A DNA stretch of 64,000 bases. Origin: Trueperaceae bacterium. GTDB lineage: Bacteria; Deinococcota; Deinococci; Deinococcales; Trueperaceae. This document shows, piece after piece, positions 1-64,000 of this stretch (its first letter is position 1; the number at the start of each line of letters is the position of its first letter). Both the position numbers and the translations under genes were made by a program. The notes under the pieces are model-generated. The model was given only the letters and a program-made list of their open reading frames with translations, was not told the origin of the DNA and ran no database searches. The stretch spans positions 26,655 through 90,654 of the forward strand of contig DASSXV010000087.1 in assembly GCA_035703635.1 (NCBI GenBank), in the 5' to 3' direction.

Positions 1-2
1 CA

Positions 3-167
3 GGCAGCGTTCCACTCACTGAGGCCGAGCGCCTGATGCAGGAACTTCCGCATGCCACGCTTCAGCAGCTAGCTGCCTGCGGGGACCTGCCGCAAGAGGA
101 GTGCCCTGAACAGTTCTTGGACGCGACGGCTGCTTGGCTCCAGTCAAGCGGCTTGAGCACGCGGTAG
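3..167 (+). CDS. C-terminal fragment of an alpha/beta hydrolase-fold protein (5' truncated by window edge)
   Basis: Frame 3 reads GSVPLTEAERLMQELPHATLQQLAACGDLPQEECPEQFLDATAAWL*. This matches the typical 'VP...a..l...lP.a.l.....cGH.p.eE.pe.f' C-terminus, with D at the His position. Confidence 0.6.
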   Translation, partial: GSVPLTEAERLMQELPHATLQQLAACGDLPQEECPEQFLDATAAWLQSSGLSTR

Positions 168-177
168 ACTCCTCGTC

Positions 178-1233
178 ATGGAGCTACTAAAACGACTTTC
201 AGAGGCGCACGGCGTACCGGGGCGCGAGGAGCAGATCCGTGCCATCATCAGGGCCGAGCTGGCTGGCCTAGTCGACGAAGTGTCCGTCGACGCCCTCGGC
301 AACCTGACGGCCATCAAGCGCAGCGGCAAGGCGAACGCACCGAAGGTCATGGTCGCGGCCCACATGGACGAGATCGGTTTCCTCGTGCGGCACATCGACG
401 ACAAGGGCTTCCTTCGCGTGCAGCAACTCGGAGGTTTCGACCCGCGCAACCTGTTCGCTCGCCAAGTCATCGTGCACGCTTCCAAGGCGGACGGGCAGCT
501 CCTCGGCGTCATGAACCCAGCGGGCAAGCCCATCCACATCAGCACGGCGGAAGAGCGCACCAAAGTGCCGACCCTCGACCAGTTCTACGTCGACCTCGGC
601 ATGACCGGTGAGCAGGTCAAGGCCAAGGTGCGCGTAGGTGACATGGTCACGCTGCGGCAGGAGTTCCTTGACCTTGGTGACGTCGTCACCGGCAAGGCCC
701 TCGACGACCGCACGGGCTGCTGGATCCTCATCCAGGCCATCAAGCGCCTGCAGGGCACGAGCATGAACACCGACCTCTACGCCGTCTTCACCACGCAGGA
801 GGAGGTCGGCCTTCGCGGTGCGCAGACCGGCGCCTTCAGCGTCGAGCCGGACGTCGGCATCGCGCTCGACACGACGCTGGCAGTCGACACCCCCGAGATC
901 GGCGAGCACCTACGAGTAACGCAGCTCGGCAACGGCACGGCCCTCAAGGTGATGGACTCGAGCATCATCAGCACGCGCTGGTTGCTCGATCACTTCATCG
1001 ACTTGGCGGAGCGCCACGGTATCGTCTACCAACTTGAGGTCCTACCCCTCGGCGGCAACGACGCCGCCGCGCTCCAGAAGAGCGGTGCTGGCGCGCCGTC
1101 GTTCACCATCTCGACGCCGTCGCGTTACGTGCACACGGTCACCGAGATGGTCTCCAAGTCAGACCTTGAGGGGGCGGTCAAGCTCCTCACCGCCTTCGTG
1201 CAAGAGGGCGTCGAGCTCGGTGGCCGCGACTGA
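178..1233 (+). CDS. M42 family metallopeptidase (TET aminopeptidase-like)
   Basis: AAHMDEIG, KALDDR, QEEVGLRGA and RYVHT motifs. Confidence 0.9.
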   Translation: MELLKRLSEAHGVPGREEQIRAIIRAELAGLVDEVSVDALGNLTAIKRSGKANAPKVMVAAHMDEIGFLVRHIDDKGFLRVQQLGGFDPRNLFARQVIVHASKADGQLLGVMNPAGKPIHISTAEERTKVPTLDQFYVDLGMTGEQVKAKVRVGDMVTLRQEFLDLGDVVTGKALDDRTGCWILIQAIKRLQGTSMNTDLYAVFTTQEEVGLRGAQTGAFSVEPDVGIALDTTLAVDTPEIGEHLRVTQLGNGTALKVMDSSIISTRWLLDHFIDLAERHGIVYQLEVLPLGGNDAAALQKSGAGAPSFTISTPSRYVHTVTEMVSKSDLEGAVKLLTAFVQEGVELGGRD

Positions 1234-1323
1234 CCACCGCTCGTCAAGTGTCGCCCTGACGCGCTCGCGCGTGTCGGGGCGACGCGCGAGCGCGTGCCGA
1301 CCCACTTCTGGGGCGTCGGCGCG

Positions 1324-2070
1324 GTGAACATCGGCCTCATCAGCGACGTTCACGCGAACGTCATCGCCCTGGAGGCCGCCATAGCGGCCATGAAGCGGCG
1401 CAACGTAGACACTATCGTCTGCCTCGGCGATCTCGTCGGTTACGGTCCCGCACCTAACGAAGCCATCGACCTCGTCAGGTCAGAGGGTGTCATCTGCACA
1501 CTCGGAGCATCCGACGAGCGCCTTGCTTACGGCTTCGTTTCTAGCGGTGAGCGGCGGCGCGGCGTTGCCGACGAGATCCTCGCCTGGACCAAGGGCGTTC
1601 TAGAACCTACCCACCTGCGGTTCCTTCAGAGCCTGCCAGTGCAGCGGCGCCTTAACACGCCGGCAGGCTGGCTGCGCTTCTTCCACGGCACGGTGAGCAA
1701 CACGGCGGAACGACTGACCCTCAACCAGGACCCGCACTCGCTTGCGCGCATGCTCGAGCGGCACCGTTGCGCCATCCTCGCTTCGGGCGCAACGCACGTG
1801 CCGTTCTTCCGCCGCGTCGGCCCGAGCGGCGTGGTTATCAACCCAGGCTCAGTAGGGTTATCGCTCAACGGCGAGCCGGGCGCCGACTACGCGCTCCTGA
1901 ACATCAGCGACGGTGGGATAGACATCGAGATGGACAAAGTCGAGTACGACTTCGCGGCCGTTGCCTTCGACATCGTTGCGTGGGGCATCTCGCCGATGGT
2001 CGCTGAAGCCGTTCAGATGGGCCGCCTGCCCGAGAAGCTAGCCAACGGTTTGGGAGACGGTCCAGCCTAA
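1324..2070 (+). CDS. Calcineurin-like metallophosphoesterase (YfcE/Vps29-like), with degenerate motifs
   Basis: ISDVHAN, CLGDLVGYG, HG and INPGSVG motifs. GTG at 1324 chosen as the start because the domain begins there. Confidence 0.8.
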   Translation: MNIGLISDVHANVIALEAAIAAMKRRNVDTIVCLGDLVGYGPAPNEAIDLVRSEGVICTLGASDERLAYGFVSSGERRRGVADEILAWTKGVLEPTHLRFLQSLPVQRRLNTPAGWLRFFHGTVSNTAERLTLNQDPHSLARMLERHRCAILASGATHVPFFRRVGPSGVVINPGSVGLSLNGEPGADYALLNISDGGIDIEMDKVEYDFAAVAFDIVAWGISPMVAEAVQMGRLPEKLANGLGDGPA

Positions 2071-2078
2071 ACGGCTTC

Positions 2079-3251
2079 TCACACTAGCTCCAAGCCCAAG
2101 GCCAACCCCTCGCCGCCGCCGATGCAGATGCTGGCAACGCCCCGCTTCTTGCCCTTCAGCTTGAGGGCGTTGAGGAGCGTTACGAGGATGCGCGCGCCTG
2201 ACGCTCCGATCGGGTGCCCTAGCGCCACGGCGCCACCATGCACGTTCATCACGTCTGGGGAGATGCCGAACTCGTGCATCACGGCCATGGGCACGACGCT
2301 GAACGCCTCGTTAACCTCGTAAAGGTCGACGCTTTCGGGAGTCCACCCCAAGCGAGCGTAGAGCTTGCGCATGGCTGCTACGGGCGCCACCGTGAACCAC
2401 TCAGGTTCTAGCGCTGCCCCGGCCCAGCCGTGCAGGTGAGCAAGCACGGGCATGTCGCGCGCGGCGGCGGTCTCCTCGGAGGTGATCACGAGCGCGGCGG
2501 CACCGTCGTTGATGGTGCTCGCGTTCGCCGCGGTTATCGTCCCGCTGCCCTCGAACGCGGGTCTCAGCTTGATCATCTTCTCGAAGTCGACTTGGCTAGG
2601 GCCCTCGTCGCGTTCGACGGTGACGCTACCGCGGCGCCCAGCTACTTCGACAGGCACGATCTCGGCCGCGAACGTGCCGTCCTCGCTCGCGACTTGCGCG
2701 CGCAGGTAGGAGCGCTTGGCGTACTCGTCCTGCGCCTCGCGGCTGAAGGAGTACTTGGTGGCGCACAGCTCGGCGCACGACCCCATGTGCTTGTCGCCGT
2801 AGGCGTCCCACAGGCCGTCGTGCACCATGGAATCCACGAACTTCGCGTCTCCGAGGCGTAAGCCTGCGCGGGCGCCAGGGGCGAGGTAGGGGGCGTTCGT
2901 CATGGACTCCATGCCGCCAGCCACGACGACTTCCGCGTCGCCTGCCAAGATGGCGCGGCCGGCCTGGATGACGGCCTCGAGCCCCGACCCGCACATCTTA
3001 TTGAGGGTAACGGCCTCGGTGGCGTGGGCGAGGCCAGCGTAGAGCGCGGCTTGCCGCCCCGGCGCTTGACCCTGACCTGCTTGCAGTACGTTGCCGACGA
3101 GTGCGAGGTCGACGCCGTCCTGGGCAACGCCCGCGCGCGCGACGGCCTCGCGGATGGCGGCGCCTCCGAGGCGCGCGGCAGGCACGTTAGCGAAGGCGCC
3201 CTGGAACGCGCCGATCGGCGTACGCACTGCACTCGAGATGACCAGCTTCAT
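2079..3251 (-). CDS. Acetyl-CoA C-acetyltransferase (thiolase)
   Basis: NKMCGSG, NEAF, GHPIGASG and CIGGG motifs; GGAGG RBS. Confidence 0.95.
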   Translation of the reverse strand: MKLVISSAVRTPIGAFQGAFANVPAARLGGAAIREAVARAGVAQDGVDLALVGNVLQAGQGQAPGRQAALYAGLAHATEAVTLNKMCGSGLEAVIQAGRAILAGDAEVVVAGGMESMTNAPYLAPGARAGLRLGDAKFVDSMVHDGLWDAYGDKHMGSCAELCATKYSFSREAQDEYAKRSYLRAQVASEDGTFAAEIVPVEVAGRRGSVTVERDEGPSQVDFEKMIKLRPAFEGSGTITAANASTINDGAAALVITSEETAAARDMPVLAHLHGWAGAALEPEWFTVAPVAAMRKLYARLGWTPESVDLYEVNEAFSVVPMAVMHEFGISPDVMNVHGGAVALGHPIGASGARILVTLLNALKLKGKKRGVASICIGGGEGLALGLELV

Positions 3252-3325
3252 GGTGTTACCTCCGGCGGGCTAACCCGAAGCGGGCGCCCCAACTGATGCA
3301 TAGGGTACAGGGCGCAACGTCTCGT

Positions 3326-4210
3326 TCACCGCCTGAACGAGACTTGGGCGGATACTCCGCCCCACTCGACACCGAGCGGGCTGTAGAGGTCGAAACCGGC
3401 AGGCAGCAGGATCACCCCAGCTACGGGTGAGTCCGGCGCCACGCTGTCGGCGGTACCCTCCTGCAGCAGTAGGCGGTACGGGTAGCGCACCTCGAGTTCA
3501 CGGCTGCCTTGGGAGAAGCGCAGCGTGGCTTCCCAGGTGGTCGCCTCCGCCGCCACGAGCTGGAGCAGCAGCACGTTGTCGCTTGCTGCGCCGCTTAGCC
3601 AGGCCGCGTCAAGCGCGGCGTCGACCGCTGTCGTCAACTCGGGCCGCGCGAGCGGCAGTAGTGCAAGGTCGAGCAGGGTGAGGGCCACGGCGCCATCGTA
3701 GAAGCGCAATGCCGTCACCCCCGCGCCCAGCTCCGTTACCTCCCAAGCCGCGTCCGCGCTGGCGGCCAGGGCGGGTGGGGGCGCCCCTGGGAACGCCTCG
3801 TTGGCGAGCGCGACCTCGCTGCCGTTGGCTAGCCACAGCGCAGCGCCTGAGGCGCTCGGTTCCACGCCAAGGTACTCGAGGGCGTCGAGCGGCGCCCACC
3901 ACTCGGCCCCGTACTGAATGACGGGAGCCGAGAACGAAACGTCGATCGGTCCGCCTCCAGTTGGGCGCTGCATGAGTCCGGCGGTCGAACCTGCGAAGAA
4001 CGTGACGACACCGAGCGCGCCGCGGAAAGTGAGCACGCCGTCCACTGCCGTTGCCACCGCGCCAGCTGCACGCGCCAAGTCGGTAAGTTCGGCATAGGCT
4101 GCGCCTGCGTGCCGCGCCGCTCGCACGCTCCTACCGCCTTGCGCCACCACGCTTGCCGCTGGCAGCGCAAGGAGCAGCAAGGCAGCGATAATGCGGCGCT
4201 TGGATGGCAT
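3326..4210 (-). CDS. Hypothetical exported protein
   Basis: Signal-peptide-like N-terminus (MPSKRRIIAALLLLALPAASVVAQ); TAGGCT -10 box 7 nt upstream of ATG 4210. Confidence 0.65.
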   Translation of the reverse strand: MPSKRRIIAALLLLALPAASVVAQGGRSVRAARHAGAAYAELTDLARAAGAVATAVDGVLTFRGALGVVTFFAGSTAGLMQRPTGGGPIDVSFSAPVIQYGAEWWAPLDALEYLGVEPSASGAALWLANGSEVALANEAFPGAPPPALAASADAAWEVTELGAGVTALRFYDGAVALTLLDLALLPLARPELTTAVDAALDAAWLSGAASDNVLLLQLVAAEATTWEATLRFSQGSRELEVRYPYRLLLQEGTADSVAPDSPVAGVILLPAGFDLYSPLGVEWGGVSAQVSFRR

Positions 4211-4312
4211 CGTGGCGAGCCTAGCATGTGGCGGCAAGGCGCTAGAATGCCGTTATTCACGTCCGCTGCAGCATCTGTTGCACAGGAGCACCTGCGAGAG
4301 GAGCCCTAAACC

Positions 4313-6034
4313 ATAGAGAAGGTTCACGGCCGCACATCGGGCCTCAAGAGCAACCAACTGAAGCGCCTAAGCAACTTGTACCGCAGACGCGTGCCGCCAG
4401 AAGCGGCGGTAACGGTCGACTTGGCGCGTGCGCTTGGCGAGCTTACCGATGAGTTCGGGCGCGGCGTCAGCCTGCTCATCGACCGCCGCGGCCGCGTAGT
4501 CACGGTCGCCGTCGGCGACGCGGCGGACACCCCCCTCCCGCCGATGCACGGCGAGGCTGAATCGCGCTTGTACGGCCTGCGCCTTGTACACACGCACGTC
4601 AAGCCAAGCGGCTTATCTGGCAGCGACCTCACTACCCTCTTCGTGAACCGGCTAGACGCCATGGTGGCGCTCGAAGTCGGAGCCGCACGCGGCGCGGCCG
4701 CCGGCTTCACGGTCGGGCCCGCCCACCTGGCGTTCGTCGCGCCGGCGGGCAGCGACGAGGAGGACTGGTTGGTGGAGGCGCCGATGACGGTGCGGGAGTT
4801 GGAGGACCTCAACTTCCTCGAGCGCTTGCATGCCCTCGAAGAGGAGTTAGCGCGGGGCGCCGCCGTGCGCGAGGTTCACCGCACCAGCACGGAGCGCGCC
4901 GTACTCGTAGGCTTGGCTGGGCGCGAGGTGGCCGCCGAGACGGAATCGCGGATGGCCGAACTAGCTGAGCTGGTCAGGAGCGCTGGCGCAGACGCGGTCG
5001 CCACCACCTTGCAACCCCGCGATAAGCCCGACACCCGCACGTTCGTCGGTGAAGGCAAGCTGCAGGAGATCATCGCTTTGGCTTTCCACGAGGACGCCGA
5101 CTTGCTCGTGTTCGACCGCGAGCTTTCCCCCGCCCAGGCGCGCGAGATCGAGGCGTTCACGAAGCTGAAGGTCCTCGACCGCACGCAGGTGATCCTCGAC
5201 ATCTTCGCGCAGAACGCTCGTGGCCGCGAGGCGCAGGTCCAAGTCGAGCTCGCGCAACTGCACTACCAACTACCGCGCCTGGCTGGGCGCGGCGTCGCCA
5301 TGAGCCGACTGGGTGGCGGCATCGGCACGCGCGGCCCAGGCGAAACGAAGCTCGAGGTCGACCGGCGCAAGATCCGCGACAGCATCACCAGCCTGGAGTT
5401 GGCGGTCGACGCCATCAGCCGGCGCCGCAGTGAAACGCGTAAGCAGCGCGTGCGAGGCACCACCCCGACCATCGCTCTGGTCGGCTACACGAACGCGGGA
5501 AAGTCGACGCTGTTCAACGCCCTCGCCAAGTCGGACGTGCTGGCGCGCGACAAGCTCTTCGCCACCCTGCGCCCGACGAGCCGCGAAGGCTGGCTACCCG
5601 ACCTGGGGCCGCATGGCGGCAAGGTCGTGTTCACCGACACGGTCGGTTTCATCCGCGACCTCCCTGAGGAACTCATCAACGCCTTCCGCGCCACCCTTGA
5701 AGAGCTGCACGACGCCGACTTGCTACTGCACGTCGTCGACGGCGCCAGCCCCGGGGCGCCGGACCGCGTCGACGCCGTGACGCGCGTGCTCGAGGAACTC
5801 AAGCTGGAAGTGCCAAGTCAGGTCGTGCTCAACAAGCTCGACGCCGCCGACCCGCAAGTCGTCGAGGAGTTGGAGCGGCGCTACTCGGCAACAGCGGTGT
5901 CGGCCGTTACGGGCGCAGGGCTAACCGAGTTGCGCTCGAAGCTGGCCGCCACGCTGCTGGCTTCCGGCACCGTGGTTACGAGCCAGCCGTGGCAGCTGGA
6001 AGGAGCCAATGCCGACGGTAGCTGGGGTGACTAG
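4313..6034 (+). CDS. hflX: GTPase HflX (long Deinococcota/cyanobacterial type), probable ATA start
   Basis: [34 protein letters not shown] and NKLD motifs. The N-terminal segment [19 protein letters not shown] begins at ATA 4313, after GAGGAG. Confidence 0.92.
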
Positions 6035-6045
6035 TAGCATGAGGC

Positions 6046-7881
6046 ATGAGTTTCACCGACCTTAGAAGTTTCGTGACGCTGCTAGAGGAGCGCGGGCAAC
6101 TCGTGCGCGTTACCAAGCCGGTTGCCATCTACCTCGAGATGTCAGAGATCGCCGACCGGCTGGTCAAGGCCGCGGGGCCAGCAGTGCTCTTCGAACGCCC
6201 CCTTGCCGCGGACGGCAAGGTGCTAAGCATGCCAGTGGTCATGAACCTCTTCGGCACCAGGCAGCGCATGGCGTGGGCGCTTGGCCTCGAGCAGCTCGAC
6301 GAGGTAGGCGACCGCATCAGGGCGCTCCTCGACGTTAAGCTCGGCGGCGGCCTCCTCGGACTGATGTCGAACCTCCCGAAACTGCGCGAGGTGAAGACGC
6401 TGCCGCCTAAGCGCGTGCGCAACGCGCCCGCCCAGCAGCGGGTGCTGCGCGGTGCGGAAGTCGATCTGCGCCAGTTGCCGATCCTCACGACTTGGCCGCA
6501 GGACGGTGGGCCGTTCGTGACTTTGCCGCTGGTGGTCACGCGTGACCCTGAACGCGGCGACCTGAACATCGGGATGTACCGCATGCAGGTGCTCGACGAG
6601 CGCAGCACGGCCATGCACTGGCAGCGTCATAAGACAGGGGCACGCCACCTCGAAAGCGCGCGGCGGCTAGGGCAACGCCTGGAGGTGGCCGTCGCCATCG
6701 GCGGCGACCCAGCGCTCATCTACGGCTCCACCGCGCCGCTGCCGCCCATCCCAGGCCTCAACGAGTACTCGCTGACGGGTTTCCTCCGCGGCAAGGCGCT
6801 CGAGGTCGTGAAGGGCGTGACGGTCGACCTCGACGTGCCTGCGCACGCCGAGCTGGTGCTCGAGGGCTACGTCGACCCGCAAGAGGAGCTGGTGGTCGAG
6901 GGGCCGTTCGGCGACCACACCGGCTTCTACACGCTGCCCGACCTCTACCCGCGTTTTCACGTCACCGCCATCACCATGCGCGACGAGCCGATCTACCCAG
7001 CCACGGTCGTCGGGCGGCCGCCGATGGAGGACGCGTACCTCATCGAGGCGAGCGAGCGCATCTTCCTAGAACCAGCGCGCTTCATCCTCCCCGAGATCAG
7101 CGACTATCACATGCCGCCAGCTGGCATCGCACACAACCTCGTCAACGTGACCATCCACAAGAGCTTCCCAGGCCACGCTTACAAGGTCGCCAACGGCCTG
7201 CTCGGCCTCGGGCAGATGATGTTCGCCAAGGTCATCTTGGTCGCGGACGACGGGGCGGCCGATCCGAAGAACCATATCGGCTTCTGGCGTCACGTCCTCG
7301 CGAACGCCCTGCCTGGCCGCGACAGCCAGTTCGCCAAGGGCCCAAGCGACGTGCTCGATCACTCAAGCCGCGCGTTCAGCTACGGCTCCAAGCTCCTGAT
7401 CGACGGCACCCGCAAGTCCCCAGAGGAGGGCGGCGACGCGCCTTTCACCCCGAACCAAGAGCGGACGGCCGCGCAACTCCCTAGTCACGCCGAGATCGTC
7501 GACCAGCACCAGGTAGCGGGCGGGTTCTGGTTCATCACCACCCGCAAGGAGCGGCCTGGGCAAGGGCGGCACTTGGGTGAGTGGGCCGCGCGCCAACCAG
7601 CCGCTCAAGGCGTCCGCCTGATCGCCGTGCTCGACGACGAGTGCGACCCGCGCGACTTCGAGGACTGCATGTGGACCCTCCTGAACAACATGGACCCAGA
7701 GCGCGACGCGCAGATCATCTCCGACCCGGCCGGTGTCGGGCCGCTGTTCGCCATCGACGCCACCCCGAAACTGCGCTCGGAAGGTTTCGATCGCGACTGG
7801 CCCGAGAAGCTCACCATGCCTAGCGCCGTCAAGGCGCGGGTCGACGAGTTATGGCCGGAGATCAGCGGGCGAGGGGTGTGA
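6046..7881 (+). CDS. UbiD-family (menaquinone-biosynthesis-type) decarboxylase
   Basis: EGPFGDHTGFY, GRPPMED and LDHSS motifs; duplicated C-terminal domain. Confidence 0.88.
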   Translation: MSFTDLRSFVTLLEERGQLVRVTKPVAIYLEMSEIADRLVKAAGPAVLFERPLAADGKVLSMPVVMNLFGTRQRMAWALGLEQLDEVGDRIRALLDVKLGGGLLGLMSNLPKLREVKTLPPKRVRNAPAQQRVLRGAEVDLRQLPILTTWPQDGGPFVTLPLVVTRDPERGDLNIGMYRMQVLDERSTAMHWQRHKTGARHLESARRLGQRLEVAVAIGGDPALIYGSTAPLPPIPGLNEYSLTGFLRGKALEVVKGVTVDLDVPAHAELVLEGYVDPQEELVVEGPFGDHTGFYTLPDLYPRFHVTAITMRDEPIYPATVVGRPPMEDAYLIEASERIFLEPARFILPEISDYHMPPAGIAHNLVNVTIHKSFPGHAYKVANGLLGLGQMMFAKVILVADDGAADPKNHIGFWRHVLANALPGRDSQFAKGPSDVLDHSSRAFSYGSKLLIDGTRKSPEEGGDAPFTPNQERTAAQLPSHAEIVDQHQVAGGFWFITTRKERPGQGRHLGEWAARQPAAQGVRLIAVLDDECDPRDFEDCMWTLLNNMDPERDAQIISDPAGVGPLFAIDATPKLRSEGFDRDWPEKLTMPSAVKARVDELWPEISGRGV

Positions 7882-7922
7882 CGCCAGCGCGAGTGGAGCT
7901 TGAGTCCGGCCCCGTCTGCGCT

Positions 7923-8777
7923 TCAGCGTCGGTGGCCGAAGAGGGCGGCTGGCACGAACAGGGCCGCCTGGGTGAGAACGATGGTGGCGCCGCTCGGCAC
8001 GTCTAGGTAGAAGGAGAGCGCCAAGCCGGCCACGGTGCTCGTCACACCGAGCGCCACGCTGAGTAGCGTCATGCGCGCGAGGGTCGGCGCCAACAACCTT
8101 GCCGCCGCTGCCGGTATCACGAGGTAGGCGGCCATGAGCACGATGCCGACCACGCTGGCGCTCACTGCGATAACTACCGCTGCCAGCAAGAAGAGCGCCA
8201 GCTCGAGGGCGCCTGTGCGCACGCCGTCGCTGCGGGCGAGTTCGTCGTCGAAGGTCGCGTAACTCAAGCGCCCCCAGGCGGCGAGCAGCGCGGCGACCGC
8301 CAAGGCCGCCACGATCGAGATGGCGAGCAGGTCGCCTCGCCGCACGCCGAGGATGGAGCCGAAGAGCAGGTCGAGGACCGACACGCCGAGGTTCACGTCC
8401 GGCGGTATGAGCGAGAAGAACATGACGCCGAGCGCGACGCTCACCGCGAAGGACACCCCGATGGCCGTGTCGGAGCTGAGACGCGTGCGCTTGCGCAGCG
8501 CCGCGATGACGAGGGCAGCTAGCAGACTGAACGGCAACGCTATCCAGAGCGGGTGCTGCAGCAGGGCGACGCTCGAGCCGATCAGCCCGCTCGTGACGAT
8601 CACGTACGCCCCGATGCCCATGCCGCCGAACGCCGCGTGCGCCAGCCCATCGCCGAGGAACGCCAGGCGCCGCTGCACGACGAACACGCCAAGCACGCCT
8701 GACATGACGGCGATGAGTATCCCCGCGATCACGGCGCGCTGAAAGAACGGTAGCGTCAGTGCTTCGAGGAGGCTCAT
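7923..8777 (-). CDS. znuB: Zn/Mn ABC transporter permease (ZnuB-like)
   Basis: GDGLAHAAFGG, LFGSILGV and PAAAARL motifs; multiple TM segments. Confidence 0.85.
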   Translation of the reverse strand: MSLLEALTLPFFQRAVIAGILIAVMSGVLGVFVVQRRLAFLGDGLAHAAFGGMGIGAYVIVTSGLIGSSVALLQHPLWIALPFSLLAALVIAALRKRTRLSSDTAIGVSFAVSVALGVMFFSLIPPDVNLGVSVLDLLFGSILGVRRGDLLAISIVAALAVAALLAAWGRLSYATFDDELARSDGVRTGALELALFLLAAVVIAVSASVVGIVLMAAYLVIPAAAARLLAPTLARMTLLSVALGVTSTVAGLALSFYLDVPSGATIVLTQAALFVPAALFGHRR

Positions 8778-9535
8778 AGCGTGATGCCGTGCTCGTGGCG
8801 CCTGTGACCGAACGCGTCCTGCAGGCACTCCTCCCGCATGACCTCTTCGGGCCCACCGTAGCCGCGCACGGTGCGGTTGAGGACGAGGACCTTGTCGGAG
8901 TGGTAGCGGGCGGCGGTGAGGTCGTGCGTGACCATGACGACGGTGGCGCCACTATCCGCCTGGTACTCCTCTAGCAGGTCGTAGATGTCGCGCTCGGCGA
9001 GGAAGTCCACGCCGGTAGCTGGCTCATCTAGCAACACCAACTCGGGCTCGCGTACGAAGGCGCGGGCTAGGAAAGCGCGCTGCAGCTCGCCACCAGATAG
9101 CCGTGATAGGGGCCGCATCGCCAACTGCTCCGCCCCGACACGGTGAAGCGCGGCCGTGGCGCGCTCGCGCTCGGTGGGCGGCACGCGCCACGGCCATGAC
9201 CGCCGCAACCCGGTGACGACGAGCTCGAGCGCGGTGGCGGGAAACGTGCGATCGAAGGTCTTGAGTTGCGGCACGTACCCGATGCGTCCCGGGCTGCTCC
9301 CTGGGCGCTCACCGAACACGCTGGCGCTCCCTCTCAGCGGTTGGGTAAGGCCTAGTGCCACCTTGACGAGCGTCGACTTGCCGGCGCCGTTCGGCCCTAC
9401 GATGGCCAACGACTCGCCCCGTTCCAACGCGAAGGTCACGTCCCTCAGGGCTACGAAGTCGCCGAAGCGCACCGTCACGCCGTCGAACTGCAGCAAGACG
9501 GCGCCGCCCACAGGGAGCGGCGCCGCAACCGACAT
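8774..9535 (-). CDS. znuC: Zn/Mn ABC transporter ATP-binding protein (ZnuC-like)
   Basis: GPNGAGKST, IGYVPQ, LSGGELQR and LDEP motifs; His-rich C-terminus; 4-nt overlap with the permease gene. Confidence 0.85.
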   Translation of the reverse strand: MSVAAPLPVGGAVLLQFDGVTVRFGDFVALRDVTFALERGESLAIVGPNGAGKSTLVKVALGLTQPLRGSASVFGERPGSSPGRIGYVPQLKTFDRTFPATALELVVTGLRRSWPWRVPPTERERATAALHRVGAEQLAMRPLSRLSGGELQRAFLARAFVREPELVLLDEPATGVDFLAERDIYDLLEEYQADSGATVVMVTHDLTAARYHSDKVLVLNRTVRGYGGPEEVMREECLQDAFGHRRHEHGITL

Positions 9536-9546
9536 TTTTTGCTCGC

Positions 9547-9795
9547 TCAGGCGGGCTTGTTCGGGTTTACGAACACCGTTGGGTCGAGCTGGCGGATGGC
9601 CTTGGCGCTCAACCACACGCGCGACGGACGACCGTCGAGCCACACGGTGCGCTTCTGCAAGTTCGGCTTGAGGGTGCGCTTGTGCACGCCAACTTGCTTG
9701 AGACCCACGCCGCCCTTGCGCTTGGCGGAACCCTTGCGGGTGCTGGTGGTGGTGCTGCGGGTGCGCTTCCCGGTTAAGGCACAGACGCGCGGCAT
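9547..9795 (-). CDS. rpmB: 50S ribosomal protein L28
   Basis: MPRVCALTGK...KGGVG...KRTLKPNLQK...VWLSAKAIR; GGAGG RBS at 9801-9805. Confidence 0.92.
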   Translation of the reverse strand: MPRVCALTGKRTRSTTTSTRKGSAKRKGGVGLKQVGVHKRTLKPNLQKRTVWLDGRPSRVWLSAKAIRQLDPTVFVNPNKPA

Positions 9796-9888
9796 GACTT
9801 CCTCCATTACTACGGGGCGCTAGGCTGCCCCTCATCACTCTTAGGTTAAGTAGCGGCGCGCATTGGTGGCTCCGCTCGTAAGCGCTTG

Positions 9889-9916
9889 AGTTTAGCACAC
9901 CGCCCCGAGACTGCAA
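9889..9916 (-). promoter_or_regulatory. Putative sigma70 promoter of rpmB-znuC-znuB
   Basis: TTGCAG-16nt-TAAACT on the minus strand, with a TG extension. Confidence 0.5.
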
Positions 9917-9976
9917 GGCGCCAGGCGTTCCGGGTTCGGGCTCGGGCGCTTCGGGTGCCCGGTGTACCATCGCCCC

Positions 9977-10498
9977 ATGCAACGCCAAGACCTAGCCCGC
10001 ACCATCACCTCGCGCTCGCTCCTCCACGGCGAGTTCCTCCTCCGTTCGGGCGCGACGAGCAGCGAGTACTTCGACAAGTACATGTTCGAGTCAGACCCCA
10101 CGCTGCTGCGCGCCATCGCGGAGGCCATGGCCCCACTCGTGCCAGCCAACCTTGACGCGCTCGCTGGCCTCGAACTCGGCGGCGTGCCGCTGGCCGTGAT
10201 GCTCTCGCAGGTCACCGGCATACCCAGCCTGTTCGTGAGGAAGAAGGCGAAGGAGTACGGCACGCGGCGCTTCGCAGAGGGCGGCGACGTCGCTGGCAAG
10301 AGGATCCTCGTCGTCGAGGACGTGGTCACGTCAGGCGGTCAGGTCGTGCTGTCGACCCGCGACCTGCGTGAAGCCGGCGCAGTCGTCGAACAGGCCGTGT
10401 GCGTCATCGACCGTCAAGCTGGCGGGGTCGAGGCCCTCGCCGCCGCCGGCGTCAAGCTCTCTGCGCTCTTCACGATGACCGAGCTCAAGGCCGCCTGA
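9977..10498 (+). CDS. pyrE: Orotate phosphoribosyltransferase
   Basis: FLLRSGATSSEYFDK, VRKKAKEYG and VVEDVVTSG (PRPP-binding) motifs. Confidence 0.92.
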   Translation: MQRQDLARTITSRSLLHGEFLLRSGATSSEYFDKYMFESDPTLLRAIAEAMAPLVPANLDALAGLELGGVPLAVMLSQVTGIPSLFVRKKAKEYGTRRFAEGGDVAGKRILVVEDVVTSGGQVVLSTRDLREAGAVVEQAVCVIDRQAGGVEALAAAGVKLSALFTMTELKAA

Positions 10499-10519
10499 GC
10501 GCCTGCACTAGACTGTGGC

Positions 10520-10876
10520 ATGACCCAAGACACGCTCTTCGCCAAGATCGTGCGGCGCGAGATCCCTGCCGATATCGTCTACCAGGACGACCTGGTGACG
10601 GCCTTCCGCGACCTCCACCCACAGGCCCCCGTTCACATACTGATCGTGCCTAACGCCATCGTGCCAACGGCTGACGATGTCGAACCGGAGCACGAGGCGG
10701 CGCTAGGGCGCATGTTCACCGTCGCGCGCAAGGTGGCCGAACAAGAAGGCCTCACCCACGGCTACCGCCTGATAGTCAACTGCAAAGAGCACGCTCACCA
10801 GGAAGTCTTCCACCTGCACATGCACCTGTTGGGCGGGCGGCCGCTAGGACCGCTCCTCGATCACAGTCACCGCTAG
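10520..10876 (+). CDS. HIT family nucleotide-binding protein (HinT-like)
   Basis: HLHMHLLGG histidine triad; [11 protein letters not shown]. Confidence 0.92.
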
Positions 10877-10894
10877 CGCGCGAGCGGGGCGGCC

Positions 10895-12448
10895 TCAGCC
10901 GTGGTACTCGCCCCACGCTTCGCGCAGCACGCCGCACACCTCGCCAAGGGTAGCGTGGCGCGCCAAGGCGGCCTGCACGAGCACGAACAAGGTGGTTCCG
11001 CCTGGCGCCCCGCCGCCCTCCCCCTCCGCCCCGCGCCGTAAGGCAAGGAGCGAGTCGGAGACGCTCACTCCGTCACGCGCTGCGCGGAACGCGGCCAGGT
11101 CGGCCGTGCGCCTGCGCTCGAGTTCCGGGTCGATTACTTGAATGGGCACGTCTGCCCCGCCCGCCTCAGCGAAGCGGTTGACGCCGACCACTACGCGCTC
11201 GCCTGACTCGATGGCCTGCTGGAAGCGGTAGGCGGACTCCTCGATCTCACGCTGAACGAAGCCTGCCTCGATGGCCTGCACCGCCCCGCCGAGGTCCTCT
11301 ACCTGCCCCATGAGCGCGAGGGCCTCGGCCTCGAGCTCGTCGCACAGCTGCTCGATGTAGTAGCTGCCTGCGAGCGGGTCGATGGCGTCAGGCACGCCCG
11401 TCTCGTAAGCCAGGATCTGCTGCGTGCGCAGCGCCAGGCTCGCGCTCTCTGGCGTCGGCAGTCCAAGGGCCTCGTCGAGGGCGTTCGTGTGCAGGCTCTG
11501 CGTGCCCCCGAGCACGGCGGCCAGCGCTTGGTAAGCGGTGCGCACGACGTTGTTGTTCGGCTGTTGCGCCGTGAGGGTGCTGCCGCCAGTCTGGGTGTGG
11601 AAGCGCAGCATCTGCGACTTGGGCTCCTTGGCGCCGAACTCGTCTCGCATGAGGCGCGCCCACATGCGCCGCGCAACGCGGAACTTCGCCACCTCCTCGA
11701 GGAGGCGGTTGTGGCAGGCGAAGAAGAACGACAACCGCGGTGCGAACTCGTCAACCGCCAGGCCAGCGTCGCGCGCGGCGCGCACGTACGCGCGCGCGTT
11801 CGAGAGGGTGAAGGCTAGTTCCTGAGCGGCCGTGGCTCCCGCCTCGCGGATGTGATAACCGGAGATGCTGATGGTGTTGAAGTTAGGGAGTTCGCGCGCG
11901 CAATGCGCGAACATGTCCGTAACAAGGCGCATGCTCGGGCCAGCCGGGAAGATGTAAGTGCCGCGCGCAACGTACTCCTTGAGGATGTCGTTCTGAACGG
12001 TGCCGCCGAGGCGCGACGGCGCAACGCCCTGCTCCTCACCCACTAGGACGTAGAGGGCGAGGAGCATCATGGCTGGCGCGTTGATGGTCATGGAGGTCGT
12101 GACTTGGTCAAGAGGGATGCCCGCGAACAGCTCGCGCATGTCGTCGATGGTCGCGATGCTCACCCCAACGCGCCCAACTTCGCCCTTGGCCAGGGGGTCG
12201 TCTGGGTCGAGGCCAAGTTGCGTCGGTAAGTCGAACGCCACGGACAACCCCGTCACGCCCTGGCTCAACAGGTAGCGGTAGCGCTCGTTCGACTCCCGCG
12301 CCGAGCCGAAGCCGGCGTACTGGCGCATGGTCCAGAGCTTGCCGCCCGAGTACATCGCCGGATAAACGCCGCGGGTGAACGGGAACTCGCCTGGCCGACC
12401 GAGGCGCTCAGTGAGGCGCGGCGGCGGAGCGTCGTAGATAGGCTCCAT
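10895..12448 (-). CDS. Methylmalonyl-CoA mutase family, substrate-binding (large) subunit without B12-binding domain
   Basis: [27 protein letters not shown] and [11 protein letters not shown] motifs. Confidence 0.92.
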
Positions 12449-12516
12449 TGGCCAATCATACGTGCGGGGCGCGCTCAGGCCGCCGCGTGTGGCGTCGAGG
12501 GGGTAGCCTAGACCGT

Positions 12517-13476
12517 ATGGACAGCACCAAGATGACCTATCGCAGGGTTGGCAACAGTGGCCTCAAGGTGAGCAGCGTCAGCCTCGGAGGTTGGACGACC
12601 TTCGGTCAGACCGTGGAGGAGCAGAACACGGTGCGGCGCATCATCGACCGCGCCCTAGAACTAGGGGTCAACTTCTTCGACACCGCCGACGTTTACGCGA
12701 AGGGCAAGTGCGAGGAGATGATGGGCGAAGCGCTCGGCGAGGCCGGCCAGCGTCACCACCTCGTCGTGAGCAGCAAGGTCTACTGGCCGATGTCCGACAA
12801 CGTGAACGACCGCGGCCTCAGCCGCAAGCACATCCTCGAGTCGATCGATAACTCGCTAGATCGCCTTGGCTTCGACTACCTCGACATCTACTTCTCTCAC
12901 CGTTACGACCATGAGACGCCACTCGAGGAGACCGTCGAGGCATTCTCCGACGTCGTTCGTTCAGGCCGCGCTCACTACTGGGGCACGAGTATGTGGACGG
13001 CGGCGCAGATCACGGAGGCCGTCACTTACGCCAAATCGAACGGGCTCGTTGCGCCCATCGTCGAGCAACCCGAGTACTCCATGCTGCGCAGCGAACGCGT
13101 CGAGACCGAGATTATGCCGGTAACGAAGGCGAAGGGCGTTGGCCTGGTCGCCTTCAGCCCTCTCGCGCAAGGCATGTTGACCGGCAAGTACGACGCCGGC
13201 GTCCCTAGCGATTCGCGCTTCGCGCACTTCGAGACGTTCAAGGAGCGCTTTCTCACCGAGGAGAACGTCGCCCGCGTGCGTGCGCTCAAGGAGATAGCCG
13301 ACGACTTGGGCGTCACTCGCAGCCAGCTCGCACTGGCTTGGGTGCTGCGCAACGCGAACGTTTCCTCCGTCATCACGGGAGCGACGCGCGTCGCGCAGCT
13401 CGAGGAGAACGTTGGCGCGGCGACGGTAACCCTCGACGAAGAACTGCTCGGCCGCATCGAGAAGGCGCTCGGCTAG
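12517..13476 (+). CDS. Aldo/keto reductase (Kv-beta/Tas-like)
   Basis: [20 protein letters not shown] and GLSRKHI motifs. Confidence 0.9.
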
Positions 13477-13506
13477 GCGGCCCCTGACCGTGTTCGCGGC
13501 GGCGTC

Positions 13507-15018
13507 GTGAAGCTTTACCGCGCAGCCGAGCTGCGAGCGGCCGACAGCGCGGCCGCGGCTGCTGGCATCAGTACCTGGCGCCTCATGGAAGCCGCCGGCG
13601 GCGCCGTTGCCCGGCTCGTGGCGGCGCGTTACCCGGACGCCGGGCGCGCCACGGTGCTGTGCGGGAAGGGCAACAACGGTGGCGACGGTTACGTCTGCGC
13701 TCGCCAACTAGCCGCGAGCGGGTGGGACGTGAAGGTGCTCGAGCTGACGGCAGAGCCCGGAACGCCCGACGCGCGCCGCGCACGCGCCGATCTCGTTGGC
13801 GCCGGATCGGCTGCGCCGCTCGACGCCGGCACCAACCTCGGCGAGGCCGGGGTGATCGTCGACGCCCTCTTCGGTAGTGGCCTCAACCGCCCGGTGGAAG
13901 GGTGGTTAGGCGAGCTGCTCGCGCGCCTCCACGAGCATGACGCTCCCGTCGTGGCCGTCGACGTGCCCAGCGGAGTGCCAAGCGACGTCCCACAACTGTT
14001 CGGCCCCCACGTGAGGGCCACGCTGACGGTCGAACTGGCCGGACACAAGGTCGCGGGCGCCTTCTACCCGACGCGGGCCGCTTACGGGGAACGCGTCCTC
14101 GCGCCGATCGGCATTCCGCCTGCCGTGCTGGCCGAATGCGGCACGGTGCAGGTCGTCACGGGTGAGGAGGTGGCGGCCTGGTTACCGCGGCGCGCGCCTG
14201 ACGCGCACAAGTACTCGGCGGGCACGGTGACCGTGGTGGGCGGTTCGGCGCGCTACTCAGGCGCCGCAGAACTCGCTAGCCGCGGCGCGTGGCGCGCGGG
14301 CGCCGGGCTGGTGACCATCATCGGACCCACCCGCCACCCCGCAGCGTGGCCGGAGACGATCTTCGAACTCTGGACTCCGTCGGAGGGCAGCGCCGCCCAG
14401 TTGCGCGGCGCGTTCGTGCCCAAGCGCGCCGCCGCGACCGTCATCGGGCCCGGGCTCGACGAGCGCGCGCTCGCGTACTTGCCTGAACTCCTCCGTTTGG
14501 CCCCCGGCCCGGTCGTCATCGACGCGGCCGCTCTCACCCCACGCGTGTGGCCGCGGGCGGAACGCTCGGCGTTGCGCACCAAGGGCGGGGCCACCATGAC
14601 TCCGCATGCGGGGGAGGCGGCCCAACTCTTGGGTACCACCGCGGCGGCGGTTACCGGAGACCCGCTTGGGGCGGCGGCGGCGTTGGCGGCCGAGTTCGGG
14701 GCCGTCGTCGTGCTCAAGGGGCCGACAACTGTCGTCGCGGCGCCAGACGGACGCGCCGCCATCTCGGAACGTGGCCACCCAGGCATGGCGAGCGGCGGAA
14801 CGGGCGACGTGCTCGCCGGAGTGCTCGGGGCGCTCCTCGCGCCCGCTGGCGGCGGCGAAGAGCAGTTCACGCGCGTCTGCGCCGGCGTGTGGCTACACGG
14901 GGTGGCGGGCGAGCTGGCGGCGACCACGGCCGGGCTTGGCCTCGTCGCCAGCGACTTGGCGGCGGCGTTACCACTGGCGGCCGCCAGGGCCGCTGCCACT
15001 GACATGGCGTCCGAGTAG
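13507..15018 (+). CDS. nnr: Bifunctional NAD(P)H-hydrate epimerase/dehydratase
   Basis: GKGNNGGDG, DALFGSG, TPHAGEA and GGTGDVLAG motifs. Confidence 0.92.
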   Translation: MKLYRAAELRAADSAAAAAGISTWRLMEAAGGAVARLVAARYPDAGRATVLCGKGNNGGDGYVCARQLAASGWDVKVLELTAEPGTPDARRARADLVGAGSAAPLDAGTNLGEAGVIVDALFGSGLNRPVEGWLGELLARLHEHDAPVVAVDVPSGVPSDVPQLFGPHVRATLTVELAGHKVAGAFYPTRAAYGERVLAPIGIPPAVLAECGTVQVVTGEEVAAWLPRRAPDAHKYSAGTVTVVGGSARYSGAAELASRGAWRAGAGLVTIIGPTRHPAAWPETIFELWTPSEGSAAQLRGAFVPKRAAATVIGPGLDERALAYLPELLRLAPGPVVIDAAALTPRVWPRAERSALRTKGGATMTPHAGEAAQLLGTTAAAVTGDPLGAAAALAAEFGAVVVLKGPTTVVAAPDGRAAISERGHPGMASGGTGDVLAGVLGALLAPAGGGEEQFTRVCAGVWLHGVAGELAATTAGLGLVASDLAAALPLAAARAAATDMASE

Positions 15019-15062
15019 GCGGCAGACGCAGCGCCAATCGGCCGGATGGTAGCGTGCCACAC

Positions 15063-15947
15063 ATGTTCCGCGCACGCGTTCCGGCCAGCAGCGCCAACCT
15101 CGGGCCGGGTTTCGACGCCCTCGGGCTCGCCCTCGACCTTCAACTCGAAGTCACGTTAGAAGAAGCCGCTAGCGATTCGTTCAGTTACCGCGGCCGCGAT
15201 AGCGTGCCAGAGACACCAGACAACCTCGTGCACCGCGGCTTCCGCGCCGCCTACCAACGATTAGGACTGACTGCCCCGACGGTAGCGCTAAGCGTCGTGA
15301 ACCCCATCCCACTCGCGCGCGGTCTCGGCTCATCGTCCGCTGCGCTAGTCGCCGGCGCGGCCCTCGCCGACGCCATGACGAACGGTGCGCTTGGCAGGCG
15401 CGGCGTTTTCGAGCTCACTGCCGCCCTCGAAGGTCACCCCGACAACGTCGGGCCTTGCGTGTTCGGCGGCTTTACCGTTGCGGCAAGTGACGAGACGGGC
15501 GCCTTCCTCGAGGCCGCCCTGCCCGTGCCCGCCGGTTGGCGCTTCCTGTTCGGCGTGCCAGCCTTCGAGCTGTCTACGGCGGAAGCGCGGGCCGCATTGC
15601 CAGACAGTTACAGCCGCCGCGACGTCGTCCTGACCGCCTCTCGCGCGGCCCTGTGGGTGGCGGCCGTTGCCCTCGAGCGTCCGGAACTGCTGCGCACGGC
15701 AGCCCTCGACGTCATTCACCAACCGTACAGGGCAAGCCTCGTCCCAGGGTTCACCGCGGCCATCACGGCGTTGCGTGAGGCCGGCGCTTACGCTGCCTTC
15801 CTCTCCGGCGCTGGTCCGACGGTTGGGGCGGTCGTCGACGCCGCTGTGCTGCCGTCCTGCCGCGCCAACCTCGAGGCGTTCGTTGGGGCGGGTGGCGAGG
15901 TGCTCGAGCTAGGCGCCGCGGCCGGTTACGTAACGGAGCGTTACTGA
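15063..15947 (+). CDS. thrB: Homoserine kinase
   Basis: PASSANLGPGFD, PLARGLGSSSAA, EGHPDN and LSGAGPT motifs. Confidence 0.95.
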   Translation: MFRARVPASSANLGPGFDALGLALDLQLEVTLEEAASDSFSYRGRDSVPETPDNLVHRGFRAAYQRLGLTAPTVALSVVNPIPLARGLGSSSAALVAGAALADAMTNGALGRRGVFELTAALEGHPDNVGPCVFGGFTVAASDETGAFLEAALPVPAGWRFLFGVPAFELSTAEARAALPDSYSRRDVVLTASRAALWVAAVALERPELLRTAALDVIHQPYRASLVPGFTAAITALREAGAYAAFLSGAGPTVGAVVDAAVLPSCRANLEAFVGAGGEVLELGAAAGYVTERY

Positions 15948-16957
15948 TGCCCGGCCCCGCCGAGTCCAAGGGCGGCGCCCCCCTCGTCCTCGGCATCGAC
16001 ACCTCGTGCGACGACACCGGCGTTGGGGTGGCAAGAGGCCCAGTTGTCCTCGCGAACGTGGTCGAGTCGCAGACGGCGCTGCACGCGCGTTTCGGCGGCG
16101 TCATGCCGGAACTCGCGAGCCGCGAGCACCTCGAGGTGATCGCTGACGTCGCGCAGCGTGCCTTGGCCGAGGCAGGCGTGACACTGGCAGACTTAGGCGC
16201 GGTGGCGGCCACGCGCGGGCCAGGCCTCGTCGGCGCGCTCCTCGTTGGGCTCAGTTACGGCAAGGCCCTCGCTTGGGGCCTCGGGGTGCCGTTCGTACCC
16301 GTTCACCACCTAGAGGGGCACCTGGCGGCGGCAGGCGGCGCAGAGCCTCCGTTCATCGCGCTCCTAGCGTCCGGCGGGCACACGGCGCTGTTCGCTGTCC
16401 ACGCCTGGGGCCAGGTGGAGGAGCTCGGCCGCAGTCGTGACGACGCTGCTGGCGAGGCGTTCGACAAGGTGGCGCGGCTGCTCGACCTCGGTTATCCGGG
16501 TGGCGCGGCCCTAGCGCAGCTAGCCGCCACTGGCGACGACCAGGCACTATCTCTGCCGCAGCCGATGCAGGGCCACAAGGGGCTCGACTTCTCGTTCAGC
16601 GGCCTCAAGACGGCCGTTGCCCAGTTGCTTGAACGCCAACCAGACGCGCGGCCAGCAGACGTTGCCGCCAGCTTCGAACGCGTGGTGGTCACCTCGCTAG
16701 TCAACGGCGCGGCGCGCGCCCTCAGCCAGACGGGCATGCAGCGACTCGTCGTGGCAGGTGGCGTGGCGGCCAACGCTAGGTTGCGACGCGAGTTCGCGGC
16801 CGCGGGCATCGACGTTGCCTTCCCCCCGCCGGCGCTAGCCACCGATAACGGCGCGATGATCGCGCTGGCCGGTGGGCAGAGGCTAGCAAGTGGCCGCTTG
16901 CCGCCCGCGCCCTTCACCGCTGACGCGGAACCGTACCTGCCACTCGTTGGCGCCTAA
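15947..16957 (+). CDS. tsaD: tRNA N6-threonylcarbamoyladenosine transferase TsaD
   Basis: GIDTSCDDT, HHLEGH, DDAAGEAFDK and TDNGAMIA motifs. Confidence 0.95.
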   Translation: MPGPAESKGGAPLVLGIDTSCDDTGVGVARGPVVLANVVESQTALHARFGGVMPELASREHLEVIADVAQRALAEAGVTLADLGAVAATRGPGLVGALLVGLSYGKALAWGLGVPFVPVHHLEGHLAAAGGAEPPFIALLASGGHTALFAVHAWGQVEELGRSRDDAAGEAFDKVARLLDLGYPGGAALAQLAATGDDQALSLPQPMQGHKGLDFSFSGLKTAVAQLLERQPDARPADVAASFERVVVTSLVNGAARALSQTGMQRLVVAGGVAANARLRREFAAAGIDVAFPPPALATDNGAMIALAGGQRLASGRLPPAPFTADAEPYLPLVGA

Positions 16958-17514
16958 CGCACGCTGCCCCACAGGCCAGCCAAGTACATCTCCTGGGTGA
17001 CTATCCCCTGCACCTGATTGCCGTCTAGCACGACGACGAGTTGCTCGTGCGCCAGGAGTCGCCGCAGGTCGGTGACGGCCATGTCAGCCTCGACCTTCAC
17101 GAGTTCCTCCCATGAGGTAATGCGGTCGTGGTGGAGGCCCGTAACGCCGACAGGCACGCCGCCGTCCTGCACGATGACGATGCGGTTAGCCATCATCGTC
17201 TGCGCCACTTGAGCGGCGTCGACCACCGGCACTTTGGCGGCCGCGCGGCCCGTCGTTGGCGGCAAGAGCAACCCGAAGCTGAGGAGCGTGGGGCTCGGCA
17301 GGCGCAGGGCGCTGCGCACGTAGATGAGCGCGCCAGAGTAGGCGAGCAGGAAGACGATGCCTTCGAGGATGCCGGCAGCGTTGAAGTCGCCGAAACCGAG
17401 GCGACCGCCGCGGCCCAGTGCCCAGAAGAGTAGCAGTGCGATGAGGAGTGCGAAGGCGGCTGCAGCTGAAGCGCCTAGCAAGGCAGCTACGCGGAGCTGG
17501 GCTGGTCGTCTCAC
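16954..17514 (-). CDS. Hypothetical membrane protein with degenerate CBS-like C-terminus
   Basis: Two N-terminal TM segments; 'IVIVQDGGVPVGV' and 'VVVLDGNQVQGIVT' CBS-like strands; 4-nt overlap with the upstream gene. Confidence 0.55.
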   Translation of the reverse strand: MRRPAQLRVAALLGASAAAAFALLIALLLFWALGRGGRLGFGDFNAAGILEGIVFLLAYSGALIYVRSALRLPSPTLLSFGLLLPPTTGRAAAKVPVVDAAQVAQTMMANRIVIVQDGGVPVGVTGLHHDRITSWEELVKVEADMAVTDLRRLLAHEQLVVVLDGNQVQGIVTQEMYLAGLWGSVR

Positions 17515-18323
17515 GGGTCCCTCCTGAGGGCAAGTACCGGCATCTCGGGCGAGATCGTGCCCGGCAAGTGAGCGGGATCGTCGACGTCTGCTGCAACGCA
17601 GGCGTCCGACGTCGGCAAGGCGCGGGCGGGGGCGGCGAGAAGCGCGCTGACGCGGGCTTCGAGTCGGGCTATGCGCGCCTGGCCGCTAAGCAGCTGAAGG
17701 AGAGTGCCGAGCCCCACGATGTTGGCCAGGGCGAACGGGTTCTTGCGGCCACGGAAGAGCCGGTCGATGAACGGGAGCAGCGCTGGCACGACGTCGCGGC
17801 GCAGCAAGACGATGTTGCCCCCTGTGAAGCGCCCGTCCGCCAGGTTGGCGTAGGTGCGCTTCTGCTGCGGGAACTGGGCCGTGGCGTCCGCCTCGCTCAC
17901 CACCGGGTAGACGACTTGCGCCTTCCGCCCATCGGCGCCGACCAACTCGCTGGCAGCGCCGACGAAGCGCGCGACGGCCGCGCTCGTCAGCCACGGGATG
18001 TCAGCGGTAACGAGCAGCACGTCGTCCGTGGCGTCCGGCTCCGCCAAGGCGGCGCCGAGTCCGAGCGCCAACGAGTCGACCAACCTGTTACCAGCTGGTA
18101 CGTTCACGTCGTACAACCCCTCGAACTGGCCGTGAGTTTCCCCGACGAACACGACGCGGTCTATCACGCCAGACTCACGTAGCGCGGCGAGGACGTACTC
18201 GCCGAGCGCCCTGCCACCGAGTGGCACTAGTGCCTTGCTTGGCACGCCGAGCGTCCGCGCCAGGCGGTCGCTACTGCCGCCACCTGCGAGCACGATGGCG
18301 ACCCGCTTGCCTGGTTCTTGCAT
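17511..18323 (-). CDS. MobA-like NTP transferase / nucleotidyltransferase family protein
   Basis: AIVLAGGG, KALVPLGG, TADIP and ADVDDP motifs. Confidence 0.8.
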   Translation of the reverse strand: MQEPGKRVAIVLAGGGSSDRLARTLGVPSKALVPLGGRALGEYVLAALRESGVIDRVVFVGETHGQFEGLYDVNVPAGNRLVDSLALGLGAALAEPDATDDVLLVTADIPWLTSAAVARFVGAASELVGADGRKAQVVYPVVSEADATAQFPQQKRTYANLADGRFTGGNIVLLRRDVVPALLPFIDRLFRGRKNPFALANIVGLGTLLQLLSGQARIARLEARVSALLAAPARALPTSDACVAADVDDPAHLPGTISPEMPVLALRRDP

Positions 18324-18405
18324 GGGCGGATTCTACCGCGCCGCCACGAACGTGGCCCGCCGCGCAGTTGCGCAGCGGGCCACGACGCTTACCTGCAGCT
18401 TGGCG

Positions 18406-19635
18406 TTAGAAGCGTGACTGGCGGACGTTCAGTTCCGCGTCGCGGCCAGCGCTGACGTTGAAGGTCGTCACGTAGGTGGCGTAGCCGGGGGCAACGACGA
18501 CGAGCTCGTGCCTGCCTGGCGCAACGTCGGTGACCTGCAGGCGGCCGCTGCCGTTGGGCAGCATGCCGACTTGGCGGCCGTCGATGAACACCACTGCGCC
18601 ACCGATGTTGCCTTGGATGGTCACGGAGGCGTTCTGAGCGCGGAGCTGGGCGTTGACGCTGCGGTTCTCACCACTGCGGGCGTCGAAGCTCACGGAAGTC
18701 GACTGGTAGCCGGCCAAGTCGAAGCGCGCCGTGTAGCTGCCAGCCTCGAAGCGGACCTGCCCTGTCGGCGTGGTGCCGACGTAGTTGCCGTTCACGTAAA
18801 CGTCCGCGCCGCTAGGGGAGCTGGTGAACGAGACGGTGCCCGCTCGCCGCTGTTGTGAGAGGCGGGCGCTGACGCTCTGCGTCTGGCCGGCGCGCACGTC
18901 GACCGTGGTGGTGAACGTGTCGTAACCGTCGCGCTCGATGCTCACGTTGTGCCGGCCGATGGCCGCGCCGAAGCTCAGTGGGGTGTAGCCGATGAAGGTC
19001 CCGTCAAGGTAGACGGACGCACGGCTAGGGTTGGACTGGAAGTCGATGTTGCCGAACTGCGGTTGGGACGGTTGGGTGCCGACGTTGTAAAGCACCGTGT
19101 CCGTGACCCAGTCGTTCTGCGTGACGGGGCGCACGACGATGGCGAAGCTCTGGATGAAACCCTGCTCGCCGATGGTGCTCTGCGCGAACAAGTCACCTTC
19201 GCGCTGGAAACGGGCGAGGGTGGACGTGTCGAGCTGCGACTTGCTGGCGATGGCGATGACCTTCGAGAGGCCGAGCGGCGGCGCGATGTTGAAGACGTAG
19301 CGTGCGCCAGCTGGTGGGAAGGTGCGGGTCTCGTTGGCGTTCACGTAGTTGGAGTTGTCGTAGCTGTTCGGGAAGATCTGGGTGATCTCGCCGTTAGGCC
19401 GCACATCGAAGACGTAGATCCACGAGGACGCGTCGGGGCGGACGCTGATCTTTATCTCCTCGCCGACCTGGTAGGTGGGCGTTCCTTGCCCTGATGTGTC
19501 GCGGTCCAACCAGACCTGCACCCCGAAGGATGGCGCTGGGTTGACGACGATTGCCTGAGGGCTCACTACGAAGCCTTGCGCGAATACCGTTGATGCTAGC
19601 CCGAGTAGCAGGATGGCTCCGAAGAGTCTCTTCAT
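18406..19635 (-). CDS. Exported DUF4384 + PEGA-repeat protein (S-layer-associated type)
   Basis: Signal peptide; 'YQVGEEI...WIYVFDV...GEITQIFPN' segment; three PEGA repeats (S.P.GA.VY.DG...G.TP). Confidence 0.8.
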   Translation of the reverse strand: MKRLFGAILLLGLASTVFAQGFVVSPQAIVVNPAPSFGVQVWLDRDTSGQGTPTYQVGEEIKISVRPDASSWIYVFDVRPNGEITQIFPNSYDNSNYVNANETRTFPPAGARYVFNIAPPLGLSKVIAIASKSQLDTSTLARFQREGDLFAQSTIGEQGFIQSFAIVVRPVTQNDWVTDTVLYNVGTQPSQPQFGNIDFQSNPSRASVYLDGTFIGYTPLSFGAAIGRHNVSIERDGYDTFTTTVDVRAGQTQSVSARLSQQRRAGTVSFTSSPSGADVYVNGNYVGTTPTGQVRFEAGSYTARFDLAGYQSTSVSFDARSGENRSVNAQLRAQNASVTIQGNIGGAVVFIDGRQVGMLPNGSGRLQVTDVAPGRHELVVVAPGYATYVTTFNVSAGRDAELNVRQSRF

Positions 19636-19744
19636 GACCTGCCCCCTTTCTCGCTGAAGCCTAGCACCGTGCTCCTGACTGGCATGATGGGGGCCTTAAA
19701 GCCTTCTTCATGGAATGAGGGCCGCCTCCGGATAACATCGGCTC

Positions 19745-20485
19745 ATGCAGACACCCACTCGTGAACCCGCTTGGCGAGCCCGCTTCATGCGCCGCGCCGC
19801 TGCAATGGTGGCAGTTCTTGCGTTGGCGGCGTCGCCGGCGCTAGCGCAGGCCCTCGACGTCGACACCGTCTTGGCCAACGTAACGGCCGCGGCACGCGCA
19901 CTCAAGGACGCCTCGTTCCTGCTCACGGGCAAGCTAGTAGACACCGACGGCACTACCATCACCCTCGAGATCGAGATCGAGGTCGTCCCGCCGGAGAGCC
20001 TGGCGCGGGCGTACATCGTGCAGCCGGACGCCCTCGCGGACAACGAGATAGTCCTGGACGGCCCCGCCGTATACAACTACACGTTCCTGACGAACCAGGT
20101 GATGGTCTTCGACGCCGACGATCCGGACGCCCTCGGTGGGCTGTTACCCAAGGGCGAGGACGGTGCCAGCGCCGAGATCTCGCTCGACCTTGGCACCATC
20201 TTCGCGGGTTACGACGCCAGCCTCGACTCAGTTGAGAAGGGCGCGAACGGCGACGTCTACGTCGTGAAGTTCGCCAACAAGGACCCGAGTGCCCTGGTGC
20301 TCGACGTCACGGCGCGGATCGACGCCTCAGACTGGCTGCCGCGCCAACTGGTGTTCATGCAGGCCGACGGCCACGTGCTGGCGGAACTCAACGCCGAGAA
20401 CCTCGAGATCGACACTGGCCTCGACCCGGCCAAGGTGAGGCAACTCCCGGCGGACGCCGAAGTCATAGACAATCGCCACCGCTGA
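19745..20485 (+). CDS. LolA-like outer-membrane lipoprotein carrier/sorting protein
   Basis: Signal peptide; 'PDALADNEIVLDG..VYNY.FLTNQV' segment; C-terminal LPADAEVI. Confidence 0.7.
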   Translation: MQTPTREPAWRARFMRRAAAMVAVLALAASPALAQALDVDTVLANVTAAARALKDASFLLTGKLVDTDGTTITLEIEIEVVPPESLARAYIVQPDALADNEIVLDGPAVYNYTFLTNQVMVFDADDPDALGGLLPKGEDGASAEISLDLGTIFAGYDASLDSVEKGANGDVYVVKFANKDPSALVLDVTARIDASDWLPRQLVFMQADGHVLAELNAENLEIDTGLDPAKVRQLPADAEVIDNRHR

Positions 20486-20509
20486 CCGACCCCTGGGCCG
20501 GCCGCCGGC

Positions 20510-21892
<1,383 letters not shown>

Positions 21893-22037
21893 CGGTCTTG
21901 CCTCCATATGGACGCGGTGAGCGCTTGCGGCCACCGCGGGCTGCTCCCATGCTACCTACTACCGCCCAAGCGCCTCCCCCAGTGAGAACCGCGCGCGAGG
22001 AACCGCGCCTGCGCCCCCGCGACTCGGAAGCTTGGAG

Positions 22038-23018
22038 CTAGGGCTTGAGCGCGAAGCGGAGTGCCGGCGCCATGCCGTTACGCCAGTTGGTCCAGTTATG
22101 TCCGGCGTGGCGCTCGACCATGGCCGTTTCGACCCCGCGCGCCTCGAGCGCAGCGTGAACGCTGCGGTTGATGTCGGTCAGCCACTCGATGGTGCCGACC
22201 TCGAGGTACCAACGCGCAGGCAGTTCCGTCTGCCGATCGCGGAGGCGCTCGAGCAGCCGCGAGTTACGGGTCGCGTAGTACTCCTTGTGCTCCGGCTCGC
22301 CGAGGAACGCGCCGGAGAACGTAACGACGCTGGCGGCCAGATCCGGTCGTGCCAGCGCGGCGTTGGCCGATGCCAACCCGCCTAAGCTCGCCCCGAGCCA
22401 CACGTTCTCACCCGTGCCTGGCCCAACGGCCTCGACCGCAGGTAGCAGCTCAGCCAACAAGAACTCCAGGTAGGCGTCCGAGTAGCCGTACTCCTCGCGC
22501 CTGTCGACGGGTTCCACGAACGCGTACCGCGCTGGTCGCGCTTCGCCGCGGGCTACCAGCGCCTCGCCGACGAGGTGGATGCCGGCCAGGCGGTCGAAGG
22601 CCACGCCGTCTTGCACGACCACGAGCGGTAGTGGCGCGCCCTCATGCCCTCTCGGGGTGTAGACGTTAACGCGGCGCAACTGGCCGCCAAGCGCGGCGCT
22701 CGTTAGCCGCAAGCGGTCGCGCTGCCCGCGCTCGAGCTCTCTGTCTGGCGTCGAGAACGGATCGGGTCGGTAATCGGGGCCGCTCAGCGCGCTGGCGCTC
22801 GGGTACCAAGGGTTGTCCGCCTTGACACCGTTGCTAGGGTCGGCGCGCAGCTTGCCTTGGGCATCAACGAAGCCGTACTCGAAGTAACCGTCGTCTGGCA
22901 CCTCGAAGTCAACGGTCGGCGTTTCGCTCGGTTCTAGCGGTACTGGTGCGCGCTCCATGTCCGTGTCGTCTGAAGCTAGTTGCTGCGCCCAATCGGGGAC
23001 GGCGACAGTCACTCTCAT
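22038..23018 (-). CDS. Esterase, alpha/beta hydrolase (enterochelin-esterase-like)
   Basis: GASLGG nucleophile elbow; GHNWTNW; VYTP. Confidence 0.8.
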   Translation of the reverse strand: MRVTVAVPDWAQQLASDDTDMERAPVPLEPSETPTVDFEVPDDGYFEYGFVDAQGKLRADPSNGVKADNPWYPSASALSGPDYRPDPFSTPDRELERGQRDRLRLTSAALGGQLRRVNVYTPRGHEGAPLPLVVVQDGVAFDRLAGIHLVGEALVARGEARPARYAFVEPVDRREEYGYSDAYLEFLLAELLPAVEAVGPGTGENVWLGASLGGLASANAALARPDLAASVVTFSGAFLGEPEHKEYYATRNSRLLERLRDRQTELPARWYLEVGTIEWLTDINRSVHAALEARGVETAMVERHAGHNWTNWRNGMAPALRFALKP

Positions 23019-23080
23019 GCGGGGAGTCTAGCTCGGGGCGCCTCCTGGCCGGGGTAGCGCGGCGGGGTTAGACTCGGCGA

Positions 23081-24247
23081 ATGACGCATGACCGCTACGA
23101 TGACCTCTCGCTATCTGCGCTCCAGGCCAGGCCTGGCGCCAAGTGGCGTCACTTCCCACCCGACGTGTTGCCCCTGTGGGTCGCAGAGATGGACTTCCCC
23201 CTCGCTGACGCCGTCAAGGACGCCATCACGGCTAGCTTGCAGGCGGATGACCTCTGTTACCCAGTCGCCAAGGGCGTCCCTGACCTGCGCGAGGCGGTAG
23301 CTGAGCGGCTCACAGCCAAGCACGGCCTCAAGCTGCAGGCGGATAACGTCGAGCCGCTCGCGACTACCGGCACCGGCCTCAACTTGGCGACACGCGCCTT
23401 CGCAGGGCCTGGCGACGAGGTGCTGCTCCTCACGCCCCTCTACCCGCCGTTCAAGAACGCCGTCGAGACGGCGGGCCGCGTACCAGTAGAGGTCGAGTTG
23501 CGCCGCGAGGACCAAGGTTACGTCATCGACTTCGACGCGCTCGAAGCCGCAGTCACGCCAGCCACGCGCATGCTCATGCTGTGCAGCCCTCACAACCCCA
23601 TCGGGAAGGTGTTCACGCGCGCCGAACTCGAGGGCCTCGCTGACTTCGCGCTGCGCCACAACCTGTGGATCGTGAGTGACGACCTGCACGCCGACCTGCT
23701 GTTCGACGGCAAGCACGTGCCCATCGCGAGCCTCGCGCCCGCGGTAGCGGCACGCACCGTCACGCTGTACGGGCCAACCAAGGCCTTCAACATCCCCGGC
23801 CTGAAGATCTCGTTCGCCGTATCGAACAACCCGGCGCTGCTCAAGCGCCTCACGGCCGTCGGCCGCGGCCTCGTGCCGGGCCCCAACGTCCTCGCCCAGG
23901 TCGCCACGGTCGGCGCTTACCGGCACGGCGACGCGTGGCTGGCGGACACTCTCGCGTACCTACGCGGCAACCGCGATCTGCTCATCGATTACGTCAGGGA
24001 GCACCTACCGCAGGTCGCCGTTCACGTTCCGGCCGCCACCTACCTCGGTTGGCTCGACATGCGCGGCACCGACCTTGGCGCCAAGCCTGGTGCGGCACTT
24101 GCCGAGCGGGCCAAGGTCGGCCTGAACGAGGGCGCAGACTTCGGCGCTGGCGGGGAAGGCTTCGTGCGGCTCAACTTCGCCACCTCGCGCGCCATCTTGC
24201 AAGAGGCGCTCGAGCGCATGGCCGCCACCATCAACCAGCGGGCCTGA
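23081..24247 (+). CDS. MalY/PatB-family PLP enzyme (cystathionine beta-lyase-like)
   Basis: LPLWVAEMDF, CSPHNPIG, PTKAFNIPG and GFVRLNFAT motifs. Confidence 0.9.
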   Translation: MTHDRYDDLSLSALQARPGAKWRHFPPDVLPLWVAEMDFPLADAVKDAITASLQADDLCYPVAKGVPDLREAVAERLTAKHGLKLQADNVEPLATTGTGLNLATRAFAGPGDEVLLLTPLYPPFKNAVETAGRVPVEVELRREDQGYVIDFDALEAAVTPATRMLMLCSPHNPIGKVFTRAELEGLADFALRHNLWIVSDDLHADLLFDGKHVPIASLAPAVAARTVTLYGPTKAFNIPGLKISFAVSNNPALLKRLTAVGRGLVPGPNVLAQVATVGAYRHGDAWLADTLAYLRGNRDLLIDYVREHLPQVAVHVPAATYLGWLDMRGTDLGAKPGAALAERAKVGLNEGADFGAGGEGFVRLNFATSRAILQEALERMAATINQRA

Positions 24248-24290
24248 CCACGAAGACCAGCGGCCGCATTCACCTTCGGAGGCGAGGCAC

Positions 24291-25484
24291 GTGAGCACCG
24301 TCCCTACACTGCGCCTCGCTCCTGGGCTGGAATCTGCGCTGCGCTCCGGGCACCCTTGGGTGTACAGGAATCACCTCCCGGACCACGCGCTGCGGGGCAG
24401 CGAATGGGTGCGGGTCGAGGCAGGCAGGGCGGCGGCCTACGGTGTTTACGACGCCAACGGCGCCATCGGCGTCAGGCTCTTCGGGTCAGAACTGCCGACG
24501 GCAGCCACCATCGCGAGGCGCGTTGCAGACGCCATCTTATTGCGCGCGCACCTGCCGGCGGCAGGCAACGACGCTTACCGCGTGCTGCACGGCGAAGGCG
24601 ACTACCTTCCTGGCATCGTGTGCGACCGTTACGGGCGCTACGCCGTTATGAAACGCTACGCCTCGTCCCTAGACAGGCTCCTCCCCCAAGTCGCCAAGGA
24701 GGTGGGCACGCGGCTCAAGCTCAAGGGCGTCGTCTTGCGCGGCGAGTTGGCCGACGAGGAAGAAGCGCAAGCGGGCGAAGCAGGCAGGCAGAGCGAGGGA
24801 CTGACGGCCCTGTGGGGCGAGCTACCGCCACCCGAGCTGACGGTCACCGAGAACCACCTGCGCTTCGTCGCGGACCCGTGGCGCGGCCAGAAGACGGGCA
24901 TGTTCCTCGATCAGCGCGATAACCGCCAGCTCGTGCGGCAGTTGGCAGCGGGCAAGCGCGTGCTCAACCTCTTCGCCTATCAAGGCGGGTTCAGCGTCTA
25001 CGCGCTCGCGGGCGGCGCGCAGTCCGTCGTCAGCGTCGATCAGGCGCGCGCCGCCCTCGAGGCGGCGGAGGAGAACGTCAGCCTCAACGGTCCGTTCGCG
25101 GGCAGTCACAGCGCGTTGGCTACCGACATCTTCGCGTCCCTGCCGGTATGGGCGGAAGCGGAACCGCGTTATGACCTCGTCATCCTCGATCCGCCATCGT
25201 TGGCTAACAGCGCGCTGCAGCGTAGGCGCGCGCAACGCGCGTACCTCAAGCTGAACCGCGACGCCTTCCGCCTCGTCAGCCCGGGCGGGCTGCTGGTAAC
25301 GGCCTCGTGCACGGCTCAAGTGGCACCGGACGCCTTCAAGGAAGTCGTGGCGGAGGCGGCGCTGGCCGCCAACGTGCGGGCGCAGGTCGTGGCCGAGAAC
25401 GGTCACGCAAGCGATCACCCGGTGCCGCTCTCGTTCCCTGAGGGGCGTTACTTGAAGTTCATGGTGCTGCGCGTGTTGGCCTGA
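24291..25484 (+). CDS. Class I SAM-dependent rRNA methyltransferase (RlmI-like)
   Basis: GHPWVY, GQKTGMFLDQRDNR, VLNLFAY, LDPP and DHP...PEGRYLK motifs. Confidence 0.88.
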   Translation: MSTVPTLRLAPGLESALRSGHPWVYRNHLPDHALRGSEWVRVEAGRAAAYGVYDANGAIGVRLFGSELPTAATIARRVADAILLRAHLPAAGNDAYRVLHGEGDYLPGIVCDRYGRYAVMKRYASSLDRLLPQVAKEVGTRLKLKGVVLRGELADEEEAQAGEAGRQSEGLTALWGELPPPELTVTENHLRFVADPWRGQKTGMFLDQRDNRQLVRQLAAGKRVLNLFAYQGGFSVYALAGGAQSVVSVDQARAALEAAEENVSLNGPFAGSHSALATDIFASLPVWAEAEPRYDLVILDPPSLANSALQRRRAQRAYLKLNRDAFRLVSPGGLLVTASCTAQVAPDAFKEVVAEAALAANVRAQVVAENGHASDHPVPLSFPEGRYLKFMVLRVLA

Positions 25485-26308
25485 AGCCACTCGACCAGCA
25501 GGCGCTTGAACTCTTGCGGCGTGCCCGTGGCGGGGTCGTCGTGGTGCAACTCGTGATAACCGCCGGGAAGCTCTGCGAGGTGGACGAGCGGGTTGGCCGC
25601 CGCCAGCTCGCGGGCGCCGGCAGGGTCGGCGATACCGTCAGCGCTACCCACGATCACGAGCGTTGGGGTGCTGAGATCGGCCGCGCGGCCGCGTAAGTGA
25701 CTGCCCTGCTCGAGCATGGTGTGCCCGGCGTTGGCGCGCACGCCCCCATGGTAGACGAGGGGGTCGTTGCGGTAACGCTCTACCTCCGCCTGCTCGCGCG
25801 AGATGAGCGCGGGATCGAGGGCCGCGACGGGCAGGTTGGGGGCCAGTCGAGAGATCACGCCGGCCAGGCGGTTAAGGAGCGCGGAGCGCTGCACTGCGTC
25901 CTTGAGGAACGGCGAGGACAACGCTAGCGCCGTCACGTCGTTCGGGTGCTCAAGCGTGTAACGCAACGCGATGGCGCCCCCCATCGAGTGACCGAAGAGC
26001 AGTGCGGGCAGCTCTGGATCGGTGGCGCGCGCCAGCCTGAAGAGCTCGTGAAGGTCGGAGATCAGCGGCGCGAAGCTTGGCACGCTGCCGCGCACGCCAG
26101 GGCTCTCGCCGTGACCGCGCAAGTCGAGAGCGAACACGTCACAGCCGGCTTCCTGCGCGGCGCGCGCCAGGCCAGCGTGGCGCGTGGCGTGTTCCCCGTA
26201 GCCGTGAACGATGATCAACGCGCCGACCGGATGCTCAACCGGCCAACGGTAGAGCGCGAGCTTGACGCCGTCGCTGGCCGTGAGGGTCGTCCGGGTCGGC
26301 ATCGTCAT
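25448..26308 (-). CDS. Lysophospholipase/monoacylglycerol lipase-like alpha/beta hydrolase
   Basis: HGYGEH, DLRGHGES, GHSMGG and YHELH motifs. Confidence 0.88.
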   Translation of the reverse strand: MTMPTRTTLTASDGVKLALYRWPVEHPVGALIIVHGYGEHATRHAGLARAAQEAGCDVFALDLRGHGESPGVRGSVPSFAPLISDLHELFRLARATDPELPALLFGHSMGGAIALRYTLEHPNDVTALALSSPFLKDAVQRSALLNRLAGVISRLAPNLPVAALDPALISREQAEVERYRNDPLVYHGGVRANAGHTMLEQGSHLRGRAADLSTPTLVIVGSADGIADPAGARELAAANPLVHLAELPGGYHELHHDDPATGTPQEFKRLLVEWLQANTRSTMNFK

Positions 26309-26310
26309 CG

Positions 26311-27393
26311 TCAGTCTTCGTCCGCGAGGAGCACTACGTTCACGTCCTCCATGACGGGGTTGGAGAGCAGGTCGGCGGCTAGCTCCTTCACCTGTCGCAT
26401 GACCGCGTTCGGCGCGCCCGTGACGTCTAGGAGGATGCGCTTGCCGACGCGCACGTTCTTCACGTTCTCGTGACCCAAGCGGTTGAGGGTCGCCTCCACC
26501 GCGCGGCCCTGCGGGTCGAGGATGGAGCGCTTGAGCATGACGTCGACCTCGGCACGTAACGCGGCGGGGCCAGCGTGGTCGTGATCGTGGTCGTGGTCGT
26601 GGTCCACGGTCTGCCACGCCCCCTGCTCGTGCGCGGCGGCCTCGAGGTGGCCGCTCACGATGGCGTCGTCTTGCTCCGTCAGTTGCGTGACGCGCCTAGC
26701 GACCTCCTGGTACGCCTCCTCCACCCCGCCGAGGTCGCGCCGGAAACGGTCCTTGTCTAGCTTCTCACCGGTAACTAAGTCCCACAGGCGGCAAGTGTCG
26801 GGGCTAATCTCGTCAGCCAATAGGACGTTGCCGTCCTCGTCGATGCCGAACTCGAGCTTGAAGTCGACGAGGTCGAGGCCGCGCGCCGCGAAGAACGGCT
26901 TGAGGAGCTCGTTGATCTCGGCGGTCAACTCGAACATCTCCTCTAGTACCTCCGGCGCGACCACGCCAAGCGCGACGGCCGCCGCGTCATTGATGGGTGG
27001 GTCGCCAAGGGCGTCGTTCTTGAGGCACCACTCCACCACGACGGGCATGAGCTCGCCGCCCTCTGGCACGCCGTAGCGTTGCGCGAACGAGCCGGCAGCG
27101 CGGTTGCGCACGACGACCTCGAGAGGCACGATGGCCACGGCCGTCACCAACTGCTCGCCAGGCGCAACCAACGACACGAGGTGAGTTGGAATGCCTGCCT
27201 TGGCTAGGAACGCGAAGATGTGCGCCGACACCTCGGCGTTGATCACGCCCTTGCCAGCCACGGTCCCGCGCTTCTGGGCGTTGAAAGCCGTGGCGTCGTC
27301 CTTGTACTCGACGAGGTAGAGGCTCGGGTCGGTGGTGGCGAAGACCTTCTTGGCCTTGCCCTCGTAGCGCAGTTCAGTGCGTTGTGGGCTCAC
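26311..27393 (-). CDS. purC: SAICAR synthetase fused to PurS
   Basis: N-terminal [28 protein letters not shown] and LDKDRFR; C-terminal ILDPQGRAV...VRVGK...LLSNPVME (PurS). Confidence 0.92.
26575..26604 (-). repeat. 6-bp tandem repeat x5 encoding (Asp-His)5
   Basis: gtggtc gtgatc gtggtc gtggtc gtggtc on the + strand. Confidence 0.9.
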
Positions 27394-27413
27394 GCCAGGA
27401 TGATATCAGGCGC

Positions 27414-28718
27414 TCACAGGCCGTTGCGGGCGAAGATGTCATCCACGAAGCGTAGGTACCAGTCGGGGCTGAACGCCTTGCTCAGCTCGGCGGCGCTTAA
27501 CGGCATGTCTGGTTCGGCGGCGAGCAGGGCTTGCAGGTGCTCGCCAGACTCCCAGCAGCGCAAGCTGGCGCGCTGCACGACACCGTACGCCGCCTCGCGG
27601 CTCATGCCTGCCTCGATGAGGAGGTGAAGCACTCGCTGCGAGTAAACGAGGCCATTGAGGGCGTCAAGGTTCTCGGCCATGCGCTCCTCGTAGACCACGA
27701 GTCCGTCCAGCACACCGCTCAAGCGTCTCAGGGCGTAAACGGCCAGCGTGGTCGTGTCTGGGAGGATCACGCGTTCTGCTGCCGAGTGACTGATGTCGCG
27801 CTCGTGCCATAAAGCCACGTTCTCGAGCGCCGCCTGCAAGTTGGAGCGCATGATCCGCGCGACGCCAGTAAGGTTCTCGCTGGCGATGGGGTTCTTCTTG
27901 TGAGGCATCGAAGACGAACCCGTCTGCCCGACCGTGAAGCCTTCTTGCGCTTCGCGCACCTCAGTGCGCTGCAAGTGCCTGATCTCGATGGCAACGCGTT
28001 CGATGCTCGTGCCAAGGATAGCGAGGGCCGCCATGACCTCGGCGTGCCTGTCGCGCGCCACCGTCTGGTTCGTGATGGGGTCTGGCGTGAGGCCGAGCGC
28101 CTCCGCGACCGCGATCTCGACTGCCGGCGGGACGTGCGCGTATGTTCCAACCGAGCCGGAGAGCATCACCACGCTCACCGCTTCCTTGGCGCGCTCGAGC
28201 CTCGCCTCGTCGCGCTCGAAGGCCGCCGCGAAGTTGAGGAACTTGAGCCCGAACGTCATCGGCTCAGCGTGAATGCCGTGGGTGCGACCGATGCACGGCA
28301 AGTGGCGGTAGCGCTGCGCGAGTGCCCGCAGCTTGTGCTTGACCTCACTAGTGGCCTCGAGGATGGTGGACAGCGCCTTGGTAAGCACGATGTTCTGCGC
28401 CGTGTCGACCACGTCCGTGCTCGTCAACCCGTAGTGGACGTAACGCGCGCCGTCACCGAGCCGCTCGCTTAGGGCGCGGGTGAACGCCACGATGTCGTGG
28501 CGCGTCTCCGCCTCGATGGTCGCCACGCGCTCGGCGAACGCGTCGTCGAGCGGGTTGGCTTCCGCCGCACGGCGCAACGCGGCCGCGGTCCCGGCAGGCA
28601 CCTCGCCTAGGTCCTCCCACGCTGCGGTCGCGGCGAGCTCCACTTCCAACCAGGTCCGGTAGCGCTCCGCCTCGCTCCACAGGCGCCGCATGTCTGGGGT
28701 GCTGTAGCGTTCTAGCAT
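27414..28718 (-). CDS. purB: Adenylosuccinate lyase
   Basis: HYGLTSTD, GRTHGIHAEP, GSSSMPHKKNP and LWHERDISHS motifs. Confidence 0.96.
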   Translation of the reverse strand: MLERYSTPDMRRLWSEAERYRTWLEVELAATAAWEDLGEVPAGTAAALRRAAEANPLDDAFAERVATIEAETRHDIVAFTRALSERLGDGARYVHYGLTSTDVVDTAQNIVLTKALSTILEATSEVKHKLRALAQRYRHLPCIGRTHGIHAEPMTFGLKFLNFAAAFERDEARLERAKEAVSVVMLSGSVGTYAHVPPAVEIAVAEALGLTPDPITNQTVARDRHAEVMAALAILGTSIERVAIEIRHLQRTEVREAQEGFTVGQTGSSSMPHKKNPIASENLTGVARIMRSNLQAALENVALWHERDISHSAAERVILPDTTTLAVYALRRLSGVLDGLVVYEERMAENLDALNGLVYSQRVLHLLIEAGMSREAAYGVVQRASLRCWESGEHLQALLAAEPDMPLSAAELSKAFSPDWYLRFVDDIFARNGL

Positions 28719-28931
28719 CTCGTAGCAAACTAACACGGGCCCAGCAGCGGACCTGACCGCCGTCCGCTTCGTCGTTCGGGTCGGCGCAAGTGGTAGAATC
28801 GTCTGTCAGGCCGCCTACCGGCGCGCGGCCCCAAGTAACCTCCTACCGCAACTCTGCTGGCCCAAGCTCACCCTGGTCAGTACGCGCGTTGGACGTGCCG
28901 TGGGGCCAGCCAGCAGGCAACGGAGGTCACG

Positions 28932-31376
<2,445 letters not shown>

Positions 31377-31451
31377 GCAGCCGGCGCGCCGTTGGCCACC
31401 ACGGCAACGGCGCATGCCGCTAGCAGACGGACACCTTGGTAGTATGCCGGG

Positions 31452-32378
31452 GTGTCCGTTCCCATCTGGCTGGACTGCGATCCTGGTCACGACGACGCCT
31501 TGGCCATCTTCCTGGCGGCGCAACGCTCGAACCTCGTCGGCATCAGCGTCGTTAGCGGCAACGCCCCCCTCACCTCGACGCTACGCAACGGCCTGGTTAC
31601 GTGCCAGGTAGCCGACCTACCGACCCCGCTATACGTCGGCGCGGCCAAGCCCCTGCTGCGGGCTGCGAAGCACGCTGAGTACATCCACGGCAAGACCGGG
31701 CTGGACGGGCCCGTCATCCCGCCACTCACCCGCACCGCAGAGAAGCTACCCGCCGTTCAGGCGCTGTTGCAGGCCGCTGAGAAGCACGACGACCTGTGGC
31801 TGGTGGCTATCGGACCCCTCACCAACGTCGCCACCGCGCTACTCCTCGAACCGCAACTAGCTAAGCGCCTCAAGGGCATCAGCATCATGGGTGGCGCATT
31901 CGGGCCCGGCAACGTCACCGCCGCCGCCGAGTTCAACATCTGGGCCGACCCGGAGGCAGCAGCGATCGTGTTCGAGTCGGGCGCCAACATCGTGCTTGCC
32001 GGCCTGGACCTCACGCATCAGTTCATGATGGAGCGCCAGCGCATAGCGCAGATCAGGGCGTTGGGCACGCGCACGGCCAGGTTCTCGGCTGACCTGCTCG
32101 ACCACTTCGCTTCCGCTTACGCCCAGGCGTACGGCGGCGCGCCGCAGGGACCGTTGCACGACCCGTGCTCCGTGTTGGCCGTCACCGACCCTCACCTGTT
32201 CAAGTCTGAGCGGCGGCACGTGGCAGTCGAGTGCGCCGGCGAGCTCACGCGCGGCATGACCGTGATCGACTGCCGCACGGGCGGCCGCGTTCAGCCACCG
32301 AACACGACGCTCCTCACGACCATCGACGACGGGGCCGCCTTCCAGGTTTTGATGGACGCGTTGGGGGCCTCGCAGTGA
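31452..32378 (+). CDS. Nucleoside hydrolase (IU-NH family)
   Basis: DCDPGHDDA, GPLTNVA, AEFNIWADP and LHDP motifs. Confidence 0.93.
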   Translation: MSVPIWLDCDPGHDDALAIFLAAQRSNLVGISVVSGNAPLTSTLRNGLVTCQVADLPTPLYVGAAKPLLRAAKHAEYIHGKTGLDGPVIPPLTRTAEKLPAVQALLQAAEKHDDLWLVAIGPLTNVATALLLEPQLAKRLKGISIMGGAFGPGNVTAAAEFNIWADPEAAAIVFESGANIVLAGLDLTHQFMMERQRIAQIRALGTRTARFSADLLDHFASAYAQAYGGAPQGPLHDPCSVLAVTDPHLFKSERRHVAVECAGELTRGMTVIDCRTGGRVQPPNTTLLTTIDDGAAFQVLMDALGASQ

Positions 32379-32431
32379 GGTCGGCTCCTGGCGAGCGGCA
32401 GCGGACTGCGGCGCAACCGCAGCGCTCGGCC

Positions 32432-33112
32432 ATGATCGAGTTCCGTCACGTCACCAAGACCTACCCCCGCACCCATACGCACGCCCTCAAGGACGTCGAC
32501 TTCCACATCGCCAAGGGCGAGTTCGTCTACGTGACGGGGCATTCCGGTGCTGGAAAGTCGACGCTGCTCTCGCTCATGCTGAGGCGCATCGTGGCGACCG
32601 AAGGCAGCGTGTCCGTCGGCGGGCAGGACGTGGCGCGCCTCCCGGAGTCGCGCTTGCCTCACCTCAGGCGCAGCATCGGCATGATCTTCCAGGACCACCG
32701 CCTGCTCGGCAGACTCTCCGCGCTCGAGAACCTAACGTTCGCGCTACGGGCCGTTGCCGCTCGGGGCAACCACGAGCAGCGCGCCATGAACGTACTGCGG
32801 CAGGTCGGGCTGGCTCACAAGCGCAAGGCCTACCCGATCGAGTTGAGCTTGGGTGAGCAGCAGCGCGTGGCCATAGCGCGGGCCATGGTAACGGACGCGC
32901 CCCTGTTGCTGGCGGACGAACCTACCGGCAACCTCGACCCTGACACGGCTCTCGAGATCATGGAGTTGCTCGACGACATCAACCTGCGCGGCACGACCAT
33001 CTTGCTCGCCACCCACGCGCGCGACCTCGTCGATAGTTACAAGCACCGCACGCTCGTGCTGCGCAACGGTGAACTAGTACGCGACGATGCACGCGGCGGC
33101 TACTCCCTGTGA
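32432..33112 (+). CDS. ftsE: Cell division ATP-binding protein FtsE
   Basis: GEFVYVTGHSGAGKST, LRRSIGMIFQDHRL and LLADEPTGNLD motifs. Confidence 0.85.
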   Translation: MIEFRHVTKTYPRTHTHALKDVDFHIAKGEFVYVTGHSGAGKSTLLSLMLRRIVATEGSVSVGGQDVARLPESRLPHLRRSIGMIFQDHRLLGRLSALENLTFALRAVAARGNHEQRAMNVLRQVGLAHKRKAYPIELSLGEQQRVAIARAMVTDAPLLLADEPTGNLDPDTALEIMELLDDINLRGTTILLATHARDLVDSYKHRTLVLRNGELVRDDARGGYSL

Positions 33113-33119
33113 CTGCTGC

Positions 33120-33869
33120 CTAGAGCTGCATGACGCTTAGGTCGAGGCGATCGTCGTCGAGCAGCAGTTCTAGGAACTGCAACTTACCGAGAGCGTCTAT
33201 CATCGCGAAACAGTTGTCGCGGTCGACGTAGACGCCCTCCTTCATGACGGTGTGACCGTAGACCCCGAAGCGGTGCCCTGCCTGTATGACGAGTTCGGGC
33301 TTGTTGTACCACCACGTTTTCGTGTCTGGATCGTGATAGAAGAAATCGTCGAAGACCTGCATGCCTGGTAGTGGGCCAGCGTGAGCGAACTGCACCCCGT
33401 GGTAAACGACCTCGCGGGGCATGCTCGCGAACCACTCGCGCAGGTCGTCAGGCAGCTCGACGCCGCCCTTCGTCGGGTCGAACTCCACGTGACGCATGCC
33501 TCCACGCGTCGTCAACTCGTAGCGGTGATCGCTTGCTGCCTCGTCGTGGTTACCTAGGATCACCGTCACGTTGCCGTTGCTCTGGTCGACGTAGCGCTTG
33601 AAGCGGTACAGCTCCCTGATCTGCGCCTTGGCCGCGCGCCGCAAGTGATCTACGTCGTTGGTGTCGTAAGGTTCCGCCCCTACGGCGTTGGCGTAGTCCC
33701 GCGGTTCCTTGAAGTGCACGAGGTCGCCTACACACACGACGCGGTAGCGCCCGTCCACCACCGCCTGCGTTGGTTCGAGCGTGGCGGTGGCCGCGGCGGC
33801 GGCCTTGAGGACGCGCCACAACTCCGGCCACTGGCCGTGCACGTCTCCAACGGCGATCACCTTGATCAC
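33120..33869 (-). CDS. Metallophosphoesterase
   Basis: GDVHG, GDLVH, LGNHD, HAG and YGHT motifs. Confidence 0.85.
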   Translation of the reverse strand: MIKVIAVGDVHGQWPELWRVLKAAAAATATLEPTQAVVDGRYRVVCVGDLVHFKEPRDYANAVGAEPYDTNDVDHLRRAAKAQIRELYRFKRYVDQSNGNVTVILGNHDEAASDHRYELTTRGGMRHVEFDPTKGGVELPDDLREWFASMPREVVYHGVQFAHAGPLPGMQVFDDFFYHDPDTKTWWYNKPELVIQAGHRFGVYGHTVMKEGVYVDRDNCFAMIDALGKLQFLELLLDDDRLDLSVMQL

Positions 33870-33891
33870 GCGGCCCTCCGGTCGCCGTGCA

Positions 33892-34617
33892 TCACGTTGA
33901 CTCTGCGCCGCTATTCATCAGTAACGACCGCAAGCGGCCGTACAGTTCGCGAGACTCCTCCGCCGTGCGGCCGTAGCCGTTGTACCTGACAACTAACCGT
34001 GCGGCCTCCTTGCCCATGCCCTCGTCCTTGAGGCGCTCGAGCAAGCGCTCGATGACCTCATGTCCGGCGTTCGTGGCCGTGACGGCAGGAGTTGCCACTG
34101 CGACGTCGTTCATCGGGGCAACGGGCGCCGCTAGGGCGGGCGCGCCTTGCGTGCTTGGCGCCCTCGTCACAGGCCGCATGGCTGGCTCAGGCGCCTCTGC
34201 CTCTCGCGCGACTGGCTCCGGTAAGTAGAGCGGCTCGCCCGCTTCGGGGTCGAACTCGACCCAGTAACTCTCGTCCTCCGCGGCGAACGGCAAGCCTAGG
34301 CCGAACATGGCGGCGCAGTTGGCGAGCGCGAGGTCCGCGGCTTGCGGCGCCGGCGCAGGACCGACCTTGACGACGGCGGCGCGCGTGGTGCCGAGCAGGC
34401 TCAAGTTGGCCACGAGCGCGTCGCTACCCAGTGGCGCCAGATCGAACGACCAACCGCCCTTGCCGCACACGGAGTCGAAGCGCAGCATGAGCGCCTCCGG
34501 GGCCGCATACGGGCGCATGCGTACTCTGCCGCCTCCAGGCTCGGCCTCAACGGCGCACCACCTCAAGGCAGCGGGGGCCAGCACCTCGATAAGTCTGGCG
34601 GCGTCTTCGACCTGCAC
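33892..34617 (-). CDS. Rad52/Rad22-family (DdrA-paralog-like) protein
   Basis: RFDSVCG..GWSF, ANLSLLGTTR, AADLALANCAAMFGLG and YWVEFD resemble the DdrA core; separate helical C-terminal domain. Confidence 0.65.
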   Translation of the reverse strand: MQVEDAARLIEVLAPAALRWCAVEAEPGGGRVRMRPYAAPEALMLRFDSVCGKGGWSFDLAPLGSDALVANLSLLGTTRAAVVKVGPAPAPQAADLALANCAAMFGLGLPFAAEDESYWVEFDPEAGEPLYLPEPVAREAEAPEPAMRPVTRAPSTQGAPALAAPVAPMNDVAVATPAVTATNAGHEVIERLLERLKDEGMGKEAARLVVRYNGYGRTAEESRELYGRLRSLLMNSGAEST

Positions 34618-34715
34618 GCCGACACTATAGCAGCGTCCCTAGCGCGGGCAAGGCGAAGGAAACCACGCCCGACAAGCGCCTGGGGAACGCGCACGGCGTG
34701 CGGTAATGTGAGCGC

Positions 34716-37391
34716 ATGTCCAATTCTCGCGCCGCCCAGATCCGTGCAGGCGTGCTCTATGCCAAGGGGCCGCACGCTAGAGCCGCAGTTAGGTTTGTGG
34801 GCGCCGCCCTCGCCCTAGTGGCGCTCCTCGGGGGGCTCGCGAGCGCACAGAGCGCGCCCGTCGTCGGCGTGGACGCCTACGAGTACAAGGTCGGTGACGT
34901 CCTCCACTTAACTGGTGACGGGCTCACGCCGGGCGCCAGTTACCGCGTTTCGGTGACGCCAGCAGGCAGCGTGCCGCTCGTTGCCATGGAGATCGCCAAC
35001 GGCCTCGGGGCCATCCGCTTCAGCGCCCCTCTCACCGAAGCGGGCGACCACAGCGTCAACGTCGCCGGTCCCGACATCAACGCAACGTTCACCGTGGCGG
35101 TGACGGCCGCACCAACGGCGCCTGCGGGGGCGGCGCCCGGCGCCGTCGAGGGTGAACCTCAAGGCGCCGCACCGCAAGAGGCCGCCCCCGCCCCGCCTGC
35201 GGTTGAGCGGCCGCCGGCCGCACAGCCAGAGCCCACGCAGCCCGCGCCAACTGAGCCCGCTCCTGCACAGTCCGCGCCCACGGAGCCCGCTCCCACGCAA
35301 CCGCAGAGCGGCGCAACGCCGCCGGCCGCCACTCAGACGCCGCAGGAGGCGACCCCGGCGTCCCCGCCGGCCGTCTTGGGCTACCCCGTGGTGCAGAGCG
35401 TTGACGGCGCAGTCAAGGGCATGCAGAACGGCCAGGCACTGTGGACGTTGGCGTTTCCCGTAGGAAGCGGCGAGACGGCGGGGCTATTCCAGGCGGGAAC
35501 AGACGCCTACGTTGGTCACGGCAACAGCGTGCTAGTCGTCGACGCCCGCACCGGCGTGGTCCAGAAGCGCTACCGCTTGCCTGCGCAGGTAACCTCCATC
35601 ACCAACTCTGCTGGCGTGCCGCTGGCCGCCATCACCTACTCGAACGGCGCAGAGGGCCGCATCGCCATCCTCTCCTCTGGCCCTGAGGCCAGCGAGCCGT
35701 TCGACGTCGATCCGAAGCTCTACGGTTGGCTGCGCACGGAAGCGCTTGGCGAGAACCCAACCGAGCGCCTGCGGCAGGACCCGACTAACCCGTGGCTCTA
35801 CCTGGAGGCCGCCAGGGCCGCCCAACCAGGCAGCAACGACGAGGCGCGCTACATCGACGGCGCGCTCGCGAACGCCGCCACGTTCTACGAGCGGGCGCAG
35901 CTCGCGCGTGAACTCATGCGCTTCTCGCCGCCGCAGCGCGAGGCGGCAGCCAGCGCCATGTACGGCGCCCTTTCAGACTTCGTGGCGCGCGGTTACCGCG
36001 CCGAGCTCCTCTTCGATGAGACGTTGGCGGAGACATACGGCTTCCCGCTCGGCGCGCTGCAGGCCGCCTTGGGTCGCGGAGACATCCAGGCCGCCGGCTT
36101 CTGGGCAGACTGGGTCTACCCTCTCTCCACGCCGGCCGTGCCCGCGACACAAGCCGCACTGCGCGATTACGCCGATTACCTCCGCGCGGACGGTCAACGT
36201 GAGGCCGCGAGCCAGTGGCTCGAGCGTTCACGCGAGGGCGCAGGATTCGACCTGGCCGCCGCCATCAGGCAGGCAGCGCTGGACGTTGGCCGCACGGGTT
36301 GGTACGGCGTAGCTGCGCTGCTCGTCGCCCTCATCGCGCTGTACGTCACCCTAGCCGCCAAGTACTGGCGGGCGCAGAGCCTGAACCTGCGCCGCAACTC
36401 CGGCAAGGGCGGCGGGGCGCGGCTCTTCTTCTTGCGCTACGCCACCTTCACCGAGCGGCTAGTCGCCGTCCTACTCTTGGCAGCGGCGATGGCCCTCACC
36501 GGCTTGCAAGGCTGGGCGCGTGACGGCGACGCGTTGCCAGCCGCTTGGGGTTCTGGCTCGCTTGCGTCCGTGCCGTCACTCGACGCCTTGGCCCGCACCA
36601 GCGGTAGCGGCCCAGACATCGGCTTCGTGAGGGGCTACGCGGAGCAGACCGCTGGCCTGACAGATCCGGCAGCGGAGGCGTACCGCACGGCGCCGAACGA
36701 TGCAGACGCCGTCAACAACCTTGGCGTACTCACTAACGATCCGGCCCTCTACCAGCGTGCACTCGACCTCAAGCCAGGCCTGCCGGCCGCGAACTTCAAT
36801 CTTGGTCAGGGCAGCAACCCTTCGCGGCTCATGGCGGCGTTCGCTCCGGACGACAAGGCGCTCGTCGTGCCGGACGAGACGCGGTTGCGCAGCGCCGTGA
36901 CTGGCACTTTCCTAGAGGCGCTAGCCAACGTCTTCACCAACCCGTGGGCAGCCCTAACCGGCGTTGCTGGCGTTGGCGTCGCGCAGTGGGTGTGGCTCGT
37001 CATCGTCGTGGCGTTCCTCATCGTCGTGCTCTTCAACCTCATCCAGCTCGTCCTGCCGCGGCCGCGTCTAGCGCGCAACGCGCCGCGCACACCCCTTTAT
37101 CACGTGCTCGCCGTGCTCCTACCCGGCACCGGTCAGGCTGACGAGTTCTGGGGCTTGCTGCTCGCCGTGCCGTGGGCCATCTTCGGCGTCGACCTCCTGC
37201 TTCACTACGTGCCAATGGGCGTCGGACCCGCCATCAGTTACATGACGGACCTCATCGCGTTAGGCGTCATCTACCTCATCAACCTCGTGACGTTCTTCGT
37301 GGAGTTGGCCTCGTACAACAGGCGCATGCAGGCCCTCAAGGTCAACGACCCGCAAACGGCCCGCGAGTACGGCATGCGAGTCGCCGCCTGA
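34716..37391 (+). CDS. Large exported/membrane protein with Pro/Thr/Gln-rich linker and TPR-like segments
   Basis: Signal peptide, Ig-like N-terminus, EPTQPAPT repeats, 'AVNNLGVL...YQRALDLKP' TPR-like segment, C-terminal TMs. Confidence 0.75.
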   Translation: MSNSRAAQIRAGVLYAKGPHARAAVRFVGAALALVALLGGLASAQSAPVVGVDAYEYKVGDVLHLTGDGLTPGASYRVSVTPAGSVPLVAMEIANGLGAIRFSAPLTEAGDHSVNVAGPDINATFTVAVTAAPTAPAGAAPGAVEGEPQGAAPQEAAPAPPAVERPPAAQPEPTQPAPTEPAPAQSAPTEPAPTQPQSGATPPAATQTPQEATPASPPAVLGYPVVQSVDGAVKGMQNGQALWTLAFPVGSGETAGLFQAGTDAYVGHGNSVLVVDARTGVVQKRYRLPAQVTSITNSAGVPLAAITYSNGAEGRIAILSSGPEASEPFDVDPKLYGWLRTEALGENPTERLRQDPTNPWLYLEAARAAQPGSNDEARYIDGALANAATFYERAQLARELMRFSPPQREAAASAMYGALSDFVARGYRAELLFDETLAETYGFPLGALQAALGRGDIQAAGFWADWVYPLSTPAVPATQAALRDYADYLRADGQREAASQWLERSREGAGFDLAAAIRQAALDVGRTGWYGVAALLVALIALYVTLAAKYWRAQSLNLRRNSGKGGGARLFFLRYATFTERLVAVLLLAAAMALTGLQGWARDGDALPAAWGSGSLASVPSLDALARTSGSGPDIGFVRGYAEQTAGLTDPAAEAYRTAPNDADAVNNLGVLTNDPALYQRALDLKPGLPAANFNLGQGSNPSRLMAAFAPDDKALVVPDETRLRSAVTGTFLEALANVFTNPWAALTGVAGVGVAQWVWLVIVVAFLIVVLFNLIQLVLPRPRLARNAPRTPLYHVLAVLLPGTGQADEFWGLLLAVPWAIFGVDLLLHYVPMGVGPAISYMTDLIALGVIYLINLVTFFVELASYNRRMQALKVNDPQTAREYGMRVAA

Positions 37392-38341
37392 CCAAGACTT
37401 CAACCACCAAGGAGCGCACGCGCGTAGTCGGGTACGCCCTCGTCGCGTTCGCCGCGCTCCTCTGGGCGTTGTTGGGGGTCTTCTCCAAGAACCTCCTCGC
37501 CGCCGGGGTCGGTCCCACCGAGATAGCGTTCTGGCGCGCCGCGATCGGCGGCGCGCTGTTCGTAGTGCACGCCATGGTGGAGGGGAACCTGCGCCTCCAG
37601 CGCAGGTCCGACGCCCTGGCGTTCGTGGCGTTCGCGCTCGTTGGCGTGACGCTCTTCTATACGGCCCTCAACATCGCCATCGAGGCTGGCGGCGTGAGCC
37701 TGGCGTTCATCCTCCTCTACTCGGCGCCGGCGTTCGTAGCTGTGCTCGCCGCCCTCCTGCTTGGCGAGCGCCTAACGCGCCTGAAGGGCCTGCTCGTTGC
37801 CGTGGCGGTCGTGGGGGTGGCGCTCGTCGCACAGGGCGGCGAATCTGGCATGACGGTGAGTTTCAGGAGCGTGACTTGGGGCCTGATAGCTGGCGCCTCG
37901 TACGCGAGTTACTACCTCTTCGGCAAGTGGATCCTCAGGCGCTACCGGCCAGCCACCATCTACGCGTTCGTCATGCCCCTCGGCGCGCTCGGGTTGCTGC
38001 CGTTCACGCCGTTCGCCGCCGTGAAGCACGCCACCTTGGAGATCTGGCTCTACCTCGTCCTCATGTCAGTCCTCTCTACGTATGCCGCTTACCTCGTCTA
38101 TTACACGGGGTTGAAGCGCGTCGAGGCGTCGAGGGCGGTGCTCGTCGCGACCATAGAGCCCGTCGTTGCCGCGGCGCTTGCCGCCTGGCTCTTCGGGGAG
38201 CGCCTTGGCACCCTCGGCATCCTCGGCGGGGCGTTAGTGGTGGGAGCGGCCATGCTCTCCGCCCTCCCGGAGCGCGGTCGGCGCTCGCGCGCCCACGAGC
38301 CCGTCGGTGCCGACCCGGGCGTTGACGACCTCGTACGCTAG
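37388..38341 (+). CDS. EamA/DMT family transporter (start uncertain)
   Basis: About 10 TM segments; ILLYSAP and ATIEPVVA...FGERL motifs. Confidence 0.85.
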   Translation: MTKTSTTKERTRVVGYALVAFAALLWALLGVFSKNLLAAGVGPTEIAFWRAAIGGALFVVHAMVEGNLRLQRRSDALAFVAFALVGVTLFYTALNIAIEAGGVSLAFILLYSAPAFVAVLAALLLGERLTRLKGLLVAVAVVGVALVAQGGESGMTVSFRSVTWGLIAGASYASYYLFGKWILRRYRPATIYAFVMPLGALGLLPFTPFAAVKHATLEIWLYLVLMSVLSTYAAYLVYYTGLKRVEASRAVLVATIEPVVAAALAAWLFGERLGTLGILGGALVVGAAMLSALPERGRRSRAHEPVGADPGVDDLVR

Positions 38342-38348
38342 TGCTAGC

Positions 38349-38386
38349 ATTGCAACGTTATCAGCGGTAATGCATAAGCATCCGCT
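38349..38386. promoter_or_regulatory. Possible tandem ARG-box-like operator upstream of the arg operon
   Basis: TGCAAcgttATCAG and TGCATaagcATCCG at 20-bp spacing; a further TTATGCA half-site near 38549-38555. Confidence 0.4.
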
Positions 38387-38406
38387 CGGTCACTAACCCG
38401 CACATC

Positions 38407-38472
38407 ATGGCTAGCACTCGGCGCCCCCACCACCTCAGTACCCAGAAGAACCTACGAGCCCGACGTAGCTGA
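38407..38472 (+). CDS. Putative Arg-rich leader peptide MASTRRPHHLSTQKNLRARRS
   Basis: 21 codons including 5 Arg (CGG CGC, CGA, CGA CGT), immediately before alternative hairpins and argG. Confidence 0.6.
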   Translation: MASTRRPHHLSTQKNLRARRS

Positions 38473-38502
38473 GCGCACTGACGCCACCTCGCTAGCGTAG
38501 CC

Positions 38503-38540
38503 ATCACGGCCGCTCCCATGAGGTGGCGGCCGTGATTCTC
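38503..38540 (+). terminator. Attenuator-like hairpin in the argG leader
   Basis: 11-bp stem ATCACGGCCGC/GCGGCCGTGAT, followed by a weak pyrimidine tail. Confidence 0.55.
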
Positions 38541-38606
38541 GGTCGTCATTATGCATGCATAGCGGGTAAGCGCCACGCACTAGCGCCAGAACGTTAAGGA
38601 GCAGAG

Positions 38607-39833
<1,227 letters not shown>

Positions 39834-39845
39834 GGGCTAGGAGCA

Positions 39846-40328
39846 GTGGCCAGCCCCGCCGTTCTCCCCAAGAAGCCAGGGGCCGATTACGCTCCGCCGC
39901 GCCTGCGTGACGCGAGGGCGTCAGACGCCGCCTCGCTAGCGCGGCTGTACGCCGTCGCGCGCCCCGAACTGGCGCTTAGTAGCGCCGACTTCCGTGAGTG
40001 GCTCTCGCTTGACAGCGCGCTGCTGGTAGAGGACGCGGCCGGCGAGGTCGTAGCCGCGCTCCGTTACGGCGAGGAGGCGGAGGGGTGGCGCGTAGAGCCG
40101 ATCGTCACCGACCCAGACCACCGCGGCCAAGGTTACGGGCGCTGGCTGATGACGATGCTCGAGGCGGAAGCCATCCGCGCCAACGTGCCTTACCTCGCCC
40201 TCAAGCTCAGCGACCCTGCGGTGCTCCCCTACTACCTACGCCTTGGTTACCGGCCGCTGGAGGACGACGAACTCGACCTCGTCAAGCGCGTCGGTGGGGT
40301 ATGGCAGCGGCGGAGCAGCACATCATGA
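39846..40328 (+). CDS. GNAT family N-acetyltransferase
   Basis: TDPDHRGQGYGRWLM acetyl-CoA motif; YYLRLGY. Confidence 0.85.
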   Translation: MASPAVLPKKPGADYAPPRLRDARASDAASLARLYAVARPELALSSADFREWLSLDSALLVEDAAGEVVAALRYGEEAEGWRVEPIVTDPDHRGQGYGRWLMTMLEAEAIRANVPYLALKLSDPAVLPYYLRLGYRPLEDDELDLVKRVGGVWQRRSSTS

Positions 40329-41770
40329 GCGGCGCGTCTGACAAGCCGCGCGACGCCCGCATGTGGGGCGGCAGGTTCGCTGAGCCAACCGACGCGCTCG
40401 TGCAGCGCGTAAACGCCTCGATCACCGTCGACTCGGCGATGGCCGAGGATGACCTGCTCGGCTCCATCGCTCACGCGACCATGCTGGCGCGTCAGGGGAT
40501 CATCACGAGCGCGGAGGGCGACGCCATCGTCGCCGGCCTGCGCGAGCTGTTGGCGGAGGTGCGGGCTGGCAAGGTGACGTGGCGCGAGGAGCTAGAGGAC
40601 GTGCACATGAACCTCGAGTCGCTCCTCACAGAGCGCCTCGGCGCCGTTGGCGGGAAACTCCACACCGCTCGCAGCCGCAACGACCAGGTCGCTACCGACG
40701 CCCGCCTCTACCTAGCGCGCCGCGGCCGCGAGCTGCGTGACCTGATCGTCGAGCTGCGGCGCGTGCTCGTGCAGTTGGCCGCTGAGCACATCGACGTGAT
40801 CATGCCCGGCTACACGCACTTGCAGGTGGCGCAACCTGTGCGGTTCTCGCACCATCTGCTCGCCTACCACGAGATGTTCAAGCGCGATCAGGGCCGCATG
40901 GAGGATGCACTCGAGCGCGCGGACGTGTCGCCGCTGGGCGCGGGCGCCCTCGCTGGCACGACGTTCCCTATCGACCGCGACCTCACGGCGGAACTCCTCG
41001 GCTTCGGCAGCGTCGCGGCCAACTCGCTCGACGCCGTCTCCGACCGCGATTACATGCTCGAGACGCTCTCCGCCCTCTCCATCCTGATGATGCACCTCTC
41101 GCGCCTAAGCGAAGAGCTCATCTTGTGGTCGTCCGCCGAGTTCGGCTTCGTCACCCTCAGTGACGCTTACACGACCGGCAGTTCGATCATGCCGCAGAAG
41201 AAGAACCCGGACGTCTGCGAGCTCGTCAGGGGCAAGACGGGCCGCGTGTACGGCTCCCTGATCGGGCTCCTCACGGTCATGAAGGGCCTGCCACTTGCGT
41301 ACAACAAGGACATGCAGGAGGACAAAGAGGGCCTGTTCGACGCACTAGACACGGCACGCGATTGCGTGCGCCTCTACGTCGGCATGTTGCCGCGCATGCG
41401 CGTGCATGCTGACCGCATGCGGGCCGCGGCAGGGCGCGGCTACTCGAACGCCACCGACCTCGCTGATTACCTCGTGCGGCGCGGCCTTGCTTTCCGCGAC
41501 GCCCACCACGTAGTCGGTCGCCTGGTCGCCTTGGCGGTGCGGCGCGGTGTCGCCCTCGAGGAACTGTCGCTTGCTGACATGCAGGAAGCCGAGCCAGTCA
41601 TCGGCGCGGACGTGTTCAGCGCCCTCGAGCTCGACACGGTGGTTGACGCCCGCAAGTCCTACGGAGGCACCGCACGCGCCCGCGTGCTCGAACAGGTCGC
41701 CGCAGCCAACGCCAACCTCGAGGCCATCAAGCCGCTAGCGCCCACCAACCACGTGGAGGAGCAAGGATGA
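40325..41770 (+). CDS. argH: Argininosuccinate lyase
   Basis: MWGGRF, HTARSRNDQ, GSSIMPQKKNPD and YNKDMQEDKE motifs. Confidence 0.97.
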   Translation: MSGASDKPRDARMWGGRFAEPTDALVQRVNASITVDSAMAEDDLLGSIAHATMLARQGIITSAEGDAIVAGLRELLAEVRAGKVTWREELEDVHMNLESLLTERLGAVGGKLHTARSRNDQVATDARLYLARRGRELRDLIVELRRVLVQLAAEHIDVIMPGYTHLQVAQPVRFSHHLLAYHEMFKRDQGRMEDALERADVSPLGAGALAGTTFPIDRDLTAELLGFGSVAANSLDAVSDRDYMLETLSALSILMMHLSRLSEELILWSSAEFGFVTLSDAYTTGSSIMPQKKNPDVCELVRGKTGRVYGSLIGLLTVMKGLPLAYNKDMQEDKEGLFDALDTARDCVRLYVGMLPRMRVHADRMRAAAGRGYSNATDLADYLVRRGLAFRDAHHVVGRLVALAVRRGVALEELSLADMQEAEPVIGADVFSALELDTVVDARKSYGGTARARVLEQVAAANANLEAIKPLAPTNHVEEQG

Positions 41771-42369
41771 GCGAGTTCCTTGGCACGACGCCACAACCCC
41801 TGCCTACCGCGCCAGACGCCAAGCCAGCGGTGCAACTGAGCGTACGCCCGGCCCGCGCCGAGGACGTCCCGCTCATCTTCGAGAACATCGGCTACTGGGC
41901 TGGGCAAGGCCGCATGCTCGTTCGCCCCATGCAGAACATCTTCGAGAACCTCCGTGACTTCTTCGTCGCCGAGGTGGACGAGGGCAACGGCCCGCAGTTC
42001 GCGGGTAACGGCGCCATGCACATCCTGTGGGGCGACATCGCCGAGGTCCGTGGGCTGGCGGTCGCACCGAACGTCCGCTCGCGCGGCGTCGGCAAGGCGC
42101 TTGTAGCCGCGTGCGAGGAGGAGGCGCGGCGCGTAGGCATACCCGTGCTCTTCGCTTGGACTTACGAAGTCGAGTTCTTCGAGCGTTGCGGCTTCAACCT
42201 CATCGACAAGACCCGCGACCTGCACCCGCGCGTGTGGTCCGAGTGCCTCCGGTGCCCCTTCTACGTCGGCTGCAACGAGAACGGTGTCGTCAAGCGCCTG
42301 GACGGCATCCCGCTGCCACACAACCTCCCGGAGCCGCCGCCAGCGCAAGTGCCGCCCGGCATCCGCTGA
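41767..42369 (+). CDS. Short GNAT amino-acid N-acetyltransferase (ArgA-like)
   Basis: AEVRGLAV, FFERCGF and PRVWSECLRCP...CNE motifs; located in the arg operon. Confidence 0.75.
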   Translation: MSEFLGTTPQPLPTAPDAKPAVQLSVRPARAEDVPLIFENIGYWAGQGRMLVRPMQNIFENLRDFFVAEVDEGNGPQFAGNGAMHILWGDIAEVRGLAVAPNVRSRGVGKALVAACEEEARRVGIPVLFAWTYEVEFFERCGFNLIDKTRDLHPRVWSECLRCPFYVGCNENGVVKRLDGIPLPHNLPEPPPAQVPPGIR

Positions 42370-42429
42370 GGACCTAACGCCCATTACCGGCCGCGCAGGC
42401 GAGCCGTGCGCGGCCGGTATAGTCGAGCC

Positions 42430-43443
<1,014 letters not shown>

Positions 43444-43488
43444 CACGCCGCTCACGGCGCTGGCGCGGTCCACGGTTATGCTGGGTTC

Positions 43489-43944
43489 GTGTTCGACGAC
43501 GACATCGCCGCTGCCACCTCGGGCCTGCCTTCCCTCGACGGCGCTCAGCTAGATCACGTTGGCATCGCCGTCGCGCACTTGGCTGATGGCGCTGCGCCGT
43601 TCGAGCTGCTCGGCTTGGGGCACGAGGGTCAGGACGAGCTGGTGCGGGGCCAAGACGTGCACGTGCGCACGCTGCGGGCAGGTGACGTCCTCATCGAACT
43701 ACTCGCCCCAGTGAGCGACCAAGGGGCGGTGGCGCGCTTCCTCGCCAAGCGCGGTCCCGGCCTGCACCACTTGGCGTTCCGCGTAGAAGACCTTGACGCC
43801 GAGATCGTCCGGCTGCAGGGCGAGGGCGTCCCACTCATAGATACAACGCCGCGGCCTGGCATTCACGGCACGAGGGTCGTGTTCATCCACCCCCGCTTCG
43901 CTGACGGGGTGCTCGTCGAGTTAGTCGAATACCCGCCCACCTGA
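43489..43944 (+). CDS. mce: Methylmalonyl-CoA epimerase
   Basis: DHVGIAV, IELLAP, GPGLHHLAFRV and FIHP...GVLVELVE motifs. Confidence 0.85.
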   Translation: MFDDDIAAATSGLPSLDGAQLDHVGIAVAHLADGAAPFELLGLGHEGQDELVRGQDVHVRTLRAGDVLIELLAPVSDQGAVARFLAKRGPGLHHLAFRVEDLDAEIVRLQGEGVPLIDTTPRPGIHGTRVVFIHPRFADGVLVELVEYPPT

Positions 43945-44354
43945 TGGCTGCTGGTTCACCTGATGCCAAGGCGCGTCCGTGGCGCGAGCGGCCAGCGTGG
44001 GTGCGGTGGGCCGGCTGGTCGGCCGCCGTGTTGTGGGCAGCGTTCCTCTTCCTGCAATCGAGTTCATCAACCGCCGGCTCGTTCCTCGCGGCGTTTCCAC
44101 CAGGCAGCGACAAGATCGTCCACGCGGGCGCGTTCGGGCTGCTAGGTGCCCTCGTGACGCTGGCTAGCGGCAACCCGCTTCTTGGCATCGTGCTCGCCTT
44201 CGCTTATGGCGCCAGCGACGAGATCCACCAATGGTTCGTGCCTGAGCGCGCCACTGACGTCCTCGACTTGCTCGCGGACACCGTGGGCGGGGCCGTCGGT
44301 GCGTTCGGCGTGGAGTTCCTTGCGCGCCGGCGTCACCGCAGGTCATTACAATGA
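43944..44354 (+). CDS. VanZ family membrane protein
   Basis: DKIVHAGAF, YGASDEIHQWFVPER and DLLADTVG motifs. Confidence 0.88.
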   Translation: MAAGSPDAKARPWRERPAWVRWAGWSAAVLWAAFLFLQSSSSTAGSFLAAFPPGSDKIVHAGAFGLLGALVTLASGNPLLGIVLAFAYGASDEIHQWFVPERATDVLDLLADTVGGAVGAFGVEFLARRRHRRSLQ

Positions 44355-44358
44355 CGGC

Positions 44359-45177
44359 ATGAACGCAGATAACCAGAGCTCCCGCGGCCCTCGCATCGTG
44401 TTCGTGGGTGCCGGCCGGATGGGAGGGGCGGTCCTGCAAGGTGCGCTGGCTGCGGGCGCCCTTAAACAAGACGAGGTGGCCATCTTCCACCCCAACCCCA
44501 GGCGCCTTGCCGAACTAACGGAACGCTTTGGAGTGGCCGGCGTCGACGACGCTGGCCTTCACGACGCGCAGCACGTGCTGTTGGCCGTCAAGCCGCAGTC
44601 GTTCGCGAAAGTAGCTCCCATAGTGGCGCAGCGCCACGCCTCATTCATTTCGCTCATGGCAGGCGTAACGGCCGAGACCATCGCGCGGCGCGTCGGCTCG
44701 ATGCGCGTCATCCGCGCCATGCCGAACTTGGGAGCCGGCCTCGGAGTGGCAGCCACCGCGCTCACCTGGCTACCAGAGGCAACCGCAGACGACGTCGCCC
44801 TCGCACGCCGCCTTTTCGGCTCGGTTGGGCGCGTTTACGACTTACGCGAGGAGCTCTTCGACGCGTTCACGGGCATGGCTGGCTCCGGTCCGGCGTACGT
44901 GGCCGTCATGGCGGAGGCGCTAGCCGACGGCGGCGTGCGCGTCGGCTTAGACCGCTCGCTCGCGCGCGACGTGGCGCGGCAAGTTCTGCTCGCCTCGGCG
45001 AAGTTGCTCGAGACGCGCCACCCTAGCGAACTCAAGGACGAGGTCTCGTCGGCGGGCGGTACCGCCATCGCGGGGGTGCGCACGCTCGAGCGGCACCGCC
45101 TGCGCTTCGCGCTCATCGACGCCATCGAGGAAGCAACGCGCCGGGCAGGCGAACTAAGCGGCGAGGGCAGCAAGTGA
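44359..45177 (+). CDS. proC: Pyrroline-5-carboxylate reductase
   Basis: GAGRMG, LAVKPQ, RAMPN, GSGPAY and VSSAGGT motifs. Confidence 0.94.
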   Translation: MNADNQSSRGPRIVFVGAGRMGGAVLQGALAAGALKQDEVAIFHPNPRRLAELTERFGVAGVDDAGLHDAQHVLLAVKPQSFAKVAPIVAQRHASFISLMAGVTAETIARRVGSMRVIRAMPNLGAGLGVAATALTWLPEATADDVALARRLFGSVGRVYDLREELFDAFTGMAGSGPAYVAVMAEALADGGVRVGLDRSLARDVARQVLLASAKLLETRHPSELKDEVSSAGGTAIAGVRTLERHRLRFALIDAIEEATRRAGELSGEGSK

Positions 45178-45734
45178 GGCCGCACCTCGCCGCGTTACTC
45201 CTAGCGCTGCTACTCGGCGGCGGCGCAACGGCGCAGAGTTACTACCCCGCCGCTGCCGGCTACAGCTGGACGTACTCGTCGGGCGAGACGCAGTCCATGA
45301 CCGGCCCGCGCGACCTACAGGGCCGCAGCGTCATGGTTCTAACGCACTACCTCGAGGGCGTGCCCGTCTCGGAGGACTACCTCGCCTACCGCGCCGATGG
45401 CGTCATCAGCTACGGTTCTGCCTCCGGCGGCCAGCTCTTCCCTTACGACCCACCGATCCTCGTCTACCCAGCCGAACCCCTCGCGCCCGGCAGCAAGTGG
45501 ACGAGCACGACGCAACTCCCCGGGTTCAGCCTCACCCTCGACTCCGAGGTCGTCGGCCTGCGCGGGGTAGCGACGCAAGCTGGGCGCTTCAACGCCTTGC
45601 TCATCCGCCAGACGACGCTGACTAGCAACGGCGGGCAGACGTTGCTCGACATCTACTTCGTTCCAACGGTCGGCATCGTGCGCTTCGTGACGCAAGACGG
45701 CACGACCATCGACTTGATCGAGAAGAGCTTCTAG
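45174..45734 (+). CDS. Hypothetical exported protein
   Basis: Signal peptide; 'SYYP...GYSWTYS' and 'V.T.AG.F' beta-rich fold. Confidence 0.7.
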   Translation: MRPHLAALLLALLLGGGATAQSYYPAAAGYSWTYSSGETQSMTGPRDLQGRSVMVLTHYLEGVPVSEDYLAYRADGVISYGSASGGQLFPYDPPILVYPAEPLAPGSKWTSTTQLPGFSLTLDSEVVGLRGVATQAGRFNALLIRQTTLTSNGGQTLLDIYFVPTVGIVRFVTQDGTTIDLIEKSF

Positions 45735-47002
45735 GCCCCCTGCGGCACGACGCGACGCCACAGCTCGTCGAACGTGCCAGCGACCAGCGCCTCGCGGATG
45801 TCTTGCATGAGGCGCGCCATGAACCGCAGGTTGTGGATGGTCGCTAGTTGCGGCCCGAGCGCCTCGCCCGCCTTGAAGAGGTGGCGCAGGTAGGCGCGCG
45901 TGAAGGTCCGGCACGTGTAGCAGTCGCAGCCGCTCTGCACGGGGCCGAGGTCGTCCTTGAATCGCGCGTTGATGATGTTGAGGCGGCCGTTACGCCCGCC
46001 GTCGCCCAAGTTGGGGCGCACTAGCAGCGTGCCCGTGCGGGCGTTGCGCGTGGGCATCACGCAGTCGAAGGTGTCTATGCCGCGTGCCACGGCCTCGAAG
46101 ATGCTCGGAACGTCACCTATGCCTAGCAGGTGTCTAGGCTTGTCAGGCGGCAGGAGCGGCAGCGTCCAGTCGAGGATGGCGTACATATCCGCCCGCGTGG
46201 CGCCGAGGTTCCCGCCCACCGCGAGGCCGTCGAAGCCCATCGCGCCGATGACGGTGGCACTATCGATCCGTTGGTCGCGGAACGCGCCGCCTTGCACGAT
46301 GCCGTAGAGCGCCTGGCGGTACCCGTGCAACGGAGCGCTAGCGCGAAACGCCGTTAGGCTGCGCTGCGCCCAGCGGTGCGTGCGCTCGAGCGAGCGCCTG
46401 GTGTACGCCTCGTCGTGCAGTGGGCTAGTGCACTCGTCGAAGGCGAGGACCATGTCTGCCCCGAGTTGGCGCTGAACCCTGATAGAAGTCTCGGGATCGA
46501 AGCGGTGCTTCGAGCCGTCGATGTGGCTCTTGAACTCGACCCCGTCCTCGTCGACCTTGACCATGCCAGCCGCCGCGGCTAGCCGCCGTTGCCCCGCCTT
46601 CTGGTCCTCACCAGGGAAGATGTTGCCGATCTTCCCTACCCCGTGCTCGATCGCGGCGCCGAGGGAGAAGACCTGGAAGCCGCCCGAGTCCGTTAGGATC
46701 GGCGCGTCCCAGTTCATGAAGCGGTGCAAGCCCCCGTGAGCGGCTACGAGCTCGGCTCCTGGCCGCAGGTAAAGGTGATAGGTGTTGGCGAAAAGTACCT
46801 GCGTGCCCGTCTCCGCCACGGCAGCGGGCGTGAGGCTCTTGACGGTCGCTTGCGTACCTACCGCCACGAAGGCAGGCGTGTCGACGCAACCGTGAGCAGT
46901 GGTGAGGCGCCCAACGCGCGCCGTCGCCTGTGTCTGCGTTACCTGGAAATCAAGTCCAGCGGCTGGCGTCTCGGTTGGCGTGGTGCTCGAAGCAGATGGC
47001 AT
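45731..47002 (-). CDS. tgt: tRNA-guanine transglycosylase
   Basis: NTYHL, LTDSGGFQVFSL, DECT, PRHLLGIG, FDCVMPTRNAR and CDCYTC motifs. Confidence 0.95.
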   Translation of the reverse strand: MPSASSTTPTETPAAGLDFQVTQTQATARVGRLTTAHGCVDTPAFVAVGTQATVKSLTPAAVAETGTQVLFANTYHLYLRPGAELVAAHGGLHRFMNWDAPILTDSGGFQVFSLGAAIEHGVGKIGNIFPGEDQKAGQRRLAAAAGMVKVDEDGVEFKSHIDGSKHRFDPETSIRVQRQLGADMVLAFDECTSPLHDEAYTRRSLERTHRWAQRSLTAFRASAPLHGYRQALYGIVQGGAFRDQRIDSATVIGAMGFDGLAVGGNLGATRADMYAILDWTLPLLPPDKPRHLLGIGDVPSIFEAVARGIDTFDCVMPTRNARTGTLLVRPNLGDGGRNGRLNIINARFKDDLGPVQSGCDCYTCRTFTRAYLRHLFKAGEALGPQLATIHNLRFMARLMQDIREALVAGTFDELWRRVVPQGA

Positions 47003-47060
47003 GGTTCCGCCCCTCGCGGGCCTGTCATCCTATCAGACAGCACTGGTAGGTTCTTCACTC

Positions 47061-47085
47061 ACATGTCGCCCTCATGTGCTATAGT
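47061..47085 (+). promoter_or_regulatory. Extended -10 promoter (TGcTATAGT) with adjacent ACATG-N7-CATGT inverted repeat
   Basis: TATAGT at 47080-47085, ~28 nt before the first riboswitch aptamer. Confidence 0.5.
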
Positions 47086-47112
47086 CTCCGGCTAGAGGGC
47101 AACTGCCTTCTG

Positions 47113-47184
47113 CTTGGACGCTGAGAAACCTGCCTCGTATGTGGGCGCTTGAGACAGGTGGAGCGAGTAGCGCAACCGGCCAGG
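47113..47184 (+). ncRNA. c-di-GMP-II riboswitch aptamer 1
   Basis: P1 CTTGG/CCAGG; GAA-stem-TGGGCGCTT-stem-TGGAG; 3' AGTAGCGCAACCGGC with pseudoknot GCGCT/AGCGC. This matches the class II pattern (TGAA..TGGGCACTT..TGGAG..AGTAGTGCAACC.GC). Confidence 0.85.
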
Positions 47185-47279
47185 TGAGTGTCCCCTCATC
47201 TACCAAAGCCGTCAACGTCCGAGCGCGGGTCCCACATGACCCGCAGCCCGAGTCGTTCGGGCACCGACGCTTAGTCGGA

Positions 47280-47351
47280 CTTGGAAGCTATGAAGTCTGT
47301 TCTGCATTTGGGCGCTTGGAACAGATGGAGCGAGTAGCGCAACCGGCCAAG
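47280..47351 (+). ncRNA. c-di-GMP-II riboswitch aptamer 2
   Basis: P1 CTTGG/CCAAG; GAAGCTATGAAG TCTGTTC..TGGGCGCTT..GAACAGA TGGAGCGAGTAGCGCAACCGGC; stem sequences covary relative to aptamer 1. Confidence 0.9.
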
Positions 47352-47435
47352 GGACACGCGAACAGGCAACCATAGCGTTGCTATATAGCGGAGGAGCCGG
47401 ACGAGCGCCCAGGACCAAGCGGGTCCAGGGATGCC

Positions 47436-48446
47436 ATGACGGGACGAGCTAAGCGAAACGCGGGTCACTCCAACGAACGGGCGTACGGCGCTCGGTTCAG
47501 CTTCGCCGTGCTTATCATTACCGCCATGCTCGTGCTTAGCGGCTGCAGCACCACGGAAGTCCTTACTGCCACCAACCACGACGCTGAGACGCGCACCGCT
47601 AGCCTCCAGAGCAGCACGATGTTCGGCGCCTTCACGTACGGCGGGGTATGGCAAGGGCTCGAGCCCATCCTGCAGCTCGAGTTAAACTTGGGCCGCCGCC
47701 TCGATGTCGTGCACTGGTTCACGAACTGGGAGAACCCCTACTTCCCCGACCTCGTCACCCTGGCGTCCCAAGGCGGACGCAAGCCGTTGATCAGCTGGCA
47801 GAGCCACAACCAGTCCAACGCTGACATCGCTGCGGGAGTCTACGACGACTACATCCGCGACTGGGCTCGCGGCGCAGCCACGGCAAGCGGCCCGATCTAC
47901 GTGCGGCTCTTCCCCGAAATGAACGGCAGCTGGACGAACTGGAACGGCGACCCAGCCGCGATGGCCGCCGCCTGGCGCCATGTGGTCGACCTCTTCCGCC
48001 AGGAGGGCGCCTACAACGTGCAGTGGGTGTTCAGCCCGAACGTAACGGACTCGCCACGCACCGCAGAGAACGCCATGGAGCTCTACTACCCGGGCGACGA
48101 TTACGTCGACGTCCTCGCCCTGGACGGCTACAACTGGGGCGAAACGCTTCCTGAAACCGGCGGTTGGCGCTCGTTCGAGGACGTCTTCCGCGTGGGTTAC
48201 GACCGCATCACGGCGATCGGCCCGCAACCAGTTTGGATCGCCGAGTTCGCTAGTTCAGACGAGGGTGGCGACAAGAGCGCTTGGGTGCGCGACATGTTCG
48301 CGACCACCGGCTTCCAGCGCATCGAGGCGCTCATCTGGTTCAACGAGGACAAGGAAGCCGACTGGCGGATAGACTCAGACGCCGCCACGCTCCAGGCCTT
48401 CCGCGACTCGCTGTCAAGCGGCACCGTGCTAGCCAGCACGCGCTGA
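47436..48446 (+). CDS. GH26 glycoside hydrolase lipoprotein
   Basis: Lipobox LSGC; RLFPEMNG (acid/base Glu), YYPGDDYVDVLALDGYN, WIAEFA (nucleophile Glu) and WFN motifs. Confidence 0.88.
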   Translation: MTGRAKRNAGHSNERAYGARFSFAVLIITAMLVLSGCSTTEVLTATNHDAETRTASLQSSTMFGAFTYGGVWQGLEPILQLELNLGRRLDVVHWFTNWENPYFPDLVTLASQGGRKPLISWQSHNQSNADIAAGVYDDYIRDWARGAATASGPIYVRLFPEMNGSWTNWNGDPAAMAAAWRHVVDLFRQEGAYNVQWVFSPNVTDSPRTAENAMELYYPGDDYVDVLALDGYNWGETLPETGGWRSFEDVFRVGYDRITAIGPQPVWIAEFASSDEGGDKSAWVRDMFATTGFQRIEALIWFNEDKEADWRIDSDAATLQAFRDSLSSGTVLASTR

Positions 48447-48562
48447 TAAACGCGCAAAGCACCTAGCCAGTTTCTCAACGCAGGCGTCTTGAGAACCAAC
48501 GGTGTGAGGTGTTACCTTCGTATGGAACCTCACAGCGGACCTCCGTCCGCCAACCGGACTGG

Positions 48563-49648
48563 ATGAAAGAGACCGCTATCACCCCCACCAGGCTGTTGTG
48601 GCCCCGCCCCAAGTGGGCCCTACGGTTGCGCATCGTGGCAACTGGCCTGGCGACGGCCCTGATCTTGGCGGCATGCTCGGAACCAACCCGCGTCCACAAG
48701 GACGTGTTCGCTGGCGACACTCCAGTGCTCGGAGCGTTCGTGCCGTCCGGGGTGTGGAACGACTTGAGGCCGCTAAAGGCGCTGGAAACGCGCGTCGGTG
48801 GGTCGTTCGCGTTAGCGCACTGGTACACGTCTTGGGACCTCCCGTACGATCCCGTGCCGGTCAACAACCTGCTCGCCCACGGCCGCATCCCGTTCGTCAC
48901 CTGGCAAGCGCACCGTCAATCGTTGCCTGACATCATCTCCGGGCGTTACGACAGCTACATCAAGACCTGGGCTCACGGCGTCCGCGACGCGGCAGGCGTC
49001 GTCTACGTGCGGATCTTCCCGGAGATGAACGGCGACTGGGCCCCGTGGAACGGCGACCCGGAGGCCATGAAGGCCGCCTGGAAGCACGTCGTCGACCTGT
49101 TCAGGGCCGAAGGCGTCCGCAACGTCAAGTGGGTCTTCACCCCTAACGTCACCGACGAGCCGCGCGTGCCAGAGAACGCCATGGAGCTCTACTACCCTGG
49201 CGCAGACTACGTCGACGTGATCGGCCTCGACGGCTACAACTGGGGAACTACTAGGCCGAACATCGGGTGGCGCACATACGAAGAGGTGTTCGAGGCGGGT
49301 TACGACCGCATCACTAGCCTGGGCGACCAACCCGTGTGGCTAGCAGAAGTCGCGTCCGCCGAACTCGGTGGCGACAAGGGCGGTTGGGTCGATGACATGT
49401 TGACCTCGACGGCGTTCCCCCGCATCAAGGCCATCGTCTGGTTCAACGAGGACAAAGAAACCGACTGGCGCATGGAGAGTTCAGCCGGATCGCTCGACGC
49501 TTTCAGGAAGCACTTCGAGGTTCTGGCGGAGGCGGAACAGGCCATCGAAGAGGCGGGCCTCGAGGCGACTCGGGTAGGCGGAACTTTGGCTACGTCAAGC
49601 GTCCGCGCAGGAGCAGGGGGCGATGGGCGTTACATTGAGCGCAAATGA
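48563..49648 (+). CDS. GH26 glycoside hydrolase lipoprotein (paralog)
   Basis: Lipobox LAAC; RIFPEMNG, YYPGADYVDVIGLDGYN and WLAEVA motifs; start could alternatively be 48509. Confidence 0.88.
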   Translation: MKETAITPTRLLWPRPKWALRLRIVATGLATALILAACSEPTRVHKDVFAGDTPVLGAFVPSGVWNDLRPLKALETRVGGSFALAHWYTSWDLPYDPVPVNNLLAHGRIPFVTWQAHRQSLPDIISGRYDSYIKTWAHGVRDAAGVVYVRIFPEMNGDWAPWNGDPEAMKAAWKHVVDLFRAEGVRNVKWVFTPNVTDEPRVPENAMELYYPGADYVDVIGLDGYNWGTTRPNIGWRTYEEVFEAGYDRITSLGDQPVWLAEVASAELGGDKGGWVDDMLTSTAFPRIKAIVWFNEDKETDWRMESSAGSLDAFRKHFEVLAEAEQAIEEAGLEATRVGGTLATSSVRAGAGGDGRYIERK

Positions 49649-50934
49649 ACAACGAAACTGGCCGCAACCGCCGTCGCCGTAACCAGCTCGGTCGCGGTCT
49701 TTGTATCTGGCTAGCCGTCTTGCTGGGGGTCCCGGCCGCGGCGGCACAGGCACACGCGCCTGACCCTGCTTACCTCACCCCGCGACCGCTGAGCCGCACC
49801 ACCTACCAGCTCGACGTGCTCGCCTCCGGCATCTACGCCCCCGTCGACGCCGTGCCCCTGGACGACACTGGCGCCATCCTAGTCGTCACCCTCGACGGCA
49901 CCGTCATGCGCTATCAAGATGGTGAGGTCGACCCGCGGCCGTTCCTCTCGCTTACCGGCCGCGTGACTGGCCTGCTCGGGGAGCAGGGCCTGTTCTCGAT
50001 CGCCCTCGAGCCGGCCAAGCATGCCGCCGCGCTCGGCGGTCCCCGCCACCTGATCGCCGCTTTCACCGAGGCGGGCACGAACGATCTGGTAGTCGCTGCG
50101 TACCCGCTCCTCGCAGACCTAAGCGGGGCGCTGCGGGGAGCCGAGTCCATCATCCTGCGCCAAGCCGTTCCGGAGCCGTTCCACCACGGCGGCCAGGTGG
50201 CGTTCGGCCCGGACGGCCTGCTGTACGTAAGCATCGGTGACGGTCAGCGCGAGGTCGCATACCTGCACGTCCAGCCGCACGTCGCCCAGGACCTGCGTTC
50301 CTTGCGCGGGAAGGTACTGCGCATAGATCCGTTCACTGGCGGCGCAAACCGTGCGTACACCGTCCCGGCCGACAACCCCTTCACCGCGCAAAGCGATCCG
50401 AAGGCCGCCTCAGCAGGTGCGCGGGGCGAGATCTGGGCGTACGGGTTCCGCAACCCGTGGAAGTTCAGCTTCGCGGCCTCTGACGGCGCTTTGCTCCTCT
50501 CGGACGTTGGTGAGGACCGCTGGGAAGAGATCGACGTGGTCGTCAGAGGCGGCAACTACGGTTGGCCTGCCCGTGAGGGGCCAGAGTGCCTCCTGCATCT
50601 CGAGGACGGCTCCCCTGTCGCGCCTGATTGCGAGGACCTCGACCTCGTCGCGCCCGCGGCCTCTTACGGCCACCCGGCGATAGATCCTAGCGGGGGGTTC
50701 TCCGTGACCGGAGGCGTGGAGGTCATCGACCCGACGCTGCCGTCGCTGGTTGGCAAGTACGTGTTCGGAGACTTCGTCACGGGACGCATGTGGACGCTAG
50801 ACAGGGCGACCAGCGAGGTGAACCTGATCATGCAGGGAGTCGGCGCCATCTCAAGCTTCGCCAACGACTCGAGCGGCGCCCTCTTGGTCACGTTGATTGA
50901 TGGCACCCTCGCGCGCATACGCGAAGTGCATTAG
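49645..50934 (+). CDS. PQQ-dependent glucose/sorbosone dehydrogenase family protein, exported
   Basis: EQGLFSIA, HHGGQVAFGPDGLLYVSIGDG, LRGKVLRID, EIWAYGFRNPWK and GGNYGWP motifs. Confidence 0.9.
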   Translation: MNNETGRNRRRRNQLGRGLCIWLAVLLGVPAAAAQAHAPDPAYLTPRPLSRTTYQLDVLASGIYAPVDAVPLDDTGAILVVTLDGTVMRYQDGEVDPRPFLSLTGRVTGLLGEQGLFSIALEPAKHAAALGGPRHLIAAFTEAGTNDLVVAAYPLLADLSGALRGAESIILRQAVPEPFHHGGQVAFGPDGLLYVSIGDGQREVAYLHVQPHVAQDLRSLRGKVLRIDPFTGGANRAYTVPADNPFTAQSDPKAASAGARGEIWAYGFRNPWKFSFAASDGALLLSDVGEDRWEEIDVVVRGGNYGWPAREGPECLLHLEDGSPVAPDCEDLDLVAPAASYGHPAIDPSGGFSVTGGVEVIDPTLPSLVGKYVFGDFVTGRMWTLDRATSEVNLIMQGVGAISSFANDSSGALLVTLIDGTLARIREVH

Positions 50935-50959
50935 CGCCCCCACCACGTTACTCGGTGGC

Positions 50960-53788
50960 TTAGGTCTGGTCGGCAGGGGTGGAGCGCGGCATGGTTGGCA
51001 CGTAGCTCTCGCCGTACAGCCTGTTCCTGATGGAGTCGTAGAGCGGCACGTCTTTGATCTGGAAGCTCTGCACTAACTCGGCGGTCACGAAGTAGGCCTG
51101 ACCAACCGTGACGGTACCGTCTGCCACGAGGTTGGTGACACCTAGCAGCGCACGCTCTTCGTTCGTGACGTTGGCGGGGTCCTCGCGGAAAGCCGCGATC
51201 GTGGCAGCTAACGCCTTGGCGAGCGGCTTGAGGTCGTCGATGGCCATGACCAGCTCACTGTGGCGTTGGCTGATCTTGCCCCTGACCACCCCTTCAAGCG
51301 GGTTGATGTAGCGGGCGTAGGCGAAGTGCTCGTCGTCGCCGTCCGGCTGCGCCTGCGCCCACGCGAGCTTGGCGGCGCCCGCGCAGATGGAGAAGTCTGG
51401 ATCGAACACGGAGAACGTGCCCGCGAAGAAGGTGCTGTTGGCGAACGGAGACAGTGGATCGACCGAGATGGCCTTGATGAGGGTAAGGGCGTCGTTCGTG
51501 ACTTGCGAGAGCCCAAGGTCGCCCGTGGGTCCGATCGCCAACGGATCCAGGTACGACTCGTTCAACAGCACGCGCAGGAGCAGGTCTGGCGAGACGTCGT
51601 AGGCCGTAGCAGCCAGCTCGATGTTCGCCACGAGCGGCGCTAGGCGCGCCAGCACGAGCAGGCCCCAAGCCGACAGCGGCGTGTAGTCCGCCACCTGCCC
51701 GTCGAGCAGGCGTGGCCCGCTGGCTGGGCGAGCTACGGCGTCGACGCCGCAGTATGCCGACACGCGCCGCGGACCCTGCTTGGCCCCGGTCACCTGCAGG
51801 CCGAGGCTCGCTAACGGCGAGTTGAGCAGGTCGTCGATGCGCTGGGCAACCGCCTCGCTCGGAACGTCTACTTCGGTGACGGCGGCACTTTCGCTCGACG
51901 CTATCGTCTCTTCCGCTGCTTCCGCTACTTCCGCTACTTCCGCTACATCCGCTACATCCGCTGCGCCAGCGGCGCCTAGCTCCGCTTGGCCCGCAGCGCC
52001 TTCTGGCGCGGCGTTCGCGGCAGCTACAGGGGTCTCACCTGCCGGGCTACTACCGCCGACGTCCGGCTCAGCGTCCGTTAGGTCGTTCCCCTTAACGGAC
52101 AACGGCAGGTTCATGTGCTCACTTCGTAGCACCGGGACGGAACCGTTGATGAGCCGCCACGTGTCTCGGTAACCGGGACGCGTTTCGCCAGCACTCCAAG
52201 CGGTGACCACGAAGACGCTCGAGGCAACCAACAACAGCGCTCCCGTGCCGCCGAAGAACCTAAGTTGCGTCCTGCCCGTGGTCTTGGCATGCGGCCTTTC
52301 CCACGTGATGGTGGTGCGCGGATCCAACTCGTGGCGCTTAGAGAAGCTGCGTACCGCGCGCACTCCCCCAGTCACGAAGGTGATCGCGTTGAAGATGCGC
52401 AGCACCCCAAGCGCAAGCACGGAGCGAGCCCCCTGGCGCGCCACCCACCCTCCAAGCCGCCAGTTCTTGAACCCCAGGCCAACGCCAAGGCGCAGGAAGC
52501 CCCAGACCGCAAGCAGGCCCGTCATGAACACGTCAACACCCAACCAGACGAGCAGCGCCTCCAATGGCATGCCGTGACCTGGCAGCGCGAAGTTCAGGCC
52601 CATCGCTAACGGAAGCATCACGAGGAGCAGGAGGAGGCCGAGGAGGTTCTCGAAGTGTGCGGCCAACAAGGTGAAGCGCACGTTCGCCCGCAGCCCGCGC
52701 CACGTTTCCGGCACGAAGAAGCGCTTGAGGCCGTTCTCCACCCCACCGCCGTTCCAGCGCTCGATCTGCCTGAGGTAGCCTGGCAGGCTCAGCGGGTCGT
52801 CCGTGAACATGAGCGCCTCGCTGACGAACCTGGCGTTGCCGCCGCGCCGCATGGTGATGGGCGACTCACCCGTCACCGTCCCGACGTCCACTAGTTCACC
52901 AGCTACGAGCGCACTGAACCCCCGCTCGCGCAGCTCGTCGACGCTGATCGCAGTCTCCGTGACGGGTCCGTTCTGCACCGCCAGCGTGAAGTCGTGGTCC
53001 TCCGTCAGGGTGTCAGACGGCATCGGGAAGCACTCGCGCCGCGTGGTGAAACCGCAGCCAACCACGGTGTAAAGGCGCGAGTTACCGAAGATCTTGCTCG
53101 CACCGAACCGCGCCGTCTGCCCGCTGCGCAGCACCGCCGAGATGGCGTACTCGGCCGACCGCGCCCGGTGGATCAGGCCGCCGACGGGCTTCCCTCGGCC
53201 CGGACTGGACGACAGTACGGCGCCAGACTGGATGGCGTAGTCCTCGAGCACGAAGCGCGCCTTAGCGCCTCGCCCCAGCTTCCTCAAGCGGTAGAAGTTC
53301 GCCTTGAGGCCGGCGAGGAAGTCCTCGTGAAAGACGGTATCGCCGTCAACTAGGAGCACCCGCTCCGTGTTGAGCAAGCCGCCATCGAGCGCCACGTTGA
53401 TGCTGTCTGACTTCGAGATCGGCTGGGCGTGCTCCACGACCGCGACTATTGGGCCGTTCGTGAGCAGCCAGCGCTCGTAGGTAGCGGTCGCTCCAGGCAC
53501 GTGACCCTTGTCGATGGCCCTGTAACCGTACTCCGTCAAGGTCCGCCTTACGACTTCGCCCGTCGCGTCGGAGCCACCGTTGATGCTCACGACGATCTCG
53601 TCGATCGGCGAGCTCTGCCTCAGGAGCGACGACAGTGCGGCTGCGGCGCTCGCCTCTTCGTTGAACATGGGCGAGACGACGCCAACGCGGTCCGGCCCGA
53701 TCACGGGCACGGACGAGTCTTTCGTTAGGCTTAACAAGGCGTTCGCGATCACCGTCGGGGTTGCGAAGAGGCCAGGGATGAACGGCAT
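50960..53788 (-). CDS. Processive GT2 polysaccharide synthase fused to a C-terminal SLT/GH23-like domain
   Basis: PMFNEE, VDGD, LTEDHD, QIERW, TM helices, acidic/Ala linker, then AATAYDVSPDLLLRVLLNESYLDPLAIGPTGDLGLSQV. Confidence 0.82.
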   Translation of the reverse strand: MPFIPGLFATPTVIANALLSLTKDSSVPVIGPDRVGVVSPMFNEEASAAAALSSLLRQSSPIDEIVVSINGGSDATGEVVRRTLTEYGYRAIDKGHVPGATATYERWLLTNGPIVAVVEHAQPISKSDSINVALDGGLLNTERVLLVDGDTVFHEDFLAGLKANFYRLRKLGRGAKARFVLEDYAIQSGAVLSSSPGRGKPVGGLIHRARSAEYAISAVLRSGQTARFGASKIFGNSRLYTVVGCGFTTRRECFPMPSDTLTEDHDFTLAVQNGPVTETAISVDELRERGFSALVAGELVDVGTVTGESPITMRRGGNARFVSEALMFTDDPLSLPGYLRQIERWNGGGVENGLKRFFVPETWRGLRANVRFTLLAAHFENLLGLLLLLVMLPLAMGLNFALPGHGMPLEALLVWLGVDVFMTGLLAVWGFLRLGVGLGFKNWRLGGWVARQGARSVLALGVLRIFNAITFVTGGVRAVRSFSKRHELDPRTTITWERPHAKTTGRTQLRFFGGTGALLLVASSVFVVTAWSAGETRPGYRDTWRLINGSVPVLRSEHMNLPLSVKGNDLTDAEPDVGGSSPAGETPVAAANAAPEGAAGQAELGAAGAADVADVAEVAEVAEAAEETIASSESAAVTEVDVPSEAVAQRIDDLLNSPLASLGLQVTGAKQGPRRVSAYCGVDAVARPASGPRLLDGQVADYTPLSAWGLLVLARLAPLVANIELAATAYDVSPDLLLRVLLNESYLDPLAIGPTGDLGLSQVTNDALTLIKAISVDPLSPFANSTFFAGTFSVFDPDFSICAGAAKLAWAQAQPDGDDEHFAYARYINPLEGVVRGKISQRHSELVMAIDDLKPLAKALAATIAAFREDPANVTNEERALLGVTNLVADGTVTVGQAYFVTAELVQSFQIKDVPLYDSIRNRLYGESYVPTMPRSTPADQT
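51912..51965. repeat. 9-bp tandem repeat x6 (TCCGCTRCN) in the GT2-SLT linker
   Basis: tccgctgct tccgctact tccgctact tccgctaca tccgctaca tccgctgcg; encodes AADVADVAEVAEVAEAAE. Confidence 0.9.
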
Positions 53789-54019
53789 GGGTTCGGTAAT
53801 CCTTCCGACTCTGCTATATCACGCCAAAACTTACACGCTTCATACACACATCGAACGGGACAGGTTAACTGCTGCACGTAAGAATAGGTGGCTAGCGGAA
53901 CACGTCGCCTCCACCCACTAGCGAGGCCGCCGAAGTTAACTCGCCTTAACCAACGCAGTGAGCATTATGTGCGAACTCTCACACTTCGTCTGCTAGTATG
54001 CCGCGATTGGGAGGTGCAG

Positions 54020-54637
54020 ATGGCTCTGCACATCAGCGGCAAGCTCCTGGCCCTCGGGCTAGTGATCTCTGCCCTCATCACCGCCTTCAGCGCACCACGC
54101 ACGGAACCCGTCGTTCCTGTGGAGCTCGCGGTCGCCCCCTTCGCTGAGGTTCTTACCGTTTCGGTCGTCGCACCAGTCGGCCTCGCGCTTCAAGGGCCTG
54201 ACGCTAACCCTCGCATGACTTTGAGGGCAACGGGCTACAACTCTCACGAGAGCCAGACAGACGCGTCGCCGTTCACTACCTCCACGGGTGCGAGGACGCG
54301 CTTCGGGATCGTGGCGGTAAGCCGCGACCTGCTAGGCGGCAGCCTGCCATACGGTTCGCTCGTGCGCATCCGTGACCTCGGCAACTATCACACTGGTAGG
54401 GGAGCAGGCTCCTTCCAGGCGCTGCTAGACGACCAACTCTTCATAGTGGAGGACACCATGCACGCGCGCAAGACGCTGCAGGTGGACGTCTGGTTCGAGA
54501 GTTACTCGCAAGCGGTCAGTTGGGGCGTACGCAAGGTAGAAGTCGAGCTCATTCGCTACGGTCGTTCAGGCTCCGAGCTCATGCCAGCGGTAGCAACTGA
54601 CTTCCAGACGGTACCAACACTGCTCGCCTCGCGCTAA
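54020..54637 (+). CDS. 3D-domain (MltA-like) exported protein
   Basis: ATGYNS..SQTD..PFTTSTG, VAVSRD, LPYGS and VEDTMH...VDVW motifs; GGAGG RBS. Confidence 0.85.
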   Translation: MALHISGKLLALGLVISALITAFSAPRTEPVVPVELAVAPFAEVLTVSVVAPVGLALQGPDANPRMTLRATGYNSHESQTDASPFTTSTGARTRFGIVAVSRDLLGGSLPYGSLVRIRDLGNYHTGRGAGSFQALLDDQLFIVEDTMHARKTLQVDVWFESYSQAVSWGVRKVEVELIRYGRSGSELMPAVATDFQTVPTLLASR

Positions 54638-54645
54638 CCTCAGGC

Positions 54646-55827
54646 GTGCGAACGCTCGTACCCTACCTAGCCTGGCGTCACGTTCGGCGGCGTGGCCTGC
54701 AGTCTGCCCTCACCGTTTCTGGGGTGGCCGTGGGCGTTGCCGTGCTCATCATCGCGCTGTCGTTGACGAACGGCTTCATAGATGAGCTGATCTCGAGCAC
54801 GCTTCGCGCCACGCCCATGCTCACCCTCCAGAGCTTCATCCCTGGAGACACGTTGCCGGACGACCCTTCCCTGTTGGCGGCGCTCACCGCCGAGCCGGGC
54901 GTGACCGCGGCCGCGCCGTTCCTCTCCGGGCAGGCGCTGATAGCGCGCCGCGCCAGCCAGTCGCTCGGGGTAACGGCAAGGCAAGGGTTCACGCAGGTGA
55001 TCGGGATAGACACCGACCTCGAGACTGCCGTCCTCGACCTTCCGGTCCTAGCCAGCCAAGCGGAGGCGCTCTCTCGGTCGGGAGGGGTGGTGCTCGGCTC
55101 CAGCCTGGCGCAGTCGCTCGGCGTTGCGGTTGGCGACACCGTCATGCTGCGCGACATAACGGGCGCCACCGCGCAGTTCACGGTGGCAGGCACCTTCCGT
55201 GTAGGCAACGAACTCATAGACTCCGTGACCTCGTACATGTCCCTCGCTAACCTGCAGGACTACCTCGGCGTCGATAACGCCATCACCGGCTACCACTTGC
55301 GGCTCGCGAACCCGACTGCAGCGCACTCCGTCGGCCTTGACCTCGCAGGCAAGTACTCGTTGCGCCCCATCAGTTGGGAGAGCCTCTTCGCGAGCCTCAT
55401 CTCGCAACTCCGGCTCCAGAAGGCCGTGATCGGCGTCGTGGTGTTCCTCATCGTCATCGTGGCGGCCTTCGGCATCACCAACGTGCTCGTCCTTACCGTG
55501 TCGGAGAAGACGGAGGACATCGCCATCCTCAGGGCGCTTGGCGCCTCCGAACGCCAGATCCTGGCGACTTTCACACTAGAAGGGTTCATGCTCGGCGGGG
55601 CCGGCACGCTGTTAGGCGCCGTGCTCGGCCTGCTCGTCGCCGCGTACTTCAAGTTCCAACCGTACCCACTGCCTGGCGACCTGTACTTCATCACCCAGCT
55701 GCCCGTGCAACTGCAGGCGTTCGACGTCCTGTGGGTGTGCGCCGTCTCGCTAGCCACCAGCGTCATCGCTGGGTTGCTGCCCGCACGCCGCGCCTCGCGC
55801 CTCGACCCCGTAGCGGTACTGCGCTGA
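54646..55827 (+). CDS. LolC/E-type (FtsX/MacB family) ABC permease
   Basis: GVAVGVAVLIIALSLTNGF, IAILRALGA and LPARRASRLDPVAVLR motifs. Confidence 0.88.
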   Translation: MRTLVPYLAWRHVRRRGLQSALTVSGVAVGVAVLIIALSLTNGFIDELISSTLRATPMLTLQSFIPGDTLPDDPSLLAALTAEPGVTAAAPFLSGQALIARRASQSLGVTARQGFTQVIGIDTDLETAVLDLPVLASQAEALSRSGGVVLGSSLAQSLGVAVGDTVMLRDITGATAQFTVAGTFRVGNELIDSVTSYMSLANLQDYLGVDNAITGYHLRLANPTAAHSVGLDLAGKYSLRPISWESLFASLISQLRLQKAVIGVVVFLIVIVAAFGITNVLVLTVSEKTEDIAILRALGASERQILATFTLEGFMLGGAGTLLGAVLGLLVAAYFKFQPYPLPGDLYFITQLPVQLQAFDVLWVCAVSLATSVIAGLLPARRASRLDPVAVLR

Positions 55828-56354
55828 TGGCTGGCGCCAAGCGCCGCAGGCCGCCTGGGCCACTGAAGCCAGAGCGCGCCTGGGACTACCTGCTGTTTTT
55901 GCTCTCGCGCCGCATGTACACCACCGCGGAACTCGTGGAGAAGCTGAGGCGGCGCGGCGTCGAGGAGCCAGACGCACAGCGCTTGATCGCCCGACTAGCC
56001 GAGCTCCAACTAGTGGACGATGCTACTTACACCACCATGTACATCGGCTCGCGCTCCGCCTCACGTGGGCGGCTCGGGTTGCGGCAGGAGCTGAGACGTA
56101 AAGGCGTCGCTCCTGAACTCGTGGACGAGGGCTTGGCCGAACTGACGCCAGAGGCGCAGCTGTCCTCCGCCACCGCTCTGCTCGAGAAGAACGCTTGGCG
56201 TTACCGCCCGCCTGCTCCAGAATCAGGAGCGAACAGGGAGCTGCTTCTGAAGGCCCGCGCCAAGGCGTTCGCGTTCCTAGCACGCAGGGGCTTCGCGGCG
56301 GACGCCGTCAGTGGCGCCATCGCTGCGGTCGGTTGGTTCGACGATGACGACTGA
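55827..56354 (+). CDS. recX: Regulatory protein RecX
   Basis: LLSRRMYTTAELVEKLRRRG, VDDATY, QELRRKGV and FLARRGF motifs. Confidence 0.88.
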   Translation: MAGAKRRRPPGPLKPERAWDYLLFLLSRRMYTTAELVEKLRRRGVEEPDAQRLIARLAELQLVDDATYTTMYIGSRSASRGRLGLRQELRRKGVAPELVDEGLAELTPEAQLSSATALLEKNAWRYRPPAPESGANRELLLKARAKAFAFLARRGFAADAVSGAIAAVGWFDDDD

Positions 56355-56553
56355 AGGCGACTGGTCACGGCGCATAGTCGGGTTCACTCAAGACGATGAC
56401 GGGCATTGGGTTGCGCTCCTGGAGTGCGGGCACAGGCAACACGTGCGGCACGAACCGCCGCTGGTTACGCGCGAGTGGGTGCTCACCGAGGAAGGGCGTG
56501 CGTCGCGCATCGGCGCGACGCTGCAGTGCGCACATTGCCGTGGGGCCGCTTGA
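56344..56553 (+). CDS. DUF3565-like small Cys/His protein
   Basis: IVGFTQDDDGHWVALLECGHRQHVRHEPP...WV...GR...G..LQCAHC. Confidence 0.8.
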   Translation: MTTEGDWSRRIVGFTQDDDGHWVALLECGHRQHVRHEPPLVTREWVLTEEGRASRIGATLQCAHCRGAA

Positions 56554-56578
56554 CCCGCGCCAAGCGCCTCGGTAGACT
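56550..56578 (+). promoter_or_regulatory. sigma70 promoter of tRNA-Pro
   Basis: TTGACC-17nt-TAGACT. Confidence 0.75.
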
Positions 56579-56590
56579 CACAAGTTGCGT

Positions 56591-56668
<78 letters not shown>

Positions 56669-56669
56669 T

Positions 56670-56706
56670 CGGCGGGACTCCCCTGGAGCCCCGCCGCTAT
56701 TCTTTT
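56670..56706 (+). terminator. Intrinsic terminator after tRNA-Pro
   Basis: CGGCGGG-aCTCC-cct-GGAGc-CCCGCCG stem followed by CTATTCTTTT. Confidence 0.7.
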
Positions 56707-57139
56707 AGCCGTCCAGCACGGCTAACGTGCAGCGCGACACGCACACTAGCCGCCCCTCCTCATCGCGGATCTCGACCGCCCACACGTGCGTGCTGCGGCC
56801 AAGGTGGATGGGCGTGGCGGTCGCCGTTACCGTTCCGCTAGTCACTGCCCGCAAGTGGTTAGCGTTGATCTCGAGCCCCACCGCCCGTTGCCCCTCGTGC
56901 TTCAGCGCCGCCGTTGCACCGATGCTCGCGACCGTTTCCGCTAACGCCACCGAGGCCCCACCGTGCATGATGCCGTGAGGTTGATGGTGCCGTGCAGTGA
57001 CTGGCATGGTCGCCACGACACGCTCGAGGGATACCTCGACGATGTCGATGCCGAGCGTGCGCATGAGTGATTCTGCTTGCGAGAGTAAGGCGCTTGCCAG
57101 CGCGGCGGCGCGGTTGGCCTCATCGTGTGCTGCCGTCAT
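56705..57139 (-). CDS. PaaI/hotdog-fold thioesterase
   Basis: [27 protein letters not shown] and CVSRCT motifs. Confidence 0.9.
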
Positions 57140-57237
57140 GCCGCACCATACGTCACGAGTTGCGAGCGGCGGCTGGCGGCCACGCGGTTGTAGAGTAGAC
57201 GGCGCGCGGCAGGAAAGTCGGAGCCGCGGCCTTACTC

Positions 57238-58167
57238 ATGGAACTCGCGATCGACAATCACCGGAGTTGGAGGTCTCTCCTGGCCGTGATCGTGTTGGGC
57301 GTGGCCTTGGGCGGCGGCCCTACCGCCCTGGCGTGGTTCTCCACCTTCGGACCGACGCCAGTGGCGCGCCTGCCGCTCCTCGCGCTCGTCCTCTTCGGGC
57401 TGCTCTTCGTTGGCGCCGTGACGGACCTGCGGAGCGTGGCCACCAGCCGCACCGGGTCCGCGACCGCTCGCGATGTGCTCGCCTGCGGCCTCGCAGTGGG
57501 CGTTGTGCTGGCGGCGGCGGGCGTCGGGCGTTGGGAGTATCTCCTCGCGCCTGCCAGCCTCGCGGTGGCGCTCGTGCTCCTGGCGGGCGCGTCTCACCGA
57601 GGCGGCTTCGCGCCGCGCGTGAGCCTAGTCGCGGCCGCCACGACTTACGTCGCCGCCACGCTCATGGCGAACTTCACCCTTGACTCGTTCATTCCCCTCG
57701 GCGACTTCTTCCTCCTGAACGTCGGCACGCTGTTCTTCGGCTTGACGTTCACGCAACGCGACCGCGTTCACCGGCATGGCCGCAAGGCCGTTTACAGCAT
57801 GATCGTCGTGGCAGCCTGCGCCAACGTCGCGTTGGCGGCGGCACTCGGCACGCCTTTGCGGTACGTGGCGGTGTCGTTCTTCACGATCCTGGTGGCGGAG
57901 ACCGCAGACACCGAGGTTTATCAGCGCCTCTTGAAGCGCCCGTGGCTAACGCGGGTGGCGGCGTCGAACGCAGTCAGCGCGCCGCTCGACACGGTGATCT
58001 TCACGCTGTTGGCGTTCTGGGGCGAGGAGTTCGCGACCACGGCGTGGCTATCTCAAGTGATCGTCACGGACTTGCTCGTCAAGTACGCCAGCGGCATCGT
58101 GGCCGCCCTCGGCATGATCGCACTCGTGCGCGGCGTCTTCCCTGGGCGCGCCGTCGAGGACGCTTGA
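57238..58167 (+). CDS. VUT family (queuosine precursor transporter, YhhQ-like) with N-terminal membrane extension
   Basis: ATLMAN, GTLFFGLTFTQRD, AETADTEVY and RVAASNAVSAPLDTVIFTLLAF motifs. Confidence 0.8.
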   Translation: MELAIDNHRSWRSLLAVIVLGVALGGGPTALAWFSTFGPTPVARLPLLALVLFGLLFVGAVTDLRSVATSRTGSATARDVLACGLAVGVVLAAAGVGRWEYLLAPASLAVALVLLAGASHRGGFAPRVSLVAAATTYVAATLMANFTLDSFIPLGDFFLLNVGTLFFGLTFTQRDRVHRHGRKAVYSMIVVAACANVALAAALGTPLRYVAVSFFTILVAETADTEVYQRLLKRPWLTRVAASNAVSAPLDTVIFTLLAFWGEEFATTAWLSQVIVTDLLVKYASGIVAALGMIALVRGVFPGRAVEDA

Positions 58168-58237
58168 CGCCACTTGGGGCCGTGCTAGTCTCGCTTCATC
58201 ACCAAGCCGCCTAAGCGCGTTGACCGGAAGGACGAAA

Positions 58238-58693
58238 ATGGCACCAGCTTCCATCGCCGAGCTGCAAGGGCTCGTCGGCACCACTTTCGGGCCATCACCC
58301 TCAGTCTGCATCGACCAGGCGCGCATCAGCGCCTTCGCTGACGCCACCCTCGACCACCAATGGATTCACGTGGACCCCGTCAGGGCCGCCACCGGACCGT
58401 TCGGGAAGACCGTGGCGCACGGCTACCTGACGTTGTCGCTGCTGGTCGACATGATCTCCAACATGGACTTCTTCCCACCCGGGTTGAGTCTCATCGTCAA
58501 CTACGGCATCGACAAGCTGCGCTTTCCTGCGCCTGTTCCCGTCGGCTCGCACGTCCGCGCAACGGCCCTCCTCGCCAAGCTCGAGCCGAAGGGCGAGGGG
58601 CGCTGGCTAACCACCCTGACGTGCCGCGTGGAGGCCGAAGGCGCCACCACGCCCGCGCTCGTCGCCGACGTCCTCTACCTGCTCGTAGCCTGA
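58238..58693 (+). CDS. MaoC family dehydratase
   Basis: FADATLDHQWIHVDP, AHGYLTLSL and NYGIDKLRFPAPV motifs. Confidence 0.9.
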   Translation: MAPASIAELQGLVGTTFGPSPSVCIDQARISAFADATLDHQWIHVDPVRAATGPFGKTVAHGYLTLSLLVDMISNMDFFPPGLSLIVNYGIDKLRFPAPVPVGSHVRATALLAKLEPKGEGRWLTTLTCRVEAEGATTPALVADVLYLLVA

Positions 58694-60033
58694 CCCTCGA
58701 CCGCCGCGGCGATAGCCAACGCGAGCTCCTCTTCGTGCGGGCGCGTGACCAGCATCAGGCCGATCGAGAGGCCGGCGGGCGTGGTCGCGCACGGCACGCT
58801 AACTGCAGGGCTGCCTAGAAAGTTGAAAGGCGCGGTATTGCGCAAGATGAGGTTGTTCTCGCGGTGGTACGCATTGTCGTCCGTGAGGATGCTGGCCGTA
58901 TGCACCGCAACGTGTGGGATCGTTGGCGCAACCAGGGCGTCGACGCCCGTGAGTTCGCTCCAGAAGCGCCGCTGGAAGCTTGCGCGGGCGTAAACGAGCC
59001 TGATGTAATCGCTCGACGGCCTGCCCTTGAAGCGCAGCACGCGCTGCAGCACGCGCGGATCGAACTCATCCGGCTGCGCCTCGAACTCCTCCTGGTAAAG
59101 GGCCCAGACCTCGTGACTAGCGAACGAACCGAAGCGGTCGTAAGCGCCAGGCGCCTCTAGCAAGAGTGGGAGCGGCGCGCGGCGCACCTCGTGACCGAGG
59201 GCCTCGAGCTTAGCCAAGCCAGACTCGAAACCTGCGGCCGTGTCGGCGTCGAGGTCGTCAGTCAGCAGCGTCGTTGGGGCTAAGAACGTGAGCTTGCCGC
59301 GCTGAGCCTCGAGGGCCCGCGGCGGCTCAGCGACCATGGCAAGGTAGAGCGCCCAGGCATCCGCAGCCGTTCTAGCCATCGGTCCCAGGGTGTCCAGGGT
59401 GGTCGACAACGCCATGCAGCCATCGGTCGGCACGCGGCCGTCCGTGACCTTGAGACCCACGACGCCGTTGACGGCGGCTGGAATGCGCACGCTGCCGCCC
59501 GTGTCCGACCCGACCGCCGCTGCCGCCAAACCGGCCGCTACCGCCACGCCGGAACCTGACGAGGAGCCGCCGGGGATGCGGCTCGGGTCAAGCGCGCAGC
59601 CCGGCGTACCGAAGTGCGGGTTGATGCCGATCCCGGAGTATGCGAGCTCTGTCATGTTCGTCTTGCCTAGGAACACGGCGCCGGCCGCGTCTAGGCGGGC
59701 GGCTACGGGCGCGTCGTCCGTCTCGGGAGCCCGCCTCGCCATGACCGTGGAACCGGCGGCCGTGACGTCGCCAGCGGTGCCGACGAGGTCCTTGATGGCG
59801 ATCGGCACCCCTAAGAGCGGGCCGCCGTCAAGGCCGTCTTCGAAGCGCCTCTTGGCGCCACGCGCTTGCCTAAGGGCCCGCTGCGCGGAAACCGTGCGGT
59901 AGATGCGGTTGCCCTCCGGATGCTGCTCTATGGCCGCCAGGTAAGCCTCGGTGACGGTGACTGGGTCGAGTGAGCCATCGCGGTAACGCCGCGCTAGTTC
60001 GCTGAGCGTCAGCGACGTGATGTGCTGGTGCAT
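58675..60033 (-). CDS. Amidase-signature family enzyme
   Basis: GVPIAIKD, GKTNMTE, PGGSSSGS and GSDTGGSVRIPAA motifs. Confidence 0.92.
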   Translation of the reverse strand: MHQHITSLTLSELARRYRDGSLDPVTVTEAYLAAIEQHPEGNRIYRTVSAQRALRQARGAKRRFEDGLDGGPLLGVPIAIKDLVGTAGDVTAAGSTVMARRAPETDDAPVAARLDAAGAVFLGKTNMTELAYSGIGINPHFGTPGCALDPSRIPGGSSSGSGVAVAAGLAAAAVGSDTGGSVRIPAAVNGVVGLKVTDGRVPTDGCMALSTTLDTLGPMARTAADAWALYLAMVAEPPRALEAQRGKLTFLAPTTLLTDDLDADTAAGFESGLAKLEALGHEVRRAPLPLLLEAPGAYDRFGSFASHEVWALYQEEFEAQPDEFDPRVLQRVLRFKGRPSSDYIRLVYARASFQRRFWSELTGVDALVAPTIPHVAVHTASILTDDNAYHRENNLILRNTAPFNFLGSPAVSVPCATTPAGLSIGLMLVTRPHEEELALAIAAAVEGQATSR

Positions 60034-60083
60034 GCGGCAGGATACCGCGAGGCTGACGGCAGCGGCCGCGGTAGGATGCTGCC

Positions 60084-60368
60084 ATGCAGCGCACCCGCGC
60101 CGAACTAGAAGCCATGAGCCAAGAAGACCTCGTCAACCGCGTGCTGGAGTGCCAGGACATGCTGCGCGAGGGCCTCGCCGTACGCGCGTCACTACACGCC
60201 GTGCTGAACACCGTGCTCAACGCCAAGAGCGACGAGGTTGCCCGCTTCGCGGACTCTGTCGACGCCACTCTCGACCCCCAGGAGCTTGAACTAAAGCGTG
60301 CCTGGGCGGCGGCGAGGCACGCGGTGTCTAACCCGCTCGGGGCGGCGCGTAAGCGGCAAGGGTCCTGA
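60084..60368 (+). CDS. Hypothetical small helical protein
   Basis: Coding-like codon usage; TAGGAT -10 box 6 nt before ATG. Confidence 0.7.
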   Translation: MQRTRAELEAMSQEDLVNRVLECQDMLREGLAVRASLHAVLNTVLNAKSDEVARFADSVDATLDPQELELKRAWAAARHAVSNPLGAARKRQGS

Positions 60369-60400
60369 GCTAGCGCCGCCCCGGCGGTGATCAGCGGCCC

Positions 60401-61150
60401 TCAGCCCGCCAGCCAACCGCCGTCGATCGGGTAGTAGGCGCCCGTGATGTACGAGGCGTCATCGCTACAGAGGAACACGATCAGCTTGGCGATCTCGCTC
60501 GGGTCGGCGAAGCGCTTCAGTGGCGTAACGCTCTTGAGCCAGGCCGTGGTTTGTTCATCTTCAAAGATGGCCGAAGTCATGCCCGTCTTCACCACACCCG
60601 GTCCGATCGAGTTGACCCTGACGCCCTGCGGCGCGTATGTGAGCGCCGCCGACTGGGTGAGGCCGCGCACCGCGTGCTTGCTCGTCGAGTAGGACGGGTC
60701 GCCTGCGCTGGCACGCTCGCCCATGGTGCTCGACAGGTTGACGATGGCGCCGCCCCGCTTCAGGAGTTCAGGCGCTGCGTGCTTGATCCCGAGGAACGTG
60801 CCGACGACGTTCACGTCCAACACCCGCCGGAAAGCGTCCAGCGTCACCTCGTGCGGCGGCACGTTGGGCCCCGCAGCCGAGATGCCCGCGTTGTTGACGA
60901 GGTAATCGATGCCGCCAAATTCCGCGACCGTGGCAGCCACCATCGCGGCTACCGACTCCTCGCTGCCGACGTCGACCTTCACGAACTTGCCTCGCCCACC
61001 CGCCGCCTCGATGAGCCGAACGGTTTCGGCGCCGCCCTCCTCAGCGTAGTCCGCCACCATCACGCTAGCGCCGCGCGAGACGAACTCGAGCGCCACCGCC
61101 CGGCCGATACCTGACCCTGAGCCCGTCACCAATGCAACTTTGTCTCTCAT
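60401..61150 (-). CDS. SDR family oxidoreductase
   Basis: TGSGSGIG, NNAG, YSTSK and DGGW motifs. Confidence 0.92.
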   Translation of the reverse strand: MRDKVALVTGSGSGIGRAVALEFVSRGASVMVADYAEEGGAETVRLIEAAGGRGKFVKVDVGSEESVAAMVAATVAEFGGIDYLVNNAGISAAGPNVPPHEVTLDAFRRVLDVNVVGTFLGIKHAAPELLKRGGAIVNLSSTMGERASAGDPSYSTSKHAVRGLTQSAALTYAPQGVRVNSIGPGVVKTGMTSAIFEDEQTTAWLKSVTPLKRFADPSEIAKLIVFLCSDDASYITGAYYPIDGGWLAG

Positions 61151-61262
61151 ACCGTCACACTCCTTGACTCAAGGTTACGTGAGCCGAGCAGGGACTTATT
61201 ACCTGGAGCGCCGCCCAGCGTGCCCCAGGTTGCGCGTCGTGACGCCCGCGCCAGGGAACCGA

Positions 61263-61303
61263 AGAAGCCCGACCCCGCGATCTCTCGTCTGGGTCGGGCT
61301 TCT
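61263..61303 (-). terminator. Intrinsic terminator after tRNA-Asn
   Basis: AGAAGCCCGACC / GGTCGGGCTTCT inverted repeat. Confidence 0.7.
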
Positions 61304-61307
61304 CGTT

Positions 61308-61382
61308 TGGCTCGGCGGGTAGGATTTGAACCTACGACCAATCGGTTAACAGCCGATCGCTCTGCCGCTGAGCTACCGCCGA
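61308..61382 (-). tRNA. tRNA-Asn(GTT)
   Basis: TCGGCGG acceptor stem; anticodon arm ATCGG-CTGTTAA-CCGAT; GGTTCAAATCC; G discriminator + CCA. Confidence 0.97.
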
Positions 61383-61420
61383 ACACGCGCTCCGGTGCCT
61401 GGGCAGGCGAAGCGAAGCGT

Positions 61421-61449
61421 AGTCTACCAGAGGGTGCGGGGGTTGGCAA
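61421..61449 (-). promoter_or_regulatory. sigma70 promoter of tRNA-Asn
   Basis: TTGCCA-17nt-TAGACT on the minus strand. Confidence 0.7.
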
Positions 61450-61502
61450 CAAGCGTCTGGCACGCTTCCGCGCCAGCCTTGGCGGTCGGGTAGCATCCGC
61501 TC

Positions 61503-61841
61503 ATGACCCTCGACGATTACCAGGCAGGCGCCCGCACGACGGCCCTCTATTCGCAGGAAGTCAGCGTCCTCTACCCGGCATTGAAGCTGGCGGGCGAGGC
61601 GGGTGAGGTTGCCGAGAAACTGGGTAAGTACATGCGTGACGAGGGTTACCGGCCGGGTGATGAGCTGAGCGCCGAGCAGCGCGACAAGCTTGTTGCCGAG
61701 TTGGGTGACGTCCTGTGGTACGTGGCGAACCTCGCCGCCGATCTCGGCGTGAGCCTCGGGCACGTGGCCGCGGTGAACTTGGCGAAGCTCCAGAGCCGCA
61801 GGTCCCGAGGAGTGATCTCTGGCAGCGGAGACGAGCGCTAG
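61503..61841 (+). CDS. MazG-like nucleoside triphosphate pyrophosphohydrolase
   Basis: LAGEAGEVAEK, ELGDVLWY and NLAKL.SR..RG.ISGSGDER motifs. Confidence 0.9.
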   Translation: MTLDDYQAGARTTALYSQEVSVLYPALKLAGEAGEVAEKLGKYMRDEGYRPGDELSAEQRDKLVAELGDVLWYVANLAADLGVSLGHVAAVNLAKLQSRRSRGVISGSGDER

Positions 61842-61850
61842 GCGTCAAGT

Positions 61851-62189
61851 TCAGGCGGTGAGGAGGTCGTACAGCACGCGCGCCTGGTTGTGTTCCTCGT
61901 CCTTGGCGCTGTAGACGAGCGTGAGGTCGCCTTGCTTGGCCATGGCGCTCAGGCGCTCGAACTCGGCGTTGCCCTTCAGTTCCTTCTTGTAGCGCTTCTC
62001 GAACTCCGGCCAGCGTTCTGGATCGTGGCCGAACCACTTGCGCAGTTCCGTGCTTGGCGCCACGTCCTTCGCCCACCAATCGACGTTGGCTTCTTCCTTC
62101 GTCACGCCACGCGGCCAGATTCGGTCCACCAGGACGCGCGTGCCGTCGCTGGCTGCCGCGCTTGCGTAGGCCCGCTTCATCTTGATCAT
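61851..62189 (-). CDS. DUF488 (YeaO-like) protein
   Basis: KRAY...DGTRVLVDRIWPRGV, APSTELRKWFGHD and HNQA motifs. Confidence 0.9.
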   Translation of the reverse strand: MIKMKRAYASAAASDGTRVLVDRIWPRGVTKEEANVDWWAKDVAPSTELRKWFGHDPERWPEFEKRYKKELKGNAEFERLSAMAKQGDLTLVYSAKDEEHNQARVLYDLLTA

Positions 62190-62233
62190 GGCGTGAGGAT
62201 AGACCTTGCGCCCGCTGCAACCCTAGTCATGCC

Positions 62234-62791
62234 TCACTTGCTCGTGAGCTTCTCGACCCACGCTGCAAATCTACTCATGGCGTCCGCCAGCAGGGCGTCG
62301 GTCGAGGAGACGGTTACGACCCCGCGCTCGTCTATCAGGTCCCGTGGTTGGAAGGTCAGGTACAGCTCCGGCTGACCCATGGGTAGCGCCTGGAGGTAAG
62401 CGAGCGAGGTGCGGAGGTGGCCCTGCATGACTGCCGTGCCGATGCGTCCGGTGGAGGCGCCGGCTATCAGCGTTGGTTTGCCAGCGAAGGCGTTCTCGGC
62501 GGGCGGCCTCGACGCCCAATCGATGGCGTTCTTGAGGACGCCAGGCATGGAGCGGTTGTACTCGGGTGAGACGATGAGGAGCGCCGCTGCGCCGGCGATG
62601 GCCTCCTTCAGTGCAGCAACGCCCGTGCGTTCGCTTGGCTGCAGGTCCTCGTTGTACAGCGGCAACCCGCCGAGGTCGAGGTGGGTGAAGGTCCAGTCTG
62701 CTGGCGCGTGCCTCTCGAGAGCAAGCGCGAGGCGGCGGTTAAGCGATTCCGCTCGCAGACTGCCGATTAGGACCGCGACGGCCTTTGACAC
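62234..62791 (-). CDS. NADPH-dependent FMN reductase (ChrR/YieF-like)
   Basis: GSLRAESLN and SPEYNRSMPGVLKNAIDWASRP motifs. Confidence 0.9.
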   Translation of the reverse strand: MSKAVAVLIGSLRAESLNRRLALALERHAPADWTFTHLDLGGLPLYNEDLQPSERTGVAALKEAIAGAAALLIVSPEYNRSMPGVLKNAIDWASRPPAENAFAGKPTLIAGASTGRIGTAVMQGHLRTSLAYLQALPMGQPELYLTFQPRDLIDERGVVTVSSTDALLADAMSRFAAWVEKLTSK

Positions 62792-62904
62792 CAGTTACTC
62801 CCTACCTTCGCCTCTCGAGAAAGCGGCGGCACGGGCCATCAACGCCGTGCCGCGAGCTTATTCCTGGATGAGTGCGCAGAAGCGTGCGCGCTGTTACCGC
62901 GGCC

Positions 62905-64000
62905 TCAACCGCACTTGCTGTAGCCGCAGCGCTCACACTTCTCGCAACCTTCTTCGAAGCGCAGCGGGCCAGAGCAGTCGGGGCACAGCTTGCCGCGGTT
63001 GAGTACGTTCTCGACGCCGACCGTCTCGAGCGCCACGGCGAGCAGGTCGGCCTTGGAGGCGACCATGCGGCCCTGGTAGGTACCGAACATGCCGCCGTTG
63101 ATGCCGCGCAGCGTCTTGACGAGCGCCTCTGCTGGCACCCCGTACTGCAGGGCGATGGAGACCACGCGGCCTAGCGCCTCGCTGTCCGCGTTCGCCTCGT
63201 CGCCGGCCTTGCCTGAGACGATGAACACTTCGGCGGGGAGGCCGTCTTGCAGGTTGACGGTCACGAAGAAGCCGCGCTTCTCACCACTCGGGAGCATGAG
63301 CTTGACCGAGTCCGTGAAGCCGGCGAGGCGCGTTGGGCGGGCGAAGAGCGGCTCGCCCGGCAAGTTCTCGACGCGCGGCTTGGCGGCGGCGTGACCGAGG
63401 TAGCTGGCGTTCGCCTGAGTGGCGGTTGCCACTGCGACTGCAGCCACGGGCTGGGCGCTGGCGGCAGCGGCGAAGGGCGCTGCCGGCGTGTTGCCGACGG
63501 GCACGTTGGAGACCACGTCGGAGGTGTGCGACGAAGGCGCGGCTGCCTCGGAGGCCGGAGTCTTGCTGGCCGTGCTGGAGGTGGAGAGGACCTGGAAGTC
63601 GCGCGAGCCGTCACGGTAGACCGTGATGCCCTTGCAACCGGTGGCGAAAGCGAGGCGGTAAGCGTCGAAGACGTCGGACACGGTCGCTTCATTGGCCAAG
63701 TTGATGGTCTTAGAGATGGAGTTGGCCACGCGGTCGCCGTCGTCGAACGCGCGTTGCACCACGCCTTGCATGCGCACGTGATCGGCTGGCGCGATGTCGT
63801 GCGCACACGCCATGACCCTGCTCACCTGCTCGGGGATGAAGTGGAGGCCGCGCACCGAGCCGTGGTTGGACTGCACGGCAGCCACGACCTTGTCCCAATC
63901 CCAGGCGCCGCCCTTGCTGTAGTCGGGATGTGCTGCGTGCTCCTCGAGGAGTTCCTGGAAGAGGGGGTGGATGAGGGCGTGGTACTCGGTGCCGATCTTG
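62905..64000 (-). CDS. nrdJ: Class II (B12-dependent) ribonucleotide reductase, C-terminal part (5' truncated by window edge)
   Basis: HVRMQ, NSISKTINL, GCKGITVYRDGSR, TSCPD-like domain, terminal CPDC...EEGCEKCERCGYSKCG. Confidence 0.92.
   Translation of the reverse strand, partial: KIGTEYHALIHPLFQELLEEHAAHPDYSKGGAWDWDKVVAAVQSNHGSVRGLHFIPEQVSRVMACAHDIAPADHVRMQGVVQRAFDDGDRVANSISKTINLANEATVSDVFDAYRLAFATGCKGITVYRDGSRDFQVLSTSSTASKTPASEAAAPSSHTSDVVSNVPVGNTPAAPFAAAASAQPVAAVAVATATQANASYLGHAAAKPRVENLPGEPLFARPTRLAGFTDSVKLMLPSGEKRGFFVTVNLQDGLPAEVFIVSGKAGDEANADSEALGRVVSIALQYGVPAEALVKTLRGINGGMFGTYQGRMVASKADLLAVALETVGVENVLNRGKLCPDCSGPLRFEEGCEKCERCGYSKCG

Follow-up and report, generated by a model that had tools for sequence, protein, structure and literature searches.

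In the window, the whole 64,000-nucleotide stretch of Trueperaceae DNA analysed, we found what is probably a four-gene, synthase-dependent surface-glycan cassette of this family. The unit consists of c-di-GMP-II riboswitch(es) with one or two GH26 genes, a GSDH gene and a GT2-SLT gene. On the plus strand of the window lie GH26a (47436-48446; Pfam GH26, 43.5 bits, cut-off 20.2), GH26b (48509-49648; 47.2 bits, start codon uncertain) and GSDH (49645-50934; Pfam GSDH, 107 bits), the start of GSDH overlapping the stop of GH26b by 4 nt. The GT2-SLT gene (50960-53788, minus strand; 942 aa) is convergent to this operon. The flanks, identified by Pfam, are tgt (45731-47002, minus strand) and a lolC/E-like permease gene (54646-55827). 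An earlier note on this DNA, made from the letters alone, had named the same families, and GH26 (twice), GSDH, GT2 and SLT all pass their Pfam cut-offs. The note had proposed a module of five genes, of which these four stand. The fifth, a "3D-domain" gene, belongs to the backbone.

The synthase matched the Pfam SLT model with 30.8 bits (cut-off 21.3) and three GT2 models, among them Glyco_trans_2_3 (27.4 bits, cut-off 27) and Glycos_transf_2 (24.4 bits, cut-off 23.3). Its GT2 catalytic domain, predicted as cytoplasmic, and membrane helices occupy residues 1-560 (52109-53788, minus strand; motifs, AlphaFold2, Foldseek). The motif set is D,D,D,QxxRW, with DGD 148-150, TED 262-264 and QxxRW 341-345 invariant in 44 homologues. 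In the AlphaFold2 model (mean pLDDT 85.6), the fold resembles chitin, hyaluronan and cellulose synthases, as Foldseek retrieved Chs1, BcsA and the hyaluronan synthases of Xenopus and Chlorella virus (E 1e-9 to 1e-7). A disordered linker (567-673, pLDDT <50) leads to a GH23-type lytic-transglycosylase domain (residues 676-927; 51008-51763, minus strand), modelled with pLDDT >90 throughout. Here N743-E744-S745 and G759..Q762 were invariant in the 44 homologues, and PF01464 was precomputed for most of 117 homologues. Hydropathy gave hydrophobic segments at 372-405, 407-440, 454-476 and 509-535. Taken as four spans, they would leave the SLT domain in the cytoplasm; we infer that it lies outside the membrane, which needs 442-483 to be read as interface helices.

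GH26a is a lipoprotein of 336 aa (lipobox LSGC). Its residues 70-329 matched PDB 2v3g and 2bv9, the GH26 domain of C. thermocellum endoglucanase H (E 5e-46), with E161 and E270 aligned to the PDB chain residues E109 and E222. GH26b is a paralogue (54% identity, tblastn) with lipobox LAAC and the PEMNG and AEVAS motifs retained. As judged by sequence, the GH26 enzymes are lichenase-like, nearest to the C. thermocellum lichenase CtLic26A. GSDH is an exported beta-propeller, with a signal peptide ending in AQA. Its closest solved chains were the glucose/sorbosone dehydrogenases 3a9g, 2ism, 3das and 2g8s (E 8e-19 to 1e-13). A pqqC search gave no match in the genome, and matched no control genome either.

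The gene divergent from the synthase encodes a 3D-like protein of 205 aa (54020-54637, plus strand), predicted as a membrane-anchored double-psi beta-barrel. The name given to it earlier holds for the fold, which is of the expansin/YuiC/MltA kind, but Pfam gave nothing for the ORF, even with the limit relaxed to E 10. Homologues and the GGGAGGTG RBS suggest the ATG at 54020 as the probable true start. The gene is present in 59 of 61 relatives, spanning all five families of the order and including genomes without the cassette, and is not a member of the module, contrary to the earlier note. In five cassette-less relatives it directly adjoins tgt, in the order proC-(hyp)-tgt<>3D-lolC, and it therefore belongs to a conserved tgt / 3D-lolC backbone. 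Between tgt and the 3D gene is the slot in which the cassette is present or missing en bloc in the relatives' loci.

The cassette is confined to Trueperaceae. Of 36 same-family genomes, 27 gave strong GT2-SLT matches. The 24 genomes sampled from four sister families gave no strong match, theirs being partial and weak (E no better than 2.5e-6). Among 37 family genomes, the window's own (G000) included, 26 strongly matched GH26 as well as the synthase, eight matched neither and three were discordant (G020, G028 and G035). Gene neighbourhoods were counted over 70 species-level synthase loci. The synthase's neighbour was GH26 in 56 and a homologous beta-helix protein, directly downstream, in six; the remaining eight loci stop at a contig end ≤660 nt past the synthase. 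Wherever the contig extends far enough (62 loci), the synthase has a glycanase-type gene next to it. Eight of the GH26 loci lacked the 3D/lolC backbone, and the relative orientation of GH26 and synthase varied (co-directional in L086, divergent in L135), indicating that their link is more than frozen synteny. A riboswitch was found in 49 of the 56 GH26 loci, with at least two matches in 28 of these 49 and a range of one to four c-di-GMP-II riboswitches per locus; in the seven loci without one, the contig ends ≤2,534 nt beyond the synthase. The neighbourhood check suggested in the earlier note thus shows the genes staying together across the family. A CE4 polysaccharide deacetylase adjoins the synthase in L113 and L114.

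Upstream of GH26a, a promoter-like site (47058-47085, plus strand; CTCACA, 16 nt, TG-n-TATAGT) is sigma-70-like with an extended -10 and has 9/12 matches plus the TG extension. The 13 orthologous leaders listed share TTCAC...TGCTAnnnT on the 5' side of aptamer 1. In one run, an RNA-library contig ends, adapter-joined, at 47103, a weak hint of a nearby 5' end. The two c-di-GMP-II aptamers reported earlier are real: aptamer 1 (47107-47190, plus strand; 69.7 bits, E 1.4e-13, full length 1-84) and aptamer 2 (47274-47357, plus strand; 73.1 bits, E 1.5e-14, full length) both exceed the gathering score of Rfam RF01786 (53.5 bits). They precede the GH26 operon, in line with the RNA-based c-di-GMP input on the hydrolase arm that the note had envisaged.

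The leader is a conserved three-part relay of aptamer, switch element and, as its final part, a covarying RBS hairpin. The platform of aptamer 1 (47220-47262, plus strand), recognized from sequence, predicted fold and conservation among orthologous leaders, contains a CGAGCGC element (47220-47226) that can pair with the aptamer loop by complementarity. The element is overlapped by a hairpin GCGGGTC/GACCCGC (47225-47244), and a second kept hairpin, GCCCGA..TCGGGC (47246-47262), lies 3' of it. The platform has no U-tract, and a canonical terminator search of the leader gave zero hits. After aptamer 2, the switch element GCCGG-ACGA-GCGCCC (47396-47410, plus strand; RNAalifold consensus) complements the aptamer's CCGGC plus the invariant aptamer loop GGGCGCUU. 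An 8-nt complement to GGGCGCUU was present in 43 of 51 GH26-proximal leaders (shuffles: mean 9.4, maximum 19), and in 26 of 78 coding controls. The RBS hairpin CCCAGGACC/GGTCCAGGG (47408-47430, plus strand; RNAalifold consensus, covariation) holds in its 3' arm the RBS AGGGA (47427-47431), right before the ATG at 47436. Over 12 orthologues 95.3% of 107 cells were paired, against ≤61% in slid controls; three of nine pairs change on both sides, and 0/500 shuffles came up to the covariation score.

The genome has seven c-di-GMP-II riboswitches and 11 GGDEF proteins. The earlier note had seen no PilZ domain on the synthase, and we found none in the whole genome. Apart from the two here, the riboswitches (five) stand in front of a GH114 gene, a Pel/GAG-like operon, a pair of beta-helix and GT4 genes, and genes for Big_7/FG-GAP surface proteins. 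RNA-library contigs from three sludge studies cover the leader as well as GH26a, GH26b, GSDH and GT2-SLT, which indicates presence only, as DNA carry-over is possible.

In the reading we prefer, the GT2 would be a processive synthase, polymerising a sugar in the cytoplasm and passing the product through the membrane helices of the same protein, while the SLT domain would cut peptidoglycan locally and let the chain through the wall. The GH26 enzymes, one or two lipoprotein endo-glycanases of the lichenase branch, would trim or degrade the synthase's polymer. The exported PQQ-type aldose dehydrogenase, usually encoded too, may oxidise the freed reducing ends. The polymer is tentatively a beta-glucan, possibly mixed-linkage. 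The CE4 genes of L113 and L114 and the GlcNAc-using nearest folds would fit an N-acetylated polymer, the GH26 enzymes a beta-glucan or mannan.

c-di-GMP would act solely on the hydrolase arm, through the riboswitches. The proximal one would control translation, with the post-aptamer element pairing either with the aptamer pseudoknot loop or with the RBS; ligand binding would free the switch element and the RBS hairpin would close. We lean towards c-di-GMP switching the hydrolases off, so that they would be made at low c-di-GMP and shut down at high. The same cassette may also work with the opposite logic, c-di-GMP turning the GH26/GSDH operon on and the glycanases being co-produced with the polymer, which we hold to be a serious contender, though somewhat short of even odds. 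BcsZ, PslG, PelA and PgaB are located in their own synthase operons and aid secretion, the characterised C. difficile class-II riboswitches are ON switches, and the other c-di-GMP-II riboswitches of this genome precede matrix or adhesin genes expected to go up with c-di-GMP. RNAfold favours neither direction: across 11 orthologous leaders RBS accessibility did not differ consistently between aptamer free and aptamer blocked (0.48 vs 0.21 in the window's leader, unchanged in most others, reversed in L043), and the RBS hairpin was predicted in both states. However, the competing aptamer loop, switch element and RBS are the layout of an OFF switch. In ON switches the anti-SD is usually formed by the 3' strand of the aptamer itself, and no conserved aptamer-RBS pairing was found in the orthologous leaders.

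Less likely readings concern the unit itself. The synthase might make a wall-bound polymer, such as a secondary cell-wall or septal glycan, with the GH26 enzymes remodelling the wall during growth. This would suit the fusion to a peptidoglycan-cutting domain, the housekeeping flanks with no co-polymerase, TPR scaffold or outer-membrane porin gene near the cassette, and the deacetylase accompanying the synthase in two loci, as CE4 includes peptidoglycan deacetylases. We consider it unlikely, since the c-di-GMP control and the matrix operons in the regulon indicate biofilm, and the cassette is dispensable (both arms missing from 8/37 family genomes). Still less probable is that the riboswitch-GH26-GSDH operon is independent, serves foraging or competition on foreign or other matrix glycans, and merely travels with the synthase. 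The arms are separate convergent transcription units, lie on different contigs in G032, and G020 has a GH26 (43% identity) with the synthase absent; 18 of the 56 GH26 loci lack GSDH. Against this, the glycanase-type neighbour is found in 62/62 well-flanked loci in several orientations and backbones, the beta-helix protein substitutes for GH26 within the synthase's own operon, and presence/absence of the two arms agrees in 34 of 37 family genomes.

As the earlier note had supposed, a full-text literature search found no description of the riboswitch-GH26-GSDH-GT2-SLT composition, and the combination of a synthase-wall-cutting fusion with glycanases under c-di-GMP RNA sensors seems undescribed. 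The synthase-dependent systems Bcs/BcsZ, Pga/PgaB, Pel/PelA, Psl/PslG and Ccs/CcsZ each couple a synthase in the membrane to a glycoside hydrolase, periplasmic or on the surface, that acts on its polymer, and their output is under c-di-GMP control. These systems sense it by proteins (PilZ, PgaCD, PelD) acting on the synthase, whereas the Trueperaceae cassette has an RNA sensor on the hydrolase genes and an SLT domain on the synthase. The genome analysed here has no PilZ, and the co-polymerase, TPR and porin genes are absent. Cognate hydrolases are described for clostridial Ccs/CcsZ (PMC7710045) and for PslG/PelA (bioRxiv 10.1101/032714); the cassette resembles Bcs, Pga, Pel, Psl and Ccs in pairing synthase with hydrolase under c-di-GMP control. 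Rhizobial BgsBA and Romboutsia RiGT2, also D,D,D,QxxRW GT2 enzymes, make lichenase-sensitive (1,3;1,4)-beta-glucan; c-di-GMP binds the C-terminal domain of BgsA and activates this enzyme, and RiGT2 carries a PilZ domain (PMC5567048, PMC10374906). As described there, neither has an SLT fusion, unlike the Trueperaceae synthase. These two were compared by description, and the suggestion of mixed-linkage glucan comes from the GH26 likeness to CtLic26A. Tandem c-di-GMP-II riboswitches are on record as 59 doublets and nine triplets, each aptamer with its own platform, most preceding a surface-anchor gene in Paraclostridium and relatives; the parts of that record used here name no Trueperaceae or GH26 association (PMC9481103). 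The Streptomyces CslA-GlxA-CslZ-LpmP system joins a cellulose-synthase-like GT2 with an oxidase, an endoglucanase and a peptidoglycan-remodelling enzyme that lets the glycan get to the surface (PMC9040799). The likeness, as far as that source describes the system, is a GT2 with oxidoreductase, glycanase and wall-opening function, with no sequence kinship beyond GT2. In Streptomyces the copper radical oxidase GlxA and the LPMO that opens the wall are each encoded by their own gene, whereas in Trueperaceae the synthase itself carries a GH23-type SLT as a fusion, the glycanase belongs to GH26 and the oxidoreductase to the PQQ-type GSDH family, and the hydrolases stand under c-di-GMP riboswitches.

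The genome of the Trueperaceae bacterium (2.9 Mb, 88 contigs, 97.65% complete) carried its putative glycan cassette between tgt and the ORF beside lolC/E that the earlier note had called a 3D gene. Two c-di-GMP-II aptamers were found on the forward strand, at 47107-47190 (69.7 bits) and 47274-47357 (73.1 bits), each matching Rfam RF01786 over the full model (1-84 of 84) and above the gathering score of 53.5 bits. They were preceded, at 47058-47085, by a promoter-like sequence that has an extended -10 element and is conserved in the orthologous leaders. Downstream were GH26a (47436-48446) and GH26b (48509-49648), with 43.5 and 47.2 bits against Pfam GH26 (cut-off 20.2) and lipoboxes in both, and a GSDH-family gene (49645-50934; Pfam GSDH 107.3 bits, cut-off 25, residues 66-415), whose start overlapped the GH26b stop. 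The 942-aa synthase (50960-53788) was on the reverse strand and had N-terminal GT2 matches, the D,D,D,QxxRW motifs and a Pfam SLT domain at residues 723-825 (30.8 bits, cut-off 21.3). The earlier note had read these genes from the sequence as a riboswitch pair, two GH26 lipoproteins, a sugar dehydrogenase and a GT2-SLT fusion, and these family assignments were borne out. The stop codons of the convergent GSDH and GT2-SLT genes were 25 nt apart, and this gap held only a weak CCACC/GGTGG hairpin. The search for canonical intrinsic terminators downstream of each aptamer and in this convergent gap gave none.

The upstream flank was of housekeeping type (argG, argH, GNAT, asparaginase, proC, a 186-aa ORF, tgt), and the downstream flank had the '3D' ORF, lolC/E, recX and others. 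Reading the flanks with Pfam and NCBIfam gave no porin, TPR, co-polymerase or PilZ genes near the cassette. The 186-aa ORF between proC and tgt (45174-45734, +) was kept in most relatives with 47-86% identity and had no match in Pfam or NCBIfam. An 891-aa ORF (34716-37391, +), with no Pfam match at E ≤1e-4, may not be a genuine gene, because it overlaps an EamA transporter ORF. Two tRNA genes were found in the window, at 56591-56664 (+) and 61311-61382 (-).

Strong matches to the synthase were found in 27 of the 36 other genomes from the same family, and in none of the 24 genomes from four sister families, which gave only weak partial matches to GT2 or SLT. Within the family (n = 37, including the genome of the window), GH26 and synthase were both strong in 26 genomes and neither was in eight. 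From the three discordant genomes, G035 had a contig that stops at a riboswitch just beyond the synthase, G028 had only a weak GH26 match, located elsewhere, and G020 had a GH26 with 43% identity and no synthase. Riboswitch, GH26, GSDH and synthase come and go as one block in the gap between tgt and the '3D' gene, because five family members lacking the cassette keep the order proC-(hyp)-tgt<>3D-lolC; for the same reason, the '3D' gene is part of the backbone.

This separates the '3D' gene from the five-gene system proposed in the earlier note. It was present in 59 of 61 genomes, in all five families, and sat beside tgt in the five relatives without the cassette. Its assignment as a 3D-domain protein had no support from Pfam: neither the 249-aa nor the 205-aa form matched a Pfam model, PF06725 included, up to E 10, and there were no precomputed Pfam domains on any of the 120 homologues listed, some of which one source names "3D domain-containing". 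The homologues begin at an internal ATG (54020), which has a strong ribosome-binding site. In the protein model (pLDDT 73), a membrane helix at the N-terminus leads into a beta barrel, which may be of the double-psi type. Foldseek matches of the barrel were modest (bacterial expansins 1.6e-4, YuiC 3.4e-3, MltA 1.5e-2; TM-scores ≤0.4), and a PDB sequence search gave no match. D103, D119, E144-D145 and D156 were invariant.

The neighbourhood of the synthase was scanned in 70 loci, one genome per species. The genes of the block stayed together, as the proposal of the earlier note requires: GH26 adjoined the synthase in 56 loci, and GSDH was found in 38 of these 56. In eight loci the contig stopped 6 to 660 nt beyond the synthase. 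The other six (L106, L108, L116, L118, L119, L120) had, on the same strand after the synthase, a right-handed beta-helix protein of ~500-550 aa, its gene being 5-14 nt away in the two loci examined closely (L116, L120). This family followed the synthase wherever GH26 was absent (L116:4265-5890, L120:12532-14052, L055:11398-13050; also L106, L118 and L119), with 32-44% mutual identity. It is distantly related to a gene on contig C66 of the window's genome, and unrelated to a riboswitch-controlled beta-helix protein on contig C49.

The setting of the block also varied. Eight GH26 loci had no upstream 3D/lolC despite at least 2.5 kb of sequence. In L086 the order was synthase > riboswitch riboswitch > GH26, and L135 was divergent. 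Because the genomes are kin, locus counts are not independent events, and these changes of context, together with the non-orthologous replacement of GH26, are stronger arguments for linkage than the counts. In two lineages, L113 (= L054:11232-12386) and L114 (3021-3926), the polymer may be acetylated, as hinted by a CE4 polysaccharide deacetylase gene that adjoins the synthase on the same strand.

Across 44 aligned homologues, the synthase motifs D148/D150 (DGD), T262-E-D264 (TED) and Q341/R344/W345 (QxxRW) were invariant, as was N743-E744-S745 in the SLT domain of GH23 family-1 lytic transglycosylases, where we take the Glu-Ser motif (E744-S745) to be catalytic. The AlphaFold2 model (mean pLDDT 85.6) showed residues 567-673 as a disordered linker. 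Foldseek matched it to yeast Chs1, the Chlorella-virus and Xenopus hyaluronan synthases and BcsA (E 1e-9 to 1e-7), in alignments of about 560-680 columns, yet with TM-scores by query length of only 0.25-0.32. Structural matches in a protein atlas (TM 0.64-0.65, residues 5-502) were to generic GT2 clusters only. The model predicts a GT-A domain packed on a transmembrane channel, as in the BcsA/Chs/HAS type. Searching the PDB by sequence gave no relative among solved structures, and NCBIfam gave only sub-threshold partial matches, the best to PgaC_IcaA (23.7 bits, cut-off 422). We only infer the topology, with the GT domain cytoplasmic and the SLT domain outside, because hydropathy and the positive-inside rule fit it only when residues 442-483 are read as interface helices.

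The synthase family was narrow. From 1.84 billion representatives, the GT2 part retrieved 85 proteins at E ≤0.001 and 34 at ≤1e-30, and nine unfused homologues (among P0261-P0271; 476-517 aa, 26-32% identity) consisted of GT2 domains only. In one variant, P0094 (1265 aa), an additional stretch of ~500 residues separates the SLT domain from the membrane part. The G032 synthase (L055:8618-11292) reads as two overlapping ORFs of 445 and 521 aa, a frameshift or assembly error; G032 was also the only genome where GH26 and GSDH sit elsewhere than the synthase.

GH26a aligned over the whole domain (residues 70-329) with the GH26 domain of Clostridium thermocellum endoglucanase H (2v3g, 2bv9 and others; E 5e-46), which we take to be the lichenase CtLic26A. 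Among solved chains, lichenases ranked at E 5e-46 to 2e-44 and mannanases at 4e-7 or weaker. E161 and E270 fell opposite residues 109 and 222 in the CelH GH26 chain, presumably the catalytic pair (acid/base and nucleophile) of CtLic26A. For the GSDH protein, the nearest solved chains were 3a9g, 2ism, 3das and 2g8s, deposited as "Glucose/sorbosone dehydrogenases" or putative oxidoreductases. The pqqC model (TIGR02111) had no match in the genome, but none in any control genome either.

A riboswitch model built from 25 aptamers matched at least once in 49 of the 56 GH26 loci, while the seven loci without a match have at most 2,534 nt past the synthase. There was one match in 21 loci, two in 26, three in one and four in one. 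The latter two (L122:12965-15593 and L124:14064-16960) had three and four aptamers, every GH26 gene having its own riboswitch or tandem pair, so that riboswitch and GH26 gene seem to be duplicated together as one unit. Tandem class-II riboswitches are already on record (PMC9481103). Of the 25 aligned aptamers, 24 pair the loop GCGCU with the 3' tail AGCGC; in the exception, L059:6546-6631 of the window's genome, both sides are changed (GCAUC/GAUGC). We take this pairing to be the pseudoknot of the c-di-GMP-II family.

Past the proximal aptamer, the leaders share the element CCGG..RAGCGCCY, complementary to CCGGC of the aptamer and to its invariant loop GGGCGCUU. The 8-nt complement to this loop was found in 43 of 51 leaders, against 9.4 on average and at most 19 in shuffles, and 26 of 78 coding-region controls. 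Through its C-rich end, this switch element supplies the 5' strand of a hairpin; the 3' strand is the G-rich ribosome-binding site, immediately ahead of the start codon. In 12 orthologues, 95.3% of 107 cells of this hairpin pair and three of its nine pairs change on both sides, a covariation score reached by none of 500 shuffles. In the platform of aptamer 1, a similar element overlaps a GC-rich hairpin and is followed by a second, highly conserved hairpin, with no U-tract. This second hairpin, GCCCGAnCnGUUCGGGC, at 47246-47262 between the two aptamers, is nearly invariant; it recurs at the corresponding place in 12 of 13 orthologous spacers and was more conserved than its surroundings.

These pairings suggest a relay of three elements, aptamer loop, switch element and ribosome-binding site, in which the loop that forms the pseudoknot could alternatively hold the switch element. 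Binding of the ligand would lock the aptamer, the switch element would be released, and the hairpin would close over the ribosome-binding site. Since a ligand-locked aptamer should free the switch element, we lean slightly toward reading the riboswitch on the GH26 operon as an OFF switch. The class-II c-di-GMP riboswitches known to us are ON switches. Folding 11 leaders with RNAfold, which cannot model pseudoknot competition, gave no consistent difference. An alternative fold, with the anti-SD paired to the 5' strand of P1, was rejected because, judged by eye, it suited the window and not the orthologues. The GH114 leader, considered as a terminator-type ON switch to guide polarity, folded without a clear terminator (z -1.3).

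The genome encoded seven class-II riboswitches and 11 GGDEF proteins. Four of the riboswitches lay within 22 kb in a c-di-GMP island on contig C49 (4491-31630; loci L058 and L059). Their targets were a GH114 gene, a Pel/GAG-like operon (275-aa ORF, Agd3-like CBM87+CE, PelF-like GT4+DUF3492, 441-aa ORF, GH114-like) and, behind a tandem pair, a 662-aa beta-helix protein plus a GT4. A paralogue of this beta-helix protein, 47% identical, was found nearby. Big_7/FG-GAP surface proteins were also preceded by a class-II riboswitch. The suggestion that the synthase lacks PilZ was upheld, with no PilZ match on the protein or anywhere in this 97.65% complete genome; the same search matched in five control genomes, Deinococcus radiodurans and Thermus thermophilus not being among them. 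Most of the c-di-GMP output of this bacterium therefore appears to run through RNA and to target the matrix.

c-di-GMP signalling has its main output in synthase-dependent exopolysaccharide systems, and a synthase with its cognate hydrolase under c-di-GMP follows a well-known logic. In the studied systems that we know of, a protein senses c-di-GMP and the signal controls the synthase. In the Trueperaceae cassette the sensor is RNA, located on the hydrolase genes, and no PilZ was found in the lineage; in Pfam the synthase showed no PilZ or other c-di-GMP receptor domain of the kind seen in the BcsA subtype. New in the Trueperaceae locus are the SLT domain fused to the synthase, the hydrolase arm of GH26 (or a beta-helix protein) plus a PQQ-type dehydrogenase, and the RNA on this arm as the sole visible c-di-GMP input. 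To our knowledge, the passage of a glycan through peptidoglycan has been worked out only in the Streptomyces CslA system. The GT2-SLT fusion offers a compact, testable answer to this passage for the nascent glycan, and the product of the synthase may be a new polymer. The nearest analogue in composition is Streptomyces CslA-GlxA-CslZ-LpmP, in which a peptidoglycan-remodelling enzyme works together with a GT2, an oxidase and a glucanase (PMC9040799). In agreement with the earlier note, a full-text literature search found no description of the combination.

A broader scheme, which we put forward as speculative and rather unlikely to hold in full, is that Trueperaceae, seemingly without PilZ receptors, run their matrix through RNA. 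The tandem class-II riboswitch would switch surface glycanases OFF. At high c-di-GMP the polymer would then build up because its degradation is silenced, and not because the synthase is activated, and the synthase would manage wall passage by itself with its own lytic transglycosylase. If true, these would be the first c-di-GMP-II OFF switch, the first matrix-degrading or dispersal arm controlled through RNA, and the first exopolysaccharide synthase fused to a peptidoglycan-cutting domain. Under the OFF reading, regulated degradation would set the polymer level, a different control logic that bears on biofilm dispersal.

As a record of presence only, with no information on levels, ends or strand, RNA libraries from three studies of sludge, where Trueperaceae occur in the communities, held contigs with the leader, both GH26 genes, GSDH and the synthase.

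What the first reader, a model, noticed from the sequence alone, without database searches (positions are those of the whole stretch)
47113..47435. Tandem c-di-GMP-II riboswitches with visible switching strands
Seen: two 72-nt aptamers share a 24-nt identical block (47159-47182 = 47326-47349) but have different, compensatory stems (CCTGCCTC/GAGACAGG vs TCTGTTC/GAACAGA). Each has a downstream anti-aptamer strand: CGTCCGAGC (47216-47224) pairs with 47112-47120, and GAACAGGC..CATAGC (47360-47376) pairs with 47287-47302. GTGTCCC (47188-47194) can pair with GGGACAC (47351-47357), linking the two units, and three small hairpins fill the spacer. Established: class II c-di-GMP riboswitches occur in Clostridia, Deinococcota and Chloroflexi, and tandem aptamers can sharpen dose response. 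Inference: this is a coupled two-aptamer switch controlling GH26 genes. No U-rich terminator is evident, so ON/OFF logic cannot be called from sequence.
Basis: partly seen in the sequence, partly recalled or inferred. Interest (0 to 1): 0.75.

Follow-up and report, generated by a model that had tools for sequence, protein, structure and literature searches.

The report
Tandem c-di-GMP-II riboswitches before GH26 genes
Two RNA sensors for the bacterial signal c-di-GMP sit one after the other in front of two sugar-cutting enzyme genes in a Truepera-like bacterium; this is a real but already known kind of arrangement that most likely switches the genes off when the signal is high.

Summary
The core finding holds. 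Rfam gives two full-length c-di-GMP-II (RF01786) hits at 47107-47190 (69.7 bits) and 47274-47357 (73.1 bits), against a gathering score of 53.5. They lie in the 433-nt leader of a GH26-GH26-GSDH gene row.

Ten other Trueperaceae-type genomes carry the same doublet.

- **Not supported:** The conserved switching strand of aptamer 2 is 47396-47411. It overlaps the 5' arm of a hairpin that covers the ribosome-binding site.

In single-aptamer orthologues the same strand forms a U-tailed terminator or a ribosome-binding-site hairpin. The logic is therefore most likely OFF at high c-di-GMP.

The output of aptamer 1, and whether the two aptamers are truly coupled, stay open.

Tandem c-di-GMP-II riboswitches are already in print: 59 doublets and 9 triplets (PMC9481103). 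This is a new member of a known kind, of modest interest.

The parts
47058..47085 (+). Promoter-like site: CTCACA, 16-nt spacer, TG-extended TATAGT. A transcript would start near 47092.
   Evidence: 1 site found against 0.2 expected. The TGTGCTATAGT block is shared by most doublet leaders.
47094..47111 (+). H0 hairpin (AGAGGG / CCTTCT) abutting P1 of aptamer 1.
   Evidence: helix 1: all 6 pairs show changes on both sides; 89% of cells paired.
47107..47190 (+). Aptamer 1, c-di-GMP-II. P1 core 47112-17/47180-85; P2 47119-21/47163-65; P3 47128-35/47152-59. Pseudoknot strands GCGCU 47145-49 and AGCGC 47169-73.
   Evidence: 69.7 bits, model positions 1-84 of 84. helices 2-5.
47186..47201 (+). Small hairpin GAG..CUC, whose arms extend into the P1 3' strand of aptamer 1. 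Its loop is S1 (UGUCCC, 47189-94).
   Evidence: Predicted folds. S1 is conserved and complementary to S2.
47208..47224 (+). Switching (anti-aptamer) strand of aptamer 1. GCCG 47208-11 pairs with CGGC 47177-80. UCA and CGUCCGAGC 47212-24 pair with 47112-24.
   Evidence: GCCG:CGGC paired in 44 of 44 cells; outer helix 74% paired, with CG:5 / AU:4 at one pair; pair probability 0.93-0.94 in the unconstrained ensemble.
47225..47244 (+). Linker hairpin HL1 (GCGGGUC / GACCCGC). It has no U tail.
   Evidence: present with aptamer 1 free or held in its bound fold; variable in sequence.
47246..47262 (+). Linker hairpin HL2, GCCCGA-N5-UCGGGC. Nearly invariant and specific to doublets.
   Evidence: helix 10: 95.5% paired; the exact motif occurs only in the window leader and 9 of 121 loci, all doublet leaders of this family.
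47264..47278 (+). Linker hairpin HL3 (CCGAC / GUCGG) abutting P1 of aptamer 2.
   Evidence: helix 11: 3 of 4 pairs show changes on both sides..
47274..47357 (+). Aptamer 2, c-di-GMP-II. P1 core 47280-84/47347-51; P2 47287-88/47330-31; P3 47295-302/47319-26. Pseudoknot strands 47312-16 and 47336-40. S2 (GGGACAC) is its 3' end, 47351-57.
   Evidence: 73.1 bits, model positions 1-84 of 84. helices 13-16. for S2.
47358..47395 (+). Variable spacer holding a hairpin (GCAAC 47366-70 / GUUGC 47377-81).
47396..47411 (+). Conserved switching strand of aptamer 2. GCCGG pairs with CCGGC 47343-47. GAGCGCCCA 47403-11 pairs with the P3 loop UGGGCGCUU 47309-17.
   Evidence: RNAalifold finds the GCCGG:CCGGC helix; it pairs the downstream GCGC with the aptamer's 3'-side GCGC (47337-40), not with the P3 loop; 96% and 80% of cells paired, against 33-48% for the whole tested structure when slid. 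The same block is present in single-aptamer orthologues.
47405..47434 (+). Hairpin covering the ribosome-binding site (AGGGA 47427-31). Its 5' arm GCGCCC overlaps the switching strand.
   Evidence: the full hairpin forms when aptamer 2 is held in its bound fold. helix 17: 68% paired.
47436..48446 (+). GH26a, 336 aa, a lipoprotein (LSGC lipobox). Lichenase-like GH26.
   Evidence: E 4.7e-46 to the GH26 module of C. thermocellum endoglucanase H. The PEMNG and IAEFAS motifs align. The start codon is aligned in all 11 leaders.
48509..49648 (+). GH26b, a paralogue 55% identical to GH26a. It probably starts at a later ATG and has a LAAC lipobox.
49645..50934 (+). Glucose/sorbosone dehydrogenase-like gene whose start overlaps the end of GH26b.
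   Evidence: PF07995, 1.2e-30. Homologues lie in the same loci as the GH26 gene in 8 of 121 loci.

Best explanation
The leader of a GH26-GH26-GSDH operon in a Truepera-like genome (Deinococcota) carries two complete c-di-GMP-II riboswitch units in series.

**Shown:**
- Both aptamers match the family model.
- Both are kept in 11 related genomes.
- Each has its own conserved downstream strand that can pair with aptamer parts instead of the aptamer fold.

**Inferred for aptamer 2:**
- Without ligand, strand 47396-47411 pairs with the aptamer's P3 loop and CCGGC. The GGG of the ribosome-binding site is then less covered.
- With c-di-GMP bound, the pseudoknot and P1 hold those aptamer parts. The strand instead completes hairpin 47405-47434 over the ribosome-binding site, and translation of GH26a goes down.

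**Inferred for aptamer 1:**
- Ligand binding releases 47186-47224, a C-rich stretch of about 40 nt.
- The output is not a canonical terminator.
- I take it to act as a second, independent OFF step, possibly through Rho loading. The pair would then give a steeper, 'pseudo-cooperative' response.

**Net effect:** high c-di-GMP shuts off secreted lichenase-like glycanases, which fits keeping an exopolysaccharide intact.
For: **Family identity**
- Two RF01786 hits above the gathering score.
- All 10 other doublet loci also have two hits, 57.7-81.7 bits.
- The aptamer-plus-linker structure pairs in 84.7% of cells, against 37-41% for slid controls. P1 and P3 show compensatory changes.

**Switching strands**
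- 78.9% of cells paired, against 33-48% slid.
- Conservation peaks at GCCG (0.98) and the anti-2 strand (0.78), between poorly conserved spacers at 0.40-0.66.

**OFF logic**
- In single-aptamer orthologues upstream of the same GH26 gene, the homologous strand is the 5' arm of a hairpin.
- In L041 and L031 that hairpin is followed by a U tract.
- In L019, L046, L067 and L080 it is a hairpin just before the start codon.
- In the unconstrained folds of L041 and L080 the strand pairs with the aptamer loop instead.
- In the window, the two G's of the ribosome-binding site are 0.5/0.4 unpaired with the aptamer free and 0/0 with it held in its bound fold.

**Gene link**
- A GH26 homologue lies downstream in 19 of 121 loci, with tgt on the other side in 11.

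**Precedent**
- Same-class tandem c-di-GMP-II units are predicted to act pseudo-cooperatively (PMC9481103, passages read).
Against: - Equilibrium folds do not show a clean opening of the ribosome-binding site across orthologues. There is a weak trend in 5 of 11, a marginal one in 1, no change in 4 and a reversal in 1. The four-state model of the whole leader is inconsistent.
- No terminator-like site lies after either aptamer. HL1 forms whether or not aptamer 1 is held in its bound fold. Aptamer 1 therefore has no visible output element.
- The C-rich tract is only about the 95th percentile of the window background.
- The switching helices touch invariant aptamer bases. Most support is therefore conservation plus wobble-tolerant changes, with about one independent compensatory event each.
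- No ligand binding or expression data exist.
Confidence: 0.6

Rival explanations
1. The two aptamers form one coupled device with a single output. S1 (47189-94) pairs with S2 (47352-57) and extends the short P1 of aptamer 2 across the linker. This helix can form only when aptamer 1 is in its ligand-bound fold, because the ligand-free helix 47112-24:47212-24 encloses S1. Binding at aptamer 1 would then license aptamer 2 and hairpin formation over the ribosome-binding site. That would be true cooperativity.
For: - Six contiguous S1:S2 pairs in 11 of 12 doublet leaders. One position reads U-A in 6, U-G in 1 and C-G in 4.
- Duplex energies are -11.3 to -16.5 kcal/mol in those 11. They beat shuffles at p<0.05 in 10 of 12.
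- The S2 motif is absent in 8 of 9 true single-aptamer orthologues.
- HL2 is invariant and found only in doublets.
- Forcing S1:S2 costs less with aptamer 1 in its bound fold (0-4.6 kcal/mol) than in its free fold (0.8-16.4) in 9 of the 10 orthologues that carry both anchor motifs. L100 is the exception at 7.3-8.1 against 0.7-2.8.
Against: - Coupling free energies derived are negative in 4 of 11 orthologues and positive in 7, ranging from -1.9 to +5.5 kcal/mol.
- Cognate S1:S2 duplexes are only slightly better than non-cognate ones: -13.6 against -12.1.
- The C-G variants fall in one clade, so they count as about one compensatory event.
- The anchors were chosen by motif.
- MAFFT alignments did not place S1 in register, so the tool-based counts could not be used.
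- L051 lacks the motif.
Confidence: 0.25
2. Aptamer 1 is a duplicate on its way out. It still looks like an aptamer but has no regulatory output, and only aptamer 2 controls the operon.
For: - No terminator or ribosome-binding-site element is tied to aptamer 1.
- In L071 the first aptamer has decayed. Rfam finds only the second one, and nhmmer scores the first at 39.6 bits against 78.6 for the second.
Against: - Aptamer 1 scores above the gathering threshold in all 11 genomes, and its conservation is 0.91.
- Its P1 and P3 show compensatory changes.
- Its own switching strand is maintained, with a compensatory change.
Confidence: 0.08
3. The switch is ON with ligand: c-di-GMP binding raises GH26 expression.
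For: - In L033 the ribosome-binding site is predicted to be more open with the aptamer held in its bound fold.
- Thermodynamic models are inconsistent overall.
Against: - In L041 and L031 the terminator-type hairpin uses the strand that the ligand-free aptamer would otherwise hold.
- The hairpins over the ribosome-binding site in L019, L046, L067 and L080 have the same geometry.
Confidence: 0.1
4. The two aptamers sense different ligands and form a two-input gate.
For: - Variant classes of this fold exist in Rfam (GAG and GCG), and L026 carries a GAG-type hit.
- Aptamer 1 differs from the consensus at model positions 18 and 30 (my reading).
Against: - Both aptamers score best with the canonical model, not the variants.
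- They share an identical 24-nt block that covers the conserved 3' core.
Confidence: 0.04

Closest known systems
c-di-GMP-II riboswitch aptamer (Rfam RF01786)
   Same: - Full-length matches to all 84 model positions for both copies.
- P1-P2-P3 are kept.
- The pseudoknot strands are complementary.
- 30 and 31 of the 34 strongly conserved model positions match (my reading).
   Different: - The pseudoknot reads GCGC/GCGC instead of the model's GCAC/GUGC, a compensated change.
- P1 is short, at 5-6 pairs, and each aptamer is preceded by a hairpin that abuts P1.
- The host genome is high in G+C, and no U-tailed terminator follows either aptamer.
Tandem c-di-GMP-II riboswitches (Sherlock et al. 2022, PMC9481103; passages read)
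   Same: Two aptamers of the same class sit in one leader. That paper reports 59 doublets and 9 triplets and predicts pseudo-cooperative action.
   Different: - Most of their cases are upstream of a surface-anchor gene (COG4932) in Paraclostridium.
- Here the host is a Trueperaceae bacterium and the genes are GH26 glycanases.
- The aptamers are 83 nt apart, with three linker hairpins and a conserved complementarity that bridges the two units.
- I could not read their supplement. I cannot say whether this locus is among their 59 doublets.
Triple-tandem c-di-GMP-I riboswitch Bc3-5 of Bacillus thuringiensis (PMC4759541; start of abstract seen in the listing)
   Same: Several complete c-di-GMP riboswitches lie in series in one 5' UTR.
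   Different: - It belongs to class I, which is an unrelated fold.
- It is a Firmicute system, and the platform details are not comparable.
Tandem glycine riboswitch (listed as 'Dual Aptamer' under 'One Expression Platform' in Table 1 of PMC9481103)
   Same: It is the model for what the S1:S2 reading would mean: two like aptamers that talk to each other and share one output.
   Different: - No inter-aptamer tertiary contacts are known for c-di-GMP-II.
- Here each aptamer also has its own switching strand.
- The coupling is unproven.

Membership tests
c-di-GMP-II riboswitch (RF01786) | Covariance-model score at or above the curated gathering score, over the full model | tested here: met
   69.7 and 73.1 bits against a gathering score of 53.5. 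Model positions 1-84 of 84 for both, not truncated.
c-di-GMP-II riboswitch (RF01786) | P1, P2 and P3 helices kept through compensatory change | tested here: met
   for both aptamers:
- P3 is 93% and 99% paired, with both-side changes in 1 and 4 pairs.
- P1 is 86% and 84% paired, with both-side changes in 2 pairs and 1 pair.
- P2 is 85% and 91% paired.
c-di-GMP-II riboswitch (RF01786) | Pseudoknot between the P3 loop and the 3' joining strand | tested here: inconclusive
   GCGCU and AGCGC are complementary in 55 of 55 cells for each aptamer (helices 5 and 16). They never vary within this set. Relative to the model consensus the change is compensated. That the pseudoknot is a defining feature is recalled, not taken from a call.
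c-di-GMP-II riboswitch (RF01786) | Binds c-di-GMP | not testable with these tools
Both copies score better with the canonical model than with the GAG or GCG variant models of the same clan.
c-di-GMP-II riboswitch (RF01786) | Sense-strand position in a 5' leader | tested here: met
   - A promoter-like site lies at 47058-85.
- Both aptamers are on the + strand.
- The start codon at 47436 is conserved in the alignment.
- The next ORF upstream is the divergent tgt gene.
Tandem same-class riboswitches with separate expression platforms ('pseudo-cooperative', PMC9481103) | Two complete aptamers of one class in one leader | tested here: met
   two hits in the window and in each of the 10 orthologous loci.
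Tandem same-class riboswitches with separate expression platforms ('pseudo-cooperative', PMC9481103) | Each aptamer has its own expression platform | tested here: inconclusive
   - Aptamer 2 has a switching strand plus a hairpin over the ribosome-binding site.
- Aptamer 1 has a conserved switching strand but no terminator or ribosome-binding-site element.
Cooperative dual-aptamer riboswitch with one platform (glycine type) | Structural contact between the aptamers that links their folding | tested here: inconclusive
   S1:S2 complementarity is kept in 11 of 12 doublet leaders, with about one compensatory event. Model coupling energies are of mixed sign.

The most novel reading that the evidence does not exclude
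The doublet is not two independent switches. It is a hierarchical, truly cooperative two-site c-di-GMP sensor.

- The ligand-free fold of aptamer 1 locks away S1.
- Ligand binding at aptamer 1 frees S1 to pair with S2.
- That pairing extends the 5-bp P1 of aptamer 2 across a structured linker, which includes the invariant HL2.
- Aptamer 2 is thereby primed to bind ligand and to close the ribosome-binding site.

This would be the first cooperative dual-aptamer architecture for a cyclic-dinucleotide riboswitch.
Probability: 0.2. Interest if true: 0.6.

Novelty: new member of a known kind. Interest (0 to 1): 0.3.

Why it matters
It adds a well-conserved, high-G+C Deinococcota example to the known tandem c-di-GMP-II riboswitches. 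It also links c-di-GMP sensing to secreted lichenase-like GH26 enzymes, which hints at control of exopolysaccharide turnover.

The family of leaders collected here shows one anti-aptamer strand reused with three outputs:
- a U-tailed terminator;
- a hairpin over the ribosome-binding site;
- a duplicated unit with no evident output.

This makes it a compact natural series for studying how expression platforms turn over. If the bridging helix proves functional, it would be a tractable model for RNA cooperativity.

Tried and rejected
rejected as not conserved.
- **S1 as an anti-Shine-Dalgarno strand:** S1-region duplexes with the ribosome-binding site are no better than composition-matched shuffles in all 11 leaders, p 0.11-0.59.
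- **Pairing between the two switching strands (47216-24 with 47396-403):** it appears in the window's constrained folds, but by eye it is kept in only about 4 of 11 orthologues. I treat it as a by-product of sequence similarity.
- **A small ORF in the linker (ATG 47236 to TAG 47272-74):** the ATG is shared only with L119, so I do not count it as a leader peptide.
- **Complementarity of S1 to the start region AUGACGGGAC, and of 47269-74 to 47451-56:** present only in the window or its closest relative.
- **The simple terminator scanner on L031 and L041:** found nothing. Direct folding showed hairpins followed by U tracts.
- **Whole-leader four-state thermodynamic model:** no consistent effect on the ribosome-binding site and no consistent cooperativity.
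- **End-anchored realignment to test S1:S2 with the counting tool:** failed, because MAFFT shifted the ends.
- **PDB search with the 942-aa GT2+SLT protein:** no hit.

Full report
**1. What is in the sequence**

- A gathering-threshold Rfam scan of the whole window returns four matches: two tRNAs and two c-di-GMP-II aptamers (RF01786).
- The aptamers lie at 47107-47190 (69.7 bits, E 1.4e-13) and 47274-47357 (73.1 bits, E 1.5e-14). Both are on the + strand and cover model positions 1-84 of 84. The gathering score is 53.5.
- Reading against the model, aptamer 1 matches 30 and aptamer 2 matches 31 of the 34 strongly conserved positions.
- Two of the mismatches in each aptamer are a compensated change in the pseudoknot strands: GCGC/GCGC instead of GCAC/GUGC.
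- No U-tailed terminator is found in 46500-48000. One promoter-like site lies at 47058-85.
- The folding energy of the whole leader is only marginally better than shuffles: z -1.98, with 6 of 100 folding as well.

**2. Context**

- The aptamers lie in the 433-nt gap between a divergent tgt gene (45731-47002, minus strand) and a row of three genes:
  - a 336-aa GH26 protein at 47436-48446;
  - a paralogue 55% identical to it at 48509-49648;
  - a glucose/sorbosone dehydrogenase-like gene at 49645-50934.
- GH26a matches the GH26 module of Clostridium thermocellum endoglucanase H over residues 70-329 (E 4.7e-46). The PEMNG and IAEFAS motifs align.
  - That this module is a lichenase, and that these motifs hold the two catalytic glutamates, is recalled and comes from no call.
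- Both proteins carry lipoprotein-type signal sequences.
- A 942-aa GT2 plus SLT protein converges on the operon. It has no relative of solved structure by sequence.
- c-di-GMP-activated mixed-linkage beta-glucan exopolysaccharide is known in rhizobia (PMC5567048, start of abstract seen). Control of a glucanase by c-di-GMP is therefore biologically sensible. The substrate here is unknown.

**3. Relatives**

Many are Trueperaceae, Thermaceae, Bacillota and Chloroflexota.
- The window leader is 92.4% identical over 500 nt to L119, a MAG titled Truepera radiovictrix. Nine further loci align across both aptamers. The window is therefore from a Truepera-like genome.
- All 10 of these loci have two RF01786 hits above threshold.
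- A GH26a homologue follows the aptamers in 19 of 121 loci, and tgt lies on the other side in 11.
- Nine of those 19 loci have a single aptamer.
- L071 has a decayed first aptamer: nhmmer scores it at 39.6 bits, and Rfam does not call it.
- By nhmmer, 18 of 121 loci have two aptamers within 300 nt. L072 adds one more by Rfam.

**4. Structure by comparison**

On the alignment of 11 doublet leaders (A1):

- The aptamer-plus-linker structure pairs in 84.7% of cells, against 37-41% for slid controls.
- Compensatory changes are seen in H0, both P1s, both P3s and HL3.
- HL2 (GCCCGA-N5-UCGGGC) is nearly invariant. Its exact motif occurs only in these doublet leaders: the window plus 9 of 121 loci.

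**5. Switching strands**

- Aptamer 1:
  - RNAalifold and direct counts show that its CGGC pairs with an invariant GCCG at 47208-11 in 44 of 44 cells.
  - In 7 of 11 unconstrained folds this is a helix of 9-15 bp.
  - In L042 and L029 the corresponding strand instead pairs with the P3 loop.
- Aptamer 2:
  - The conserved strand is 47396-47411. GCCGG pairs with CCGGC (96% of cells), and GAGCGCCCA pairs with the P3 loop (80%).
Its pairing is at background level: 49.6% against 34-47%.

**6. Logic**

- The conserved block recurs in single-aptamer orthologues, with two kinds of output:
  - In L041 and L031 it is the 5' arm of a hairpin followed by a U tract.
  - In L019, L046, L067 and L080 it is the 5' arm of a hairpin just before the start codon.
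- In the unconstrained folds of L041 and L080 it pairs with the aptamer loop instead.
- This is the geometry of an OFF switch.
- In the window, the same strand overlaps the 5' arm of hairpin 47405-47434, which covers AGGGA 47427-31.
- Equilibrium models give only a weak and uneven signal. The ribosome-binding site is more open without ligand in 5 of 11 leaders, marginally in 1, unchanged in 4 and reversed in 1.
- The call of OFF therefore rests mainly on homology.

**7. Aptamer 1 output and coupling**

- HL1 forms in both states and has no U tail.
- The released stretch is C-rich: 14-17 C against 7-12 G in 40 nt, in 11 of 11 leaders. That is only about the 95th percentile of the window background.
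- S1:S2 complementarity:
  - It is kept in 11 of 12 doublet leaders, with one covarying position.
  - It beats shuffles in 10 of 12.
  - The S2 motif is absent from 8 of 9 singlets.
  - The helix is predicted to form more easily when aptamer 1 is in its bound fold, in 9 of 10 orthologues.
- Against coupling:
  - Coupling energies are negative in 4 and positive in 7 of 11.
  - The freed strand of aptamer 1 is predicted to invade aptamer 2 in 7 of 11.
- Coupling is therefore possible but not shown.

**8. What is known**

- Tandem c-di-GMP-II riboswitches are in print. PMC9481103 reports 59 doublets and 9 triplets, mostly Paraclostridium upstream of COG4932 genes, and predicts pseudo-cooperative action (passages).
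- PMC12452182 reports tandem c-di-GMP riboswitches enriched in Deinococcota (passages). Truepera radiovictrix is in its genome list, but I found no per-locus table.
- Searches for 'Truepera' with 'riboswitch' and for 'c-di-GMP-II' with 'Deinococcus' found no description of this leader.
- The supplement of PMC9481103 could not be read. It may list this locus.

**9. Verdict**

This is a genuine, conserved tandem c-di-GMP-II riboswitch and a new member of a known kind. The bridging helix and the invariant linker hairpin are the only unusual features.

Noticed in passing
L071:2489-2790 (minus strand): An orthologous GH26 leader in which the first aptamer has decayed. The core is changed: Rfam finds only the second aptamer, and nhmmer gives 39.6 bits against 78.6. 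S1, S2, HL2 and the switching strands are nevertheless kept.
   Followed up: partly
L041 and L031, downstream of their single aptamers: The same conserved anti-aptamer strand forms the 5' arm of a hairpin followed by a U tract. In L019, L046, L067 and L080 it forms a hairpin just before the start codon instead. The expression platform has turned over around a fixed switching strand.
   Followed up: partly
L026:2492-2575 (minus strand): A Trueperaceae MAG carries a hit to the variant family c-di-GMP-II-GAG (RF03169, 45.7 bits). A canonical aptamer lies about 2.4 kb away.
   Followed up: no
L072:2448-2683 and 3271-3354: A Truepera sp. MAG has another doublet with closer spacing (150 nt between aptamer starts) and a third aptamer about 670 nt downstream. 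The gene context was not examined.
   Followed up: no
window 50960-53788 (minus strand): A 942-aa protein joins GT2 glycosyltransferase matches to a C-terminal SLT lytic-transglycosylase domain and converges on the riboswitch-controlled operon. It has no relative of solved structure by sequence. C-terminal homologues lie next to the GH26 gene in L033, L041 and L031.
   Followed up: partly
window 47236-47274: A 12-codon ORF (ATG in the HL1 loop to a TAG at the edge of aptamer 2). It is shared only with the closest relative, L119, so it is probably not a leader peptide.
   Followed up: yes
window 56591-56664 (+) and 61311-61382 (-): Two tRNA genes found by the Rfam scan.
   Followed up: no
L062, L082, L107 (Bacillota and an untitled 'metagenome' record): Doublets in which the two aptamers are almost adjacent (starts 82-90 nt apart). 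This is a different architecture from the Trueperaceae doublets, whose starts are 162-188 nt apart.
   Followed up: no
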